A DNA stretch of 62,203 bases, filler included, from Ionaspis alba (taxonomy: Eukaryota): the NCBI GenBank assembly GCA_964255285.1. It is 5 parts of 5 records of this genome, joined end to end, with 100 filler letters (N's around TTAATTAATTAA, not from the genome) between each part and the next. Parts side by side here need not be neighbours in the genome. Positions count along the whole stretch, not along the records: positions 1 to 12,416 come from CAXUUL010000511.1; 4 more parts are not named here. The stretch is one strand, 5' to 3'. Under the pieces are notes generated by a model. That model was not told where the DNA came from, made no database searches, and was given only the letters and a program-made list of their open reading frames with translations. Below are positions 1 to 62,203 of the stretch, piece after piece (the first letter of the stretch is position 1; every line of letters starts with the position of its first letter). The translations under genes were made by a program, and so were the position numbers.

Positions 1-286
1 AATAGATTTAGCGTGTTATCCGGATGATCAGCCGCCTATTTTCCCCCACGACATCCATCTGATGTATAATGATCCAGATTTTGTGAATAAGACGACGTTC
101 TTGAGATCTGCATCTAGGAGACTCTTGCTTTCTGAAACCAAAGGGTCGCAAGAAATAGTACTGTCAAATCTCGACATTCTAAGGTCGTAAATCGTAGCAT
201 AATGAAAAGGGTATCACGGCAAGCGTCAACAAAAGAACAAGCTCCACGCCCGTCCAGCCCATTGGATCGCGCTACAAAAACGAGAT

Positions 287-1897
287 TCATCCAGGAGATC
301 TAACGGCAATCGGTTTGCGATATGGTGCGCTGTCCAACAGTCTTCCATCATCATGCTCCTTCCCATCCTCATACCTTCGCCGAGCCTCGGACCAGAGCCG
401 ATCTGCCTCCTCCCTGCCCGCAAGGCTGGCAGCGTGTAACCTCTCAGCTCCCATCTCCATATTTTCGATGTGCATTTCGAGCGGAACGTTCTCCGTCGAC
501 TCAGCGTTCACGACTCTTTCCTTTAGTCCATCGAGTTCGGCCCGCATGCCTTGTAATTTGACCATTGTTCCACCAACATGCTCAAGTGCTTGCTTGCGGA
601 GCCTGTCTACCTGCAATAGGAGCCTTAGGTCCGCTTCGGTCATCCTGAGTCTGGAACGGTTTCCACCGAAGTGGGTCCATATTTCGGACAGAATTTTGTC
701 TTTGGAGGTTTGTGCCTTCTGATTGTCTCGAATGGACAGGTCGCGCACTGCTTCTAGATGGTCGTCTAGCTTTCTCAGGAGCTCCTCGAGGCTCTGCCCT
801 TCCGCAATCAATTTGCCCACTTCCCTCTTGACAACATCCATGTGTTCCAGGTACTCCGCTAGCAAATCGTCCTTGCCGAATGTTACGGGCGTGAAGGGCG
901 AGATAAACCATCCCTGCACAAAAGTGCCGATGGCTCCTTGCGCGGCTTTCTTGACGTTCATGTCATCAAGGTTGCGCCTTGTGACACGCGAATGCATCAC
1001 GATTCGATCAACGGCTCCCCTGATGTGCACGTTGAATGTGGAAAGATCCCACGAGGCTTTGTCTGCTGCTTCGACATATCCATTGAACTCAAAAACGAAT
1101 TCACTGGCCGAGGGGAGTTTGCTGTGCTTGACAATGGCACGAAGGTCTCGTACCGCATGTTCACTTCGCTTCATATCCAGAGGGAGCGAGGCTCCGGGAA
1201 CAGTATGCTCGATGATATCTTCGAAAGTATTCTGGACATTGATGAGCTGCTCAAACTCGGCTGCGGGTGTCTCGTCGCCCTGGTATTGGGCGGAGATTGG
1301 CGCTCGACACATGCTGAGTGGAAGGAAGGAGACTCCAGGTATGCGACATAGCGGAGTGAGCGCGCCGTAGATGGGGGTGAATATAATATTTCGAAGAAAG
1401 GCCATGAAGACGAAGAGTAGATAAGCTGCTATCATGTAGGAGATCGGAGTCTTAAGAGCACTGAAAGTACCACCCATAACGTCGAGGACCCAGTTCGTGA
1501 CATGCTTGAGTATCTTGATCACACCATCAAGAATCTCGACCGGCGGAGAAAAGCCGTTGGATGAGTTCTTCGCAGCCACACCTTCAACGTTGTTCGACCT
1601 CGACGGTCGTCCCTCCTTCCTTGGGGATTTCGTAGATCTTTGCATAGGACCTTCATCGATGACTGGCATTCTGAGCTCGGGTTCCAGGCTCGCCCGCATG
1701 CCTGATTTCAAAGGACGTTTGCGTGGTGATGATGCAGCATTAGCTGATTGTTTTGAGGACGAATTGCCAACGGAAGGAATGCTGGCAGTACTTTGCGCGA
1801 CGTCGGACTCATCGTCTCCATCGCTTTCCACAACCCAGGAATCACCTAGGTCGTGCTTTGGTCGAGACCGACGATTCGGGGTTTGTTGCCTTGCCAT
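287..1897 (-). CDS. Uncharacterised fungal membrane protein (536 aa): disordered N-terminus, one TM segment, long helical/coiled-coil C-terminal region
   Basis: Intronless 536-aa ORF. Hydrophobic stretch PISYMIAAYLLFVFMAFL followed by PLCRIPG..C and heptad-rich helices. No recognised family motif. Confidence 0.8.
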   Translation of the reverse strand: MARQQTPNRRSRPKHDLGDSWVVESDGDDESDVAQSTASIPSVGNSSSKQSANAASSPRKRPLKSGMRASLEPELRMPVIDEGPMQRSTKSPRKEGRPSRSNNVEGVAAKNSSNGFSPPVEILDGVIKILKHVTNWVLDVMGGTFSALKTPISYMIAAYLLFVFMAFLRNIIFTPIYGALTPLCRIPGVSFLPLSMCRAPISAQYQGDETPAAEFEQLINVQNTFEDIIEHTVPGASLPLDMKRSEHAVRDLRAIVKHSKLPSASEFVFEFNGYVEAADKASWDLSTFNVHIRGAVDRIVMHSRVTRRNLDDMNVKKAAQGAIGTFVQGWFISPFTPVTFGKDDLLAEYLEHMDVVKREVGKLIAEGQSLEELLRKLDDHLEAVRDLSIRDNQKAQTSKDKILSEIWTHFGGNRSRLRMTEADLRLLLQVDRLRKQALEHVGGTMVKLQGMRAELDGLKERVVNAESTENVPLEMHIENMEMGAERLHAASLAGREEADRLWSEARRRYEDGKEHDDGRLLDSAPYRKPIAVRSPG

Positions 1898-2231
1898 ACT
1901 CGTGAAGAGTGCTCAATAACTCTGTTGTGTAATGTGACTGGCTACGAGATCGGACATGTGTGAAGGCACAGGAAGGAGCTTCTGGGCGAGGAGCGTTTTC
2001 TGGCGCTAAGTTGCGAAAAAAAGCCGTGGGATGAGTGGGCCCTGGTAGCGGAAGATTTGGAGGTTGTGGAGGCAAATCTCGTCGTTCCAAACCATCCTGG
2101 TGGTAGGCATCGCTCATGGTGCTGGTTTGTTGACGAATGACGTCGCGTTTCATATGCAGGCGCGTCGAGACTGCCAAGCACTCTAGCATTGTGATTTCGA
2201 GTGAATTTTAGCATTAGACAGTAGCTATGCT

Positions 2232-3845
2232 ATGCGACCATTACAGCCATTACGACTTCCAAAATATCTTCTGAGGTATATCAATCCGTCTCTTAGAAGC
2301 GCTAGATGGCTTCACAAGTCATCTGTGCGACATTGTTCGTGTACCAATACACGTGAAAAGCCTGGAAGCCAAGTACAGTCAATACTGCGGCAACCTGTAA
2401 TTGCTTCAGCCGATCATCGAGTCCTTGGTACATCCTTAGACCTCTTCAGCAACAGTATCTACAGTCCAGGATCTCCGTTCTTCCATCCTGACGGTGCCCA
2501 CATTTTTCACAAGCTCCAATCTTTCCTCCGTGCTCAATACCCCCGTTATGGCCTCCGTGAAGTCATCACTCCCACAATCTACAAGAAATCGCTCTGGGAG
2601 CAATCAGGACACTGGGAAAACTACAAAGATGACATGTACGAGGTTGTCGGACGGGGCGCATCAGGAGAAACACAGAAAGGCGAGATTGGAGAGAATGAGG
2701 AATATGGGCTGAAGCCAATGAATTGTCCCGGCCATTGTTTACTATTCAAAAGTCAGAAGAGAAGCTACCGTGACCTACCAATGGGATATGCAGATTTTAG
2801 TCCCCTCCACCGAAATGAGATATCTGGTGCATTGAGCGGACTAACTAGAGTGAGAAGATTCCACCAGGATGATGGGCACATATTCTGTCGTCCGAACCAA
2901 GTGGAGTCCGAGATCTTGAAGACCCTCAAGTTCGTTAACGTGGTCTACAACACCTTTGGGCTGGGATCTTATCGGCTTGTCTTGAGCACACGACCGAGAG
3001 ACCACTTTATCGGCTCAATCGGAGACTGGGACAGAGCGGAGTCACAACTGACCTCAGCTCTGAAGGCTAGTGGCCAGAGCTTCAGCATAAACGCCGGCGA
3101 TGGTGCTTTTTACGGTCCTAAGATCGATATAATCCTGAGTGACAGTGATGGCAAGCAGCACCAGACTGCAACTATTCAACTCGATTTCCAGCTCCCTCAA
3201 CGATTCGGACTTACTTATCAAGCACCTACTCCTGAGTTCGAAATTAAAGGTCAGGAGACCACCGATACTGGTCTTCTCGTCGAATCTGGTGACGTCGCAC
3301 CCGTGATGATACATCGTGCTGTACTTGGTTCCTTCGAACGCTTCATGGCGCTTCTCATTGAACACTATCAAGGACATTGGCCTCTCTGGCTCAGTCCACG
3401 CCAAGCCATCATTCTGACCATTGGCCAGGACGAAACGACCCTCAACTTCGCTGCCAAAAGTGCATCTACACTTTCTGGTATTGAGCAAGAAGACACTGGA
3501 AAGCCATTGGCTATGCAAGGCCACCGTTTCGTTGTGAATACTGACTTCAGTGCTCGATCTATCTCGAAGAAGCTTGCAGAAGCCAAGGCGAAGCATTACA
3601 ACTTCATCTGTGTCGTCGGCGCAAAGGAAGCGAAAAGCAAGACCCTTAAAGTCGATGTCACAGGACAATTCAAGAATCAGCCGGTAGAAAAAGTTGCGAA
3701 TCAAATTAGGGAGCAGACATTGAGTGGTTTAGCAGGGAGATCAGGAAATATGGCTGATGAGATGAGCACCAATGTGAAAGCTTTGACATATGAGGTGGAT
3801 GACTTGAAGGAGCTCATGACCTCAATTTGCGAGGACTATCTTTGA
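2232..3845 (+). CDS. MST1: Threonyl-tRNA synthetase, mitochondrial (class II, no N-terminal editing domain)
   Basis: Motifs LWEQSGHWENY, LKPMNCPGHC, LHRNE.SGALSGLTRVRRFHQDDGH, GAFYGPKID, TIQLDFQLP and IHRAVLGSFERF. Arg/Leu-rich N-terminal presequence. Confidence 0.96.
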   Translation: MRPLQPLRLPKYLLRYINPSLRSARWLHKSSVRHCSCTNTREKPGSQVQSILRQPVIASADHRVLGTSLDLFSNSIYSPGSPFFHPDGAHIFHKLQSFLRAQYPRYGLREVITPTIYKKSLWEQSGHWENYKDDMYEVVGRGASGETQKGEIGENEEYGLKPMNCPGHCLLFKSQKRSYRDLPMGYADFSPLHRNEISGALSGLTRVRRFHQDDGHIFCRPNQVESEILKTLKFVNVVYNTFGLGSYRLVLSTRPRDHFIGSIGDWDRAESQLTSALKASGQSFSINAGDGAFYGPKIDIILSDSDGKQHQTATIQLDFQLPQRFGLTYQAPTPEFEIKGQETTDTGLLVESGDVAPVMIHRAVLGSFERFMALLIEHYQGHWPLWLSPRQAIILTIGQDETTLNFAAKSASTLSGIEQEDTGKPLAMQGHRFVVNTDFSARSISKKLAEAKAKHYNFICVVGAKEAKSKTLKVDVTGQFKNQPVEKVANQIREQTLSGLAGRSGNMADEMSTNVKALTYEVDDLKELMTSICEDYL

Positions 3846-4273
3846 AGTATCTCCCGTGGGTGCTATGGCACGGGTAGTGCTTGAAACATGCTTACTTAAA
3901 ATGTCGATTTTATCTGCTTTCGCGGAATTGCAGTACGGACCGTCTATGATGTGCAAGGCAAGAACATAGACTAAACCTTTTACAGATGCCATTGCAGAAC
4001 AGTGGTTTACAGCTCGTATTACAAGTGTACATCATATTGACAGAGCCACGATCGCATGTTGATGGACAATTGTAAGGTGCTCTGGTACATGTAATAACAG
4101 AGACCACGAAAGTACGATAGATGGCACAAAATCATAGTTGATGGCTACACCAGGCATGATTGGGAATAAAGGTGCAAGCACAATTTCTACTGGAACGGTC
4201 TTCTCATGCCTGTAATCTCTGCCGTGGATCTCAACCAGTTATTTTGCCTTAAATCCTCGCCTTCTGCACCATC

Positions 4274-5451
4274 TCACTATGAGCATTAGCACTTTCCTCA
4301 TGTTCCCAGAACCTTGACACATACCTTCTCATCCAAGTCCGCAATCTTCAATACCGCCTTGCCAAAATTGTCGCCCTTCAGCATGCCCAAGAATCCCTTA
4401 ATAGCATCATCCATCCCGTTCGTGAAACTCATCTGTACCTTGAATGTTCCATCCGCAATCCACTCGGAAACTTTCTCGGAGTGCTCTTTGGCGTACTTGG
4501 GGCCGAAGTCTGGATCACCGACAATGAAGCCTCGCATAGTCAAACGCTTGGTCACGAGATTCGTCATGCCCTTGACGCCGTACTGTTGCCCGGGTGGGGA
4601 GTTGTATTGAGAGATCATGCCACAGCCGACTGAAGAACATTAGATTCGCCATTCATTATGAATAGAGAGCGAGAGTTGGAAAAGAGGATGGCAGACGCAC
4701 CAACACGACCAAAAGGCTTGAGAGCCTGCAACGCACTGTCAAGCTGAACGCCTCCAACATTCTCATAGTAAATTTCAATTCCATCAGGGGCCAACCGCTT
4801 GAGAGCTTCACTCGGCTTCTCTTTTTTATAGTTGAAACCACCGTCAAATTTCAGCTCTTTGATGATGAAGTCAAGCTTCTCGTCACTACCCACACTACCG
4901 ATGACCTTCAGGCCCTCGTGCTTGGCCAGTTGACCCACAAGCTGCCCCACAGCACCACTAGCCGCGGAAATGAAGATTGTTTCGCCTTTCTTCGGCTTGC
5001 CAATCTCGTAGAGGGAGGAGTAAGCTGTCAATCCAGGCATACCTAGAGCACCAAGATACACAGCTGGATCCAGCTTGTGAGGGTTTTCTAGCTTTTGCAG
5101 GCCCTTGGTCATTGCCGCCGAGGCGACTGTGTATTCCTCAGTGCCCAGCATCCCAACTACCAAATCGCCCTCCTTGAATTTGTCATTTGAAGATTTTAAG
5201 ATTTTGGCAACGGTACGAGTGGTCATGGGCTCGCCAAGGGTGAACGGCGGTGAATAGGATTTGATCTCTGGAGCCCGCATGCGTCCTCGCTGGTAAGGAT
5301 CGAAGGAGGCATAGTAGTTCTTGGTCGTCACGCCGTCCTCTGGAGGCGAGGTGGAGGGGTCGAATTCGCGGGTTTCAACTGCGATATGTTCACCGGGAAC
5401 GGGCCATTCGGTGGGCACCTTCTTGAAGATGAGCCCTTTGTTTTGGACCAT
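4274..5451 (-). CDS. NADPH-dependent alkenal/one oxidoreductase (PTGR/leukotriene B4 dehydrogenase-like MDR family)
   Basis: Starts MVQNKGLIFKK. Motifs DPYQRGRM, LGALGMPGLTAY, ISAASGAVGQLVGQLAK, YYENVGG and NFGKAV. Intron 4630-4700 joins the two ORFs. Probable last intron 4277-4324; if unspliced the stop is at 4298. Confidence 0.93.
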
Positions 5452-5865
5452 TTTTGCAGGACGTAACTGGAGGCTAGGGTTGTGGGAAGTTGTAATGGAT
5501 TCTTGGTGAAGGTTGTAATCACTTGAATAAGACACTGCAATTTTGGCACTCAATGAGAACAATACAGAGGGATCATATACAGCGCAAGTGATGAAAATAC
5601 GGACGAAGCAAACGGCATACGGGGCAATTACAAAGCTCGAGGATCGACCCGCATCAAGAAGGATAGTTAGAAAACGTCATATCCGCGACATCCCTCGACC
5701 GAAGTATTGCAAAGCATTAGACCCACTTAAAAGTTACCTTCAACCATTCCGCGGTGGGATGCTTCGGAGGAATCACCATATTCTGAACAGCACCGAGTTT
5801 TTGTCAATAGCTCGCGTGAAACTCATGCAGGCTACGCCATTGCGGAAGAATGACGAAAAGTTCAT

Positions 5866-5897
5866 GATTTGGTAAGCTCTGGATTTGGTAAGCTCTG
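5866..5897. repeat. 16-bp perfect tandem duplication GATTTGGTAAGCTCTG x2
   Basis: Read directly in the intergenic DNA at 5866-5881 and 5882-5897. Confidence 0.85.
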
Positions 5898-6178
5898 CCA
5901 AGCCATGGACTTACCTCGGCAAGTCTGTGCATTACCTAGTCTTCTCTCCTCTGGCATCACTCCTTCATCTCATTCCATCGAAGTCCTTTTGATCATAAAG
6001 GTGATTGAGATTGATGATTGATGGTTTAGTCAAGACGAGTCCTCCCAGTCATCCTAGTGCAATCTCTTTGCTAAGTCTCAAGACACTCCTACCATTACTT
6101 TCAGAGGTGGCAAGCAGCATGGCCATATCTCATCGATTCCTTATACCTATACGCTCGGGCTATCTCAATTTCTTCACC

Positions 6179-7699
6179 TCAAACCAATACCTGTGCCTTG
6201 AAGATGATGAGGTTACTGTCGTAACTACCGCCAGATTCATCTCCCCTTCGGCTAACAACAGGGAAGATGACAGCCAGGATTGATCTTCCATGCAACGCCT
6301 CGCCTTTGCTGTCTTGTAGCACATCCTCCATTGATGCAGCATCGAAGGTTGTGCTTGCCGGCTTCTCTACTTTGAATACCGTCTTTTCTTTGATGAGGTC
6401 GAGTGCTAGTCCTGCTGCGGCCTTCACGACTTGATTGAGATGTTGCAGGCGTACCTCGGAATGATCCAGACCGGCTAGCCTGGCCGTGACAGCTTCAATT
6501 CTCTTGCTCACCTCTTTTACTGACGCTGATTGGTCTGCTTGGTAGCCTTTTGTCTTCTCCAGCAGCGCGACGGTCGAGGCGTTCCAGTCGTTTGCCTCCA
6601 CAACGGACGCTAGCCTCAATCAGTATCTATCGTTGCCAATCAAAGATTGTGGGCTTCTCTACCTTTTGCTTCAATCGCTTGCTTGAGCTCAGAGAACGCT
6701 GGACTACCAAGTAGCTCGCCGGTGTCGAATGCCTGCACGATCACGTCGGTTACCAAAGCCCTGAGCACCAAGTACTTGGTTCGAGGATTCTGAAGAAGCA
6801 TCACATAGTTCGGTTGGCTATCACGGAGTAAGGGCATGACATCTGGACCGGGTGAGATATCTGAACGAATGTTCTTGAAGTGCGTCACAACCCAGTCGTT
6901 GATGGCCTTGCAGAGTCTCGAGAAGCGTTCATGGACCTGTCGATCATCAAGGTTGGATACCCCGGTTCGACGGCCTTGCTGAAGAAGAAGTGCTTGAGTT
7001 TGTTGGAGTTGTGTGTTCTTCTCGTGAAGTTGCGTCTCCAATGAAGCAATGGTACTGTCAAATCCAGCACTAGGAGAATCATGCAACGATTTTGTCCCAT
7101 CTGTTGGGCTGTAACCTTCATGTCGTTTTCCTTTCTCTGATATATACGTTAGCTTCATGAGAGGGCCTAAGGACTTTGGATTGTTCACTGGAACGGCGCA
7201 ATATAAGAAACAGCAGAGCTGCAAGAGCAAGAGCAAAGAGAACTGCGAGAACTGAAATCCCAGCAACAAGCCCAGTGGGGCTCGCAGCCTTGGGCTCGGG
7301 CGTGGATGAGCTGGAAAGTGTCGTTGCTGTGTTCGTTACGCTCGTGTCATCTGTTGTTGACGTTGAGCTGGAGGCCGCAGAAGTTTCTGAAGACCCGAGT
7401 GTGGTCGTGCTGCTACTCAATCCGATGCTTGTACTTGAAGCGGTGTTTGTACTGGAAGCGGTACTTGTACTCAGGCTGCTGTTTGTGCTCGCAGCGGCGC
7501 TTACACCAGGAAGAGTCTTGGAGCCGACTATCGCAGCGGGAGTCACCTGCGTAGTAGCCAAACTGCTTGTGGCTGATGGTGATAGTGTTGCGATTGTCTT
7601 GTCATAGGTACTGGTAATGGTAACTGCTCCATTTATAATTATTGTACGTACGTGGCCTTCGACAAGACTGCCCACTGTCCAGGAATAAAAGGCCGACAT
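6179..7699 (-). CDS. Single-pass membrane protein (~471 aa): Ser/Thr-rich ectodomain, TM helix, cytoplasmic coiled coil, C-terminal GrpE/MIEAP-like domain
   Basis: Three ORFs are joined in frame by two phase-1 introns: 7137-7188 (GTGAAC..GCTAAC..CAG) and 6610-6662 (GTAGAG..CTGAT..TAG). TM is GLVAGISVLAVLFALALAALLFLIL, followed by basic RRSKKGKR. Coiled coil IASLETQLHEKNTQLQQTQALL. The protein ends FDAASMEDV...VIFPVVSRRG...IIFKAQVLV. Confidence 0.85.
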
Positions 7700-8402
7700 A
7701 TTCAGATTCCAGCTGCAATTAAATTTTTCTTGTTCACAAAACTCTCTTCGTATGCTAAAGGACTTAATCAGAGATTAGTGCTGCATACTTATCTCTGATG
7801 CATGAGAGCAGTTGAAAGGGGATGATCTAAGCAAAAGCATAGAAGGATGGGTACTGAAAAGGCGGTCACTTGCTCCTATGTGCGTTGCTTCAACATAATA
7901 CGTAGCACGAGGCACAGACTTCGGTCCCACAGGGGCCAGTCATGCCGCCTTGCACGGAGCATTGCAAAGCGCCAACCAGCAGTCACTGCAGGGTTTCAAT
8001 CCTTCTATAATAAGCGAGAAAAAAGTAAACACTGAGGCACGGTGCACAAACGGCGCAGTTCCTTAGCGTATATGAATTTAAACCTGGTCACTAATTCCTT
8101 TCCGTGCAGCAATATGGTGCCGCAGTCTTGCAGACCTTCTCCTTACTCGACGATCAATTCGAATTCCACCAATCGTTGTGAATTTCAAGAACGCGGCTGG
8201 GTTGGAGGGTACCGCCCATGCAGCCCAGCCTCCGCCAGCACATTCAGCTATGACTACTGAAAGTATGGCGTACCTTATAGATTATGGTGTGCCATAGACA
8301 ATATTGGGAAGTCCGGAACCCCGCATGTTGCTTCGGCTCTCAAGACTTGATTGTATTTATGGATATCGATGGTTTGAATTGGAGGTGTCCAAACATTGAG
8401 CA
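7700..8402. promoter_or_regulatory. Putative bidirectional promoter (~700 bp) between the membrane-protein gene and the Hsp70-like gene
   Basis: Divergent ATGs at 7699 (-) and 8403 (+) with no convincing ORF in between. Confidence 0.55.
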
Positions 8403-10437
8403 ATGACAGCCGTGCATGAAATCGTTGTGGGGGTTGATTTTGGCACCACGTACTCTGCAGTCGCTTGGGCTGAGACCTNNNNNNNNNNNNNNNNNNNNNN
8501 NNNNNNNNNNNNNNNNNNNNNNNNNNNNNNNNNNNNNNNNNNNNNNNNNNNNNNNNNNNNNNNNNNNNNNNNNNNNNNGTTGTGGGGGTTGATTTTGGCA
8601 CCACGTACTCTGCAGTCGCTTGGGCTGAGACCTCGAATCCTACCCAGATCGAGATTATCAAGAATTGGCCAACTTCTGGCCAGCTTGTCGGTGTTCAAAC
8701 ACCAAGTGAAATAGCTTACGCGGACGGTTCATCGAATACCTTTTCCTGGGGCTATAATATCAGTCCAAGAGCTCGAAAGGTGACTCTGCGAGAGTGATCG
8801 AAGTCACTGTGGAAAGGCTGAATGTTGATTGCAGGTCAAGTGGTTCAAGTTGGGATTGGAGACGGAAAATGAAGTACTGCCTCAATTCGCTGGTTTGACT
8901 GCCGTGGACGTCGTTCGAGACTACCTGTCAGCGCTCTACAAGCACATCATGACCACTTTGCATCGGAGGTTTGATCGGGGGGTTATGCAAATGACTACCA
9001 TTTCTTTCGTATTGAGCTGCCCTGCTGTTTGGTCCGATGCCGCCAAAAAGAAGACTGAAGACGCTGCTGTCCGTGCTGGTATGGGCAAGGGACACAATCT
9101 GGAACTGTTATCGGAACCGGAAAGTGCTGCTCTATACACTTTGAAAAGCCTCGAGAACGAACATTCTCGGATCAAGGTTCACGACCGTATTGTAGTTTGC
9201 GATGCTGGAGGGGGTACCGTGGACCTTATCTCATATGACATTCTCCAGACTCAGCCAAATCTACGAGTGGCAGAATGTGCTGCAGGAACGGGTGACCATG
9301 ATTTGCTTCTGTATGCTTGGTCTGCAGGCTAATCATAAATTAGGGGACTACTGTGGTTCTACATTCATCGATCGTGCATTCGAGAACCTTTTTGCAAAGC
9401 GTATGGGCGTACACTACGGCAAATTGTCTGTTGTCAATCGCCAGCAAGTGGTTAAGAACTTTGAGACCACCAAAATTGCCTTTCGAAACGATCCTGCTCA
9501 GGCAACATTTTATGTAAATGTCCCGACTATAGGGGATCTCGAGGACGCCAGAGTATATGGCGGCAACTTCGAAATTACTCGGGAGGAAATGAGGTCACTG
9601 TTTGATCCTATTATTGATCAAATTGTCAACCTCATCAAGGCCCAGGTCATGGCTGCTTCTGCTGGTCCTCAACAGGTGAATGCGATACTGTTGGTAGGCG
9701 GGTTCGGAGAGTCTGAATATCTGTTCCAGCGAATTGAGGAATGGGCATCTCGGTATGACATCCAGGTCTTACAACCAAGGGAAGCTTCTACTGCCATTGT
9801 TCGTGGCGCTGTGATGAAAGGACTGGAACCCAAGAGAGGGCCAACGAAGACAGAAATCTCCCGAAGGGCGAGGCGCTCCTACGGCGTCCCCACAAACCAG
9901 GCCTTCATCGAGGGAAAGCATTTGGACGTAGATTTGTGTTACCATAGCGAAACAGGACAAAAGCTTGCCAAAAACCAGATCAGTTGGTTCATTCACAAGG
10001 TAATTATTCATGCTGAAACAGTGGCTTTTTGGGTTCTGACATGGGTCGATGGCAGAACCAGATTATAACCGATGATCAAATCTTCAGTAAGTGGTCAATC
10101 ACAAAAGTCCGCGCATCAGGGGTTTGCTGATCGTGGAGAAGAACATGGCTTTTACCGCCACTTTAAAGAGTTGACCGTTTGGACGGACAACTTAGTATCG
10201 TCCACCCTGGACAACCCTCCTTCACGATGGGAGTCTTCGGTACAAAAGCATTGCACCATCACATCAGATCTCACTCATCTTAGCAAAAGGTCGAATTTCC
10301 AGCGAAAATGGCGAAAGCTTACCCGATACTATACAGCGAATTATGACCTGGTTCTGAGTATGAGGAACAACAAATTGACGATATCTTTAGAATACAAGGG
10401 CAAGGAGTATGGGGTGGCTGGGGTTCAGTTCGACTGA
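8403..10437 (+). CDS. Atypical Hsp70-family protein (HSPA12-like actin-fold ATPase, ~553 aa)
   Basis: Phosphate-1 VVGVDFGTTYS, then PAVWS, EPESAA, phosphate-2 VVCDAGGGTVD, CGSTFID, adenosine LLVGGFGESEYL and AIVRGA. Introns ~8780-8834, 9292-9343, 10000-10055 and 10087-10141. The apparent N-terminal duplication is a gap artefact. Confidence 0.93.
8479..8578. other. Scaffold gap with 55-bp duplicated flanks (assembly artefact)
   Basis: 8424-8478 is identical to 8579-8633. Confidence 0.95.
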
Positions 10438-10811
10438 CGAAAGTCCTGTAAATAGCACTTGAAACGTTCTGCTATGCCTGCCGATCCTTAGTAGGAGATA
10501 ATGGAAGATGGAGGCCTTTGTTTGTAGGTGATAGGAACAAGGCTGTGGTACGTAAAGCAATTTAATGGCCGTGCGACGAGTTTACAATACTGCACTGCCT
10601 TGATAATGCAGCCACAAGCCCACGATTGAAAACGATGATAAAGATTGTGCCAATCGAATGCCTGCCTTTGATACAGGCAATAACCCGAGCAATTGGTCGT
10701 GCCGTGTCCATGCCGCACTTAGGTGGGGTACAAGTCTATTGAAGCATTCGCTGTAATTTCAAATTCCGCCTGATTGTCAGGACTTGAGACAGTCCCTCAT
10801 GGCGAGTCAAT

Positions 10812-12416
10812 ATGGACGAGACCATTGCTGTCAATGTATCTGCTCGATCGAGGTCTCAACAGCCTGGTACTAGAATTGGTCATGGTACGGTTGGATCCCA
10901 TTGATATATTGCACTCTAGAACGTATGCTAATAATCAAGATAGATTGGTTAGGAGACTATACTGAATTAATAACAAGACTGTCCTCGGACGGGTTTGGAG
11001 GAGATGTAGCATCAACTTTGTCCCTGCCTACGAGTCCACACAACAAGCGGGGAGAATCAAGTCCACTGCCACCCACAAACTTGGTCGATGACAATACACC
11101 AAAAGATCATGCACTAAAATATGCTGGAGCTGGCCGATTCTGGAAACCACCGGACACAGAAACTCCGCAAGCTGGCCGAACACGTGCATGGAGGCGATGG
11201 TCAGACAAATCTTTTGCAGTCAATAGCAGTCGTTTCCGACAGAACCTGGTCCCATTCATACCAGCAAGGAAAGAGCGGAAGAGCTTGAGCGATCATGGCT
11301 CTACTGTTTCATTTGATCGCTACCTCGAACAACCACTTGTAAATGACGGGAGATTCTCAGAATCGACAGAGGGAAGTCATGGACCAGCTCGTCCTGATAG
11401 TGGGAAAGTCGAAGTCGGTGCGTCCGATGCACAGTCATCTGGATCAGAGCCATTAAAATGGCTACCTGGCTCTCTTGCTTATCGGATCGCGATGGATGAA
11501 CGACGTATCAGAACGAAGGAACAACTCCAAAGACTCCAACTGGATGAAGAGAAATGTGCGTCCGAGCTCGAGACTGCTGAGCACCCACTTTCAGGACCTA
11601 CAGGATCGCCGATTCCCGCTCAGGTTGACGGCTCAGCAGGCAAGAACACACTTGATCCATCAGTATGGGCAGAAGAACCGCCTGTCGTTGCTTTTGAGAC
11701 TGTTAGTCCACTACTCGAAGGCCTTTCTGGCGACTCCACTCCCGACTCGGGAAGGCACCCCAAGCCAGCCACGATTGAAATCATCGATGTTGATCGCGAC
11801 TGTGAGACGAGACCAAATGACACGAAGGAAGAAACCCTGTACAATGAGTTCTCTCGTCAGGTACCCTCAAGTTTCGGAGTCCCCACCATTATAATTCCTG
11901 AACGCCCCTTATTTCAAGACATTGTCTTATCCGGCCAAGAATCATCCACTGAGCAGCAAGACCGCCCTGAAAAGACCGATTCAAGTCCGTGCCCTGAAGT
12001 ACCCGAACTATCACCAGATCCCGTATCTACAACCCCAAAGATCTTGAGCCCGGCAACACCCGCCGCACCCCAGGCTCAACTTGATGCCCAATCTGTTTCT
12101 CTCCCTGAATTACATTCCGATTCGACCAGCATTCCGATACAGGATTCCCTCTTCTCGGACCTCGACTTGCTTATCTCTGCACTTCCCGCTCGAGCAAACA
12201 CCCAGCACCCGCTCTACCACTCATCTCTCCCGCAATCAGATACTACAGGAACCGGCACCGCTATAGAGCTCAGCTCTACAAAGAGTGTTGCTTACCGTCC
12301 TCATCTACGGCGTAAACCTGTACCCAACACTCCACGTACCCTTCGCCAACACTCTGATTTGACCGTTTATAACACATTACCCTGCGAGCCGTATCCGCTT
12401 TTAGAAAGGGAGCAGA
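10812..12416 (+). CDS. Uncharacterised Pro/Ser/Thr-rich, largely disordered protein; 3' end truncated by the scaffold end
   Basis: ATG 10812 (MDETIAVNV...). A phase-1 intron 10885-10943 (GTACGG..GCTAAT..TAG) joins it to a >490-codon open frame with a short coiled coil (MDERRIRTKEQLQRLQLDEEK). Confidence 0.7.
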
Positions 12417-12516
12417 NNNNNNNNNNNNNNNNNNNNNNNNNNNNNNNNNNNNNNNNNNNNTTAATTAATTAANNNNNNNNNNNNNNNNNNNNNNNNNNNN
12501 NNNNNNNNNNNNNNNN
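12417..12516. other. Artificial contig linker N44-TTAATTAATTAA-N44
   Basis: 12-mer carrying stops in all six frames, embedded in N runs. It recurs four times in the window. Confidence 0.97.
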
Positions 12517-15500
12517 CCCTCAACCCTCCTTCTCAGCCACTCCCCTCCCTCCTCCTTCACAAACTCCATCGTAGGGAAATAATGCTCATTCTTCTTCATC
12601 GTAGCAACCCACGGCACGTTATCGAACGTCACAACCCTGAGCCTAAAGTATGTATTATCTGGAATTCCGCCCACCTCTTTCAGGAAAGCCTCGAGTGTGG
12701 GCGTAGGGACGGAGTTCACAGCTGTAATGAAATTCGTAGGTGCGAGCCCGTACTGATAAGCTGGCGATCCCCGCGTCCGCGCACTGACGTAGACTTCTGA
12801 GTGTAATTTCGAGATCTGCTGCCGCACGGCATGGTGCGGGCGGTGGAGAACGGCGCCGCAGAAGAGCAGTGCATGGGTGGTTGCCAAGTCGGTTGTTGGG
12901 ATTGTGGGGACGTTGAGTGCGAGTTCTTTGCCGCCGCGAACGACGAGCGCACGTAGAGATTGCGACGTGTACATGATGTCGAGTTCAGAGACCCGAGTAA
13001 TGATCTGGTCATTGAGCGTAAGAAGGACATCACCCTCGTGCAAGGACTGGGCATCCGGTCCCGAAGGAGGCGCGCAATCGAGTTTGCGCACCATAAAGAG
13101 CTGATGCCGGCTAGGATTCGCCTGGGCGACGCGCGCGATCCAGGCGTCCGAGACGCCCATGATGCGCGCTTGGGACATCTGCACGGTGTTGGTTTCGATA
13201 TTGAGAATTCGCAGGTCGGGGATGTGGCCGGCGCGGATCTGCTCGATGATGGGTAGGAGGGTCGGGGTTGCGAGACCCAGGTGGTATTCGACGTCTTTGC
13301 TGGAGTGGGGAGAGCGTTCACCGAGATAGGTTAGCCAGAGGGCTTCGATGGTGCCGTCGGGGGCGACGAGGACGCCGTTGCCGCATTGGCCGCTGAGGCC
13401 GGTGTCGACGGTTATGGCGTCGAGGTTGAGCGCGCGGTAGCGTGGGGCAGAACTATTGGAAGGAATTGCCACTGTTGTTATGTCGGTTACCGTTGTCTGG
13501 GCGACGACGACACGGAGGTTCTGGTTAAAGCCAAGGAAGATGGTGGAGGCGCCTTGCTTGATGGTTTTGGTAGAGAATTTCGCTGTTTGTACCGGAGCAT
13601 GGACAAGAGAAGGATCGTACTGGATGATGGCGTAGTTGGCGAGGGGATGTAGAAAGATTACTTTGGCGTCGACGATAATGGAATCAGCGATGGTGACTGA
13701 GAGGTCGCAGAGGTCGTAGGGTACAATGGCTCTCGAGACTATGACTAGACCTTTCTCAGCGTCGACAACGAGGCCAAATCCGATCTTGCGGGCTCGAGGA
13801 AAGCCATCCAATTTCACAGGCATGGTACATGATATTCGTACAAAGCTTCTGATGACGTCGGAGGCAGCTGGATGAGAAATGCTATCCAATTGAACAAATT
13901 CTGCTGAGCGTGGAACAGGGGCGCTTGCCGGTATGGGATCTGCGAGATCACTGAAATCCCAGAGTCCAGTCTTGTCGTTGCGTACTGCCATCCTCATCTT
14001 GCTAGTCCAATGTCGGTCAATATAGAGAATGCTGGTATTGATGGTGTGAAGGTCTCTTAGATGTTTGTAAGTCACAACAACTCGTGCGCGATCAGGTATC
14101 CCTTTCATGACCTCGACGAACGTATCCAGGTCGGGAGTCCTCTTTTGATCGACCGATTCGATGACCCATCCTGACTCTGTATTTTCGAATCTGAATGAGC
14201 CCGCCGCCTCACATACGTATACTCCTCTGACTGGAATTGCATAGAGACGTGCTTGCTGGTAAGAAAGGTTGTGGAAGGAGCCTCCCGCGACAGTGACGAA
14301 ACGATCTGGTGTTATGGCATGAAGGTCGCCAACCTCAAGTTCCATCTCGACATCCTGGCCACCCCGTTGAACCAAGACACTGATCGTCTTCCCAACATGA
14401 GAATCGAGGATATCGTCCAGGCGGATGAACTGAGTGAGGAGCTCTCCATTGACATTTATAAGCACATCCCCTTCCTCAATCTTCTTGTCAGCGGGACCTT
14501 CTGGCAAGACAATCTCCGCAGCTAGCATCCCTGTCTCTTTGGGAAAGTCTTTCCTAATTGCAGCTTCCCACTCTGGTGTCAGACCTAATCTTCTGCATTC
14601 GTCGAACGGCTTGATGATCCACTGAGTCTGAATGGTTCCACGTGTTACGGGCTCCCCTCTCCTGATGCATTCAAGGGCACGCAAAGGGCGATCCAACGGC
14701 AGGAAGTAATCTGTCGCGGCACCATCTGATCTACCTCCCGCCTGAAGTGCAATGGCGTAGCCATCGACGTTCACTACTGGGCTGCCTGAGCTTCCACCAC
14801 TTGCAGCCGCTGCCGCTTGTATGTAATTTGTATTGAAGTCACTGTATCCATCTCCATACTCTGGTGCATTTCTGTCGAGGCGACTGATGACTCCAGACAA
14901 GATGCTGAGTTTTTCTCCTGCATCATTACCCACCACCCTGATCTCTGCTCCAACTTTTGCTAAGTCTGGTTTCAATTCCAACGCGGCCAAAGGCATGTAT
15001 TTGATAGCTTTGGGATCGAATCGAAGGATACCGAAGTCATGGATAGGGTCGCGGTAGATAGGATAGACATCGCACTGCATAGTCCCATCAGCCAATGCCA
15101 TCTAGCAAGGAGAAGAGTGTCCATAGAGGAGCTGTTCTCAGTATACCTCTTCGTGGTTGTCGAAGATGCAGTAGCCAACAAATGGGCCAGAAGAAACAAC
15201 ATGACGCTGTTTCGAATCAGCCTCAAGAAGATCAGGGTTGTAGGACGAAAGTTCTCACATTGGTCAATATGTACCCTTTGACAGCATCTACCACAAAACC
15301 AGTAGCTTCACTCGAGCATGCAGCATCTGTATCAAAGGAACAAGGTTGACAAAAGTGTATCGAAACCACATTTTTCACTACCTGCTCTATTGTCGCCTGC
15401 CATGCCGCAGTGTCTGCAACGGCAGCTGTAAGAGGAAGCAGGTGACCTTCGTCCTCCTCACTGTCCATGACATAGACGGGGGTGTCACTTGGTGTTTCGT

Positions 15501-15609
15501 CTCCGTCGATCAGAGCAGCAGCTTCGGGCTTCAGCTGTTTGGCTGGCCGGTCCAAGGCTGCGACGGGGCTCATCTTGCGCTTGTTGCGAAAGTCTCCGTT
15601 TCGCTCCAT
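12517..15609 (-). CDS. NMA111: Pro-apoptotic HtrA-family serine protease Nma111; extreme C-terminus truncated
   Basis: Motifs [40 protein letters not shown] and catalytic [12 protein letters not shown]. Tandem protease-PDZ modules. Two introns at about 15.08-15.26 kb. Confidence 0.96.
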
Positions 15610-16162
15610 GGTTGGAGGGGATGTATGGATCTTAAGTAACTGGTGCTGAAAGAGTGAAGGGATAATTCCGGAACGTTCACTGGGGTTTTTAAGTTTTGTA
15701 TATATGGAAAGTGTGCTGGTGGCTCTGCTCTTGCTATTGTAAGTAACGAATGACTGTGAATGAAGTCTCGTAAGCCTAATCAAAGGTGATTTTCTCCGTG
15801 AGATTTTGGAGGCAATTCTCTGTAAGCCCTTGGTAGGCAAGGCTACATGCATTCAGCTCGACCGTAAGGAGCTGCAACGAAGGTCGGAGGGAGATGTCCC
15901 CTGCGCAAGAGACAATTAGATTATTTTATGGCACAGCTACGGAGAGCTTCATAGAAAGGGTTCACTTGACGCTAACTAAGGAGGTGAGCTAGACGAGGGT
16001 CCCTGCGCCTTCCCGCTTGTGCGACACAACGGTTCCTCCTCCTTCGACTCCATGCCGAAATCTCCTGTCCTCGACATTAGTCTTGTAGAAGGAAATGAAG
16101 CAACAGCAACGTCCTAATTCAATTTGACATCTTCGCTTCCTCGTTACGATGAAGAGAGAAGG

Positions 16163-16658
16163 TCAAGCAGCGACACCTCCCTTCTCCTGAACAGGCTCGG
16201 CTTCTCCAACCTCATCTTCCGCCTTCACCTCAGGTTCATCCTCGCTCTCGGTCTTCTGCTTCTTTACCCCCATATTTTCCTCGTCGTCTTCATCCGCCAC
16301 CTTGTCCTCTGACTTCTTGGTTGCGCGTTTGCGCTTAGCACCCTCCCCGGCTGGCTTCTTTGCTTTCTTGACAGGCGTAGTCTTGGCGGAAGAAGGTGCT
16401 GAAGTGACACCGTTGGGGCCCGGTGCATGTTTGCGATGACCAGCTATCATTTCTTGCACTGCCTTTAGTGAGCGTCCTTCCGGAATATACACGGTGCTCC
16501 AGTCGATTTCTTTGCATGCTTTAAGTACCGAGCCAAGTACCTGGAGCTGACAGGCGATTTTGGAATTAGTCACTTGATGGTCGTTTCGTAGATACAGAGG
16601 AGCATACCTTCTCTTCTTCCGTCCAACGACCGGCAGTAGAGACCTTTTCGCGTACCAT
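16163..16658 (-). CDS. Small Myb-like/helix-turn-helix protein with a Lys/Glu-rich tail
   Basis: Exon 1 MVREKVSTAGRWTEEEK, a GTATGC intron, then LQVLGSVLKACKEIDWSTVYIPEGRSLKAVQEMI (RWT...IDW...GRS.KA pattern) and a basic KRKR segment. Confidence 0.7.
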
Positions 16659-17299
16659 GTTTGCTATTGCTAAGCTTTGGAGTCAGTGAGAATCTACTTG
16701 GGCATATGTATGACAAGGTAGACCTTGCTGATTCTGAACTTGACTTGTGATGAGTGGCAGGTGTTTGTACTGATGGCACCTGAATGTCACTCTGATGGTA
16801 GTCAGTTGATAAGATGAAAAATGTAAACCAAGTTTGAACCCACACCTTGCAGTAAGAAGAATTCGGAGTTGATCTTTGATAGACGAAGCAAACGTTCTCG
16901 GATAAAGTAAGCTTCGAAAAAGAAACTAGAATATGCGCGATACTTGTGGTGCCCAACGAAGATTGTGCTGTCTAAAATAGGATGGTGAACGAGGGTGCAA
17001 AGATAGCTTACCAAAGATTTGACGGGTGAACAGTAAATGCTTGTTGTCTCGCGAATTTTCGGGGAGACCAGAGATGGTTGAACCGGACTGCTTGGGGAGA
17101 ATAGGGTTATCCCTTCAAAGCCAATTTATTCGGTTGGCGTTCTCACTTTGGCTCACAAGTTCGTTGTTTCTGTCGATTGTCCTTCGTTCACTTGATCGAC
17201 CTAGCAAAACTGTGCTTTGTTGCCAGCCAAGGAGCGATTAGGAGAATATCTCAGATCTGCTACGCGGCCTTCATCAAGCGCCATCTCTTAACTTCAGAC

Positions 17300-20200
17300 T
17301 TAGGTCTCGTTAGTCCCCCTCCTCCTAATCCCAGCCTCCATCTTCCGACTCTGAATCCTCATCAAGCTAGCTGGAACCTCGTCGTCATCCTCAATACTCA
17401 CAGTCGGGCTCCGCAACTTCTTCAACTTCGCAGCACCAGCAGGTTCTTTGACCTCATCCTTCGCCTCTCTGTCCGCCTGCTCATCTTCTGCACCCTCACT
17501 CTGTCTGCCGCCTTTCTCTACATACTCACGGTACGTAGGTCGCATCAAGAGGCCACTCCGAAACTCGTTTGCACCCACGAGGAGTTTCGTCAGATCTGTG
17601 AGCTCTTCCAAATACTCGATAATCTCTGCTCGTGCAGCCGAGGCTGCGTTCCAGGATAAGTATTTTCGCCTCATGGTCTGTCGACGCGACAGGATGCCGC
17701 CATCGCTATTGTCGCTATTTTCAAGTTCAACTCTGTGGATGATAGACCGCACTTTATTGATCATCCGCAAATGCGCCAACCGTGCAGAAGGCAAGAACTG
17801 TGGTAGTGGCAACTTGGTGGTCAGAGCCTCGTGTACTGCGTATAGAACCAGCGTGACAGCGCCGGCGGCATTACGGCGATATGGATATAGCTCTGTGTTG
17901 AAGTCCTCGAGGGGTCCGGAACCGTAGGCAGTGCGGAGCAGGAACATGTTATTCATGCGGTCGATGATTTGATGAAGAACGAAGATAATCTCGCGGTAAA
18001 TGACAGCAAGACCCGCGAAGGAGCCTTTTAATCGAGGCTCTACACTGCAGAATGGCAGGAAAGTTTCTGCTGCGCTGAGGGCTGTTTTGGCTTTGCCGCT
18101 TGCGCGATTGAAGCGAGCGAAAACTGCGGGAGGAAAGCCTCCACTCAGATCTGCTCCTGTCTCTACGCCATAGGCGATACAAGCCTCCATGGAGCCAATT
18201 TGTTTGATTGCCGTTGCCAGAGACTCTATCATCCTGGTGCGGGCTTTCACGGGTAAGAGAACCATTTCGACAATCAATGCAACTGCTCCTCCGACCATAA
18301 ATGCAAGCCAGCGCTTCAAAAAGTTCTCGGTTCCATTACCAGGCACTGTGTGTAGCTCCGATGATAGTGCCACAATGGTCATGCTGATTATCCCAACCAT
18401 GCCTGCTTTAGGGTATTTAGAGCCAAGCTGGACATACACAGCGGGAATCAAACCAATAAAGAGCATTGCTGTACAGACGTATGGATCACCACGACCTGCT
18501 TCGAACGCTGCCCAGCCCCATAAACTTCCTAGAGTTGTCCCGACGCCACGGATGATGAAATTCTGGATTGATGTCCCGATGGCAACTTCGAAGACGAAGA
18601 CAAGCTGTAGAGTAGCCCAAGCTAAAGACAGCGCCATCAGTACAGTGACACCAAGTTGTTGACTAAAGAACACTCACTACCCCGAGATAAATAGAAAAAG
18701 TAATTCAAGTTGGGTATAAGCGCAGGAAATGTTACAAGCATGCAGGCAATCGTAAGCTTCAATGCATAAGAAACATCCTCGGAATCTTTTAACCAGTCAA
18801 CAACATCAGCTAGCCTGCCTCGGATTCGCATTGTTAAAGAATTTGAAACGCTCCGAGACGAGGCAGACTGCTCATGAGATGGTCGGTTATCTGTCGGACC
18901 GTCTGAAGTTTGTGGCTGTGGTCTAGATGCAGAGTCCCCAGCACGATTCTTGCCTCTGCCTGATTCCACGTCTTCTTTCTTCTCGCGAACTAGGTTTTCT
19001 TCGCTTCCTGCTGCGGATTTGGCATCATCTTCGTATTCCTGATCGTTGGAACCTTCTCGCGCTGGTTGGCGTCCCTTAGATGGAAGTGATTCATCTTCTT
19101 CACCACCAGAATACAACCATTTTCTCCAATGGATTTTCGGAAGATATAGACGTCGCTTGCCTCGTCTCTCTTGATTAAGCAAAATCAGATGGCGAGAGTG
19201 CTGAAGCATCTGTTCTAGATGTGTAGATGCTTGTCTGATGTTGAGGAGGAAAGATGATATCAGGAACACTTCTTCTCTTGGCATAACATCGGACGGCCCT
19301 CCGCTTTCTTCGTGTGAAAGAGTGGTGCTATCCAGAGCGGTTGTACAATCGATGTCAAAGACCCGGAGTGCGCTTTTCAGGGACTCGGATTGTTCATCGA
19401 TGGCCTCGACGGACACTATTTTGGGTGCTTCCTCACCAGAAGGAAGCTTAGCTACATCCTACATATTGATCAGCCACGACAACAGAGAATCTGATTGGTG
19501 TTGCTGACAAATGAGAAAGCAAGACATGTCTCCACAACTTCTACAACTCGTGTAATGGTATCATGAAGATGAACATACGGGAGCTTGATTCGCTCAAGTA
19601 AAGACTTGAACAGCTCTGTATCGCCGAATTCTATTTCTCGCTGCGGCTTGACACGCTCCAGATCGGTTGTTGCATGACCTTCAACATTGGTAATAGTTCT
19701 TTTGGATGGTCTGGTTTGATCAGAATTGGGAGAGGTTTCTTCAGAGCTCGTTGAGAGATCTCCAAGAAGAGCAGCTCGGCTTTCACAAGCATCAATCACA
19801 GAGATGACGTTGGCAATCATCTTTCCCATTGACTCTTTGCTGACAGGCCGTAGTTTTCTGGGAGGCAGCACTGCGAATGCAAGCTCGAACTGGCACTCGT
19901 TTTGTGCTGCTACACACTTTCCCAACTTAGAACGCAAACGTGCTTTGGCGACAGTAATTTTTTGCAAGGAGAGAGTGGCTTTCTTCGTGCTTTCCGAAGA
20001 ATCATCCGCTTCCATGGCAGTCTTTCCCGTACTTGGAGTCTTTTCTACCTTAGCTTCTTCCACTCGCTCATTACCAATGAAGTAGTCTCCTGCATTATTT
20101 AAGGCTATTGAAACATCATGAAGTGTTTCAATTGTCATGGTACCCAAGAAGTTGGAACTAAACTCGGGGAAGATGCAGAGATTGACCACGAATATTACAC

Positions 20201-20808
20201 CAGCAGCCATGGAGATGGGATAAATGAATTGTGTCAAGAATTGCAAGGTAAAATGCGTAGACGTAGTGGTAAAGCCTGTAATGCAAACAATGATGAAAAG
20301 CAGCACCATAAGAAAAAGCCGAGGTGTGTGCGAACGTAAATAGCCATGGAAGAGCAGAGCTATGACGAGGAAGATCCCACGAACGGTGTAAGCTGCAGAT
20401 TCGTCGTCGCCGTAGACAAGAGATCCAAGGTATATGCCTAGGATAGACCAACCAATACCAAGTATGCCACCGAATAAGGAGAGAATCAGGGCTTCCACAA
20501 GTTGACCAAGTCGTCGGCCGGGATGCGCAAAAACACTCATCATCGCCGCAAGGTAGACAGCATTCCCAAAAATCGAGTTAGGCAGGTGGATGAGACTGAG
20601 AGCAACTGAAGAGTTGATTGTCAGTCTCTGCAATGCAGGGAGTGTCCCGAATATACAAACCAATAATTGTCGTGGTTATCACGTTCTTGATCATCCTTTT
20701 CCACAAGTTGTCTTCACCCAGCCTTTTCCAGATATCCTTGGACCTCGTTTGTCCATACTGACGAAGTCTGCTAGACCTTGTTGCGGAGACTGCCATCTCA
20801 ATTGACAT
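17300..20808 (-). CDS. Aromatic acid exporter / fusaric-acid-resistance (ArAE_2/FUSC, Bre4-like) membrane protein
   Basis: Four exons spanning ORFs 20578-20808, 19470-20663, 18637-19416 and 17300-18673. N-terminal TM bundle with HPGRRLGQLVEA. Second TM bundle YALKLTIA...VFEVAIGTS..RGVGT. Motifs EPRLKGSF and LPLPQFLPSARLAH. Confidence 0.88.
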
Positions 20809-21176
20809 ACAGGTTATGCTCGGGTTTCAAAAATATGGAGTGTCGTCCGATACATGGATATCTCAGAAGTCTTCTGGGACGGGGCACAACGCGGTGCCTC
20901 GTCATGGTTGCCTGTGCCACAATACGATAAGGTTTGACATTTGAGTTCTTGAGTCCCGTTCATCGCACAAGGAAAATCTTGTCGGAGGTATAAGAAGCAT
21001 AGGCTAAGGAGGGTACCAAGGGTGGTTAAAGATCCGGAGTCCCTTCCATATGCTCGGGCTTTGAAGTGTGGAGGGGCAGTGGCAGATGCCCCACGTAAAT
21101 AGCCCGGGTTCAGGCATCACAATCGACAACTGTCCACAATTCGGGTCCGTGACAGTATTCAGGAAGAAGGGACAAT

Positions 21177-22192
21177 ATGGCACCGTCTTCTGCGGTAGTG
21201 GTAGGTGCCCCAAATCTGAATATTGATTTCCACGCGCTAACTCCTCAAAGTCGAAGATTAAGGTGCAGCTGAAACTCGCTATCAGCAGGCTGCGCATGGT
21301 TCAGCAGAAAGACACCGCAATAGCCAAACAGCAGCGCCGGTCAATGGCCCAGCTCCTCGAAGTATGCTTCCTTCTCACTCGATTGTGCCTCCGCCGGATG
21401 ACCAATAGGCGATAGCAAGGCAAAGAAGAGTCAGCTCGAATTCGTGTCGAGAATATTATCCACTCCGATATCACGACCGAACTACTCGAGATTCTTGAGC
21501 TCTACTGCGAGCTCGTACTGGCACGGATAGGACTTCTGGAGGCTAAAGAATGTGATCCAGGCTTGGAAGAGGCTATCAAATCTATCATCTACGCTGCACC
21601 TAGAACGGATATCAAGGAGCTTCAACAAGCTCGGCAGCTACTGGTGGAGAAGTATGGCAAGGAATTCGCGTTGGAGGCTATCGAGAATAAAGACGGAAAA
21701 GTCGCCGAGCGAGTGGTCACTCGACTGAGAGTCCAACCTCCGGAACCTGTCCTCGTTGAAGCCTACCTCAAGGAGATTGCAAGAACATATGGCATTCCAT
21801 GGCCGAAGAACGAGGAGACCTTGCCAGCGTACAACGAAGGAGATGACGACGATACGCCCAGTGGAGGGCAAGCGATCAAGAACCTAGAAGAGCCACTGAC
21901 TACAGAGGAACTTAGCAAGGCCACTCCACCCAGAGATCTGGGTCCGAAATCTCCAGTCCGCGTAGCTCCTCCAAGTCCGAGTATCGACAACATAAGCCCT
22001 AGGGTGAAGTTGCCCGGCCCTCCTGTACTCAAGCCGAGCGAGAAGATGGGTGGCATGAAGAAGCAGGCTCCTTCGACAGAGGCAAAGAGCAATCCTGGTA
22101 ATGAGGATCCCGGAGGCAGGAAGGATATCGTAGGCGGTAAGATACCGGATGTGGACGAGTTGGCAAAGCGATTCGCAGCCTTGAAGAGGTGA
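21177..22192 (+). CDS. IST1: ESCRT-III-associated protein Ist1 (regulator of Vps4, DUF292)
   Basis: Motifs KVQLKLAISRLRMVQQK, ARIRVENII, ELLEILELYCEL, EAIKSIIYAAPR and KYGKEF. C-terminal MIM-like DELAKRFAALKR. Two introns. Confidence 0.95.
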
Positions 22193-22798
22193 CTGTACTT
22201 CGGTCCATGCGCTTGTGCTCATGGCAGGGTTATGGTCACTGTGAACTTCCAATTATACACCCACCTTCAACTGCTTGGTTCAGCTTCGGCAGCCGAGAGC
22301 TGTATGAAAACCGGATGGATGGAGCAAAGAATTTAACCCCATATTTTTTATGACTGTTTTCGACTCTTCTTCAACCAAGAATTTCATGGCAAACCGACTG
22401 CAGTTAGTCAGCATTTCTGTAGCTCTTTGCCATAATCGCAGGATAAACACCACGTTCCATCGCTGACTTTGCCACGAAAGCACCGGCTCACCCTGTCTTT
22501 CCACAGCTTTGGCAAAAAGCCCAAAAAAGCCCAAGTCTCGAGGCAAAGCAGAGAGTAGCCGCAACGGCAAGCGATAAATTTTGGATACTGTAGAATAGCA
22601 CGGTGGCGGGCACGGAACCATCCATGAGCATTGGTCCAAACCCCCTCAGATTCCCATAATATCTCGCTAGCACAGTATGTGAAGAGATCCGTTTCGATAA
22701 AGCGAGCACGAAGCACTGAACAAAACCTTCAACCCAATCGCCAATATTAAAGCCGGATATTTCATTCGCACTTTTCATATCCTCACTCCACAACCTCA

Positions 22799-24356
22799 CT
22801 ACTCCTTCCTGACTGGCAAAACCGGCCTTCCATTTCCAGTCCCACCAATACTCCCACCACCAGATCCCCTCCCCGTCATCACCTCCTCCGCCTTCTTCGT
22901 AATGACACCAAACCACGGCTCCACTTTAGCGGCCCAAAAGTGCGCTCCCACAAGCATGACACTCATACTGACCACCACACTCGCAGCCGTCCACCAAGGG
23001 CCAGGAAGAGGATACCGCATCACGCTCTTCTTCTCATTCCCCTCTTGGACCTCAAACGGCATGAGCGTCTGCCCAGCAAACATGAGCCAGGCGAATAGAC
23101 TCCGCATGAAAGTGCCGTGCAGCAGATATATCGGAAAAGACAATTTCCCCAGCCAGAGCAGGAATGGGTGTGCGAGGAAGCGCCGCAGGTGGGGCGAAGG
23201 CAGGATGGCGAGGATGAGGATGAGGGCGCCGGTGGAGCCCCAGGTGCGGCCAAAATCGATTTGTTTGGGGAAGATTTTGGGACCGAGGTTGTAGAGGAAG
23301 GAGGTCCAGGGTGTGGAGAGTGGAGAGTCGGTCGGGAAGGACATGAGGACTAGGCCGAGGATTGTGAGGGGGGGTGTGAAGAGTGGCGAGTATTTTTGCA
23401 GGCGGGAGGGGAGGGGCGAGTGAAAGATTTCGGCGAGGAGCATGCCAGAGAGAACGGTGAAACCTACAAGAGCTGGTCAAGGGGGTGAGGGTTAGCATCG
23501 TGGTCGAATGAGGAGAATGGGGTGGACGAGGAACGTACGATCTCGGAATTGGTAACTCCAGTCGAAGGACCAGAGGGCAAAGATCACCAAACAGGTGGCA
23601 CGCCATATAGGCGTTAAGTTAGTTGTAATGAGCAGCGCACAGAAGACCATCATTGAGCCTTCGAGCAAGTAGATCAGCGCCCATTGTGGCTGGTCGTATT
23701 GATTCACCACGCCGAAGGTCCAGGTAGCTCGTAGCGCCAAGACCAAGTCTTCCAGCGCTGTTCCCCAAGATGAGCTGGGTGCAGGTGTATATGTATACAG
23801 CCAGTAGGCATCGCTGGTCCTCGACGTTTCGTATGCGCCTAACTGGCAGATGAACCAACTGACTACCGTCGCTGTTGCCGCAGGCAGCATCAGCCTGAAT
23901 GTTCTTCTAAACGAGCTGACTGCCATATTTGTGAGAGCGGTCTCATTTTGTCCAGCCCTGGCCAGCTTTATTGGCTTGAGGGCGTTGACGAATCCAGAAA
24001 GGAGGAAGAAGATGGCAACCCAGGAGTGGCCCTGAGCCACTAGTCGGAGTATGGGGCGCTGAAAGAGTGTCACGGAGCCATCGTCCGCGCAGCATGGGAG
24101 AACGAGTCGTCTCGCAAAACAGAGGACCATATGAGAACAGACAACGTAGACGGCTGCAATGCCACGGAGACCCTGTGAACATCGGGAAGTCAGCAATGTT
24201 CGTGCCCCTCCTATAGTAAGGCAGATTGGGAGAAAAAAGACTCACATCAGCCCAGCTGCTGTCTTGCATGGCAGATTTCTGAGATCCGTTATCAAGGAAC
24301 GGCCGCCTCATTGCCCGCCTGGCATTCGCGGTCAGGAGCGAGACTGTTGCAGACAT
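22799..24356 (-). CDS. Acyltransferase-3 family integral membrane O-acyltransferase
   Basis: Motifs SWAD|GLRGIAAVYVVCSH, VAIFFLLSGFV, RRTFRL and LGKLSFPIYLLH. Multiple TM helices. Two introns. Confidence 0.92.
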
Positions 24357-24878
24357 GGCTGGTTGGCGGAGAGGTCATGTCACAAAGAGGGAAACGACTG
24401 GACTGCGTGCGGAGGACAATGATGAAAAGCCGCAGGATCTATCCTGCACTACATCCGCTGCATTATTAGTACGACAAAATAATTACAAGACAGATGATCG
24501 ATGAAGCAGATGTGAGATAAAGACAGGTCGGCGTTCGTCCTCGAGCTAAATGGCTTGAACGTGTTTTTGAGGCGCGATTTTCCGGGGTAAGCACACGCTA
24601 GTGCTGTCAGGAGCGGCGGCTCTTGGCAACGGCCCCCTTTTTCCAACCTTCTCCTGTATGAGCACATTGAGACTCTGGCTCTGGCTCCGTATTGTTGATC
24701 TGGTTCCAAAAATGGTTTATCTTGCTCTGTACTGATTATACTTGCTCAACTACATATCACTTGCGGCTTCGACTTTGGACCTTAATTGGAACTACTATGA
24801 GCAAGCCCCAAGCGCTTATACCATAACGAAGTCAGACTCATGGAGCCATCATGATCACCCAATACTTAATCCACAGCA

Positions 24879-24978
24879 NNNNNNNNNNNNNNNNNNNNNN
24901 NNNNNNNNNNNNNNNNNNNNNNTTAATTAATTAANNNNNNNNNNNNNNNNNNNNNNNNNNNNNNNNNNNNNNNNNNNN
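24879..24978. other. Artificial contig linker N44-TTAATTAATTAA-N44
   Basis: Same linker as at 12417. Confidence 0.97.
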
Positions 24979-25306
24979 TGTACCACCGATTTGTCCCACT
25001 AAGCCTTATATAGAAAAATGCCTAATTCAACAAATTTGAGCTTTTCTCAATAGTAATTTATTAGTAATTGAGCTCTTATTTGTATTCACGAGCATTGAGT
25101 TATTGGAATAATTCTATGAACAAATGAATCGATTAATTGTAGTTAATCTAACTCCCAAAATAACGTTATAAATCGTTGTTCTGCATGTTCTGCATTCTCC
25201 ATGGCCTGTTTTTCTGGAGAATTCATGATTAGCTAATAACTGTAATGGGCCTTTCCTAATAAGGCTTAGTGGTACAATTCGGTGGTAGGTACAAATCGGT
25301 GGTACA
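24979..25306. mobile_element. MITE-like non-autonomous DNA transposon (~330 bp) with terminal inverted repeats
   Basis: Left end TGTACCACCGATTTGTCCCACTAAGCCTTA (24979-25008). Right end TAAGGCTTAGTGGTACAATTCGGTGGTAGGTACAAATCGGTGGTACA (25260-25306). The interior is markedly AT-rich and non-coding, and the element sits at a scaffold end. Confidence 0.75.
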
Positions 25307-25550
25307 GACTCCGATGGCAGTTGGTGAGTCACAACAATGATCGGCGCTCGGCTTCTCCACCGACAAGCTGTCGCAGCCTAGCCAACGGCCAGGGTCTTTT
25401 GTATATAGATGGAAAGGAGCTGCGCGCGTCAATTTACTTTCTTAAGGCCCCAGGCGAGTCGGTAGTTCTGTCAACGAACCCTATTGAGACCTGATATCAT
25501 ACTGTCAATCCACGCCCCCCTTTTCTGCCATAACACTCTTGCCAGCGATC

Positions 25551-26028
25551 ATGGCCGAGACAGCCGAAACCCCTCAGAAGATCTGGTACGAGGCCAATTG
25601 CCATTGCGGCGCTGTCAAATACAAGGTCTTGACCAAGGACATCTCGAAAAAGGCGCTCAATCAATGCAATTGCTCCATCTGTACCAAGAACGGCTATGTC
25701 ACGGTTATTGTGATGCGTGACGAGATCGTCTTCCATCAGGGTCAAGAAACAGTCAAGAGGTATCGTTTCAAGGGTGGGGATAAAGATCATGTTTTCTGTC
25801 CCATCTGCGGGTCGTCGCTGATGATCGATTTGAACGGTACCATGAAGGAGTACTTTGATGGAGATGTTCTGTCTGTCAATGTATGGCGTTCCTAATCCGA
25901 CGAGATGCGCGCAAGGGCTTGGCTGATGGTTTGACCAGGTGCGCATGTTCAAGGACATCGATATGGAGAAGCTCGAGTATAAGACTTTCGATGGAAAGAC
26001 GCTGTTGCCTGGGACCTATGATGTCTGA
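25551..26028 (+). CDS. GFA/CENP-V (Mss4-like) zinc-binding protein
   Basis: Motifs ANCHCGAVKY, CNCSICTKNG and FCPICGS. Intron 25881-25938, then VRMFKDIDMEKL...YDV*. Confidence 0.92.
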
Positions 26029-27801
26029 GGTCTGATGTCGCAAGACTGTTTTGGCCGTCCGCAAGTACTGAGGAACGACTGTGGCTTATTGCCTAAGGAG
26101 TAAGGCTTGAAGATATTTGGCTTAGGTTTCGGCTTGCCTAAGAAGAGAATTTGTCTGGAGTTACCAATGCTCGCTTCACGGAGATGGTCTATGATTCGTC
26201 CCTGATCACATCTCATTGATAGAATTTGGCTCCATCTTTGTTTTGCAGACAACTCGATCGTTCTTACATACTGAGTCGCGCAGCTTGTAGAAGTACTGAA
26301 CCTTGCAATTCAATCCAGAGAACTTCCTGGGATCGTTGGTGAGGATATCTCAAAGCTCAAACAGTGCACTCCATCCCGAACGTCCATAGTAGTTGAAGCA
26401 AGAGACGCCCGGGAGTCTGCCTGCGACTGACATGTGAGATTCGATTCGATTCTGTTTCGATAGCTTGTTGAGCTGTTGGGAACACCGGCAGGCAATATTG
26501 GCGCGAGCACCCAGATAGAGTTAGGATTGCAGGAGCAAATAGCATGGAACTTCGATGAATACTGTCCTAGGGAAGCTCTGCATCGGGCATTGGAGAAGGT
26601 TCTGCCGAGAGCATGTGGCTGGACGCGATAAAAATAACGCTCGATTCATCGCCGGCCAGCAGGGGCCCACTGGAGGCTTGCTCCATTAGTCCATCAATAA
26701 TAATATCCGTACAGGCAGTTTGATCAGAATGACCGAAAGCAGATGAAGACAATGTTAGCCTTGCAAAGATCATCCCAGTATACAGACCATCATCATTGGT
26801 TATTGCCGACCTCTTTCTCCTTCCATGTTGATTCCACAGAACAAGACGACGCTTGTACCTGACGATCGCTGGCATTCTAGTGACTGGGCTGAGGATCTGT
26901 ACCACCAACAACAGCCACCACCACAACCACTACACTAAAGACGGTGACATTGCCCCAGAAGCAATCCGACAAAAGTGCCGAATCTCATCATGACTGGCCA
27001 ATCCTCCTGCTCAACCCAGATCGCAAAGAAGTCCCGTATGCAATGGTAACAATAATGATGATTACGAAACTGTGTTGGAGGAGCCTGTTGTTGTTTGATT
27101 ATGCGCGCATCCATATTCGTGAGTCCCTCACCAGCCACAGGCGCCGCTACAGGGGCTCGGTGGAAAAGGGGTTTAGCGTTAATTGCACCGACGGCTCTAC
27201 TCATCTCGCAGAATCGCTCTCTCCATTGTTGCCTTCTTTTCTCTCTCTTCTTCCTCATCCACTTTGGCCAACTCTCTGGCTCTCCCTTCTTTCAAGTCCC
27301 CCGTTTCTTCTTGCGTTTGCTTGCCTTCTTCTTGTCTCTCATTCAATCTACAATTACTGTATCACTACCGGTATCCTTTCTGCTCCTTCTCCAGCTTCAG
27401 TAATTGCCCTTTAGACCCACCGATCTCCACGATCCTTTGTTCTGTCTGAACACACTGCCTATCCGGCACTGCGACCTGTTCTACTCACTGAAAACAGCCG
27501 GTCCTACCTACCAAAATACAAAGCTTGTAATACCAGAAAGAACACTGTCCGAACCGAAAGGTCTGGACCTTGACCGCTCATTCGAAAGACCTTCAAACCA
27601 AATACTCCTGCATTTCTGCCCGAAGATCGCTTCGATACCTCTACCTTCGACCAATTTCTTTCTGCTGCCGATAATTTCTGCAGCATGCGATTTGTTGCTG
27701 TAAGAAGCAAGAGTCCTCGCCCTATTCCCTCAACACGCAGACGCTGATCGTTGTTGACTCTATAGACCTGGCAATAGATAATTCTGTATCATATCCACAA
27801 C

Positions 27802-27901
27802 NNNNNNNNNNNNNNNNNNNNNNNNNNNNNNNNNNNNNNNNNNNNNNNNNNNNNNNNNNNNNNNNNNNNNNNNNNNNNNNNNNNNNNNNNNNNNNNNNNN
27901 N
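27802..27901. other. Scaffold gap (100 N)
   Basis: N run with a short TCCACAAC overlap on both sides. Confidence 0.95.
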
Positions 27902-28067
27902 TCCACAACTACATCTGCCGTTTTGACAAATTCCAACGTCCCATTTCTTGGTACCATATACCTCTCACAAAATCCAGGATCTCAAGATCCGGACTATCTG
28001 ATCCACAACGGCTGCTGTAGCTTCCAACCCACGGGACGGCCTTTCCCTCCCGCCCCATCTCCTTGCC

Positions 28068-30692
28068 ATGCAGACACAGGAATCCAACGGCTCCAATCCG
28101 ACAATGTCGACAGCTGGCAGGTTCTCCTCCTTTTCCAGGCCTGCTAACCTGAACGATCATACCGGATTTTCGCATGGAGCTTTCACTTCCAATCAGCAAT
28201 CGATAGGTGGCTACGCTGATCGACATTCCCGTCGTGGAAATCTTCCTGCTTCGCTCAACAGCGCAGCCTTTGGACAAAACAATCAGCAGAGTCACGGCGA
28301 GATGACGCCCGGTACCGCGTTCGATATGAACTTTACACCGCTTCTCCCGTCCCAGTTACTTTTGGGAAGTCCATTCCAACCTGGTAGCCCTTCAAATTAT
28401 GCTTCTCCCCAATTTGCGAGCTTCGCAAACTTCCAGCAACAGGGCAATCAGCATCAACAAAATCAGCAGAACTATGTCAACAGTTCCTTGCAGCACCAGC
28501 ACTCTACTCTTTCGCCTCAACTATATCAGGGTATGCATTCTCCGACGGGATTTGGAGGACAGCAATATCTCGCAGGTCCGCAATCCCCAACATTTGGTAA
28601 TGTGGGAGGCCAGAACTTCGGCAGTGCCCCTGCACCGATGCAGCTGGCGCCTGGCATGGTCCATGGAACGAGCAGGACTGTGTATCTGGGAAACATTCCA
28701 CCGGAGACTTCGGCTGAGGAAATTCTGGGCCATGTCAGGAGCGGTCAGATCGAATCAGTGCGCCTTTTGCCTGACAAGAATTGCGCTTTCATTTCCTTCC
28801 TTGATGGTAGCTCTGCCACCCATTTCCACTCCGACGCCATCTTGAAGAAGCTTTCCGTCCGGGGCCAAGACATCAAGATTGGTTGGGGAAAGCCGTCTCA
28901 GGTGCCAACGTCCGTCGCACTCGCAGTACAGCAGTCGGGCGCTTCAAGAAATGTTTATCTTGGGAATCTGCCAGAGGATGTTACAGAGGCGGAATTGCGA
29001 GAAGACCTCGGCAAGTTTGGTTCCATTGATACCGTCAAGATCGTTCGTGAAAAGTCGATCGGCTTCGTCCACTTCCTTTCGATCGGTAATGCCATCAAAG
29101 CTGTATCTCAGTTGCCTCAGGAATCCAAGTGGCAAGCTCCTCGTCGTGTGTACTATGGCAAAGATCGCTGTGCCTACGTTTCGAAAACACAACAGCAGAA
29201 TGCAGCCCAGTATCTTGGAATTGCACCTGGCTATTCTCACGTGCTCAACGGTGCAGATAGAGATCTCATCTCGAATGCACTTGCACAACAATCCGTCGCA
29301 GCAGCCGCTGTAGCGACGACTGCCGGAGGAGTAAGCAATTTGGGTAACCGCACTGTCTATCTTGGGAACATTCATCCGGAGACGACCATCGAGGAGATCT
29401 GTAATGTGGTTAGAGGTGGGCTTCTGCATCACATTCGCTACATTCCTGATAAGCATATTTGCTTTGTCACTTTCATTGATCCTACTTCTGCAGCGTCGTT
29501 CTATGCATTAAGCAATCTTCAAGGCCTGATGATCCACAACCGACGTCTGAAGATTGGTTGGGGCAAACACTCTGGCGCACTTCCTCCAGCTATCGCACTT
29601 GCTGTGAGCGGAGGTGCTTCTCGGAATGTCTATGTTGGCAATCTCGATGAAACATGGACCGAAGAGCGTCTCCGGCAGGACTTCTCGGAGTATGGTGAGA
29701 TCGAGCTCGTCAACACACTGCGTGAGAAGAGCTGCGCCTTTGTCAACTTCACGAACATTGCCAATGCCATCAAAGCTATTGAAGCCATCCGTGGCCGTGA
29801 AGAGTACCGCCGCTTCAAGATCAACTTCGGCAAAGACCGTTGCGGTAACCCGCCTCGCCAAAACAACATCCAGCAGCAGCAGCAGCATGGACAGCAGCAG
29901 CACCAACAGCAACAGCACCTGCAAGCCGGGACCATGATCGGCGGACGCGAAAGCATCTCCCAATCCCCCCTTAGTACCGCATTACCCAACGGATCCTCCA
30001 CCTCACCTACCCGCGCTGCCCTCTCCCCACCCCCCGGCTCCACAGGCTCGCACTCTCAAAACGGCATATCGGCGCCCTTCCAACCGCATCACGGCCCCAC
30101 TCCCTCCGCCATCCTCAACGCAGGCAGCAACAACCCACTGACCATGTACCTCAACCAGGTTTCGCAACAAGCCCAGCAAGACTCCGAACCCCGAGCACCC
30201 ACAGATCCCTATTCCGTCGCTGCCCTTCAGCAACAACAGCAGTCCGTCCTCGCAGCCCAACAAGCCGCCCTCTACGGCCCCTCGACTGGTGATCTCCTCA
30301 ACGGTTCTGTGCTCGAGCCCCCGCACTCCACCCACAGCAACTCCACTTCATACTCCGCAGCCCAGGGTCTCAACGGCTTTACACCGTCTACCGCTACCAC
30401 CATTGGCGGACTTCTTGCGCCTGCTCGTGCTTCCCACGCCCGTGCAGTTTCTCTTCCAGTTTTCTCGCCAGAGGTCTTCGGTAATGGCGTCAATGTGCAG
30501 GGTCAGGGACAGGCTGCACCGCAAGGTGGCGTGTTTCAAGGTCAGGGCTTGCAGCCGCCGAACTCGCATCGTCAGCAGCAGAGTAGCTTCTCGGGGATGA
30601 GTACGGGCTTTGGCGGGTTCGGGAGCCAGGGCTTTGGACTCGCGGCGGTCGGGGAGAGGGGGTTGAGTGGGTGGGCGGAAGAGAGTGCTTAG
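28068..30692 (+). CDS. nrd1: Four-RRM RNA-binding protein, Nrd1 (S. pombe negative regulator of differentiation)/Mrn1 family
   Basis: Four RRMs beginning RTVYLGNIP, RNVYLGNLP, RTVYLGNIH and RNVYVGNLD, with KIGWGK and GKDRC motifs. Q/N/S/G-rich termini. Confidence 0.92.
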   Translation: MQTQESNGSNPTMSTAGRFSSFSRPANLNDHTGFSHGAFTSNQQSIGGYADRHSRRGNLPASLNSAAFGQNNQQSHGEMTPGTAFDMNFTPLLPSQLLLGSPFQPGSPSNYASPQFASFANFQQQGNQHQQNQQNYVNSSLQHQHSTLSPQLYQGMHSPTGFGGQQYLAGPQSPTFGNVGGQNFGSAPAPMQLAPGMVHGTSRTVYLGNIPPETSAEEILGHVRSGQIESVRLLPDKNCAFISFLDGSSATHFHSDAILKKLSVRGQDIKIGWGKPSQVPTSVALAVQQSGASRNVYLGNLPEDVTEAELREDLGKFGSIDTVKIVREKSIGFVHFLSIGNAIKAVSQLPQESKWQAPRRVYYGKDRCAYVSKTQQQNAAQYLGIAPGYSHVLNGADRDLISNALAQQSVAAAAVATTAGGVSNLGNRTVYLGNIHPETTIEEICNVVRGGLLHHIRYIPDKHICFVTFIDPTSAASFYALSNLQGLMIHNRRLKIGWGKHSGALPPAIALAVSGGASRNVYVGNLDETWTEERLRQDFSEYGEIELVNTLREKSCAFVNFTNIANAIKAIEAIRGREEYRRFKINFGKDRCGNPPRQNNIQQQQQHGQQQHQQQQHLQAGTMIGGRESISQSPLSTALPNGSSTSPTRAALSPPPGSTGSHSQNGISAPFQPHHGPTPSAILNAGSNNPLTMYLNQVSQQAQQDSEPRAPTDPYSVAALQQQQQSVLAAQQAALYGPSTGDLLNGSVLEPPHSTHSNSTSYSAAQGLNGFTPSTATTIGGLLAPARASHARAVSLPVFSPEVFGNGVNVQGQGQAAPQGGVFQGQGLQPPNSHRQQQSSFSGMSTGFGGFGSQGFGLAAVGERGLSGWAEESA

Positions 30693-31909
30693 GTTTGTAG
30701 TTGTGGTTGGGTTTGGTTGGGGAATAGGCTGGTTGGGGTGGAATTCGTTGTGCATACTTTTTCCCGCTTCTCTTTTGTCTTGGAGATTCTTCTTTGCTTC
30801 TGGGTTTGGTAACCCGTTTGCGCTGCTCATGCTTTTATTACTCCCTCACTTGTGCTTCGCTGTCCACTTGAATCGAGCTTGCTGTTGCGAGTATATACCC
30901 GTCTACTTTGGATAAAACCTAATCTTGTCTTCTCGTCATATTTTGCTTCTTTGGTATAGACTGTGCGGATTTTGCTTTCTTGGCTCTGTTAATCCTGTGG
31001 TCGATTGGTTGGAAGTGGAGACTGGGAAAAGGAAGCGTCGTGTGCTTATCAGAGCGATGTAGGACTATGGAGATCGAGTCTCAGTGGGGCTGCTCGTAAG
31101 AGGAGCGAGAGTAAAGATTTGTTTTAGGATATAGATGAGAAGCTCCCAGGGCCCTGATACCTCAGAAGAGAAAATGGCTATCCCACATTTGTTCCATGAT
31201 CACTTTGGTCCTATGTAGAGTATTGTCTAAAATCTGGCTAGGTTGAGTAAATTTAGATGAGATAACACTCAAGACTTAGTAGAGCAAGAACACGGCACGA
31301 CTTTGCAATGAGCCTCCCTTCTGAAATATGAACAGTTGTAACGAGAAGAGCTAGACGTCATCGTATTCTTTCTTTCTTTATTTATTTAGTGAACATCTAT
31401 GCAAGCCGTGCTACGAACAAACAACTCCATCAACTTTGTAAGTAAGCCCTGCTCTTCCAGGCCAGAAAAAACATTTTCCCGCTCATTCGACTCCGTCCCC
31501 CAAATCCTGCTCAAACAAGCTCCACCCTCCATATCCAGAAGCGACACATACATGATCCAGAGTATTTTTCTGTAGAAAGAAGCCCCTGTAGATGAGCCCG
31601 AGTACCCAGCCAGCCAGCCCGCTAGCCGACATTCGCTCTCGAGAAGAAGAAAAGATTGGGGTTTCATATAAAGAAGAGGCGAATTCGAGGGTATGCCGTG
31701 ATGCTACAAACAAGCAAGCCCGCAGCGGGGTATAAGTTCCATACAATCCGACATGACAATCGCCAGACCCTCTCAGTATATCCGAGGCGGAACTTTGACG
31801 GTGTACCACCAGTCCTTCTCTGTTGCCAATCGACAATGTACCCCGATGTTGCCTTAAAAACGCCCTTATTGCGAGTTGATATACAGAATTCCGTATGCTA
31901 CCTTTCATG

Positions 31910-34900
31910 TCATCTCTGGAGCAGCGATCAGCACACTGCCAAATCATTTCCAATGTACAAGACGCATCGGGGAAGACTTACCCTTCCTCTTCTCCCTCCC
32001 GCTTGCTGCTGCTGCTGCTGCATCCCCTGCTGCGGGAAATACATCCCCTGATATGGCGCATACCCACCCATCATACCTCCACTAACCATGGGTCCAAAAC
32101 CTGGAGGCGCATACCCGGCATGCTGCATCATGGGACTCGAACTCACCTGTTGTGGCATCGGGGATGGCTGGGTCTGGCGAAAATTGTCAAAGGAGGGCGC
32201 GGGGGAGGGATAGCCACCGTAGACGTTGCCGGGTGAGATGCCCCGCCCTTGAGCGGCGAGGAGCGCTTGCTGGTATTGCATTTGCTGTTGGGAAACAGCG
32301 TTGGGGGCGGCATAAATGGGACTGGAGATGCTGAATTGGTCGTAATTGGGGTCGAGGGCAACTGGGGAATTGTATTGCTGCTGAGAAAGGAATTGGGCAC
32401 TATTCTGGCGTTCCAGAGGCGAGTGCTGCATCTGCCCGTTGCGAGATCCTTGCTGCGAAATCGGTCGGCTCCGCTCGTGGTAGGGCGTGTTGCCGTTGGA
32501 GTGCTGATGATCGCGCTCGGGTTTGCCGCTTACACGTGATGAAAGCCCAACTTCGTCCATGAGGCGCTTGTAACCTTGCGAAGGGGATGCTTTGAGCTGC
32601 GTGAGGACGTTGCGGACATTTTGAACGACTTCAGAGCGCATGGTTTCGTCGAAGAAGGGCGTGGTGAGGATTTTGAAGATGAAGGTTGCACCGCAGGATT
32701 GGTCGCTAAGGATGTCTTCGAGGGTCTTGTCGTTGGGAGAGAAGAAGAGAGCTTGGAGAACAGCGTCGCGTGCCTCGGGTTCGTTGCGCTGGTTGATGAC
32801 CTTCAAGACGGTGAGATATGCGACCTTGTGAGTGCAAAGGTGGACAAGATGAGGGACTAGTCTTGGAGCAAGCATGGTCCTTCGACGAGGGAATGTGCAG
32901 GTGTCCAAGAACCAGGTCAAGAGGAGGGCTCCGTTGGCGTTGGTAGCCAATTGAACGCTATGCAGAGCAATAGCCGACGCGAGCATTCGTTGTTGGTCTT
33001 TGGTCGAGTGATGACTTTCGAGACACGCTCGCATTGCTCTTGCACCGAACCTGCCTTGAGCGATTTCCCAAAGCTGGTTGAGCATAGATTCGAAAATGAA
33101 GTTGTTCCATGGATACCCAAATCGTAGGCAGCACTGAAGGACATAGTTCCCGTACTGATCGAGGAACAAAGCGACGGTGTAGGGCCTTAGACTGTTGATG
33201 ATCATCGATATCTGATTAGGTGTCTTGGCCACATCAATGATCTTCTGGGCTGCCCAAGTCCCGTTCTTGTGGACACCAATCTCAGCAAGATGAGGAGCAA
33301 TTTCCGCGAGCATGGCTTCTTTGACAGCTTCAGAGCAGTACTCAAAGAGCTTTTGCACCACGGTGTTGCCGAGATAGTCCGAGGAAAGCTCTGCGATCTC
33401 AGGTAGCATGCCCATTGCAATTTCTTCAATTTCAGCCTGTGAGATCACATTGTTATCAATCCTCTTTCGAATCTCTCTCAATTTAGGTGCATCGTGTAAT
33501 CTGGTGTGACTGGGCTCTGGAACTGTAGGTATCTCCGTCACGAAATCGTTAAAAGCTGTTGCAGCGTCGATACTCGCAGCTATGGTTGGCAAATCTTGCT
33601 CGTTTGCTCCGAACTGTTGGACGATTTGGAGCATCTCTTCTCTTAGCTCCGATAGTTTCGGGACCTGAAGAGCTGCGGCAGCACTATCGGCGAGCGCTCC
33701 GTTCATTTGCTGAACACCATTCAAGCCGTTCGGGTTGACTTGGTCACTACGACCGTCAAGACCTTTGCTATGGGGGTCCGGACTTGGAGATGGATATGCT
33801 CCGTGATGACCAGGCGTGCCTCCCGAGGACGCTGAAGGGGCCTTGGCGTACCCGATCCTCACGGGACCGGCACCAGGAAATATCTCCTTTCCATTCAAGG
33901 TGGCTTTCGCCCTTATTGCACAATCAATATCCTCGTAGTTGACGAAGCCGCAGTTTTTCTGTACAAGAACTCTTGTAGACTCGATTTTGCCAAAACCACC
34001 GAAGATTGCTTGAAGAGAGGAGACTGTCGTGGACGTGGGAATGCTACCGAGCCATAGAGCCCGTGTCGGACCTTCCAGTCCATGGTCCTCGGACGCCTCG
34101 GCCATCTGCTGGCCACCAAGACCCGACAAGTGGAGGGCTCTGACAGCTTCCGGAAGTCCATCGTATTCGGAACTGTCTAACCTACTAAAGTCCGAAGCCA
34201 GCATACTGTTTTCTAATTTTGAAGGCATCGCGAGATAGCCTCTTCCTGAACTTCGGAGAGGTGAATCGAGCACACCAGCAGTGCGAGCTCTCGGACGACT
34301 CGCAGATGCTTGATTCGCAAAAGCTTGGACGGCCAGATTGTGCTGATGAATCTGCTGCTGGGTTGCTGCAAGTGCTGCAGCCGCCGAGGCCGCTGACGGT
34401 GTCAACGTCCCGCTGTGAAGACCAGAATATCGTCCACCATTACTATAATCGTCCTCTTCATCTTCTGCATATTTCTCTTTGGCGTTGACAGAATATGAGC
34501 GGTATCGACTCAGGTTCTTATTGAAGTTGGCGAGATCTGTGAGGAAAGGGGGTAGCATGGGAGTGGTGGCAATACCGGGCAACCCAGCCGAATTTGGTTG
34601 TGCCATTGTGGCCCGGCTTTGTTGCGGAGTTTCCGCAAGTCCGAGATAGTCGAGGGTTTTCACGTCTGTGTCAGCAAGACTGTCTCGGGAAAAGTGTGAC
34701 TGAGCTGGAGACTCAGGACCCTCGGACGACCGAATGCTCGTTAGAGTAGTACCTCTCTCTCTCCCAGTACCCCAACTCGAAGAGAAGAGAGACGATCCGA
34801 AGGGACTTGTTGATCCCAGATAGCTTGCTCGTTGGGGCATCGATCCAGCACGTAGCCTCGACAGTAATGAAGAAGTCGAGGGTGCGCTGCTCTGTGATTT

Positions 34901-35540
34901 GTTCTCGTTACTACTCTCTAGGGACAGTAAGGAGATTGGTCGAAAGGGGCTCGTCGAAGGCGTCGGACGAGATGTCCTTGGCATTAGAGATTGAGGAGGA
35001 TTTGTTCCAGTCATTAGGTTTGCTGGCGAAAATCTGGAGGGTACGGTCCCAGCCCGCGCTCTCCGGGCGGTAGGCTGTGTATTGGTCTCAACAGCTGGAG
35101 GCGTGAAATCGGGAAACCCATCTTGACTTGGGGATTCGGGAATAGTCTCCCTCAGAGGTGTGGAGCCACCACTGGCAGGAGGACCCCAAAGGTTCGGGGT
35201 CGTTAGCCCTTCTTGCGCTTGTATTTCCCGTGCCCTGTCATCGACCGGCAGAGTTAGTGATTGCAACGCTAGTAGCCAGCGGAGGCACTGACCTTTTGGT
35301 GTATAAACGACTGCCGAGCTCGTGCGATGGGGAACCAGCCCCGAGTCGAGAAGAGCCGCCAGAATTGTTCATGGTACCCAGAGGATTCGGATTTCCAAAA
35401 GGCGATCGGCTGCTCAGGGAGGGAGGTTCGATGGGCGATGTGTTGGCTGTGGAAGAACCAGATCGAGGTTGGGTGGCCGATATTTGCGGAAGGTAATTGA
35501 GGTTGAGATGATGGTCCGGTCGTGAAGACATCGGCATCAT
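31910..35540 (-). CDS. JSN1: Pumilio-family RNA-binding protein with an RRM (Jsn1/Puf1 class)
   Basis: RRM TRALWLGSIP..CGFVNY..VRIGYAK. PUF repeats SDYLGNTVVQK, HKNGTWAAQK and DQYGNYVLQC. Intron ~35236-35292 gives KR|AREIQA. A final intron 31916-31981 gives GGRRGRR*. Confidence 0.94.
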
Positions 35541-37329
35541 CGACTGTGTGTGCGACGAGTACAGAGAACCAATATCCTTCTATGGAGACCTTGTTGTGTA
35601 AGCCTGCGTTTCGATCCGTCTCCACCTCCTTTTGTGTAGTAGGTCTTCGAGCGTCACCAAACCAACATAAATTTTGTACAACGAATAAGTCTGAATTGAA
35701 GTAGAATTATGTGGATTGAGTGTTCGAATAGATGTTGTGACGTTGGCTTTGACGAGATCGATCAAGATCTGGAGTGATCGTCCGCTACCAAGGCGCAATG
35801 TGTCCCAAGACGGTGTCTCCGAGGCTGATTATTGCAGTCGTTGTTGTCAATTCCGTATGTGTCGAGACGTCGCGTCAAGGCTGAGGGAGCCACGACAATT
35901 GCCCTATTGTTTCGAGCACGGAATTCGATGAGGCTTGCAGGTGCAGGACAGACTTCGGCCGCGTGCACGAACAGATATGATTCGTCAATCGGACTTGGTG
36001 ATGAAGATGGCTGCGACTTGTATGAGGCTAGTATGTACAATTGGAGGCGACCAAAGGAAGTTAGGAGCCGTGGATGTCGAATCCAAGCTGGCGAGCTGTG
36101 GAAGGAAATGAAGGCGATCAACGGCCTGCGAGTAAATCGGACCTGTAGCGAAGAAGAGTAATCGTCGTCGTAGCAGTAGCAGTATTAGGATTACATGTGT
36201 CGTTTGACGATGATGACCAGTCGTTAAATGGTAAGGAGTGTCGGGGTTGAAAACGCTGGAGAAAAAAGTCGAGGTTTCGTGGAGGAGTGGTAGAAGTGGT
36301 AGTAGGAGGAGGACGTAAGTGCAGGTCAGGGGAGAGCAAGAAGTGCGTTAATACTACTGCTGCGTCGAATGGGTGCTGCTGCTGGTGCTGCTGCTGCGCA
36401 GGCGTCAGGTCAGAGTTTCCCGGTGATTGGTGGCTCTAGTGTTCCGCCTTCCTGTCCATGCACGGGTGCCCTCGAGTCGTTGTCCTCCAGACGCCTGCAA
36501 TTATAATCCCGTTCTCTTGGGACACCTGTCGATCGATCGTCTACCTCAAACGGGTTGATGTTCTTAACGTACCAAACAGAATAATTATCTTTTCCCTTGA
36601 CGACAGTGATAAAGGCGGAGGATGAATGAAGTGTCTGGTAGATGAACCACTCGTGAGATCGAATCGAGGACAACAAATGACAGATCCTTCAGCCAAGTTT
36701 AAGTGGCCCGCAGTTGCGGCGTGAGAGAGTGACTGAAACTGTGGCCCGGGACGTAGCTGGATGGAAGAGGGATCCAAGTTACGGGAAACCAAGAATGTAA
36801 TAATGGGGCCATGACCTCCCACGCCTCTACTACTATCCTACGCTGTCTGTACCGTTCTGATTCGCCATTAGAGAGAGGACAATTGTGTACGTGTGTTGGT
36901 CTCCACTCCTCGGATGTATTTACGGTGCAGAATAGGCTCCGATGACTTGCAGTAAGCCAAGGAGGAGACCCGACCCGACCCTCCCGTTGTATACACACAC
37001 ACGTATATATGCTTCATCTTAGAGTATTACGTCGAACATGCAGGATTAGGAATCGACTAGAATACTCCGACGCCCTAGATATGCAGCTCTATACTATTGC
37101 CGGAGCTCAATCAAGCACACATCCCGATACACAGACGGGTCTGATTAAAACCTCCATTGTCATCAACCTCTTACTACGACGGCTAGAGATGTCTCCTAGA
37201 AAGCTGTCCACTTCTCCACGCCAGGCTGGCCCGTAGGAAAGCAGGCAAAGCAACAGAGACAGTTGGAACAACAACAGTCATGGGGCGGGCACAAGCAGGC
37301 ATTTCCACCACATTTGACCCCCTGTGCTC

Positions 37330-37429
37330 NNNNNNNNNNNNNNNNNNNNNNNNNNNNNNNNNNNNNNNNNNNNTTAATTAATTAANNNNNNNNNNNNNNN
37401 NNNNNNNNNNNNNNNNNNNNNNNNNNNNN
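37330..37429. other. Artificial contig linker N44-TTAATTAATTAA-N44
   Basis: Same linker as at 12417. Confidence 0.97.
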
Positions 37430-38366
37430 CCCCCTCATGGATCCCCCCCGAAATCCCATCAATCCACCAAGCACACGTCTCCGCCAACATAGCTCCCACC
37501 TTCCCATTTCCACCATTCAAAACACTCCCCACAATGCTAATCCCCGTCCTGCCCACCTGATCTGTGATATCCAGACCCGTCGCAAAGATCCTTTCAGAGA
37601 TACGATGCGTCCGCTCGTATCTGTATGCGCTTCTGAGGAACAATTTGAGGTAGGGCAGGATGAAGGCGAAGAAGAGGAAGAGTTGGACGATGCCTGAGGC
37701 GAGGAGGCGGTGGAGGAGGGAGGGCGGATGAGAGGAGGGATTGGTGGCGGTTGTCGCTCTTAGGTCTCTTTTAGGTTGTTGAAGAGATGCGGGTAGTGCG
37801 GCGCGTAGACTCGCGGTTTCGGCTTCGGTGAGCTCGTTTGGGAGACCACGCAGGAGATAGGCTACCGCGTGGAGGTAGAGGTGGCGGGCGAAGGAGCGGC
37901 TATCGGCGTCCCGGTGTTGGGATTCCGCGACTGCTGATTGAAGGAGGTCCAGTCCTGTCGTTGTTTTAGCTACTTCCTTGTCAAGCATTTTGCTCTTGTT
38001 GATCTTACCTTGGTTTGCATACTTCCACCCATTTCCAGAGGGCTCGCTCAGCTCGAGGGACGGAAACGCTTGGGTGAGTGATCTGGAAGAAGATCGTCGG
38101 GAGCCTTGCGAGAGGCTGGTACACGCAGTCAAGTCTGCGCTTTGAGGACGCTTGTTCAATGCGACGATGGATGTTCGGGATGATCGGAGGCTGTAAGAGC
38201 TGAGAGATCTCTTGATGGATGGCATGGTGGGTAATCGATGTTTCACTGCTCCTGGCAGCATGGTAAATAAGATAGAAGACTTGATCGTTGCGGATGCGAT
38301 GACGGGCTTGTCGAAGAGTTCTTGAAGCTCGTTTGGCTCGAGTGATTGTGATCTTGGGTGAGCCAT
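37430..38366 (-). CDS. Uncharacterised fungal protein with a C-terminal hydrophobic segment; 3' truncated
   Basis: Starts MAHPRSQS. Segments GWKYANQG|LDLLQSAVAE, LYLHAVAYLLRGLP, LLHRLLASGIVQLFLFFAFILPY and YERTHRISER. In-frame intron ~37955-38008. Confidence 0.75.
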
Positions 38367-41300
38367 AATTGTAGAATGGAAAGAGTGATGCAAGAAATGA
38401 GTGTTTTTCTATGATAGAGTGGTCAATCTATCGATTGAGTGCCAGGAAAGGCAATGTCAAGTGGTGATGCTTGATGGATATGTAAGGGAAAGCATATCAC
38501 TGTAGAACTGATATGGGATTCTTCATATGTAAATGCGTCCTAACCAAGGAATGAAGTTGTCGGCAAGTTGTTGAGAATTTTCACATGCTTTCAGAGACAA
38601 CATTTTATTTCAGCCCTATGACGCGAAACTCCAACGCACGTGAAGACTCGCTTGACAATCTTTGGAGATTGGCCAAGAATAATAGGAAAGTGACCATATG
38701 ATGAGGACAAGCACTGATCGAAGCTTCAAAGGAAAGCTCTGAGAAAATTAATAAGTCTCTGGTGATTCCTTACAGCTTTCAGAAATCTGGAACGGATTTA
38801 GAAGAACTTGAGGCATCTCAAGTCACTAAGCACACGCAGGTTGCAAGAAAGTCAAACGACAAGGACTTGTGCCAACGATTACGGGAAATCATCAGCTTTG
38901 AGCATCTGGAAGCCGCCCCGTACGCGGATGTTTTGGAGGGTGTTTAGTGGGTTGCCGATTGAATTGCGGCCTTGGTTCGTCGACTCCTGGGCACGCAGCG
39001 TGGCACAGTAGATACAGGCACGACATGACCATGTGTTGTTTTGGAATATTCGACAGAGCCTTCTAAAAGTTCTTGGCCAAGCCATGTTACACGAAATTGA
39101 CTTTCCGTCGGGGAAATGTCCCGCTGACTCACCAGTAGAACAAGCTCCTGGCATTCGGAAACGGCGGAAGGAAAGAAATTAAGGCCCTTCCGTTAGTGAA
39201 GGGGTACAGATCTGACCATCACTACTTTATATGCTCGATCTCGATTGATCCCGTGTCGAGATTGTGATGATCACACGGAAATGATTTCTCACTCCCGCGG
39301 TGGATAGACAAGCATTTCGCACGGCTCTGACGGTGTAAAAGCGGTAGCATCGGCCTTATAGCACGGCTCACATCTATCGGAGAATTTCTCATTAGTCCTG
39401 CAGCCATCTCGCACGCAATTCCCGAGCCTCATCGCCCTCCAGCAGCCAGCCGTGGAATTGAGGTGAGACTCGGAGGTTTCCTTTGTGGTGGCGCCTTGGC
39501 TGTGTGATCTTCGGCAAGGATTCCACCGTGCAGTACACTTGCATACCGCACCTGCAGGAGGATCCTGATGGACCATGGACAACTGTGAGCTGCTTCGCTG
39601 TCGGTGAAATTGACGGAAACCAGGGTCACTCGTTGCACCCCCGGCTCGGGAAAGACAAGTGGACAAGCGGCAGCAAGGCTGAGGGTTAGCCCGGCCCGGC
39701 GGGAAGAAAGAAGGCGATAAGGTCCGCTTCCGCCTGAAAAGTTGCCTTGAGGCTCAAAGTCGTGTTGGCGAGTACGTTGCGCGGCAGGACTGGTAGTCTA
39801 GATCCGTATCTCTTGTCATCGTGCGCCAATTGTGGATTCCGCGGCTGTCTTTCTGCTGCGAGCTGGGGGTCCGAGCAACGGGCGTCGTATATTGCTGGGA
39901 GAGACATTGGCTGCCTCGATTTCGCATACGACCTGTAGGCAGGAACAGTATCATGCATCCTGTGTATCACAAAGTACCTCGACTGGGATTGGAAGTCAAA
40001 TCCTCCTCAGCCGTGACGGATTTGCGGTATCATCCTTTCGGGACCGGATCCTTGGGATGTTGAAGCGAGGCGCGATATCCGGCGCTCTGGGACAGTACCA
40101 GACTGTTCTGTTGCACCACAGCAGGAGTTCGATCATCTTTTGCGAACCCGTTAGTACAGGGACGGAATGATGAATGTGGAGGGTCGGGTCGGATGACCTT
40201 CTGATGTCGTACGGTGCGTCGCCATCTTCATGTTGTCTGTGAAACCAGAGACAATGCCAACGCAGTCGTCGTTGAGCGGTCAAGAGCGCTAACAAATGCA
40301 CGGAATTGGCTTTCAGATCGGAGAAAATATGATTTGCCAGGTTGACATGAGGCTTGGGCACCAAGTAATCACATAGCCGCGCGAAAAGCAATATGCATAA
40401 GCAGGTCCATGTACCTCAGCCCAAAGTATTCTTTTCGACCTGTCGCAAAAGGCGGAGTGTTTCTGTACAACGAAAGACAGTTGGATTTGTACCCATCCAT
40501 GCACCGCCCTTTTTTCTTTTTGTTTTTTTCTTTTTGATTGTGTAGGGTCGTCATTGCACAGACCACTTGTCCCAATGAGCACATACATGCAGGGCCCAAG
40601 GCCATGGTAATGGCTGATGAGATCGAGGCACAGCGGACGCCTCGAATCATCACCCGTGCGACGTGCATGAGAAACATCAATCTCCCGATTCCGTCAACGG
40701 TTTGAGCTCACATCTGAGGGATTTATTATCCTCTCTTGGGGAAGTGAGGTAAGTAGCATTCAGACAGTCTAGACGATGACAGCACGATGGTATGCGTAAT
40801 CAACAATCTCGGGGATGTGAAAGCGAAGGATTTCTTCAATGCACGGCATGTTTTCTTCTCGACTAGGGCATGTGTCAAGGTTGATATGCATGGGATACTT
40901 TAAATAAACCTGCTGGCGCGAGCGGTAGCCCCGAATAATTTGGTGCAGATAGAGTTGACGCTTGTCTTGCTTCTTGAGATTTCCAGGTGATTGATCGTCA
41001 GAACCAAGCAAACAGGCAATCAGGTGGATTGTAAGCACTGTAGGGTACAGGCTCCGTAGGGAATGGGATTGATTAGCCGGTCGATCCATAATACTATGAT
41101 GTGGCAGTGCGAATTTTCAGCAGCTTCCAACGTTAGCGAGCCTTTCTCTTTGGAGAAATACTGTACCGTATTCTTTCTCCTCTACTCCTAGCAGGGAGGT
41201 CCTTCCATCTTGCTTCGAGGCATCTTCCCTTCATTCATCATCCCTCCAGGCACTAACTAATTCTGGCTTGCATTAGCGAGTGCTCTTCAGCGCTCTCTGC

Positions 41301-43526
41301 CTCGTGGCAATCTCGTGCAGAAATGACAATGTCAGCAAGTGGCTGGCCAACCATTGCTTGACTCCTTGCTCCCAGTTGTGATAGCCTGTTTTCTCTAGAC
41401 TTGAAGAGGACAAGGCCCAGTATGTCATCATCGGGGAACCACTGTTCGCAGCAAAAGCGCCCCCTTTTGCTCTTCCTTTTTCACGCCACCGGCACCATGT
41501 ACTCTTTCCTTCTCCGTCAACAGACTACAGGACACCATCTGCCACTACCACTCGAGTACCGCGCTTGAGTACGATTCGGAAGACGCTTCTCATGTCCCCG
41601 GGTCAGATGATCACTCGGGAGCCCGCGGATTTGTTTCGTGGCAGGATACCCATGGCTAGACTTTGGCTGGTGATTGAAGGACCGGGCCAACGACGTTCGT
41701 CGTCGTCCCTGCTGGGTACATGCAAAGGATTCCATCACCACCAACCAACTAGGCCGATGATGATATCTAGATCGGAAACGACGATTTAGCCTTTGTTGGC
41801 CCACTGTCTGGTCAAGCTTGATCGATGCCTCAGTCTAAAGTCGCTGGACAGCTTCACCGCCTTACACCGCTCTTTGCGTCGACAACCAATCATTCCATTC
41901 GACTTCATATCACAGCCATAGAGGATACATGACCACGTTGTTGAGAAAGTGACTAATCATCCACGCATCAGCTATGTCACAAACAGCCCTCTTGACGCCC
42001 ACAAAGCAGTGCGTTTGGAAAAAGCGGAGAACAATCAATCGTCTTGCCGCCCCTGTCTTCCGTCTGCATGAAGAATCTCCTTGTTGATGCCAAGGAACAA
42101 GCTTTTGCCCATCTTGTACTCGCACGCCTCAATTTCTGTGATCACGATCTTCGTCATCTCCTTCCGCGTACTACTGTTCTCGAAACCAAAAAACTCGGGC
42201 AAACTACGCCCATGTCGGGCTTAGGTCGGAGGACTTCCGAGCATTCCCCAGGGAAGCAATTAAACTCTTGAATCATGGTCCGGTTCCGCGGGTCACCGAC
42301 AAGTGGACCATCCGGATAGTCAGGGGTGCTCCCGGCTCTTCCAAGATCTCGTTCCTCGTTTCCCTCAATCCTGCCAGTCTTGCTTCTCTTGGGTTATTCC
42401 TTCCTTCTCGTTCCCCTCTCTGTGTTCCCTCTATCCCGTCCCTGTGTCTACGCCCTAAACACAGAGACATACACACGCACACGCACACATCATTATCAAC
42501 CCCCAGCAAGCCTTCCTCCTTATTGCAAGGCAATGGAAGGCAAATTTGCGGCTGACCCTACCCTATCCTTGTCCTACTTCTAATTCTTGGTGTTTGTTCC
42601 GCGCTACCGCCCATGACATCCACATCAAGCAATTTTCGGTTTACCGCAAGTACGATTAGAAGTAGCGGCATGCAGCACAGCACCGAACCAAGCCGCTGGA
42701 GATCCTTCTATCGCTAGTAACCTTTTTGATCAGGTGGGCTCGCGTGTGCAGGGGCGCCATGATAGTCCCCGGCTTCTTCTTGTTTGCTTTCCGTTGGAGT
42801 AATTATGCCTACACTACGCTTTCTTCTCTGTCCCTCTTCCAATGATCCTCCACGCGGTTGCGTCCAATGGCTCCCGAGACGGAGCTCACCGTGGGCATTA
42901 TTGTGGAATGTATCACTCCGGTCGATTGCTGGGCCCAGGTTTGTCAGTACACTTTGGGGCTAAGTGCCATGGATTCACCGTTGGCTAGCAGCTCCTCTAT
43001 CCATGATCCGGAATGGGCTCCAGATCTTCCTCTGACACTTTCATTATTGTTTTTGCACAAGACGTGTTCATCTCTGCTGCTTCTACCCGTCACCGCCCGG
43101 GGTTATTCAAATCATCGTCAATGTTTCCCTCGACTCTTTTTTTATACGTCGTCGACTCCCACTACTGTCATCTACTATTTGTCCCCCTCTCACACACACC
43201 ATTCACCTAAACTCTTTACCCATGATTGCCTTATCTCTGTCACTACACACTGCTTGTCAAGTGCTCAAATATACCCAGAGAATCCCCATCCTTACATAAC
43301 TCAAGCCGCACTATTGCTTGCATCCCTCCCTCCCTCCTCCTCGCCTCTAATTCAACCCTAGTCTGGAATCTCCTGCATGTTCCGAATCCACCGGACTGGG
43401 ACACCTTAACGCCTCCAAACCCTCGTCCCTGCGCCATCATCCAGTCTATCTGGGAAACATTTTCTTTTTCCTTCTCCTCATCATCCTCACACCTTGCCTG
43501 AACTGGAAGTCTTGAAGCAGAACATC

Positions 43527-45584
43527 ATGGTTCCTCCATCTGTTGTCTCCCGCGGACGGCGAAGTCATGCTGGAGACAAGATGGTAGCTTTCCCCATGCA
43601 ACAACTGTTCATTCTTGGTATGTCTTATACTCGCTCACACCCTGGTCCTCTTACCCATTGTTTATGGTCAGAGTTCTTTTCTGGGAGTTAGCGAACCCAC
43701 AACTTCAATCTCAATTGCTCCCCATATATCTCTATACTAACGTACGAATGACTTCCAGCTCTCTGCCGAATCTGCGAACCCATTGCCTTCATGTCCATAT
43801 TCCCCTACAGCTACTACCTTATCGAATCCTTCCAAATCACCACCGACGAGAAGAAGACCGCCGTCTACGCAGGCCTCATCACATCCGCCTTCGCCTTTGC
43901 CGAGTTCTCCACCAGTGTGGTTTGGGGGCGCATAAGTGACAGGATTGGCCGCAAGCCCGTGCTAATAGGCGGACTGGCTGGAACTGGGCTCAGCATGATA
44001 TTGTTCGGCTTTGCCCCCAATTTGCCGATGGCGCTGATAGCACGGGCTCTTGGAGGCTTGCTCAATGGGTAAGAATAATTTATCCTTGGAGCTTGGGAAG
44101 CTGTGGTGCATAAGAACAGTGAGCTGATTTTAGGGACAATAGCAATATTGGGGTTTTACAAACCACTGTGGCCGAGATCGTGACTGTCAAGGAGCACCAG
44201 CGTGAGCAATCGAACTATCAACTATGAAAAGAACTAACAATTATTAGCTCGCGCTTATGCAATAATGCCATTTGTATGGTGCCTTGGGTATGGGCTTCCA
44301 CCTCCGTCTATCCTATTAATCTGACACCTTTAAGATCAATCCTTGGTCCGGCGCTCGGAGGTGCCCTGGCTCAGCCATGTATCAACTATCCTCAACTTTT
44401 CGCCCGTGGTACAATTTTCGACAAGTTCCCATTCCTGCTGCCCAACCTTGTCTGCACTCTCATCCTGGTATGCGGTGTTATTATCGGTATCCTGTTCCTG
44501 GAAGAGACGCACCAAGATATCAAACATCGACGAGATATCGGCGTCGAAGCTGGCAAATGGATCCTGAGTTTTTTTGGATGGGATGAAGAACAGCCGGTTT
44601 CTTGTGACAAATTCAAAGATGCCAATTTCGAGGAGACGCTCTCGTTACTCGAGGATGATCTACCACCAGGATATCGTACTCACGAGAGCTCACCTCGATT
44701 ACCATCGTCACGTGCTCACTCACCGACCAAAACCGAGAAGCAAGAAAGATCTCACGGGGCTCGAAAAGCTTTCACCAGACAGGTTATTGTGAATATCGTG
44801 GGATATGGTATCCTTGCCTTGTAAGTCAACCTTTGGAACAAATTCCTTGTCTGATGCGTACTGACTAATGCCAAGTCATACCATCACCTTTGATATTCTC
44901 ATGCCAATTTTCCTCGCTGAAGATATATCTCACGATCCAATATCTCTGCCGTTCAAATTCAGCGGCGGTTTCGCATTGTCGAGCAAATTCATTGGCCTGA
45001 TGATTTCACTGCAAGGCATCTGTTCAATGATTGCGCAGATCTTCCTATTTCCATTTGTTGTTAGGCGTTTCGGCAACTTAAGGACCTTTCGATTCGTGGT
45101 AATGTCTTGGCCAATCCTATACCTCATCGTGCCCTATACCGTACTACTTCCGAGCCGCTTCCGGTTAGCAGCCATCGGTTTCTGTCTGCTATGGAGAATT
45201 CTTGGGCAAGTCTTCGCATATCCTTGCAATGCGATACTCCTCACCAATTCTGCGCCATCAATGCTGGTTCTCGGCTTGATCAATGGTGCAGCAGCTTCGA
45301 CTGCTAGCCTGTGCCGTGCTTTTGGTCCTGCGATAGCCGGAGTCCTTCACGATTGGGGCAACGGAAAAGGCTACAACGGTGTGGCTTGGTGGACGGGCGG
45401 CATCATCTGTGTCATTGGTGCTGTGGAGAGTTTCTGGATGGAAGAAGGCCAGGGTCGGATGGATCACGTCGACGAAGACGATGAAGAAGCGACTCTTATT
45501 GAACCACATATCGATCCCTTGGACATCGATGCCGTGATTACTGCTGCAACGAAGCCAGGCAAGCAAGCGGTTGAGGGAGCGTAA
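43527..45584 (+). CDS. Major facilitator superfamily transporter (ZIFL/YCR023C-like)
   Basis: FPMQQLFIL|ALCRICEPIAFMSIFPY, MFS motif A WGRISDRIGRKPVLIGG, and ILGPALGG. Multiple TM segments and about 5 introns. Confidence 0.93.
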
Positions 45585-46374
45585 CGTTGAAGTTGCCGAG
45601 TGCCCGGCAAAATGCTATCGATGATAGGGCTCTCGACGAACAATTCCACACATACTAATGACGACTATGACATTTTGCAGCGATTTTTCAATACACATTA
45701 CGGCCATGACTCCGGAGCGCGCTTTTACAGGGATTAGACTTAGAGGGATATAATAAGGGCTTCCGGAAGCCTCAGTAGGTGTGCAAACACTATGGTTCTG
45801 GAATTGTTGCATTATAGGCTCCGGCGCTGGGAACACGAGGGAGCAAAATACTGGGTGGCTGGTTCTGCTTCACTATACCATGTAGCTTTTCTTGCTGGTG
45901 ATCTTACTTTGATAATCGAACATTGCTTTAGCTTAATTTCTTTTTTCACATGCTGCAAAAGCTGGACATTCGTCGCCGTGTGTTTTAACCCAACTAAAAG
46001 AATACAATTCGAACATCATAATCACTCACGATCGTGACTTGATGATTGCATCTGGATTACAGAAGGTGACAGATGGGACAACTAATATCTCTCGCCCCAC
46101 GCTGCCGTTCCCAAAAGGAAAGACGAGAAGAAGCCGTGCGGCGATAAGACAGGGCTGCGTGGGGATTGGTGGTTGTGACAGCTGCAAGATGGACCAGCTA
46201 AATCAAATGCCCAGTCGATCCACGATCCCAGCATCATCCCATACACCGGTTTTCCAATAATCTGTTTCTCGTCTTTGCGCAAGCATTTTGTCGTTGTCAC
46301 GCGCAGAAAAGTTGCTCGATGCGCTCGTTCAGGTTGTCCGAACATGCGTCAGTGCAGCTACTCCCTTGCCTCTG

Positions 46375-49300
46375 ATGAATTCCCCCAATTCCGGTACTAA
46401 GCGTGCTCGGCAATCCCCCGAATCCCCTCCGTCACTTCCGTTCCCAGCGAACAACAACAGCCTCTCACCAAGCGACGCATTCCCCCCATCCGCACTTTCC
46501 ACCAACAATCCCAACGCATCCTCCTCCTCTTACTCCTCCTCCTCCTTCCGCAACGTCTCCGCCTGCAACCGGTGCCGCCTGCGCAAAAATCGCTGCGACC
46601 AAAACCTCCCCGCGTGCACCTCCTGCGAAAAAGCCCGCGTCAAATGCGTCGGCTTCGACCCCATCACCAAAAGGGAGATTCCCCGAGCCTACGTCTACTA
46701 CCTCGAAAGTCGGGTGTCTTACCTCGAGTCTGTGCTCCATGACCACGGCATCGCGTATGCACCGGCCCAAGACTTCGACCTCGGCGCCAAACCGCTCGCT
46801 GGTGTCTCGGAGGGCTCTGCTTCTACTACTGCAGCAGCAGCCAGCTCGCCGGGCCAGGAGCGTCAACATCATGCAACGGGTCACGCGCGGGGTTTGCATC
46901 GGGAGCCCGAATCGGGCGATCACGGAACGACGACGGAGCGCTCGATCAATGGCGTCTGGGACCAGAAGCAGGATGAGGCGGATAAGCTGAACAAGCTGGT
47001 TTCGAACATCGGGATGGTTTCCGTACAAGGTGCCTCCGATCCAAGATATCTCGGATCCACGTCGGGGATTTCTTTCGCCAGGGTCGTCTTCGCAGCCGTC
47101 AAGAGCTCGGTTGGGGGGTCTGTTTCCGAGCGCGCGGGCGTTCGTTCCGGCAAGCCGGCTTCGGCCTCTGCTGCAGGGTCCGCGGCAGCTGTGAGTGGGA
47201 CTTCGATGAGGGATTCTTTTTTCGGACTGCAAGCGAAACCCGCGACGAGGAGGGCGCCGTTCCCGGATAGGGAGTTGGGTGCCAGACTTGCGAATCTTTA
47301 CTTCGAGCATGCGAATCCGCAGATTCCGATCCTGCATCGGGGGGAGTTTATGGCGCTTTTTGATCGCGCGTATGCGGCCGATGAACGCCATCGCTCCCCG
47401 AGGGAATTGTATATGCTGAATATTGTGTTTGCGATCGGCGCGGGGATTATTCTCGGGGCGCCGGAGGAAGGGTCTTCGTCGCCTGGGACTGCGTCGGTGA
47501 AGAAGTCGCCGCCAATCAAACGCGAGCCTGGGTCTCCGAAAGCCAAACGCATGAGAATGTCGATGCAGCAGCAGCAGCCGGAGGAATATCATGCGTCTGC
47601 GATGGTTCATTTGGAGTTCTTCCTCGGATCGACGACGGCTGCGGATCGCTCTGAAGGGTTTGGTGGTAGTCTTGAGGAACTGCAGGCGGTGTTGCTACTA
47701 GCGGGGTTTGCCTTGTTGCGCCCTGTTGCTCCGGGTTTGTGGTACATCGTCGGGGTTGCCGTGAGGCTTGCCGTGGATTTGGGTCTGCATTACGAGGATG
47801 GGACTGGCATTGATGATATCGGTGTTACCAAGAATCAAGATGTTGCTTTGCAGGCTGCGGGCGTTCACGCGAACGATGTCGATGCAAAGGAGAAGGGGAG
47901 AAGAGAATGGGTTCGTGATTTGAGACGGCGCCTTTGGTGGTGCGTGTACTCGTTCGACCGCCTCGTGAGCACCTGTGTTGGACGACCCTTTGGTATCACA
48001 GACCAAGTCATCACCACCGAGTTTCCTTCCGTGCTCGACGATAATTACATCACTACATCCGGTTTCACGGCACCGCCTCATGCATCTGAAAGCCCCAGCT
48101 ACAAGCGAGTGGCACATCACTACTTCCGCCTGCGACTGCTACAATCGGAGATCTTGCAGGTGCTGCAATACCGCCAAGCGAGGCAGGCAAGGGAGAAAGG
48201 CAAGAACAGCGCGAACGAGTTCATGCACACGAAATTGAACTTGCCGTTCCTCGAAGGCTTCGAGTCCTTCACCGCCTGGCGCAAGGACATCGATCGAAGG
48301 CTTTGGGAATGGAAGGAGAGTGCCCCCTCGCAGAAGGAGACGACAGTACAGTTCTCCGTGCAGTTCCTCGAACTCAATTACTGGCAAGCGGTCATCATGC
48401 TGTATCGGCAGAGTTTGAGTCAACCTCCGGAACTGGGTGGTGAGGTTAGTCCAAGCGAGGAGATTGCTAGTCCTATGTCTGTGAGCTTGGACGAGAGGGA
48501 AAGTGACGAGGATGTGTTTTTGAAGGTTGCAGAGGCCGGGCAGAAGGTCTTGAAGTTGTATAGGCAGTTACATCGGGTGCATTTGGTCAACTATACGTTT
48601 TTGGCTACTCATCATCTTTTTATGGCCGGTATGTTCTCGGTCCTAGTGGAAGGGTTTCTCTAATAGCGAAACAGGGATTGCGTTCTTGTATGCGATCTGG
48701 CATTCTGCGACTGTGCGAAGTCGACTCGTATGTCCCCTCAACTATTTCTCTCGCTTATACTGACGACAACAGACACTCGACGATGTCGACTTCACGGTCC
48801 TAGCCGCGACTTCCGTCCTCGGAGACCTGATCGAGAAATGCCCTCCCGCAGAAGCCTGTCGTGATGCCTTCGACCGTATGTCCAAAGCAACGGTCCAGAT
48901 GTGTCTTTCAACCACCGGATTTGGCTCCCGCGCTCCTTTCTACGGCCCCCAAAAGCTCAAGACCTCTCACTCGCGTTCTTCATCCTCGCCATCAGCAATG
49001 CACTCCAGTCCGCCACCCGCTCAACCGAATCCATCTTTCTACCAGCAGCAACCACAGCAATCGTCTTATGTGCAGCCTCTGAATGATAGGAACTACTTCC
49101 GTCCCCAGCGCCCTCGTCCTCAATTCGATATGAATCTTCGTGACCTCTTCCCAGAAGATACGGCCGAGCTTAGGGATTTCTCCCGCAACCTCGGACGGTG
49201 GCAACCCACGCCACCTAAACTCCCTACTCGTCATACTTCAGATTCTGCATTCATGAGAGCCCAACAACAGCAGAAACCATCAGACTCGTCCATACCGCAG

Positions 49301-49672
49301 TATGAATCGACGTACTCACCGCAATATCCGGCGCATAACATGCAGAACATGCAGAACGACATGGGCATGGCAGCCAAGTTCTCCAGCTCCGATGGCAATG
49401 TCATGGATGCAATGTCGGACGCGGCATATGCACCCAACGACGATCTTGCATCAGGCTCCACTAATCAAGACAATGTAGTGGGAGATGCAATGGAAGGGTA
49501 CGATGCATTCTCCAATTTACCAATCGATATCGATTCACTCTTGGCGGACACCGCGGGACAGTATTCGGGTCATCCTGGACTGGCGTTAGGTTTCGACAAT
49601 GAGCATGACTGGAGCGAGGGTGGGGGTGTGGATTTCTTGGATGGGTATTTCTTTGGTGGTGTGGGTACGTGA
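46375..49672 (+). CDS. uaY: Zn(II)2Cys6 transcription factor, positive regulator of purine utilisation (UaY/Ppr1 family)
   Basis: FRNVSACNRCRLRKNRCDQNLPACTSCEKARVKCVGFDPITKREIPRAYVYYLESRV, YLGSTSGISFAR, and fungal-TF domain LRRRLWWCVYSFDRLVSTCVGRPFGI. Acidic C-terminal activation tail. Two short introns at about 48.63-48.77 kb. Confidence 0.9.
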
Positions 49673-49769
49673 GTTGTGAGGGAGGTAGAGCAATGGTAGG
49701 AGGGAAAAGGAGGTACCAAGGCGTTTCATTGCAGGTATCAGGCGGAATGAGGCTTATGATGGGATGAGT

Positions 49770-49869
49770 NNNNNNNNNNNNNNNNNNNNNNNNNNNNNNN
49801 NNNNNNNNNNNNNTTAATTAATTAANNNNNNNNNNNNNNNNNNNNNNNNNNNNNNNNNNNNNNNNNNNN
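49770..49869. other. Artificial contig linker N44-TTAATTAATTAA-N44
   Basis: Same linker as at 12417. Confidence 0.97.
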
Positions 49870-50633
49870 AAGCTTACCTGACCACCAAAGCCATCTCTAC
49901 TCCTCCTCTTCTCCTTCATATCTTCAGCACTCGGTGGAGGTGGCAAGAAGCCCATTCCACCTCCTTCGCCCCATCCTCCGCTGGGTGGTGCAATGCCACC
50001 CCTTTCCTCCTCACCATCCCTCCTCCTCCCTCTACCGGCAATCTCGACTCTGATGCTCTCTCCCTCCTTGAGTCTCCAATCCCTCTTCACCTCCCCCTTC
50101 TGCTTGACCACCGTCCCTCTATCCCTACCTGCTGATGCTCTTTGCTGCTCGTCTTTGACGCCAAAACCTAGGACCTTTGCCGCCTCACTGAGCGCAATGC
50201 CGAAGTCAAAAGCTTCGCTGCGCTCCTCGAAGCCGATGCCTAGCGTCGCCTTGCGGCCGCCATCGCCAACAACGCGGAGAGCAAAGAAGCGACTGCTATC
50301 TAGAGCGGCGGAGACGGCCACTGGCGATGTGTATGGAGCTTCCGCGAAGAGGGCGTTAGTTTCGGGGTCTTCAAGGAGGATGGAGGTAGAAATGGATTCC
50401 CCGGCGGCAGTCTTTGAAGGCCCGGCCGACGAAGTTGTGTTAGAAGGGAGATTGGGAACAGCAGTCTCAAGAATGCGAAGGCGAGCAGTGAAGATTTGTT
50501 TATATGGGGGTTGCGTCCAGCTTGAGGCGTTGTAACCTTTCGTGCTTGTAAGTGGCGGAATAGCGTAGACGTGAACAGTAGGAGTCTGGAAGAGTGTGCG
50601 CTGAATTATGTCAGGGGGCAGGTCGGCGGACAT
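49870..50633 (-). CDS. Adaptin ear-binding coat-associated protein (NECAP, PHear/DUF1681 domain); 3' truncated
   Basis: Motifs VHVYAIPPLTSTKGYNASSW, LFAEAPY, DSSRFFALRV, LGIGFEERSEAFDF, LKEGESIRV and LPPPPS. Confidence 0.92.
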
Positions 50634-51100
50634 TGTAACTCAATTGGAGAAGGAGTAATGCGCGGCTCATCATTCGGAATAAGATGGACTGCCCTGGGAT
50701 CAGATTCCCCACGCTACAGGTGTGGCTTACGGGTGTCCCTCGTGGGTTCATGGTACAGCGGGAGATCTGCGGGGGGCTGCTATGACTTGCAGAAGTTGGG
50801 AGTTGTGGGATTACTTCGGATTAATCACAAAATGCCCATGATGACCTCGCACTATACGGATCCCTCAGACGATACGACCCCCGAATTTGTAGGCATGCAT
50901 TATTGAAAGTCCATCAAGCACATACGACAAGATCATGGCAGATTCAATGCCTTCTCGTAAGCTCTTCGATTGATTTTCATAGCATTGATGCAGAAAAGTG
51001 CTTAAATTGATCGGCAGCCCCAAAGTCTCCGTCACCCACGACGCCGGAGCATGTCTCAACAACAACAACACCACCTCCTCTTGCCGGCAATCCTCCAGCT

Positions 51101-52329
51101 ATGGCGCATATGGATCCTGTGGGGAATTTTCCAAAACGAGATGACAGCAAGGCCTTCGAGTACGTTACGCGCGACGCACGTCCCTGGTGCATGCTAACAG
51201 ATCCGAAAGCATAGTACAAACCTACAACCACCTGCTCTCCACAGACCCAGACCTGACAATGCCCGTCGCCGCGATTGAATCCTTCATCCTGCTCCTCTCC
51301 CACCCTCCACCTCCAACGACCATCTCCGAGACTTTAGACTTACTAGCAACCTCGACCGCAACCCTCAAACGCGCAATCCCAAATCCCATTTCCCTCTCCG
51401 CCGGCACAGATCTCTTCCAGCGCTACCTGATCACAACCCTCCAACGACCATCAACCATCGCCCCCGCAGGATCTAGCGGCGATTTCAAAGCCATAAGGCA
51501 ACACTTGCTCAGCAATGGGAGATTATTTGTCAAACGAGCAAAAGAAGCCAGAAACGCGATTGCGGAAGTGGCTCGGAAGTTCGTTAGAGATGGAAGCGTG
51601 GTGCTTACCAATGGTGGAAGCAGGGTTGTAGGAGCTGTGCTTAAAGCAGCCGCAGAAGCACAAGCACGGGAAGGAGGTTCTCCCCGTTTCAAGGTTATCT
51701 ACGTTACATCTTCCTCCCACGATACAGAGGGTGCAGAGACGATTCGAGCTCTTCGCGCTCTCTCTGTCCCTGTGGCTGCTATTTCAGAAGCGGCGGTCGC
51801 GTATAGTATGGGTAAGGTATCGATGGTTCTGGTCGGCGCCGAAGGAGTGGTGGAAAACGGAGGCATCATTTCCCGGATGGGGACTTATCAGATGGGAATC
51901 TTGGCGAAGGCTGCAGGGAAGCCGATGTATGTGGTTGCGGAAAGCCATAAATTCGTGAGGATGTTTCCGTTGGGGCAGTATGATCTGCCGATTGAGCAGA
52001 AGGTTCTGGATTTCACTACGGAGAATCCGGAGAGGGAGGGTGATGCTGCTGGCGGTGAGAGCATGGAGGATGTGGAGAGTGGGGGATCTGAAGAGATGGG
52101 GAAGTGGTCTGAGAAGACGCCGGCTGTGAAGGAGAAGGGCGAGTACTTTGACAAGCCTGACTCGCCTCTGCAAGGGTTGAAAATGAAGGCAGGCGGGAAT
52201 AGCGCACGGGAGGCAGAGTCTTCGGCGGTGGATTACTCGCCGCCAGATCTGATTACGGCACTGATCACAGAGTCTGGCGTTCACACACCCAGCGCCGTGA
52301 GCGAGGAGTTGATCAAGATTTGGTACTAG
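51101..52329 (+). CDS. GCN3: Translation initiation factor eIF2B alpha subunit
   Basis: MAHMDP..KAF|DIVQTYNHLL across intron ~51160-51209. Motifs LTMPVAAIE, SLSAGTDLF, VLVGAEGVVENGGIISRMGTYQ, ESHKFVRMFPL and TPSAVSEELIKIWY. Confidence 0.95.
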
Positions 52330-53902
52330 TGCTTGCTTTCATGCTGAGCATATAAGCATGAGCGCCTTCAAAAGGACGTTGTGGATGGATGGCAAAGCGT
52401 CAAGCATTTGGTGCCCTTCAGCTATTTTCTAGATTCTAGCAATGTATGGTCACAGCGAGGCGTTCAGGAGATGGCAAATCATGATATATCGAACTAGAAA
52501 ACTAGAAGACGCAGACGATAGTCCTCGTAGTATTAGTTCATCTCCATAAGTAAGGATTCATTCCTGAACCATATTTGTGGTACCGTGTGGAATATGGAGC
52601 GTATTCTTGGGATCATGTCAAGCCTATAGGTTGTTAGCTTTTTAATCTTCTACCAGAGTTCCACAGACTGTAATACCCTTATCGGCCTCCTTGAAAGCAA
52701 TGCTGCACTCGCTGCCCAGGGCTTCCAGATTGTGAAGAAACATGGAGCACGATATGTACATTGAATACCTGTTTGGGCAGATGAAAAGGCATATATGGGC
52801 AAGCAGGTCTGGGTGCGCACTTGGACCATGCTCCTCCAGCATGTCCACGATCGACATTGATGCCATTAATGTCACCCTTCGAGCGCTCACATGTAGTGTA
52901 TGCTCGATGGGTTTCTGTGCTTCACCGAGGTGAAAAGCTTGGCAGACTGCTCTTCTGCATTGTGCTGTGGCGCCTTCGCAGTCTTACAGACTGCTGGTCA
53001 CCACAACAGCCGCACCGCGAGGACGCAATGAGTGCCGGCTCACACGGCATTTCATCCACCAAGGAGTAGAAGCACTGGTGAGGACTGCCATCAATAGCTA
53101 GGGGCGGGTGCGGCTCCATTGCCTGCTTTGTCTTAGCAGCATCAGAACCGCACCTACGCTTCCAGCCGCTGTCGCCGCCAGATTTTGGCATTACGGGTCT
53201 TACGATAGAAGTCAAGAGGTATTGAGGCATTTGAAGCTCTCGGGCTCCAAAACAACGAAAAGTCGGTCACAGGAAAAGAAGATCATACATAAGGCGAGCA
53301 CTGCCCTTTCTCCACAGAATACTAATACTAGCGAAAATCTAATCATCGAATGTGGCTCTACCTTGATGTTGCTCGTGACTGTTGCGCAATCAAATAGCTT
53401 TAGGAAGTTGCAGCATGAGATCAAGGAAGATTTAGAACGATAGAAAAATTACGAGTCATCACTGCACGATCTACGTTCTGTTCGCACAACCTACCAAGCT
53501 GCTTGTTCTTGTCCTGTCCCCTATCTGCTGACTTACCCTTCAAGTTCACTTCATAGCATTTACATAGCAACAGGCAATGAAAGGCAGTTGAGCATCGACA
53601 TTGAAGCTTGTGTCAAATTCGCAAAGCATTCTCGCTGGCACGAGTGCGGCAACGCCATACATAGAATGCAGCAATGTGCTTTAAATCACTATTGCACGCA
53701 ACAGAGCCGACCAAAATCCCGAAGCTAGCGGGCCATCTGAAGATAGTGGAAACAGCACGAATAACAGCTCGGCATTGTGGGCAATATGATGGCCCTCAGA
53801 ATAAACAGAGAAGGCTCAAAAGCTGGCAAGTGCTGCTTCTGTGTAATGCATGTACAGTTCAATGGCAGATTCGAAGACCTGAACTTGAAGCAAGGAAGAC
53901 CC

Positions 53903-56466
53903 TTACCAGCGGCGGCTGTAACGGAGAACATTAGGAGTTTAGCTCGACATGATTGAAGGACTTAGACATACCTGTAAGCCTCCGCAACTTTCGGTTGCCG
54001 TCGTTTGAGCTTCGGAGTCACGTCGTCATATTGTCGCTTTCGCTCGTTACCACTTCCGTCATCAGAAGAACGGTCGCGTTTCCGATGTCGATGGGGACTA
54101 TCTTTTACGGTTTTCTGGTCAGTAGGAGACATCGATATACCCGATCCTGAATAGCCGTTGTGCCCAGTGGCCATCATGTGATTGCGATCTAGATTCGAAG
54201 ACATACGTCTTGGCGGTGGATAGGTAGGAGGTGGTGGAGGTGCGAAATGTCGATCGTAGCGAGGCTGGTCGTTGTACATGTCTCTGCTTAAGGGACGTGG
54301 CTCAAATGGGTCTTGTGCTTCAGGGTCGAACGGATCATGATACACTCCGCCTGATGAGTCNNNNNNNNNNNNNNNNNNNNNNNNNNNNNNNNNNNNNNNN
54401 NNNNNNNNNNNNNNNNNNNNNNNNNNNNNNNNNNNNNNNNNNNNNNNNNNNNNNNNNNNNATGGGTCTTGTGCTTCAGGGTCGAACGGATCATGATACAC
54501 TCCGCCTGATGAGTCGGTGGGCCCCGGCGCGTAGGTTGGAGTAGGTTCACGTTGAATGGTTGGAGTACGATCACGCTCTCTCGGGGTTGTGATGGGTCTC
54601 GTAGGGTGGTGGTGGTTTGTCCTTGGGCCGTGTGAGTAGTTTGGTTGCTTGTGCTTCACAGGACTTGGTAAGACTTACGAATCACGTCTTGTAGGGCTAC
54701 TTGAACTTGGAGGATACCCGTCGGACGGCGGTCTCCCATTAGATCCATACTCTAGAGCAGAGGCAGCTCCAGCTGCTGACATGTGAAGTTGTCTCTTGTT
54801 TAGACGTGTCGGAGATTCAGCAGGTTTGGGCGCACTTGTCATGCTAATGGAAGTAGGCTTTTCTTCCGTGACACGACCAGCTATAGGAGGACTTTCGCGA
54901 TCCTGTGATGGTGAGCGAGAACGCTGTTTTCAATTAGCCAGATGTACCTTCATACAATCACTATCCTCGGTCTGGAGTCCTACGCTTTGAGATGAACTAT
55001 CATGTCTTCTATCATACGTCGAAACAGACTCTTGGCGTCCCCTATCACTATCCTCGACACCCGAATGATGCTCCTCTTGGTCTTCTGTGGTGTTTCGCAG
55101 CCTTCTGATCAATTCTTCCTGAGTCAAATATTCCCCATCATCACTCAGGAGGTCGAGAGCTGGATCCATTTTGACCTTTTCGAAGTCGTCCTTCCTCCAG
55201 ATGGGATCCAAGACCGACTCAAGATTGTCACGGGTAAGGAATCTAGAGCTGACAATACCGCCAGTTTCAGGGAATGGAGGAGGAAGAGAGCCTCCAACCT
55301 CGTCCAGATCTAATTCACACGTGGGTAGTGGAATCCTGACAAGCTGAGCAATTGTTTTGCCTATAAAGTTGTAAGTAAATCTATTGCATGGTAAAATTGG
55401 ATATCATGTCACCTTTCAAAAGCCCTTGCTCGAGCGTAGTAGGCATGTCCAGAAGCGTCAAGTCATCTTCTTCGTTGTATCCGTAATCAAGAGTAGCCGC
55501 CTTCGAGCCCGGCGTGGCAGAGCTTGATTTGAAAGACCTTGACCTCGTTGTACCATCTACAGAGCCTTGATGTTGCAGCCCATGCCCATTTCCGTAGGCT
55601 GAAAACTGTGCATTTGAGCTAGGTGATACCATGGGGTAATTGCCATTTGGTGGGCCATGCCACTGTTGGTTGGGAACATGCGGAGGAAAGTATCCTTGCT
55701 GCTGTTGCGGGTATTGAGCCATGCCGGAACTTGGATAAGGTTGTCCTTGGGCGTAACCTGTGGGTGAGCCGTGCACTGGATATGGTTGCCGAGGATATCC
55801 ATTCCCAGCCTGGTGAGGGGGTTGATGGTGGGGAGGATATGGCGGCTGTTGCGGGTAATTGTTCCACTGATCGTGCTGAGAGTATGGAACAGGAGGGGCA
55901 GACATGAGCATCTGCTGGGGGTATGGGCCTTGGTGGTTTGAATACCCCGGGCTGCTATATGGTTGACCTCCATAACTGTGGGGAGGTATGTACCCTAGTT
56001 GAACTTGGGGCGGAACAGCATATTTGGTGATCACCGGAGGAATGTAATTTGGTCGAAACTTCTTGAATGGCGGATGGCCACTTGCTTCTTGTAATGAAAG
56101 ACCACTTTGAAAACAAATGTCTTAGAACAAGAACGAGCAAACACAGAAAGATTGAAGAGCAACTTACGCTGGCTTTTCTCGGCGCGGTTCAGGACAGTCT
56201 TGGGCCCAATGGTCGGGGTTACCGCAGTTGTAGCAAGATTGTGGCGTCGGTTTAGCTACCTGCGGCTGATACGTTGGCGTTACTGGTTGCTGGTATGTAG
56301 TCGGAGATGGTCCTTGCTGAGGGTATCCGTGGTAAGGAGGTGGCTGAAAACCATTATGATATTGGTGTTGCGGCATACCGTATCCTTGCTGCGGATATTG
56401 ACCGTAAGGGCCGGTAGCAGCATACTCGGCCTGGGGCGAGTGTTGAGGAGGATGATACCCCGACAT
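53903..56466 (-). CDS. CCHC zinc-knuckle protein with Pro/Gln/Tyr-rich low-complexity regions
   Basis: CYNCGNPDHWAQDC knuckle. Several exons end in DDVTPKLKRRQPKVAEAY|SRRW*. The gene spans the gap at 54361-54460. Confidence 0.8.
54361..54460. other. Scaffold gap with 55-bp duplicated flanks (artefact)
   Basis: 54306-54360 is identical to 54461-54515. Confidence 0.95.
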
Positions 56467-56852
56467 AATGAACTGTATTTATCGTGATACCGGCAAAGTC
56501 ATATCAGAAGACGGCATCGCAGGCATACTCGCTAGAAAATTGAGGCTGGCGGGGTCCGTGAAACAGGAGATCAAATTCAAGACCTTCCCTGATCCGAGGA
56601 AGCCGTTGATATCAAGGGCAATCGAGCAGAAAGAGAATGGGTATCATCAGGTTGCGGTCCGAGGAGAATTGGGTTGGTGATCAGAGCTATAGGACCAACC
56701 GTGTGTTGAAGCCACCCCGGATCAAGTGATCTGACCGACGACCAGTGCAAACGCGGTCAGAACTATGGGTAAAACAAATGAAAGCGCAGCAAGCGCGAGA
56801 CAGGATAACTGTCTTATAAACAAGTTGTTGATAGTCTCAATATAGGTGTGGT

Positions 56853-56952
56853 NNNNNNNNNNNNNNNNNNNNNNNNNNNNNNNNNNNNNNNNNNNNNNNN
56901 NNNNNNNNNNNNNNNNNNNNNNNNNNNNNNNNNNNNNNNNNNNNNNNNNNNN
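56853..56952. other. Scaffold gap with 55-bp duplicated flanks (artefact)
   Basis: 56798-56852 is repeated at 56953-57007. Confidence 0.95.
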
Positions 56953-57340
56953 AGACAGGATAACTGTCTTATAAACAAGTTGTTGATAGTCTCAATATAG
57001 GTGTGGTTCAGAGAGTCAATATCGGCAGTGTGAAAGTGTAGTCCTTGATATAGGAAGACGTTCCTTCGTCTCATTTCCGTATGGAAGGTTTAGCGGTCGG
57101 ATCGGGTTATCGTTTGACCATATCTGATCTTCGTTCTCAGAGCTCCAGGCAATGATTATTCAATTCATCTCATGGGTCGCCTTGATCATGATTCTGGCAG
57201 ACTAGTATGCAAATTCAAGCAACAAAATGGTTCTGAGACAGCAGCCACGCCCTGTCTGTAGCAAAACTCACGCAGGACTGCGCAATCACAAGAGCCTGCT
57301 CGATCCAGACCCACCCTTTCAGAAAAGGTGAAGACAAGCT

Positions 57341-58424
57341 ATGCCTGGATTACCAGGTATGTCACGGCCTTTCTAAGACCACCATACGGCTCCCTGACAC
57401 ATGCATTTCCACAGCCAGCGTTGACCTAGACGAATGCATTGAACGACTATACAAGAAAGAGCTCCTCGCAGAATCCGTGGTCGAAGCAATATGTGCGAAA
57501 ACGAAAGAATTGTTGATGAAAGAAAGCAACGTTGTACATATCAGAGCGCCCGTAACTGTGGTCGGAGATATACATGGTCAATTCTTTGACATGATAGAGA
57601 TATTCAAAATCGGGGGCTTCTGTCCAGACACCAATTACCTTTTCCTCGGTAAGGAACGCACAGTACAGGACGGGAAGAAAGAGAAGCTGACACTGACTGC
57701 AGGAGATTACGTAGACCGCGGTCTCTTCAGCGTCGAGACCATCTCCCTGCTCGTTTGTTTGAAGCTGCGATACCCCCAGCGTGTACATCTCATCCGCGGC
57801 AACCACGAGTCTCGCGGCGTGACACAGTCATATGGCTTTTACACTGAATGCTCTCGGAAATATGGGAACGCAAATGTGTGGCACTACTTCACCGACATGT
57901 TTGATTTCCTGACGCTTAGCGTCGTTATCAATGACCAAATTTTCTGCGTCCATGGAGGACTCTCGCCTTCTATACATTCGATAGATCAGATCAAGATCAT
58001 TGACCGTTTCCGCGAGATACCGCACGAGGGGCCGATGGCAGACTTGGTATGGTCAGATCCAGACCCGGAGCGAGACGAGTTTTCTCTTTCACCGCGTGGA
58101 GCTGGGTATACATTCGGGGCACAGGTTGTGAAAAAGTTTTTAGAGGTCAATTCCATGTCCCATATACTACGAGCACATCAGCTGTGTCAAGAAGGCTATC
58201 AAGTTCTGTACGATGATCGATTGAGTACTGTGTGGAGTGCACCCAACTACTGCTACAGGTGCGGCAACATGGCGAGTGTACTTGAAGTCAGCGACACAGG
58301 GGAGCGATTTTTCAACGTCTTCGATGCAGCTCCAGAAAACGATGTTCACAGGGGCGAGCAACAACAGCAGCAACAGAATCAAGGCAAGGATGGGCAGGGC
58401 GTTGTGGTGGAATACTTTCTATAA
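57341..58424 (+). CDS. PPG1: PP2A-like Ser/Thr protein phosphatase Ppg1
   Basis: MPGLP|ASVDLDECIERL start. Motifs GDIHGQ, GDYVDRG, RGNHE, HGGLSP and SAPNYCYRCGN. C-terminal EYFL. Confidence 0.92.
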
Positions 58425-58701
58425 GATACCATAGCATCGGGCTTGGCGCGCTGAATTTCTGGACAATTTGGGGTATCATACATGTTTGTACATGCAAGAA
58501 ACGCATCTGCATCGGATAAAAAGTTGTAAGGGAAGAAATCTCTTCGAAGGATCAGGTGCATACTGATATGACGATCTACGCCTCCCTATTCCAATGCTGC
58601 TTGCTCACAAGCTCTCCAAGCTGCCATCCAAACTCAATTTCAATCCGTGAAAAAAAATCTTGACGGCACATGTACAGCCGCTCATCGAGGTAAGATCATT
58701 C

Positions 58702-59700
58702 CTACTTCCACTCCTTCGTGATGTCAAACGACCATTCGAACTTGAGATGCGTGTGATCATCATCGTCAATGAATTTGGAGACTGCATCGTAATGTCCCCT
58801 GGCCATCATCCCGGTTGGAGCTTCGTCCTGAGAGACTAAACTCGGAGTCAGTACTTTCTAGCCCTCCAAAAGCAGTAACGAGAAAGCATCTCACATTTCT
58901 TCTCGTACGAAGGCTTATCAACAGTGTTCGGTGGATAGCTCCCCTGCGACTACATCAGTCCTGGTTCTCCTTCCTTAGAACATTAAGGCTACTCACAAGC
59001 ATCTCCTCATCCTTGCTAACCCTAATACCCTTCCTCTTCACCACCTGCAAATACTTCAATCCGCTCAGAACCTCATGCTGCACCTTGAATCCCGCCTTCA
59101 TGCGGAATTTGGCCCCCTCCTTGATGGTGAAGGGTTTGCTTTTTAGAGCTTCGACACTTCCGGGAGCAGTCAAGTCGATAACGATGTCAGGGCGGCCTTC
59201 CACTTCGAGAGCCAGATGCTGGATGACGCAGCGGCGTTTGTCGGATGGATCGACGGGAAGAGGCTCTCCAGTGGCAATGCCCAGAGAGGCTTTCCATCGG
59301 TTGAGGGATTCGTCGTTCTGGTCTTGGTGGATGTGGTTGGTCAGCAGACTTCGTTGGTATATGAGTGCAGAAGCTGATGATTATTGAAGTACAGAAACAG
59401 TATGCAGGGGGATACAAAATAAAGACGGCCCTTGTGTCAGCTACTGGTGATAGGGTGGTTTTCAAGTATCCCCGTCCTAGAAGAACAAGGCATTCTCTCA
59501 ATGCATAGCTGGTGCTTAGGTCCTCTTGTACAGGTAGAGTGTTGGCACTCAATAATCTCGAGCAGCTCTTCAATGGAAACAAGTACTAATAATGGCCCCC
59601 ACCCACCTAGCTTGGCATATTCATCCATGGTTTTCTTCTCCCCAGGCTTATAGCCCTCGGTCTTGGATGCCACCAAATCATCTTCTCCTTGGCTCGCCAT
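58702..59700 (-). CDS. RDI1: Rho GDP-dissociation inhibitor
   Basis: TEGYKPGEKKTMDEYAKL|DQNDESLNRWKASLG, FTIKEGAKFRMKAGFKVQHEVLSGLKY, APTGMMARGHY and FEWSFDITKEWK*. Confidence 0.95.
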
Positions 59701-60515
59701 AGTGTTTTGTCCTGTTCCTATTGATATGGAGGGAGGCAGTTAGAGGGTGGTGGATTGTGGTTGGAATAACGATGAGTGGGGCAAGTTCGCATCTGTTGGA
59801 TCAGTCGGTGCGCTTCGCTTCCGAACCGTGGGATGATTGTCTGTTACTTCACTCGCGAACAACTATCATCAGAGTGGGAGTTCGAATATTTGTATGCTAA
59901 GCTACAACGTTATAAAACAACTCTCTAGCGGACTGATCGTGATATCCTACCTGTGAGAAGTTCAGGTGATCTAGGAACAGTGTAAGCAGATGTGAAAACA
60001 ATCTAGCTTGAAGCGAAATAATGTCCTTTGCGCGCATTGTCCGTACGGATTTGTATATCCGGCACCGAACTCATGTAAATTGCAATAGACATACCGCATC
60101 CGGAATGCTCTGACGCTTTCCTCTATTAGAAAAAGTTGAGATGAAGTCATGTGCTAGTCACGGAATCGCAACTTTCCCCCATTTGTGACGTGAATGTGAG
60201 GAGTCCAGCCTCTTCCCGACGTCCCCAGCCACTACATTTGCCGAGAACCAGCTGTTGCACCTCCACCCCCGACAGCTCATCCTCTCCTCCATCTTATCCC
60301 TAAAATCAAGCATCAGCTTCGAGGCTCTCTTTGATAGCCATTCGCGCTCTGGAGGGTTCTTGCACTCATATCAGGTATCAATCAGTAGCTTCGAGCGACG
60401 ACATTGCGACGCTAGACTACGAATCGCCGAACGCGCTATCGGTGACCAGCTCCAACGATATCCCCGTTCGCATCTCCAGATTCTCCCAGCATCGCGCATT
60501 ATCACAGCATCCACC

Positions 60516-61945
60516 ATGACGCATGAAAGGAGTCTTCCCAAGAAGAAGAACCCTCTTCTAGCACCGGACAAGACCCCAGATCGTATGTGTCGCGTCTGAC
60601 CGCTCAATGGCCGCAGCTAACAATTCTTTCTACAGATGCCGAACTGGTCAGTAAGAGACGGCTGGGGCAGACAAACCTCGCGGTGAAGCCTGGTCAGGTT
60701 GGAACCTCGAATGCGACAAAGCCAGAGAATCTTGGGATGTTCGACTATGCGCACCTTCGCGCGCCTCTACCGGACAATCTGAAGGGCTCCGAGATCTTTG
60801 CGCCGCAGCCAAAGCAACCACATCCGGAGGCCTACTTCTTGATGGTATGTTGAGATTGGTAGGCGATATGCTCGAGCGCTGGACTAATCATGAATGCAAC
60901 ATGTAGCGAAGGAGCAGCGATGGATATATCAGCGCAACCGGCATGTTCAAAGCGAGCTTCCCATGGGCAAAGCACGCAGAAGAGATAGCGGAACGCGATT
61001 ACCTGAAGAGTCTGTCGTCAACGAGCCAAGACGAGGTCGCTGGGAATGTCTGGATTCCCGAGGCATTTGGTAAGATGCGCGATGAGGTAGAGGCTACGGA
61101 CAAGTGCTAATCGCAAGATGCAGCTCTGGAACTTGCCGAAACCTATGGCATAGTTCCGTGGATCAAAGCTCTCCTAGACGACACACCCGTCACGACTGGC
61201 TCCGAAGGCAAGAAGTCGATCTCTCCACCACCGAAGTTCAACTTTACAGCGAACAATGGCATTGCGTTACCCCCACCTTCCTCCACCCCTTCCCGTGGTA
61301 GAGGGCGACCAAGAGCGAGCTCGCCACACAAAGGCACAACCCCATCTGGCAAAGGTGTCTCTCCCCGCAAACCACGTCAATCAAAAGCTGCGAAAGAGGC
61401 CAATGCGGTTTCGGCGCGGCTGGCGAGCGAATCACTACAAGCAGCACTCGACACTGCTGTAACAAGAGCGGAGTCTGAGTCTGTCGATGGTGAGAAGGTC
61501 AACGGGGACAAAGTTACTGTCGAGGTGGATTCTGCCATCGAGATCAACGGCGATACGGAAACAACACGCACCAATGTTAAGGTGGAGATGCCAGCAAGCA
61601 GCCCAGATTTGCCGCTTCCAGAAAGCACAGAAGAGATGATTGCGAAAGCAAAGGAGATGGTCGAGGAGGCACGGAAGCTCGAAGGGGAGTCCTCGAAGCG
61701 ATCAAGCAAACGCAAGGCAGAAGAACTAGATGATGACGAGGACGAAGAGAAGGACAACGAGCTACAGCCAGCCAAGAAGGTGAGGCTTCTGGAGCAAGAG
61801 CTCAAGAAGCAGAAAGTCAGGAGTCGGGCATCCTTGAGTTTTGCAGCCACTTTGGTAATAGGGTATGTCCTACGAGGTTCCTTGAATTAAAAGCCCATAA
61901 TTGACTTGATATAGTGCTATCCTCCCGTACGTGATCGGAGGATGA
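60516..61945 (+). CDS. bqt4: APSES/KilA-N domain tail-anchored nuclear envelope protein, Bqt4-like
   Basis: [44 protein letters not shown] and AGNVWIP. C-terminal [14 protein letters not shown] helix and tail [23 protein letters not shown]. Confidence 0.88.
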
Positions 61946-62203
61946 ACCGTCTACTCAACCGATTCCCAATCTTCGGCCGCATTCTAATACCCTTTTCCTT
62001 GTACTTACACACCAGGCTCTCGGTTCTCCCAGGCGTTTTGAGACTAGGATATAGTGTTAAAAAGACTCGTTCTCGTACAGGGCTCGCTGTTCGGAGAATC
62101 ACCAAGCTTCGTAACACTTTCGTATTCTGGTTGGCGGCGTGGTTGGGTAGAAGTTTTCCTTGTCGCAGGCTCTGTAATACTTTATCCGACGCGTCATGCC
62201 CAG

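Follow-up and report, generated by a model that had tools for sequence, protein, structure and literature searches.

The Hsp70 systems closest to the locus analysed here are DnaK-GrpE and its mitochondrial counterpart, Hsp70-Mge1/GrpEL1; in DnaK-GrpE complexes, the tail of GrpE and the helices before it open the nucleotide cleft. Yeast Snl1, a BAG-domain Hsp70 exchange factor, has an N-terminal transmembrane (TM) helix that holds it in the ER/nuclear membrane; we know of no pairing of its gene with that of its Hsp70. Wall-stress sensors of the Mid2/Wsc type, as generally described, combine a Ser/Thr-rich, probably O-mannosylated extracellular region and a single TM with a short cytosolic tail that binds Rom2. 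Vertebrate HSPA12A and HSPA12B belong, like the product of gene B described below, to the atypical Hsp70s: their ATPase domain is conserved and their C-terminal part unusual, according to excerpts of a 2026 review that gives the function of HspA12 as unknown (PMC13580251). In excerpts of this and a second 2026 review, no cofactor is named for Hsp70s of the HSPA12 branch (PMC13580251, PMC13149161).

In the window (the whole stretch of Ionaspis alba DNA that was analysed, 62,203 nucleotides with filler), genes A and B lie head to head with their start codons 703 bp apart, which confirms a preliminary description of such a pair about 700 bp apart, one member being an atypical Hsp70. Both are genuine, intact genes. 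On the minus strand, gene A (6179-7699) has 3 exons separated by introns of 52 and 53 nt with GT..AG borders and encodes 471 aa. Gene B (8403-10437, plus strand) has six exons (five exon intervals are listed), an ATG at 8403 and a stop codon at 10435-10437, and its product has 553 or 554 aa, there being two possible last acceptors. The features are as follows.

6179..6609, minus strand: gene A exon 3, coding for the final three helices plus the beta tail; stop codon TGA at 6179-6181
6182..6379, minus strand: GrpE-like beta tail of gene A, residues 406-471; six strands in the AF2 model; Foldseek rows 1-5 are GrpE
6610..6662, minus strand: gene A intron 2, 53 nt, GTAGAG..GGCTAG; homologue P0002 is collinear across the junction
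6663..7136, minus strand: gene A exon 2, coiled coil and first half of the helical bundle
7137..7188, minus strand: gene A intron 1, 52 nt, GTGAAC..CTAAC..TATCAG
7189..7699, minus strand: gene A exon 1, start codon, Ser/Thr-rich N-terminus, TM helix and basic stop-transfer cluster
7199..7270, minus strand: TM helix of gene A (residues 144-167), with RRSKKGKR after it
7700..8402, no strand: shared intergenic region, 703 bp, presumed to act as a bidirectional promoter
8403..8779, plus strand: gene B exon 1, DFGTT phosphate-1 motif
8835..9291, plus strand: gene B exon 2, DAGGGTVD phosphate-2 motif
9344..9999, plus strand: gene B exon 3, LVGGFGES adenosine motif; the nucleotide-binding domain ends here
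10056..10086, plus strand: gene B exon 4, 31-nt micro-exon encoding NQIITDDQIF, fitted to orthologues P0165, P0166 and P0170
10142..10437, plus strand: gene B exon 5, non-canonical C-terminal domain; acceptor possibly 3 nt upstream (10139)

Gene B encodes a divergent Hsp70-like ATPase that has kept the ATP-binding motifs and carries a non-canonical C-terminal domain. The motifs DFGTT, DAGGGTVD and LVGGFGES, read straight from the sequence, were intact, and 391 of the 552 residues aligned with the Candelina mexicana orthologue (P0165) were identical. The Pfam HSP70 model matched only the nucleotide-binding part of gene B, weakly in each of three exons; it matched the whole orthologue P0166 at 1e-11, coverage being confined to model positions 1-377 of 599. 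A sequence search of PDB with gene B returned DnaK and Hsc70 ATPase domains as the sole matches. The protein is presumably of the HSPA12 type, a label taken from the preliminary description and from domain-database labels. Unlike the Hsp70s of the DnaK-GrpE and Mge1/GrpEL1 systems, it lacks a canonical substrate-binding domain, and no J-domain was found in 87 open frames of at least 70 aa at window positions 1-22000. An insertion in exon 1 (8424-8578) consists of a 55-nt duplicate and 100 N (8479-8578); since contigs from two runs join 8423 directly to 8579, it is an assembly artefact. The intergenic region (7700-8402) contained no heat-shock-element array, and STRE motifs were not in excess.

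The gene A model was collinear with its homologues over both splice junctions, and the architecture of its first exon was the same in 9 full-length homologues. All segments of the single-pass layout proposed earlier (Ser/Thr-rich ectodomain, TM helix, coiled coil and terminal beta-rich domain) were found, with support from AlphaFold2. Residues 1-143 are Ser/Thr-rich; a coiled coil at about residues 198-224 (about 6976-7056) is followed by the helical bundle, exon 2 contains the motifs NDWV..THFK and RTKYLV.R, and the beta tail follows the pattern ..TTFDAASMEDV..GRSI..VIFPVV.R.GD..IIFKAQVLV. For homologue P0004, pLDDT was mostly 75-96 across the cytosolic part, and a predicted helix at 156-191 covers the segment equivalent to the gene A TM helix; the model of the window's own exon 3 (mean pLDDT 82) consists of three helices and a six-strand tail. 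As the gene A model has no signal peptide, a topology with the N-terminus outside is predicted from the positive-inside rule alone; homologue P0077 begins with a signal-like segment. The Ser/Thr-rich region, single TM and cytosolic tail are also features of Mid2/Wsc-type sensors, whose short Rom2-binding tails differ from the 300-residue folded domain of gene A, and no Mid2/Wsc-type Pfam family was matched by exon 1 at E<=1 or by P0004, P0005 and P0077 at E<=0.1.

Adjacency of the two genes elsewhere supports a conserved pair: it occurs in further fungal or eukaryotic loci and, as operons, in bacteria. This agrees with the dedicated pair supposed in the preliminary description. A metagenome scan with an Hsp70 alignment gave 80 eukaryotic loci (74 distinct), of which 30 distinct ones were testable, having 2.4 kb or more upstream of the HSPA12-like gene. 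A relative of gene A was located upstream on the opposite strand in 16 of the 30 and on the same strand in 1, and the upstream side had none in 13; downstream, it was present in only 2 of 27 loci having such DNA. Flanking genes vary between the paired loci, several of which are marked as fungal by HET, Fungal_trans and Nha1_C domains in the flanks. One locus among 17 scanned (L164) has a HET-domain gene beside the partner. In Xylographa soralifera, homologues of genes A and B are each on a contig of 973921 nt, and in the 62-kb window the partner family HMM found no further match at E<=1. Congruence of the two trees had been proposed as a check: pairwise distances among the Hsp70s and among the partners were correlated (183 of 190 pairs, r 0.68, a value reached in 0 of 2000 Mantel permutations), which is weak evidence because genes with a shared line of inheritance would in any case show it.

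For bacteria, tblastn confirmed the Hsp70-like gene in 133 of 219 candidate stretches, and the best 80 have 22-34% identity; relatedness of the bacterial and fungal Hsp70-like genes was seen at 24-29% identity, with E down to 1e-31. The partner was directly downstream of the HSPA12-like gene on the same strand in 73 of these 80 loci; the window and 16 eukaryotic loci depart from this operon order and have it upstream on the opposite strand. Bacterial and fungal partners were linked by profile-profile comparison only; single-HMM searches gave nothing, the fungal/eukaryotic family HMM matching 0 of 4193 bacterial ORFs. With hhalign, the eukaryotic partner alignment (A7, first row the window's gene A exon 3) matched the bacterial one (A6) with Prob 92.2 and E 5.9e-7 over 107 columns to the C-terminus, involving residues 24-142 of exon 3 and not the coiled coil; a shallower earlier eukaryotic profile had given Prob 81.1 and E 1.2e-5, and two bacterial partner families matched each other at P 4e-16. 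Judged by these alignments, the eukaryotic tail is homologous to the bacterial partner. The bacterial operons, each with a gene for an HSPA12-like Hsp70 and one for a coiled-coil, GrpE-like partner, resemble the window in related Hsp70s, an adjacent partner and a homologous tail, but differ in that their partner is co-directional and downstream, whereas that of the window is divergent and has an ectodomain and a TM helix. It was also noticed that further genes follow the Hsp70/partner pair in some bacterial loci.

The kinship of the partner tail with GrpE was approached through this bacterial family, as the chain runs from A7 to A6 and from A6 to GrpE. When A6 was aligned with 45 GrpE sequences, hhalign gave Prob 92.9 and E 3.8e-7, and reversed and column-shuffled controls for the profile comparisons scored far below the real ones. 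Direct comparison of A7 with GrpE was not significant (Prob 2.4, E 0.019 over 55 columns, which lie in the expected register); earlier direct runs gave P 0.011-0.018 against 0.23-0.59 for reversed controls, and the direct alignment score was 23.7 against 20.9 for the best of 60 column shuffles. Pfam GrpE (PF01025) gave no match to any of the three exon pieces of gene A at E<=1, nor to P0004, P0005, P0077 or 12 metagenome relatives at E<=0.1, and a profile search of PDB returned no GrpE at E<=10. Partners and GrpE have in common the order of tail motifs, namely F-D-x3-(H/M)-E, a V..(Y/F)-P or G-Y strand and a final (R/K)-A-x-V-x-V strand.

Structural comparison gave a similar picture. When the exon 3 model was searched against 350,542 PDB chains with Foldseek, ranks 1-5 were all GrpE, the matches being weak (E 0.08-1.1, rmsd 9.7-13 A); 9 GrpE rows were among the 50 matches listed, covering 6 of the 7 distinct GrpE sequences in PDB. 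These matches included 1dkg and 4ani, solved DnaK-GrpE complexes. VIA aligned the model with 9bls_B (Z 4.9, rmsd 6.8, 89 aligned) and 1dkg_B (Z 4.4, rmsd 5.2, 71 aligned); Z scores of 4.4-4.9 are inside the range of unrelated helical matches, and the only VIA rows spanning the beta tail were those of GrpE. With the full-length model, no GrpE was among the 50 Foldseek matches listed. The AF2 models have the GrpE order of parts, i.e. a long helix, a helical bundle and a C-terminal six-strand beta domain. Taken together, the C-terminal part of the partner is probably a very distant relative of GrpE. The GrpE-like domain claimed earlier is supported as a probable remote relationship, through the bacterial chain and the top five Foldseek rows, and not as direct membership of the family (no Pfam match, E 0.019).

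It may be argued that the genes are chance neighbours sharing a promoter region and that the likeness to GrpE is an artefact of helices or composition, since the direct comparison was not significant, the structural Z scores were inside the noise and 13 of the 30 testable loci had no upstream partner. However, the same divergent layout recurred in 16 of the 30 despite differing flanking genes, the partner was directly downstream in 73 of the 80 bacterial loci, the profile controls were far lower, and all of Foldseek ranks 1-5 were GrpE though PDB holds only 7 distinct GrpE sequences; this explanation is strongly disfavoured and very improbable.

Instead, we consider it on balance probable that the locus is a conserved two-gene module in which an HSPA12-like Hsp70 ATPase is served by a GrpE-derived cofactor of its own, with binding, nucleotide exchange, topology, location and co-regulation predicted as follows. 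Gene A would cross the membrane by its one TM helix, with the mucin-like Ser/Thr-rich N-terminus outside and about 300 residues on the cytosolic face, comprising a probably dimerising coiled coil, the helical bundle and the GrpE-type beta tail. Like GrpE on DnaK, this cytosolic part would dock on the adjacent Hsp70 at its nucleotide-binding domain and set its ADP/ATP exchange, so that the ATPase would work at that membrane; the shared 703-bp region may keep the two genes co-expressed. Such a module is like DnaK-GrpE and Hsp70-Mge1/GrpEL1 in that an Hsp70-type ATPase gene adjoins that of a partner which combines a long helix for dimerisation with a bundle of helices and, at the C-terminus, a beta domain. 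The order of the tail motifs is also shared, and GrpE is the best Foldseek match of the tail model. The module differs in having a partner that is membrane-anchored, shows no significant direct sequence or PF01025 match and has a far larger helical part (8 helices, far above the bundle of GrpE), and in that the genes are divergent and not operonic.

The same adjacency and homology evidence would equally fit a reading in which the GrpE-like tail is a mere docking handle and the partner an adaptor, scaffold or client instead of an exchange factor; the partner would bring the ATPase to a membrane or, in the case of its soluble relatives, to assemblies of coiled coils, and the ATPase would there remodel the partner or its bound clients. 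The tail is too diverged to match Pfam GrpE, and the much larger helical region together with long and variable N-terminal regions across the family (TM, disordered or long coiled coils) points to roles additional to nucleotide exchange. However, the tail and the helices before it, i.e. the parts that open the cleft in DnaK-GrpE, are the best-conserved part of the partner family, and we regard a pure docking role as unlikely.

If the cofactor reading is true, the membrane-anchored form would be a second way, after Snl1, to tether an Hsp70 regulator to a membrane. Snl1 is like the proposed gene A product in that a membrane-tethered cytosolic exchange-factor domain brings Hsp70 activity to the membrane; unlike it, Snl1 has a BAG fold, lacks a mucin-like ectodomain and acts on canonical Hsp70s (Ssa/Ssb). 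A partner that is conserved and linked in the genome also provides a concrete cofactor hypothesis for the HSPA12 branch, and the partner family, which has no Pfam entry, could serve to classify HSPA12-like genes by functional module. Because it is found in both bacteria and fungi, the pair bears on how Hsp70 systems diversified.

The Ser/Thr-rich ectodomain and single TM helix would also suit a stress, non-self or conflict module, in which the surface partner senses the state of the wall or membrane, or an invader, and switches the ATPase to act on an effector; the HET-domain gene at one eukaryotic locus (L164) and the genes behind some bacterial pairs, one of them presumably patatin-like, are in line with it. 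Yet among the 16 other divergent partners a TM segment was found in 1 (L176) and not in the other 15; the wider family is mostly soluble, with a membrane anchor only in the window's subfamily and L176. In addition, PADLOC defence models gave no meaningful match to either protein, and the genes neighbouring the pair are housekeeping genes. Orthologues of gene B are 44-74% identical across several early-diverging Pezizomycotina classes, a distribution that looks vertical and not patchy. A stress, non-self or conflict role is thus quite improbable, and the designation of gene A as a cell-surface sensor, for which the sequence offers only the Ser/Thr-rich region and the TM helix, is not supported.

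A wider extension of the cofactor reading can be put forward tentatively, and we hold it to be doubtful: in bacteria and fungi, and possibly in animals too, Hsp70s of the HSPA12 type may use their own ancient GrpE-derived cofactor family, of which the window would carry a mucin-like single-pass membrane form. An extracellular or wall-facing segment would then be coupled directly to the ADP/ATP cycle of an Hsp70-type ATPase in the cytosol, an undescribed kind of membrane-coupled chaperone or signalling switch, and a weak link of bacterial partners to the Pfam MIEAP family would suggest Mieap/SPATA18 as the animal counterpart. Such a family could have escaped annotation because only its tail is recognisable. 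Our literature search yielded no paper describing a partner of this sort in fungi or bacteria and none linking Mieap and HSPA12. The MIEAP profile (PF16026; mitochondria-eating protein/SPATA18) was not matched at E<=0.1 by the eukaryotic or fungal partners tested (P0004, P0005, P0077 and 12 metagenome relatives). Its C-terminal end was matched by 4 of 22 bacterial partners (best E 1.7e-6), and therefore the animal family may share the same tail.

Two intron-bearing genes lay head-to-head on the first record of the window, as the preliminary description had claimed with a spacing of about 700 bp; all-frame translation of positions 6000-10600 placed their start codons 703 bp apart. They were as follows:

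6179-7699, minus strand: gene A, the partner gene, with exons 7699-7189, 7136-6663 and 6609-6179 and two short introns having GT..AG ends; product of 471 aa
8403-10437, plus strand: gene B, the HSPA12-like Hsp70 gene, with six exons, one being a 31-nt micro-exon; spliced product of 553 or 554 aa

Sequence alignment revealed that homologues crossed both splice junctions of gene A collinearly, and that gene B was identical to its Candelina mexicana homologue (P0165) at 391 of 552 aligned residues. In gene B exon 1, an interval (8424-8578) contained a run of 100 N (8479-8578) and, beside it, a 55-nt duplicate. Since position 8423 was joined directly to 8579 in contigs of two public runs, the N run and the duplicate are artefacts of scaffolding, and gene B is uninterrupted. 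It was also noticed that automatic gene calling of the Hsp70-like gene would be broken by this artefact. A motif scan of the shared 703-bp region detected neither an array of heat-shock elements nor an excess of STRE.

The Pfam HSP70 match of gene B was limited to the nucleotide-binding part, being weak in each exon and reaching 1e-11 on a whole orthologue. The phosphate- and adenosine-binding motifs were retained, and a sequence search of PDB matched only the ATPase domains of DnaK and Hsc70. Orthologues with 44-74% identity were found in many Lecanoromycetes and also in Candelariomycetes, Coniocybomycetes, Geoglossomycetes, Orbiliomycetes and Pyronema, while identity to other fungi was only about 30%.

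Gene A matched no Pfam family when its exon pieces and full-length homologues were scanned. Its relatives, including those of Xylographa (4 species), Trapelia, Circinaria and Dactylellina haptotyla, shared a common plan, in which a Ser/Thr-rich N-terminus was followed by a single TM helix, a basic cluster and some 290 residues of conserved cytosolic sequence. The AlphaFold2 model of the X. soralifera homologue (pLDDT mostly 75-96) comprised a disordered N-terminus, the TM helix, a 38-residue helix, 8 more helices and a six-strand tail, and that of gene A exon 3 (mean pLDDT 82) had three helices and the same six-strand tail. The Pfam Syntaxin hit obtained with exon 3 (E 0.014) was put down to chance and, with other coiled-coil hits of this sort, rejected as helical noise; the PADLOC defence models gave no meaningful match. 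In the deposited model of the Circinaria calcarea homologue P0002 (780 aa), partner protein and heme oxygenase (PF01126) are fused, probably because annotation merged two genes. Because of this fused gene model, heme oxygenases swamped the representative search with P0002, in which the partner family made up 19 of the 150 matches listed.

A first metagenome scan, for which the partner alignment served as query, yielded no relatives. Scanning with the Hsp70 alignment yielded 80 intron-bearing loci, 74 of which were distinct at 97% identity. A gene A family HMM, built with the coiled coil excluded and taken through three iterations, detected relatives in 21 of these 80 loci. Thirty distinct loci were testable, having 2.4 kb or more of sequence upstream of the Hsp70-like gene; in these, the relative was located upstream on the opposite strand in 16 and upstream on the same strand in one, with none upstream in 13; the proposed adjacency of the partner to HSPA12-like genes was thereby supported. 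Where enough downstream DNA was available (27 loci), a relative was found downstream in two, both 4.2-4.4 kb off; these are related loci (L165:9435-10106 and L210:7513-8355), each having the partner on the opposite strand. The same HMM had gene A as its sole match in the 62-kb window and no match among bacterial ORFs. Pairwise distances among the Hsp70s were correlated with those among the partners (r 0.68, reached by 0 of 2000 permutations), as would be expected of any genes inherited together. In X. soralifera, homologues of genes A and B were on contigs reported with equal size, a hint of linkage. The genes around the pair varied among loci, and the presence of HET, Fungal_trans and Nha1_C domains indicates that several of the loci are fungal. 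The divergent partners were mostly soluble, a TM segment being found only in L176. A gene with a HET (heterokaryon incompatibility) domain adjoined the partner gene at L164:1423-2232; in the 17 loci with scanned flanks, nothing else hinted at non-self recognition.

The bacterial set consisted of the best 80 of 133 tblastn-confirmed loci retrieved with the fungal Hsp70 alignment, and in 73 of these 80 a partner gene was located directly downstream on the same strand. The bacterial partners formed two families, actinobacterial and cyanobacterial-type, which were mutually homologous by profile comparison (P 4e-16). Of 22 bacterial partners, a set including L003:8450-9010, four matched Pfam MIEAP (PF16026, mitochondria-eating protein/SPATA18) at its C-terminal end (best E 1.7e-6). 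As judged from this sequence match, the GrpE-like tail may also be present in the animal Mieap family; we found no paper treating both Mieap and HSPA12. In 19 bacterial loci, mainly of Streptomyces (L024:7853-11007 and 18 others), a third family (cluster 6, about 350-650 aa) was noticed near the Hsp70-like gene. A gene with the motif GGGAKGAYELG..GTSIGA, which appears patatin-like, was present in 19 bacterial loci and came after the cluster 6 gene in the loci read; it may be an effector of a larger module.

Regarding the GrpE-like domain ascribed to the partner in the preliminary description, the likeness was recovered through a chain of profiles via the bacterial partner, but not by direct tests. 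Pfam GrpE was matched by none of the gene A exon pieces, full-length homologues and metagenome relatives, and profile searches of PDB gave no GrpE at E<=10. Direct comparison by hhalign of 31 eukaryotic partners with 45 GrpE sequences gave an E of 0.019, which is not significant, although the register was as expected, with F-D-x3-M-E-D on F-D-P-x2-H-E-A of GrpE and K-A-Q-V-L-V on R-P-A-x-V-x-V. In the chain, 1) the eukaryotic partners aligned with the cyanobacterial-type family over 107 columns (Prob 92.2, E 5.9e-7), from residue 24 of gene A exon 3 to the last residue, the coiled coil not being involved, and 2) the cyanobacterial-type family aligned with GrpE (Prob 92.9, E 3.8e-7). Reversed templates used as controls gave P values of 0.2-0.6, and the top scores from 60 column shuffles were 15.9 for the bacterial partner and 20.9 for GrpE, compared with real scores of 36.8-51 and 23.7, respectively. 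In Foldseek, ranks 1-5 for the exon-3 model were all GrpE chains (E 0.08-1.1), with 9 GrpE rows among the best 50 matches; PDB contains no more than 7 distinct GrpE sequences. VIA-align of GrpE with this model gave Z of 4.4-4.9, and among the matches listed only GrpE rows spanned the tail. The full-length homologue model had only generic helical matches in both Foldseek and VIA, with GrpE at Z 5.6-5.8 and an rmsd of 17-18 Å. The predicted structure thus agrees weakly with GrpE likeness of the tail. Taken together, it is quite likely that the gene A tail descends from a GrpE-type domain.

By analogy with DnaK-GrpE, a cytosolic dimer of the partner would dock onto the neighbouring Hsp70-like protein at its ATPase domain and might govern its nucleotide exchange. 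The likeness to DnaK-GrpE would be one of working mode, whereas tests of family membership did not place the gene A partner within GrpE. In the subfamily of the window, docking and exchange would be membrane-localised, the mucin-like segment lying on the outer side. The gene A model lacks a signal peptide; the outward orientation proposed for its N-terminus is therefore based on the positive-inside rule. The earlier idea of a surface sensor may hold, and concerns only a less common form within a family that is mostly soluble. Yeast Snl1 is a membrane-tethered exchange factor, and the gene A partner may resemble exchange factors of this type in function. The accessible text of two 2026 reviews names no HSPA12 cofactor (PMC13580251, PMC13149161), and that of the former calls the function of HspA12 unknown. 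Our literature search found no paper on such an Hsp70 partner.

Outside the pair, the window resembled ordinary fungal chromosomal DNA, with genes for a class II aminoacyl-tRNA synthetase, an oxidoreductase, an Nma111-type protease, transporters, RRM and PUF proteins and a Zn-cluster factor. None of 87 open frames of at least 70 aa in the first 22 kb matched a J-domain. Immediately 3' of the Hsp70-like gene lay a long Ser/Pro-rich open frame (10925-12472, 515 aa) without a Pfam match, the end of which is interrupted by an N block. At 12417-12516, 24879-24978, 37330-37429 and 49770-49869, 12 bases stood between two runs of 44 N; the regular spacing of these blocks, with a period of about 12.45 kb, suggests masking or processing and not biology. 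More 100-N gaps were present in the window at 27802, 54361 and 56853.
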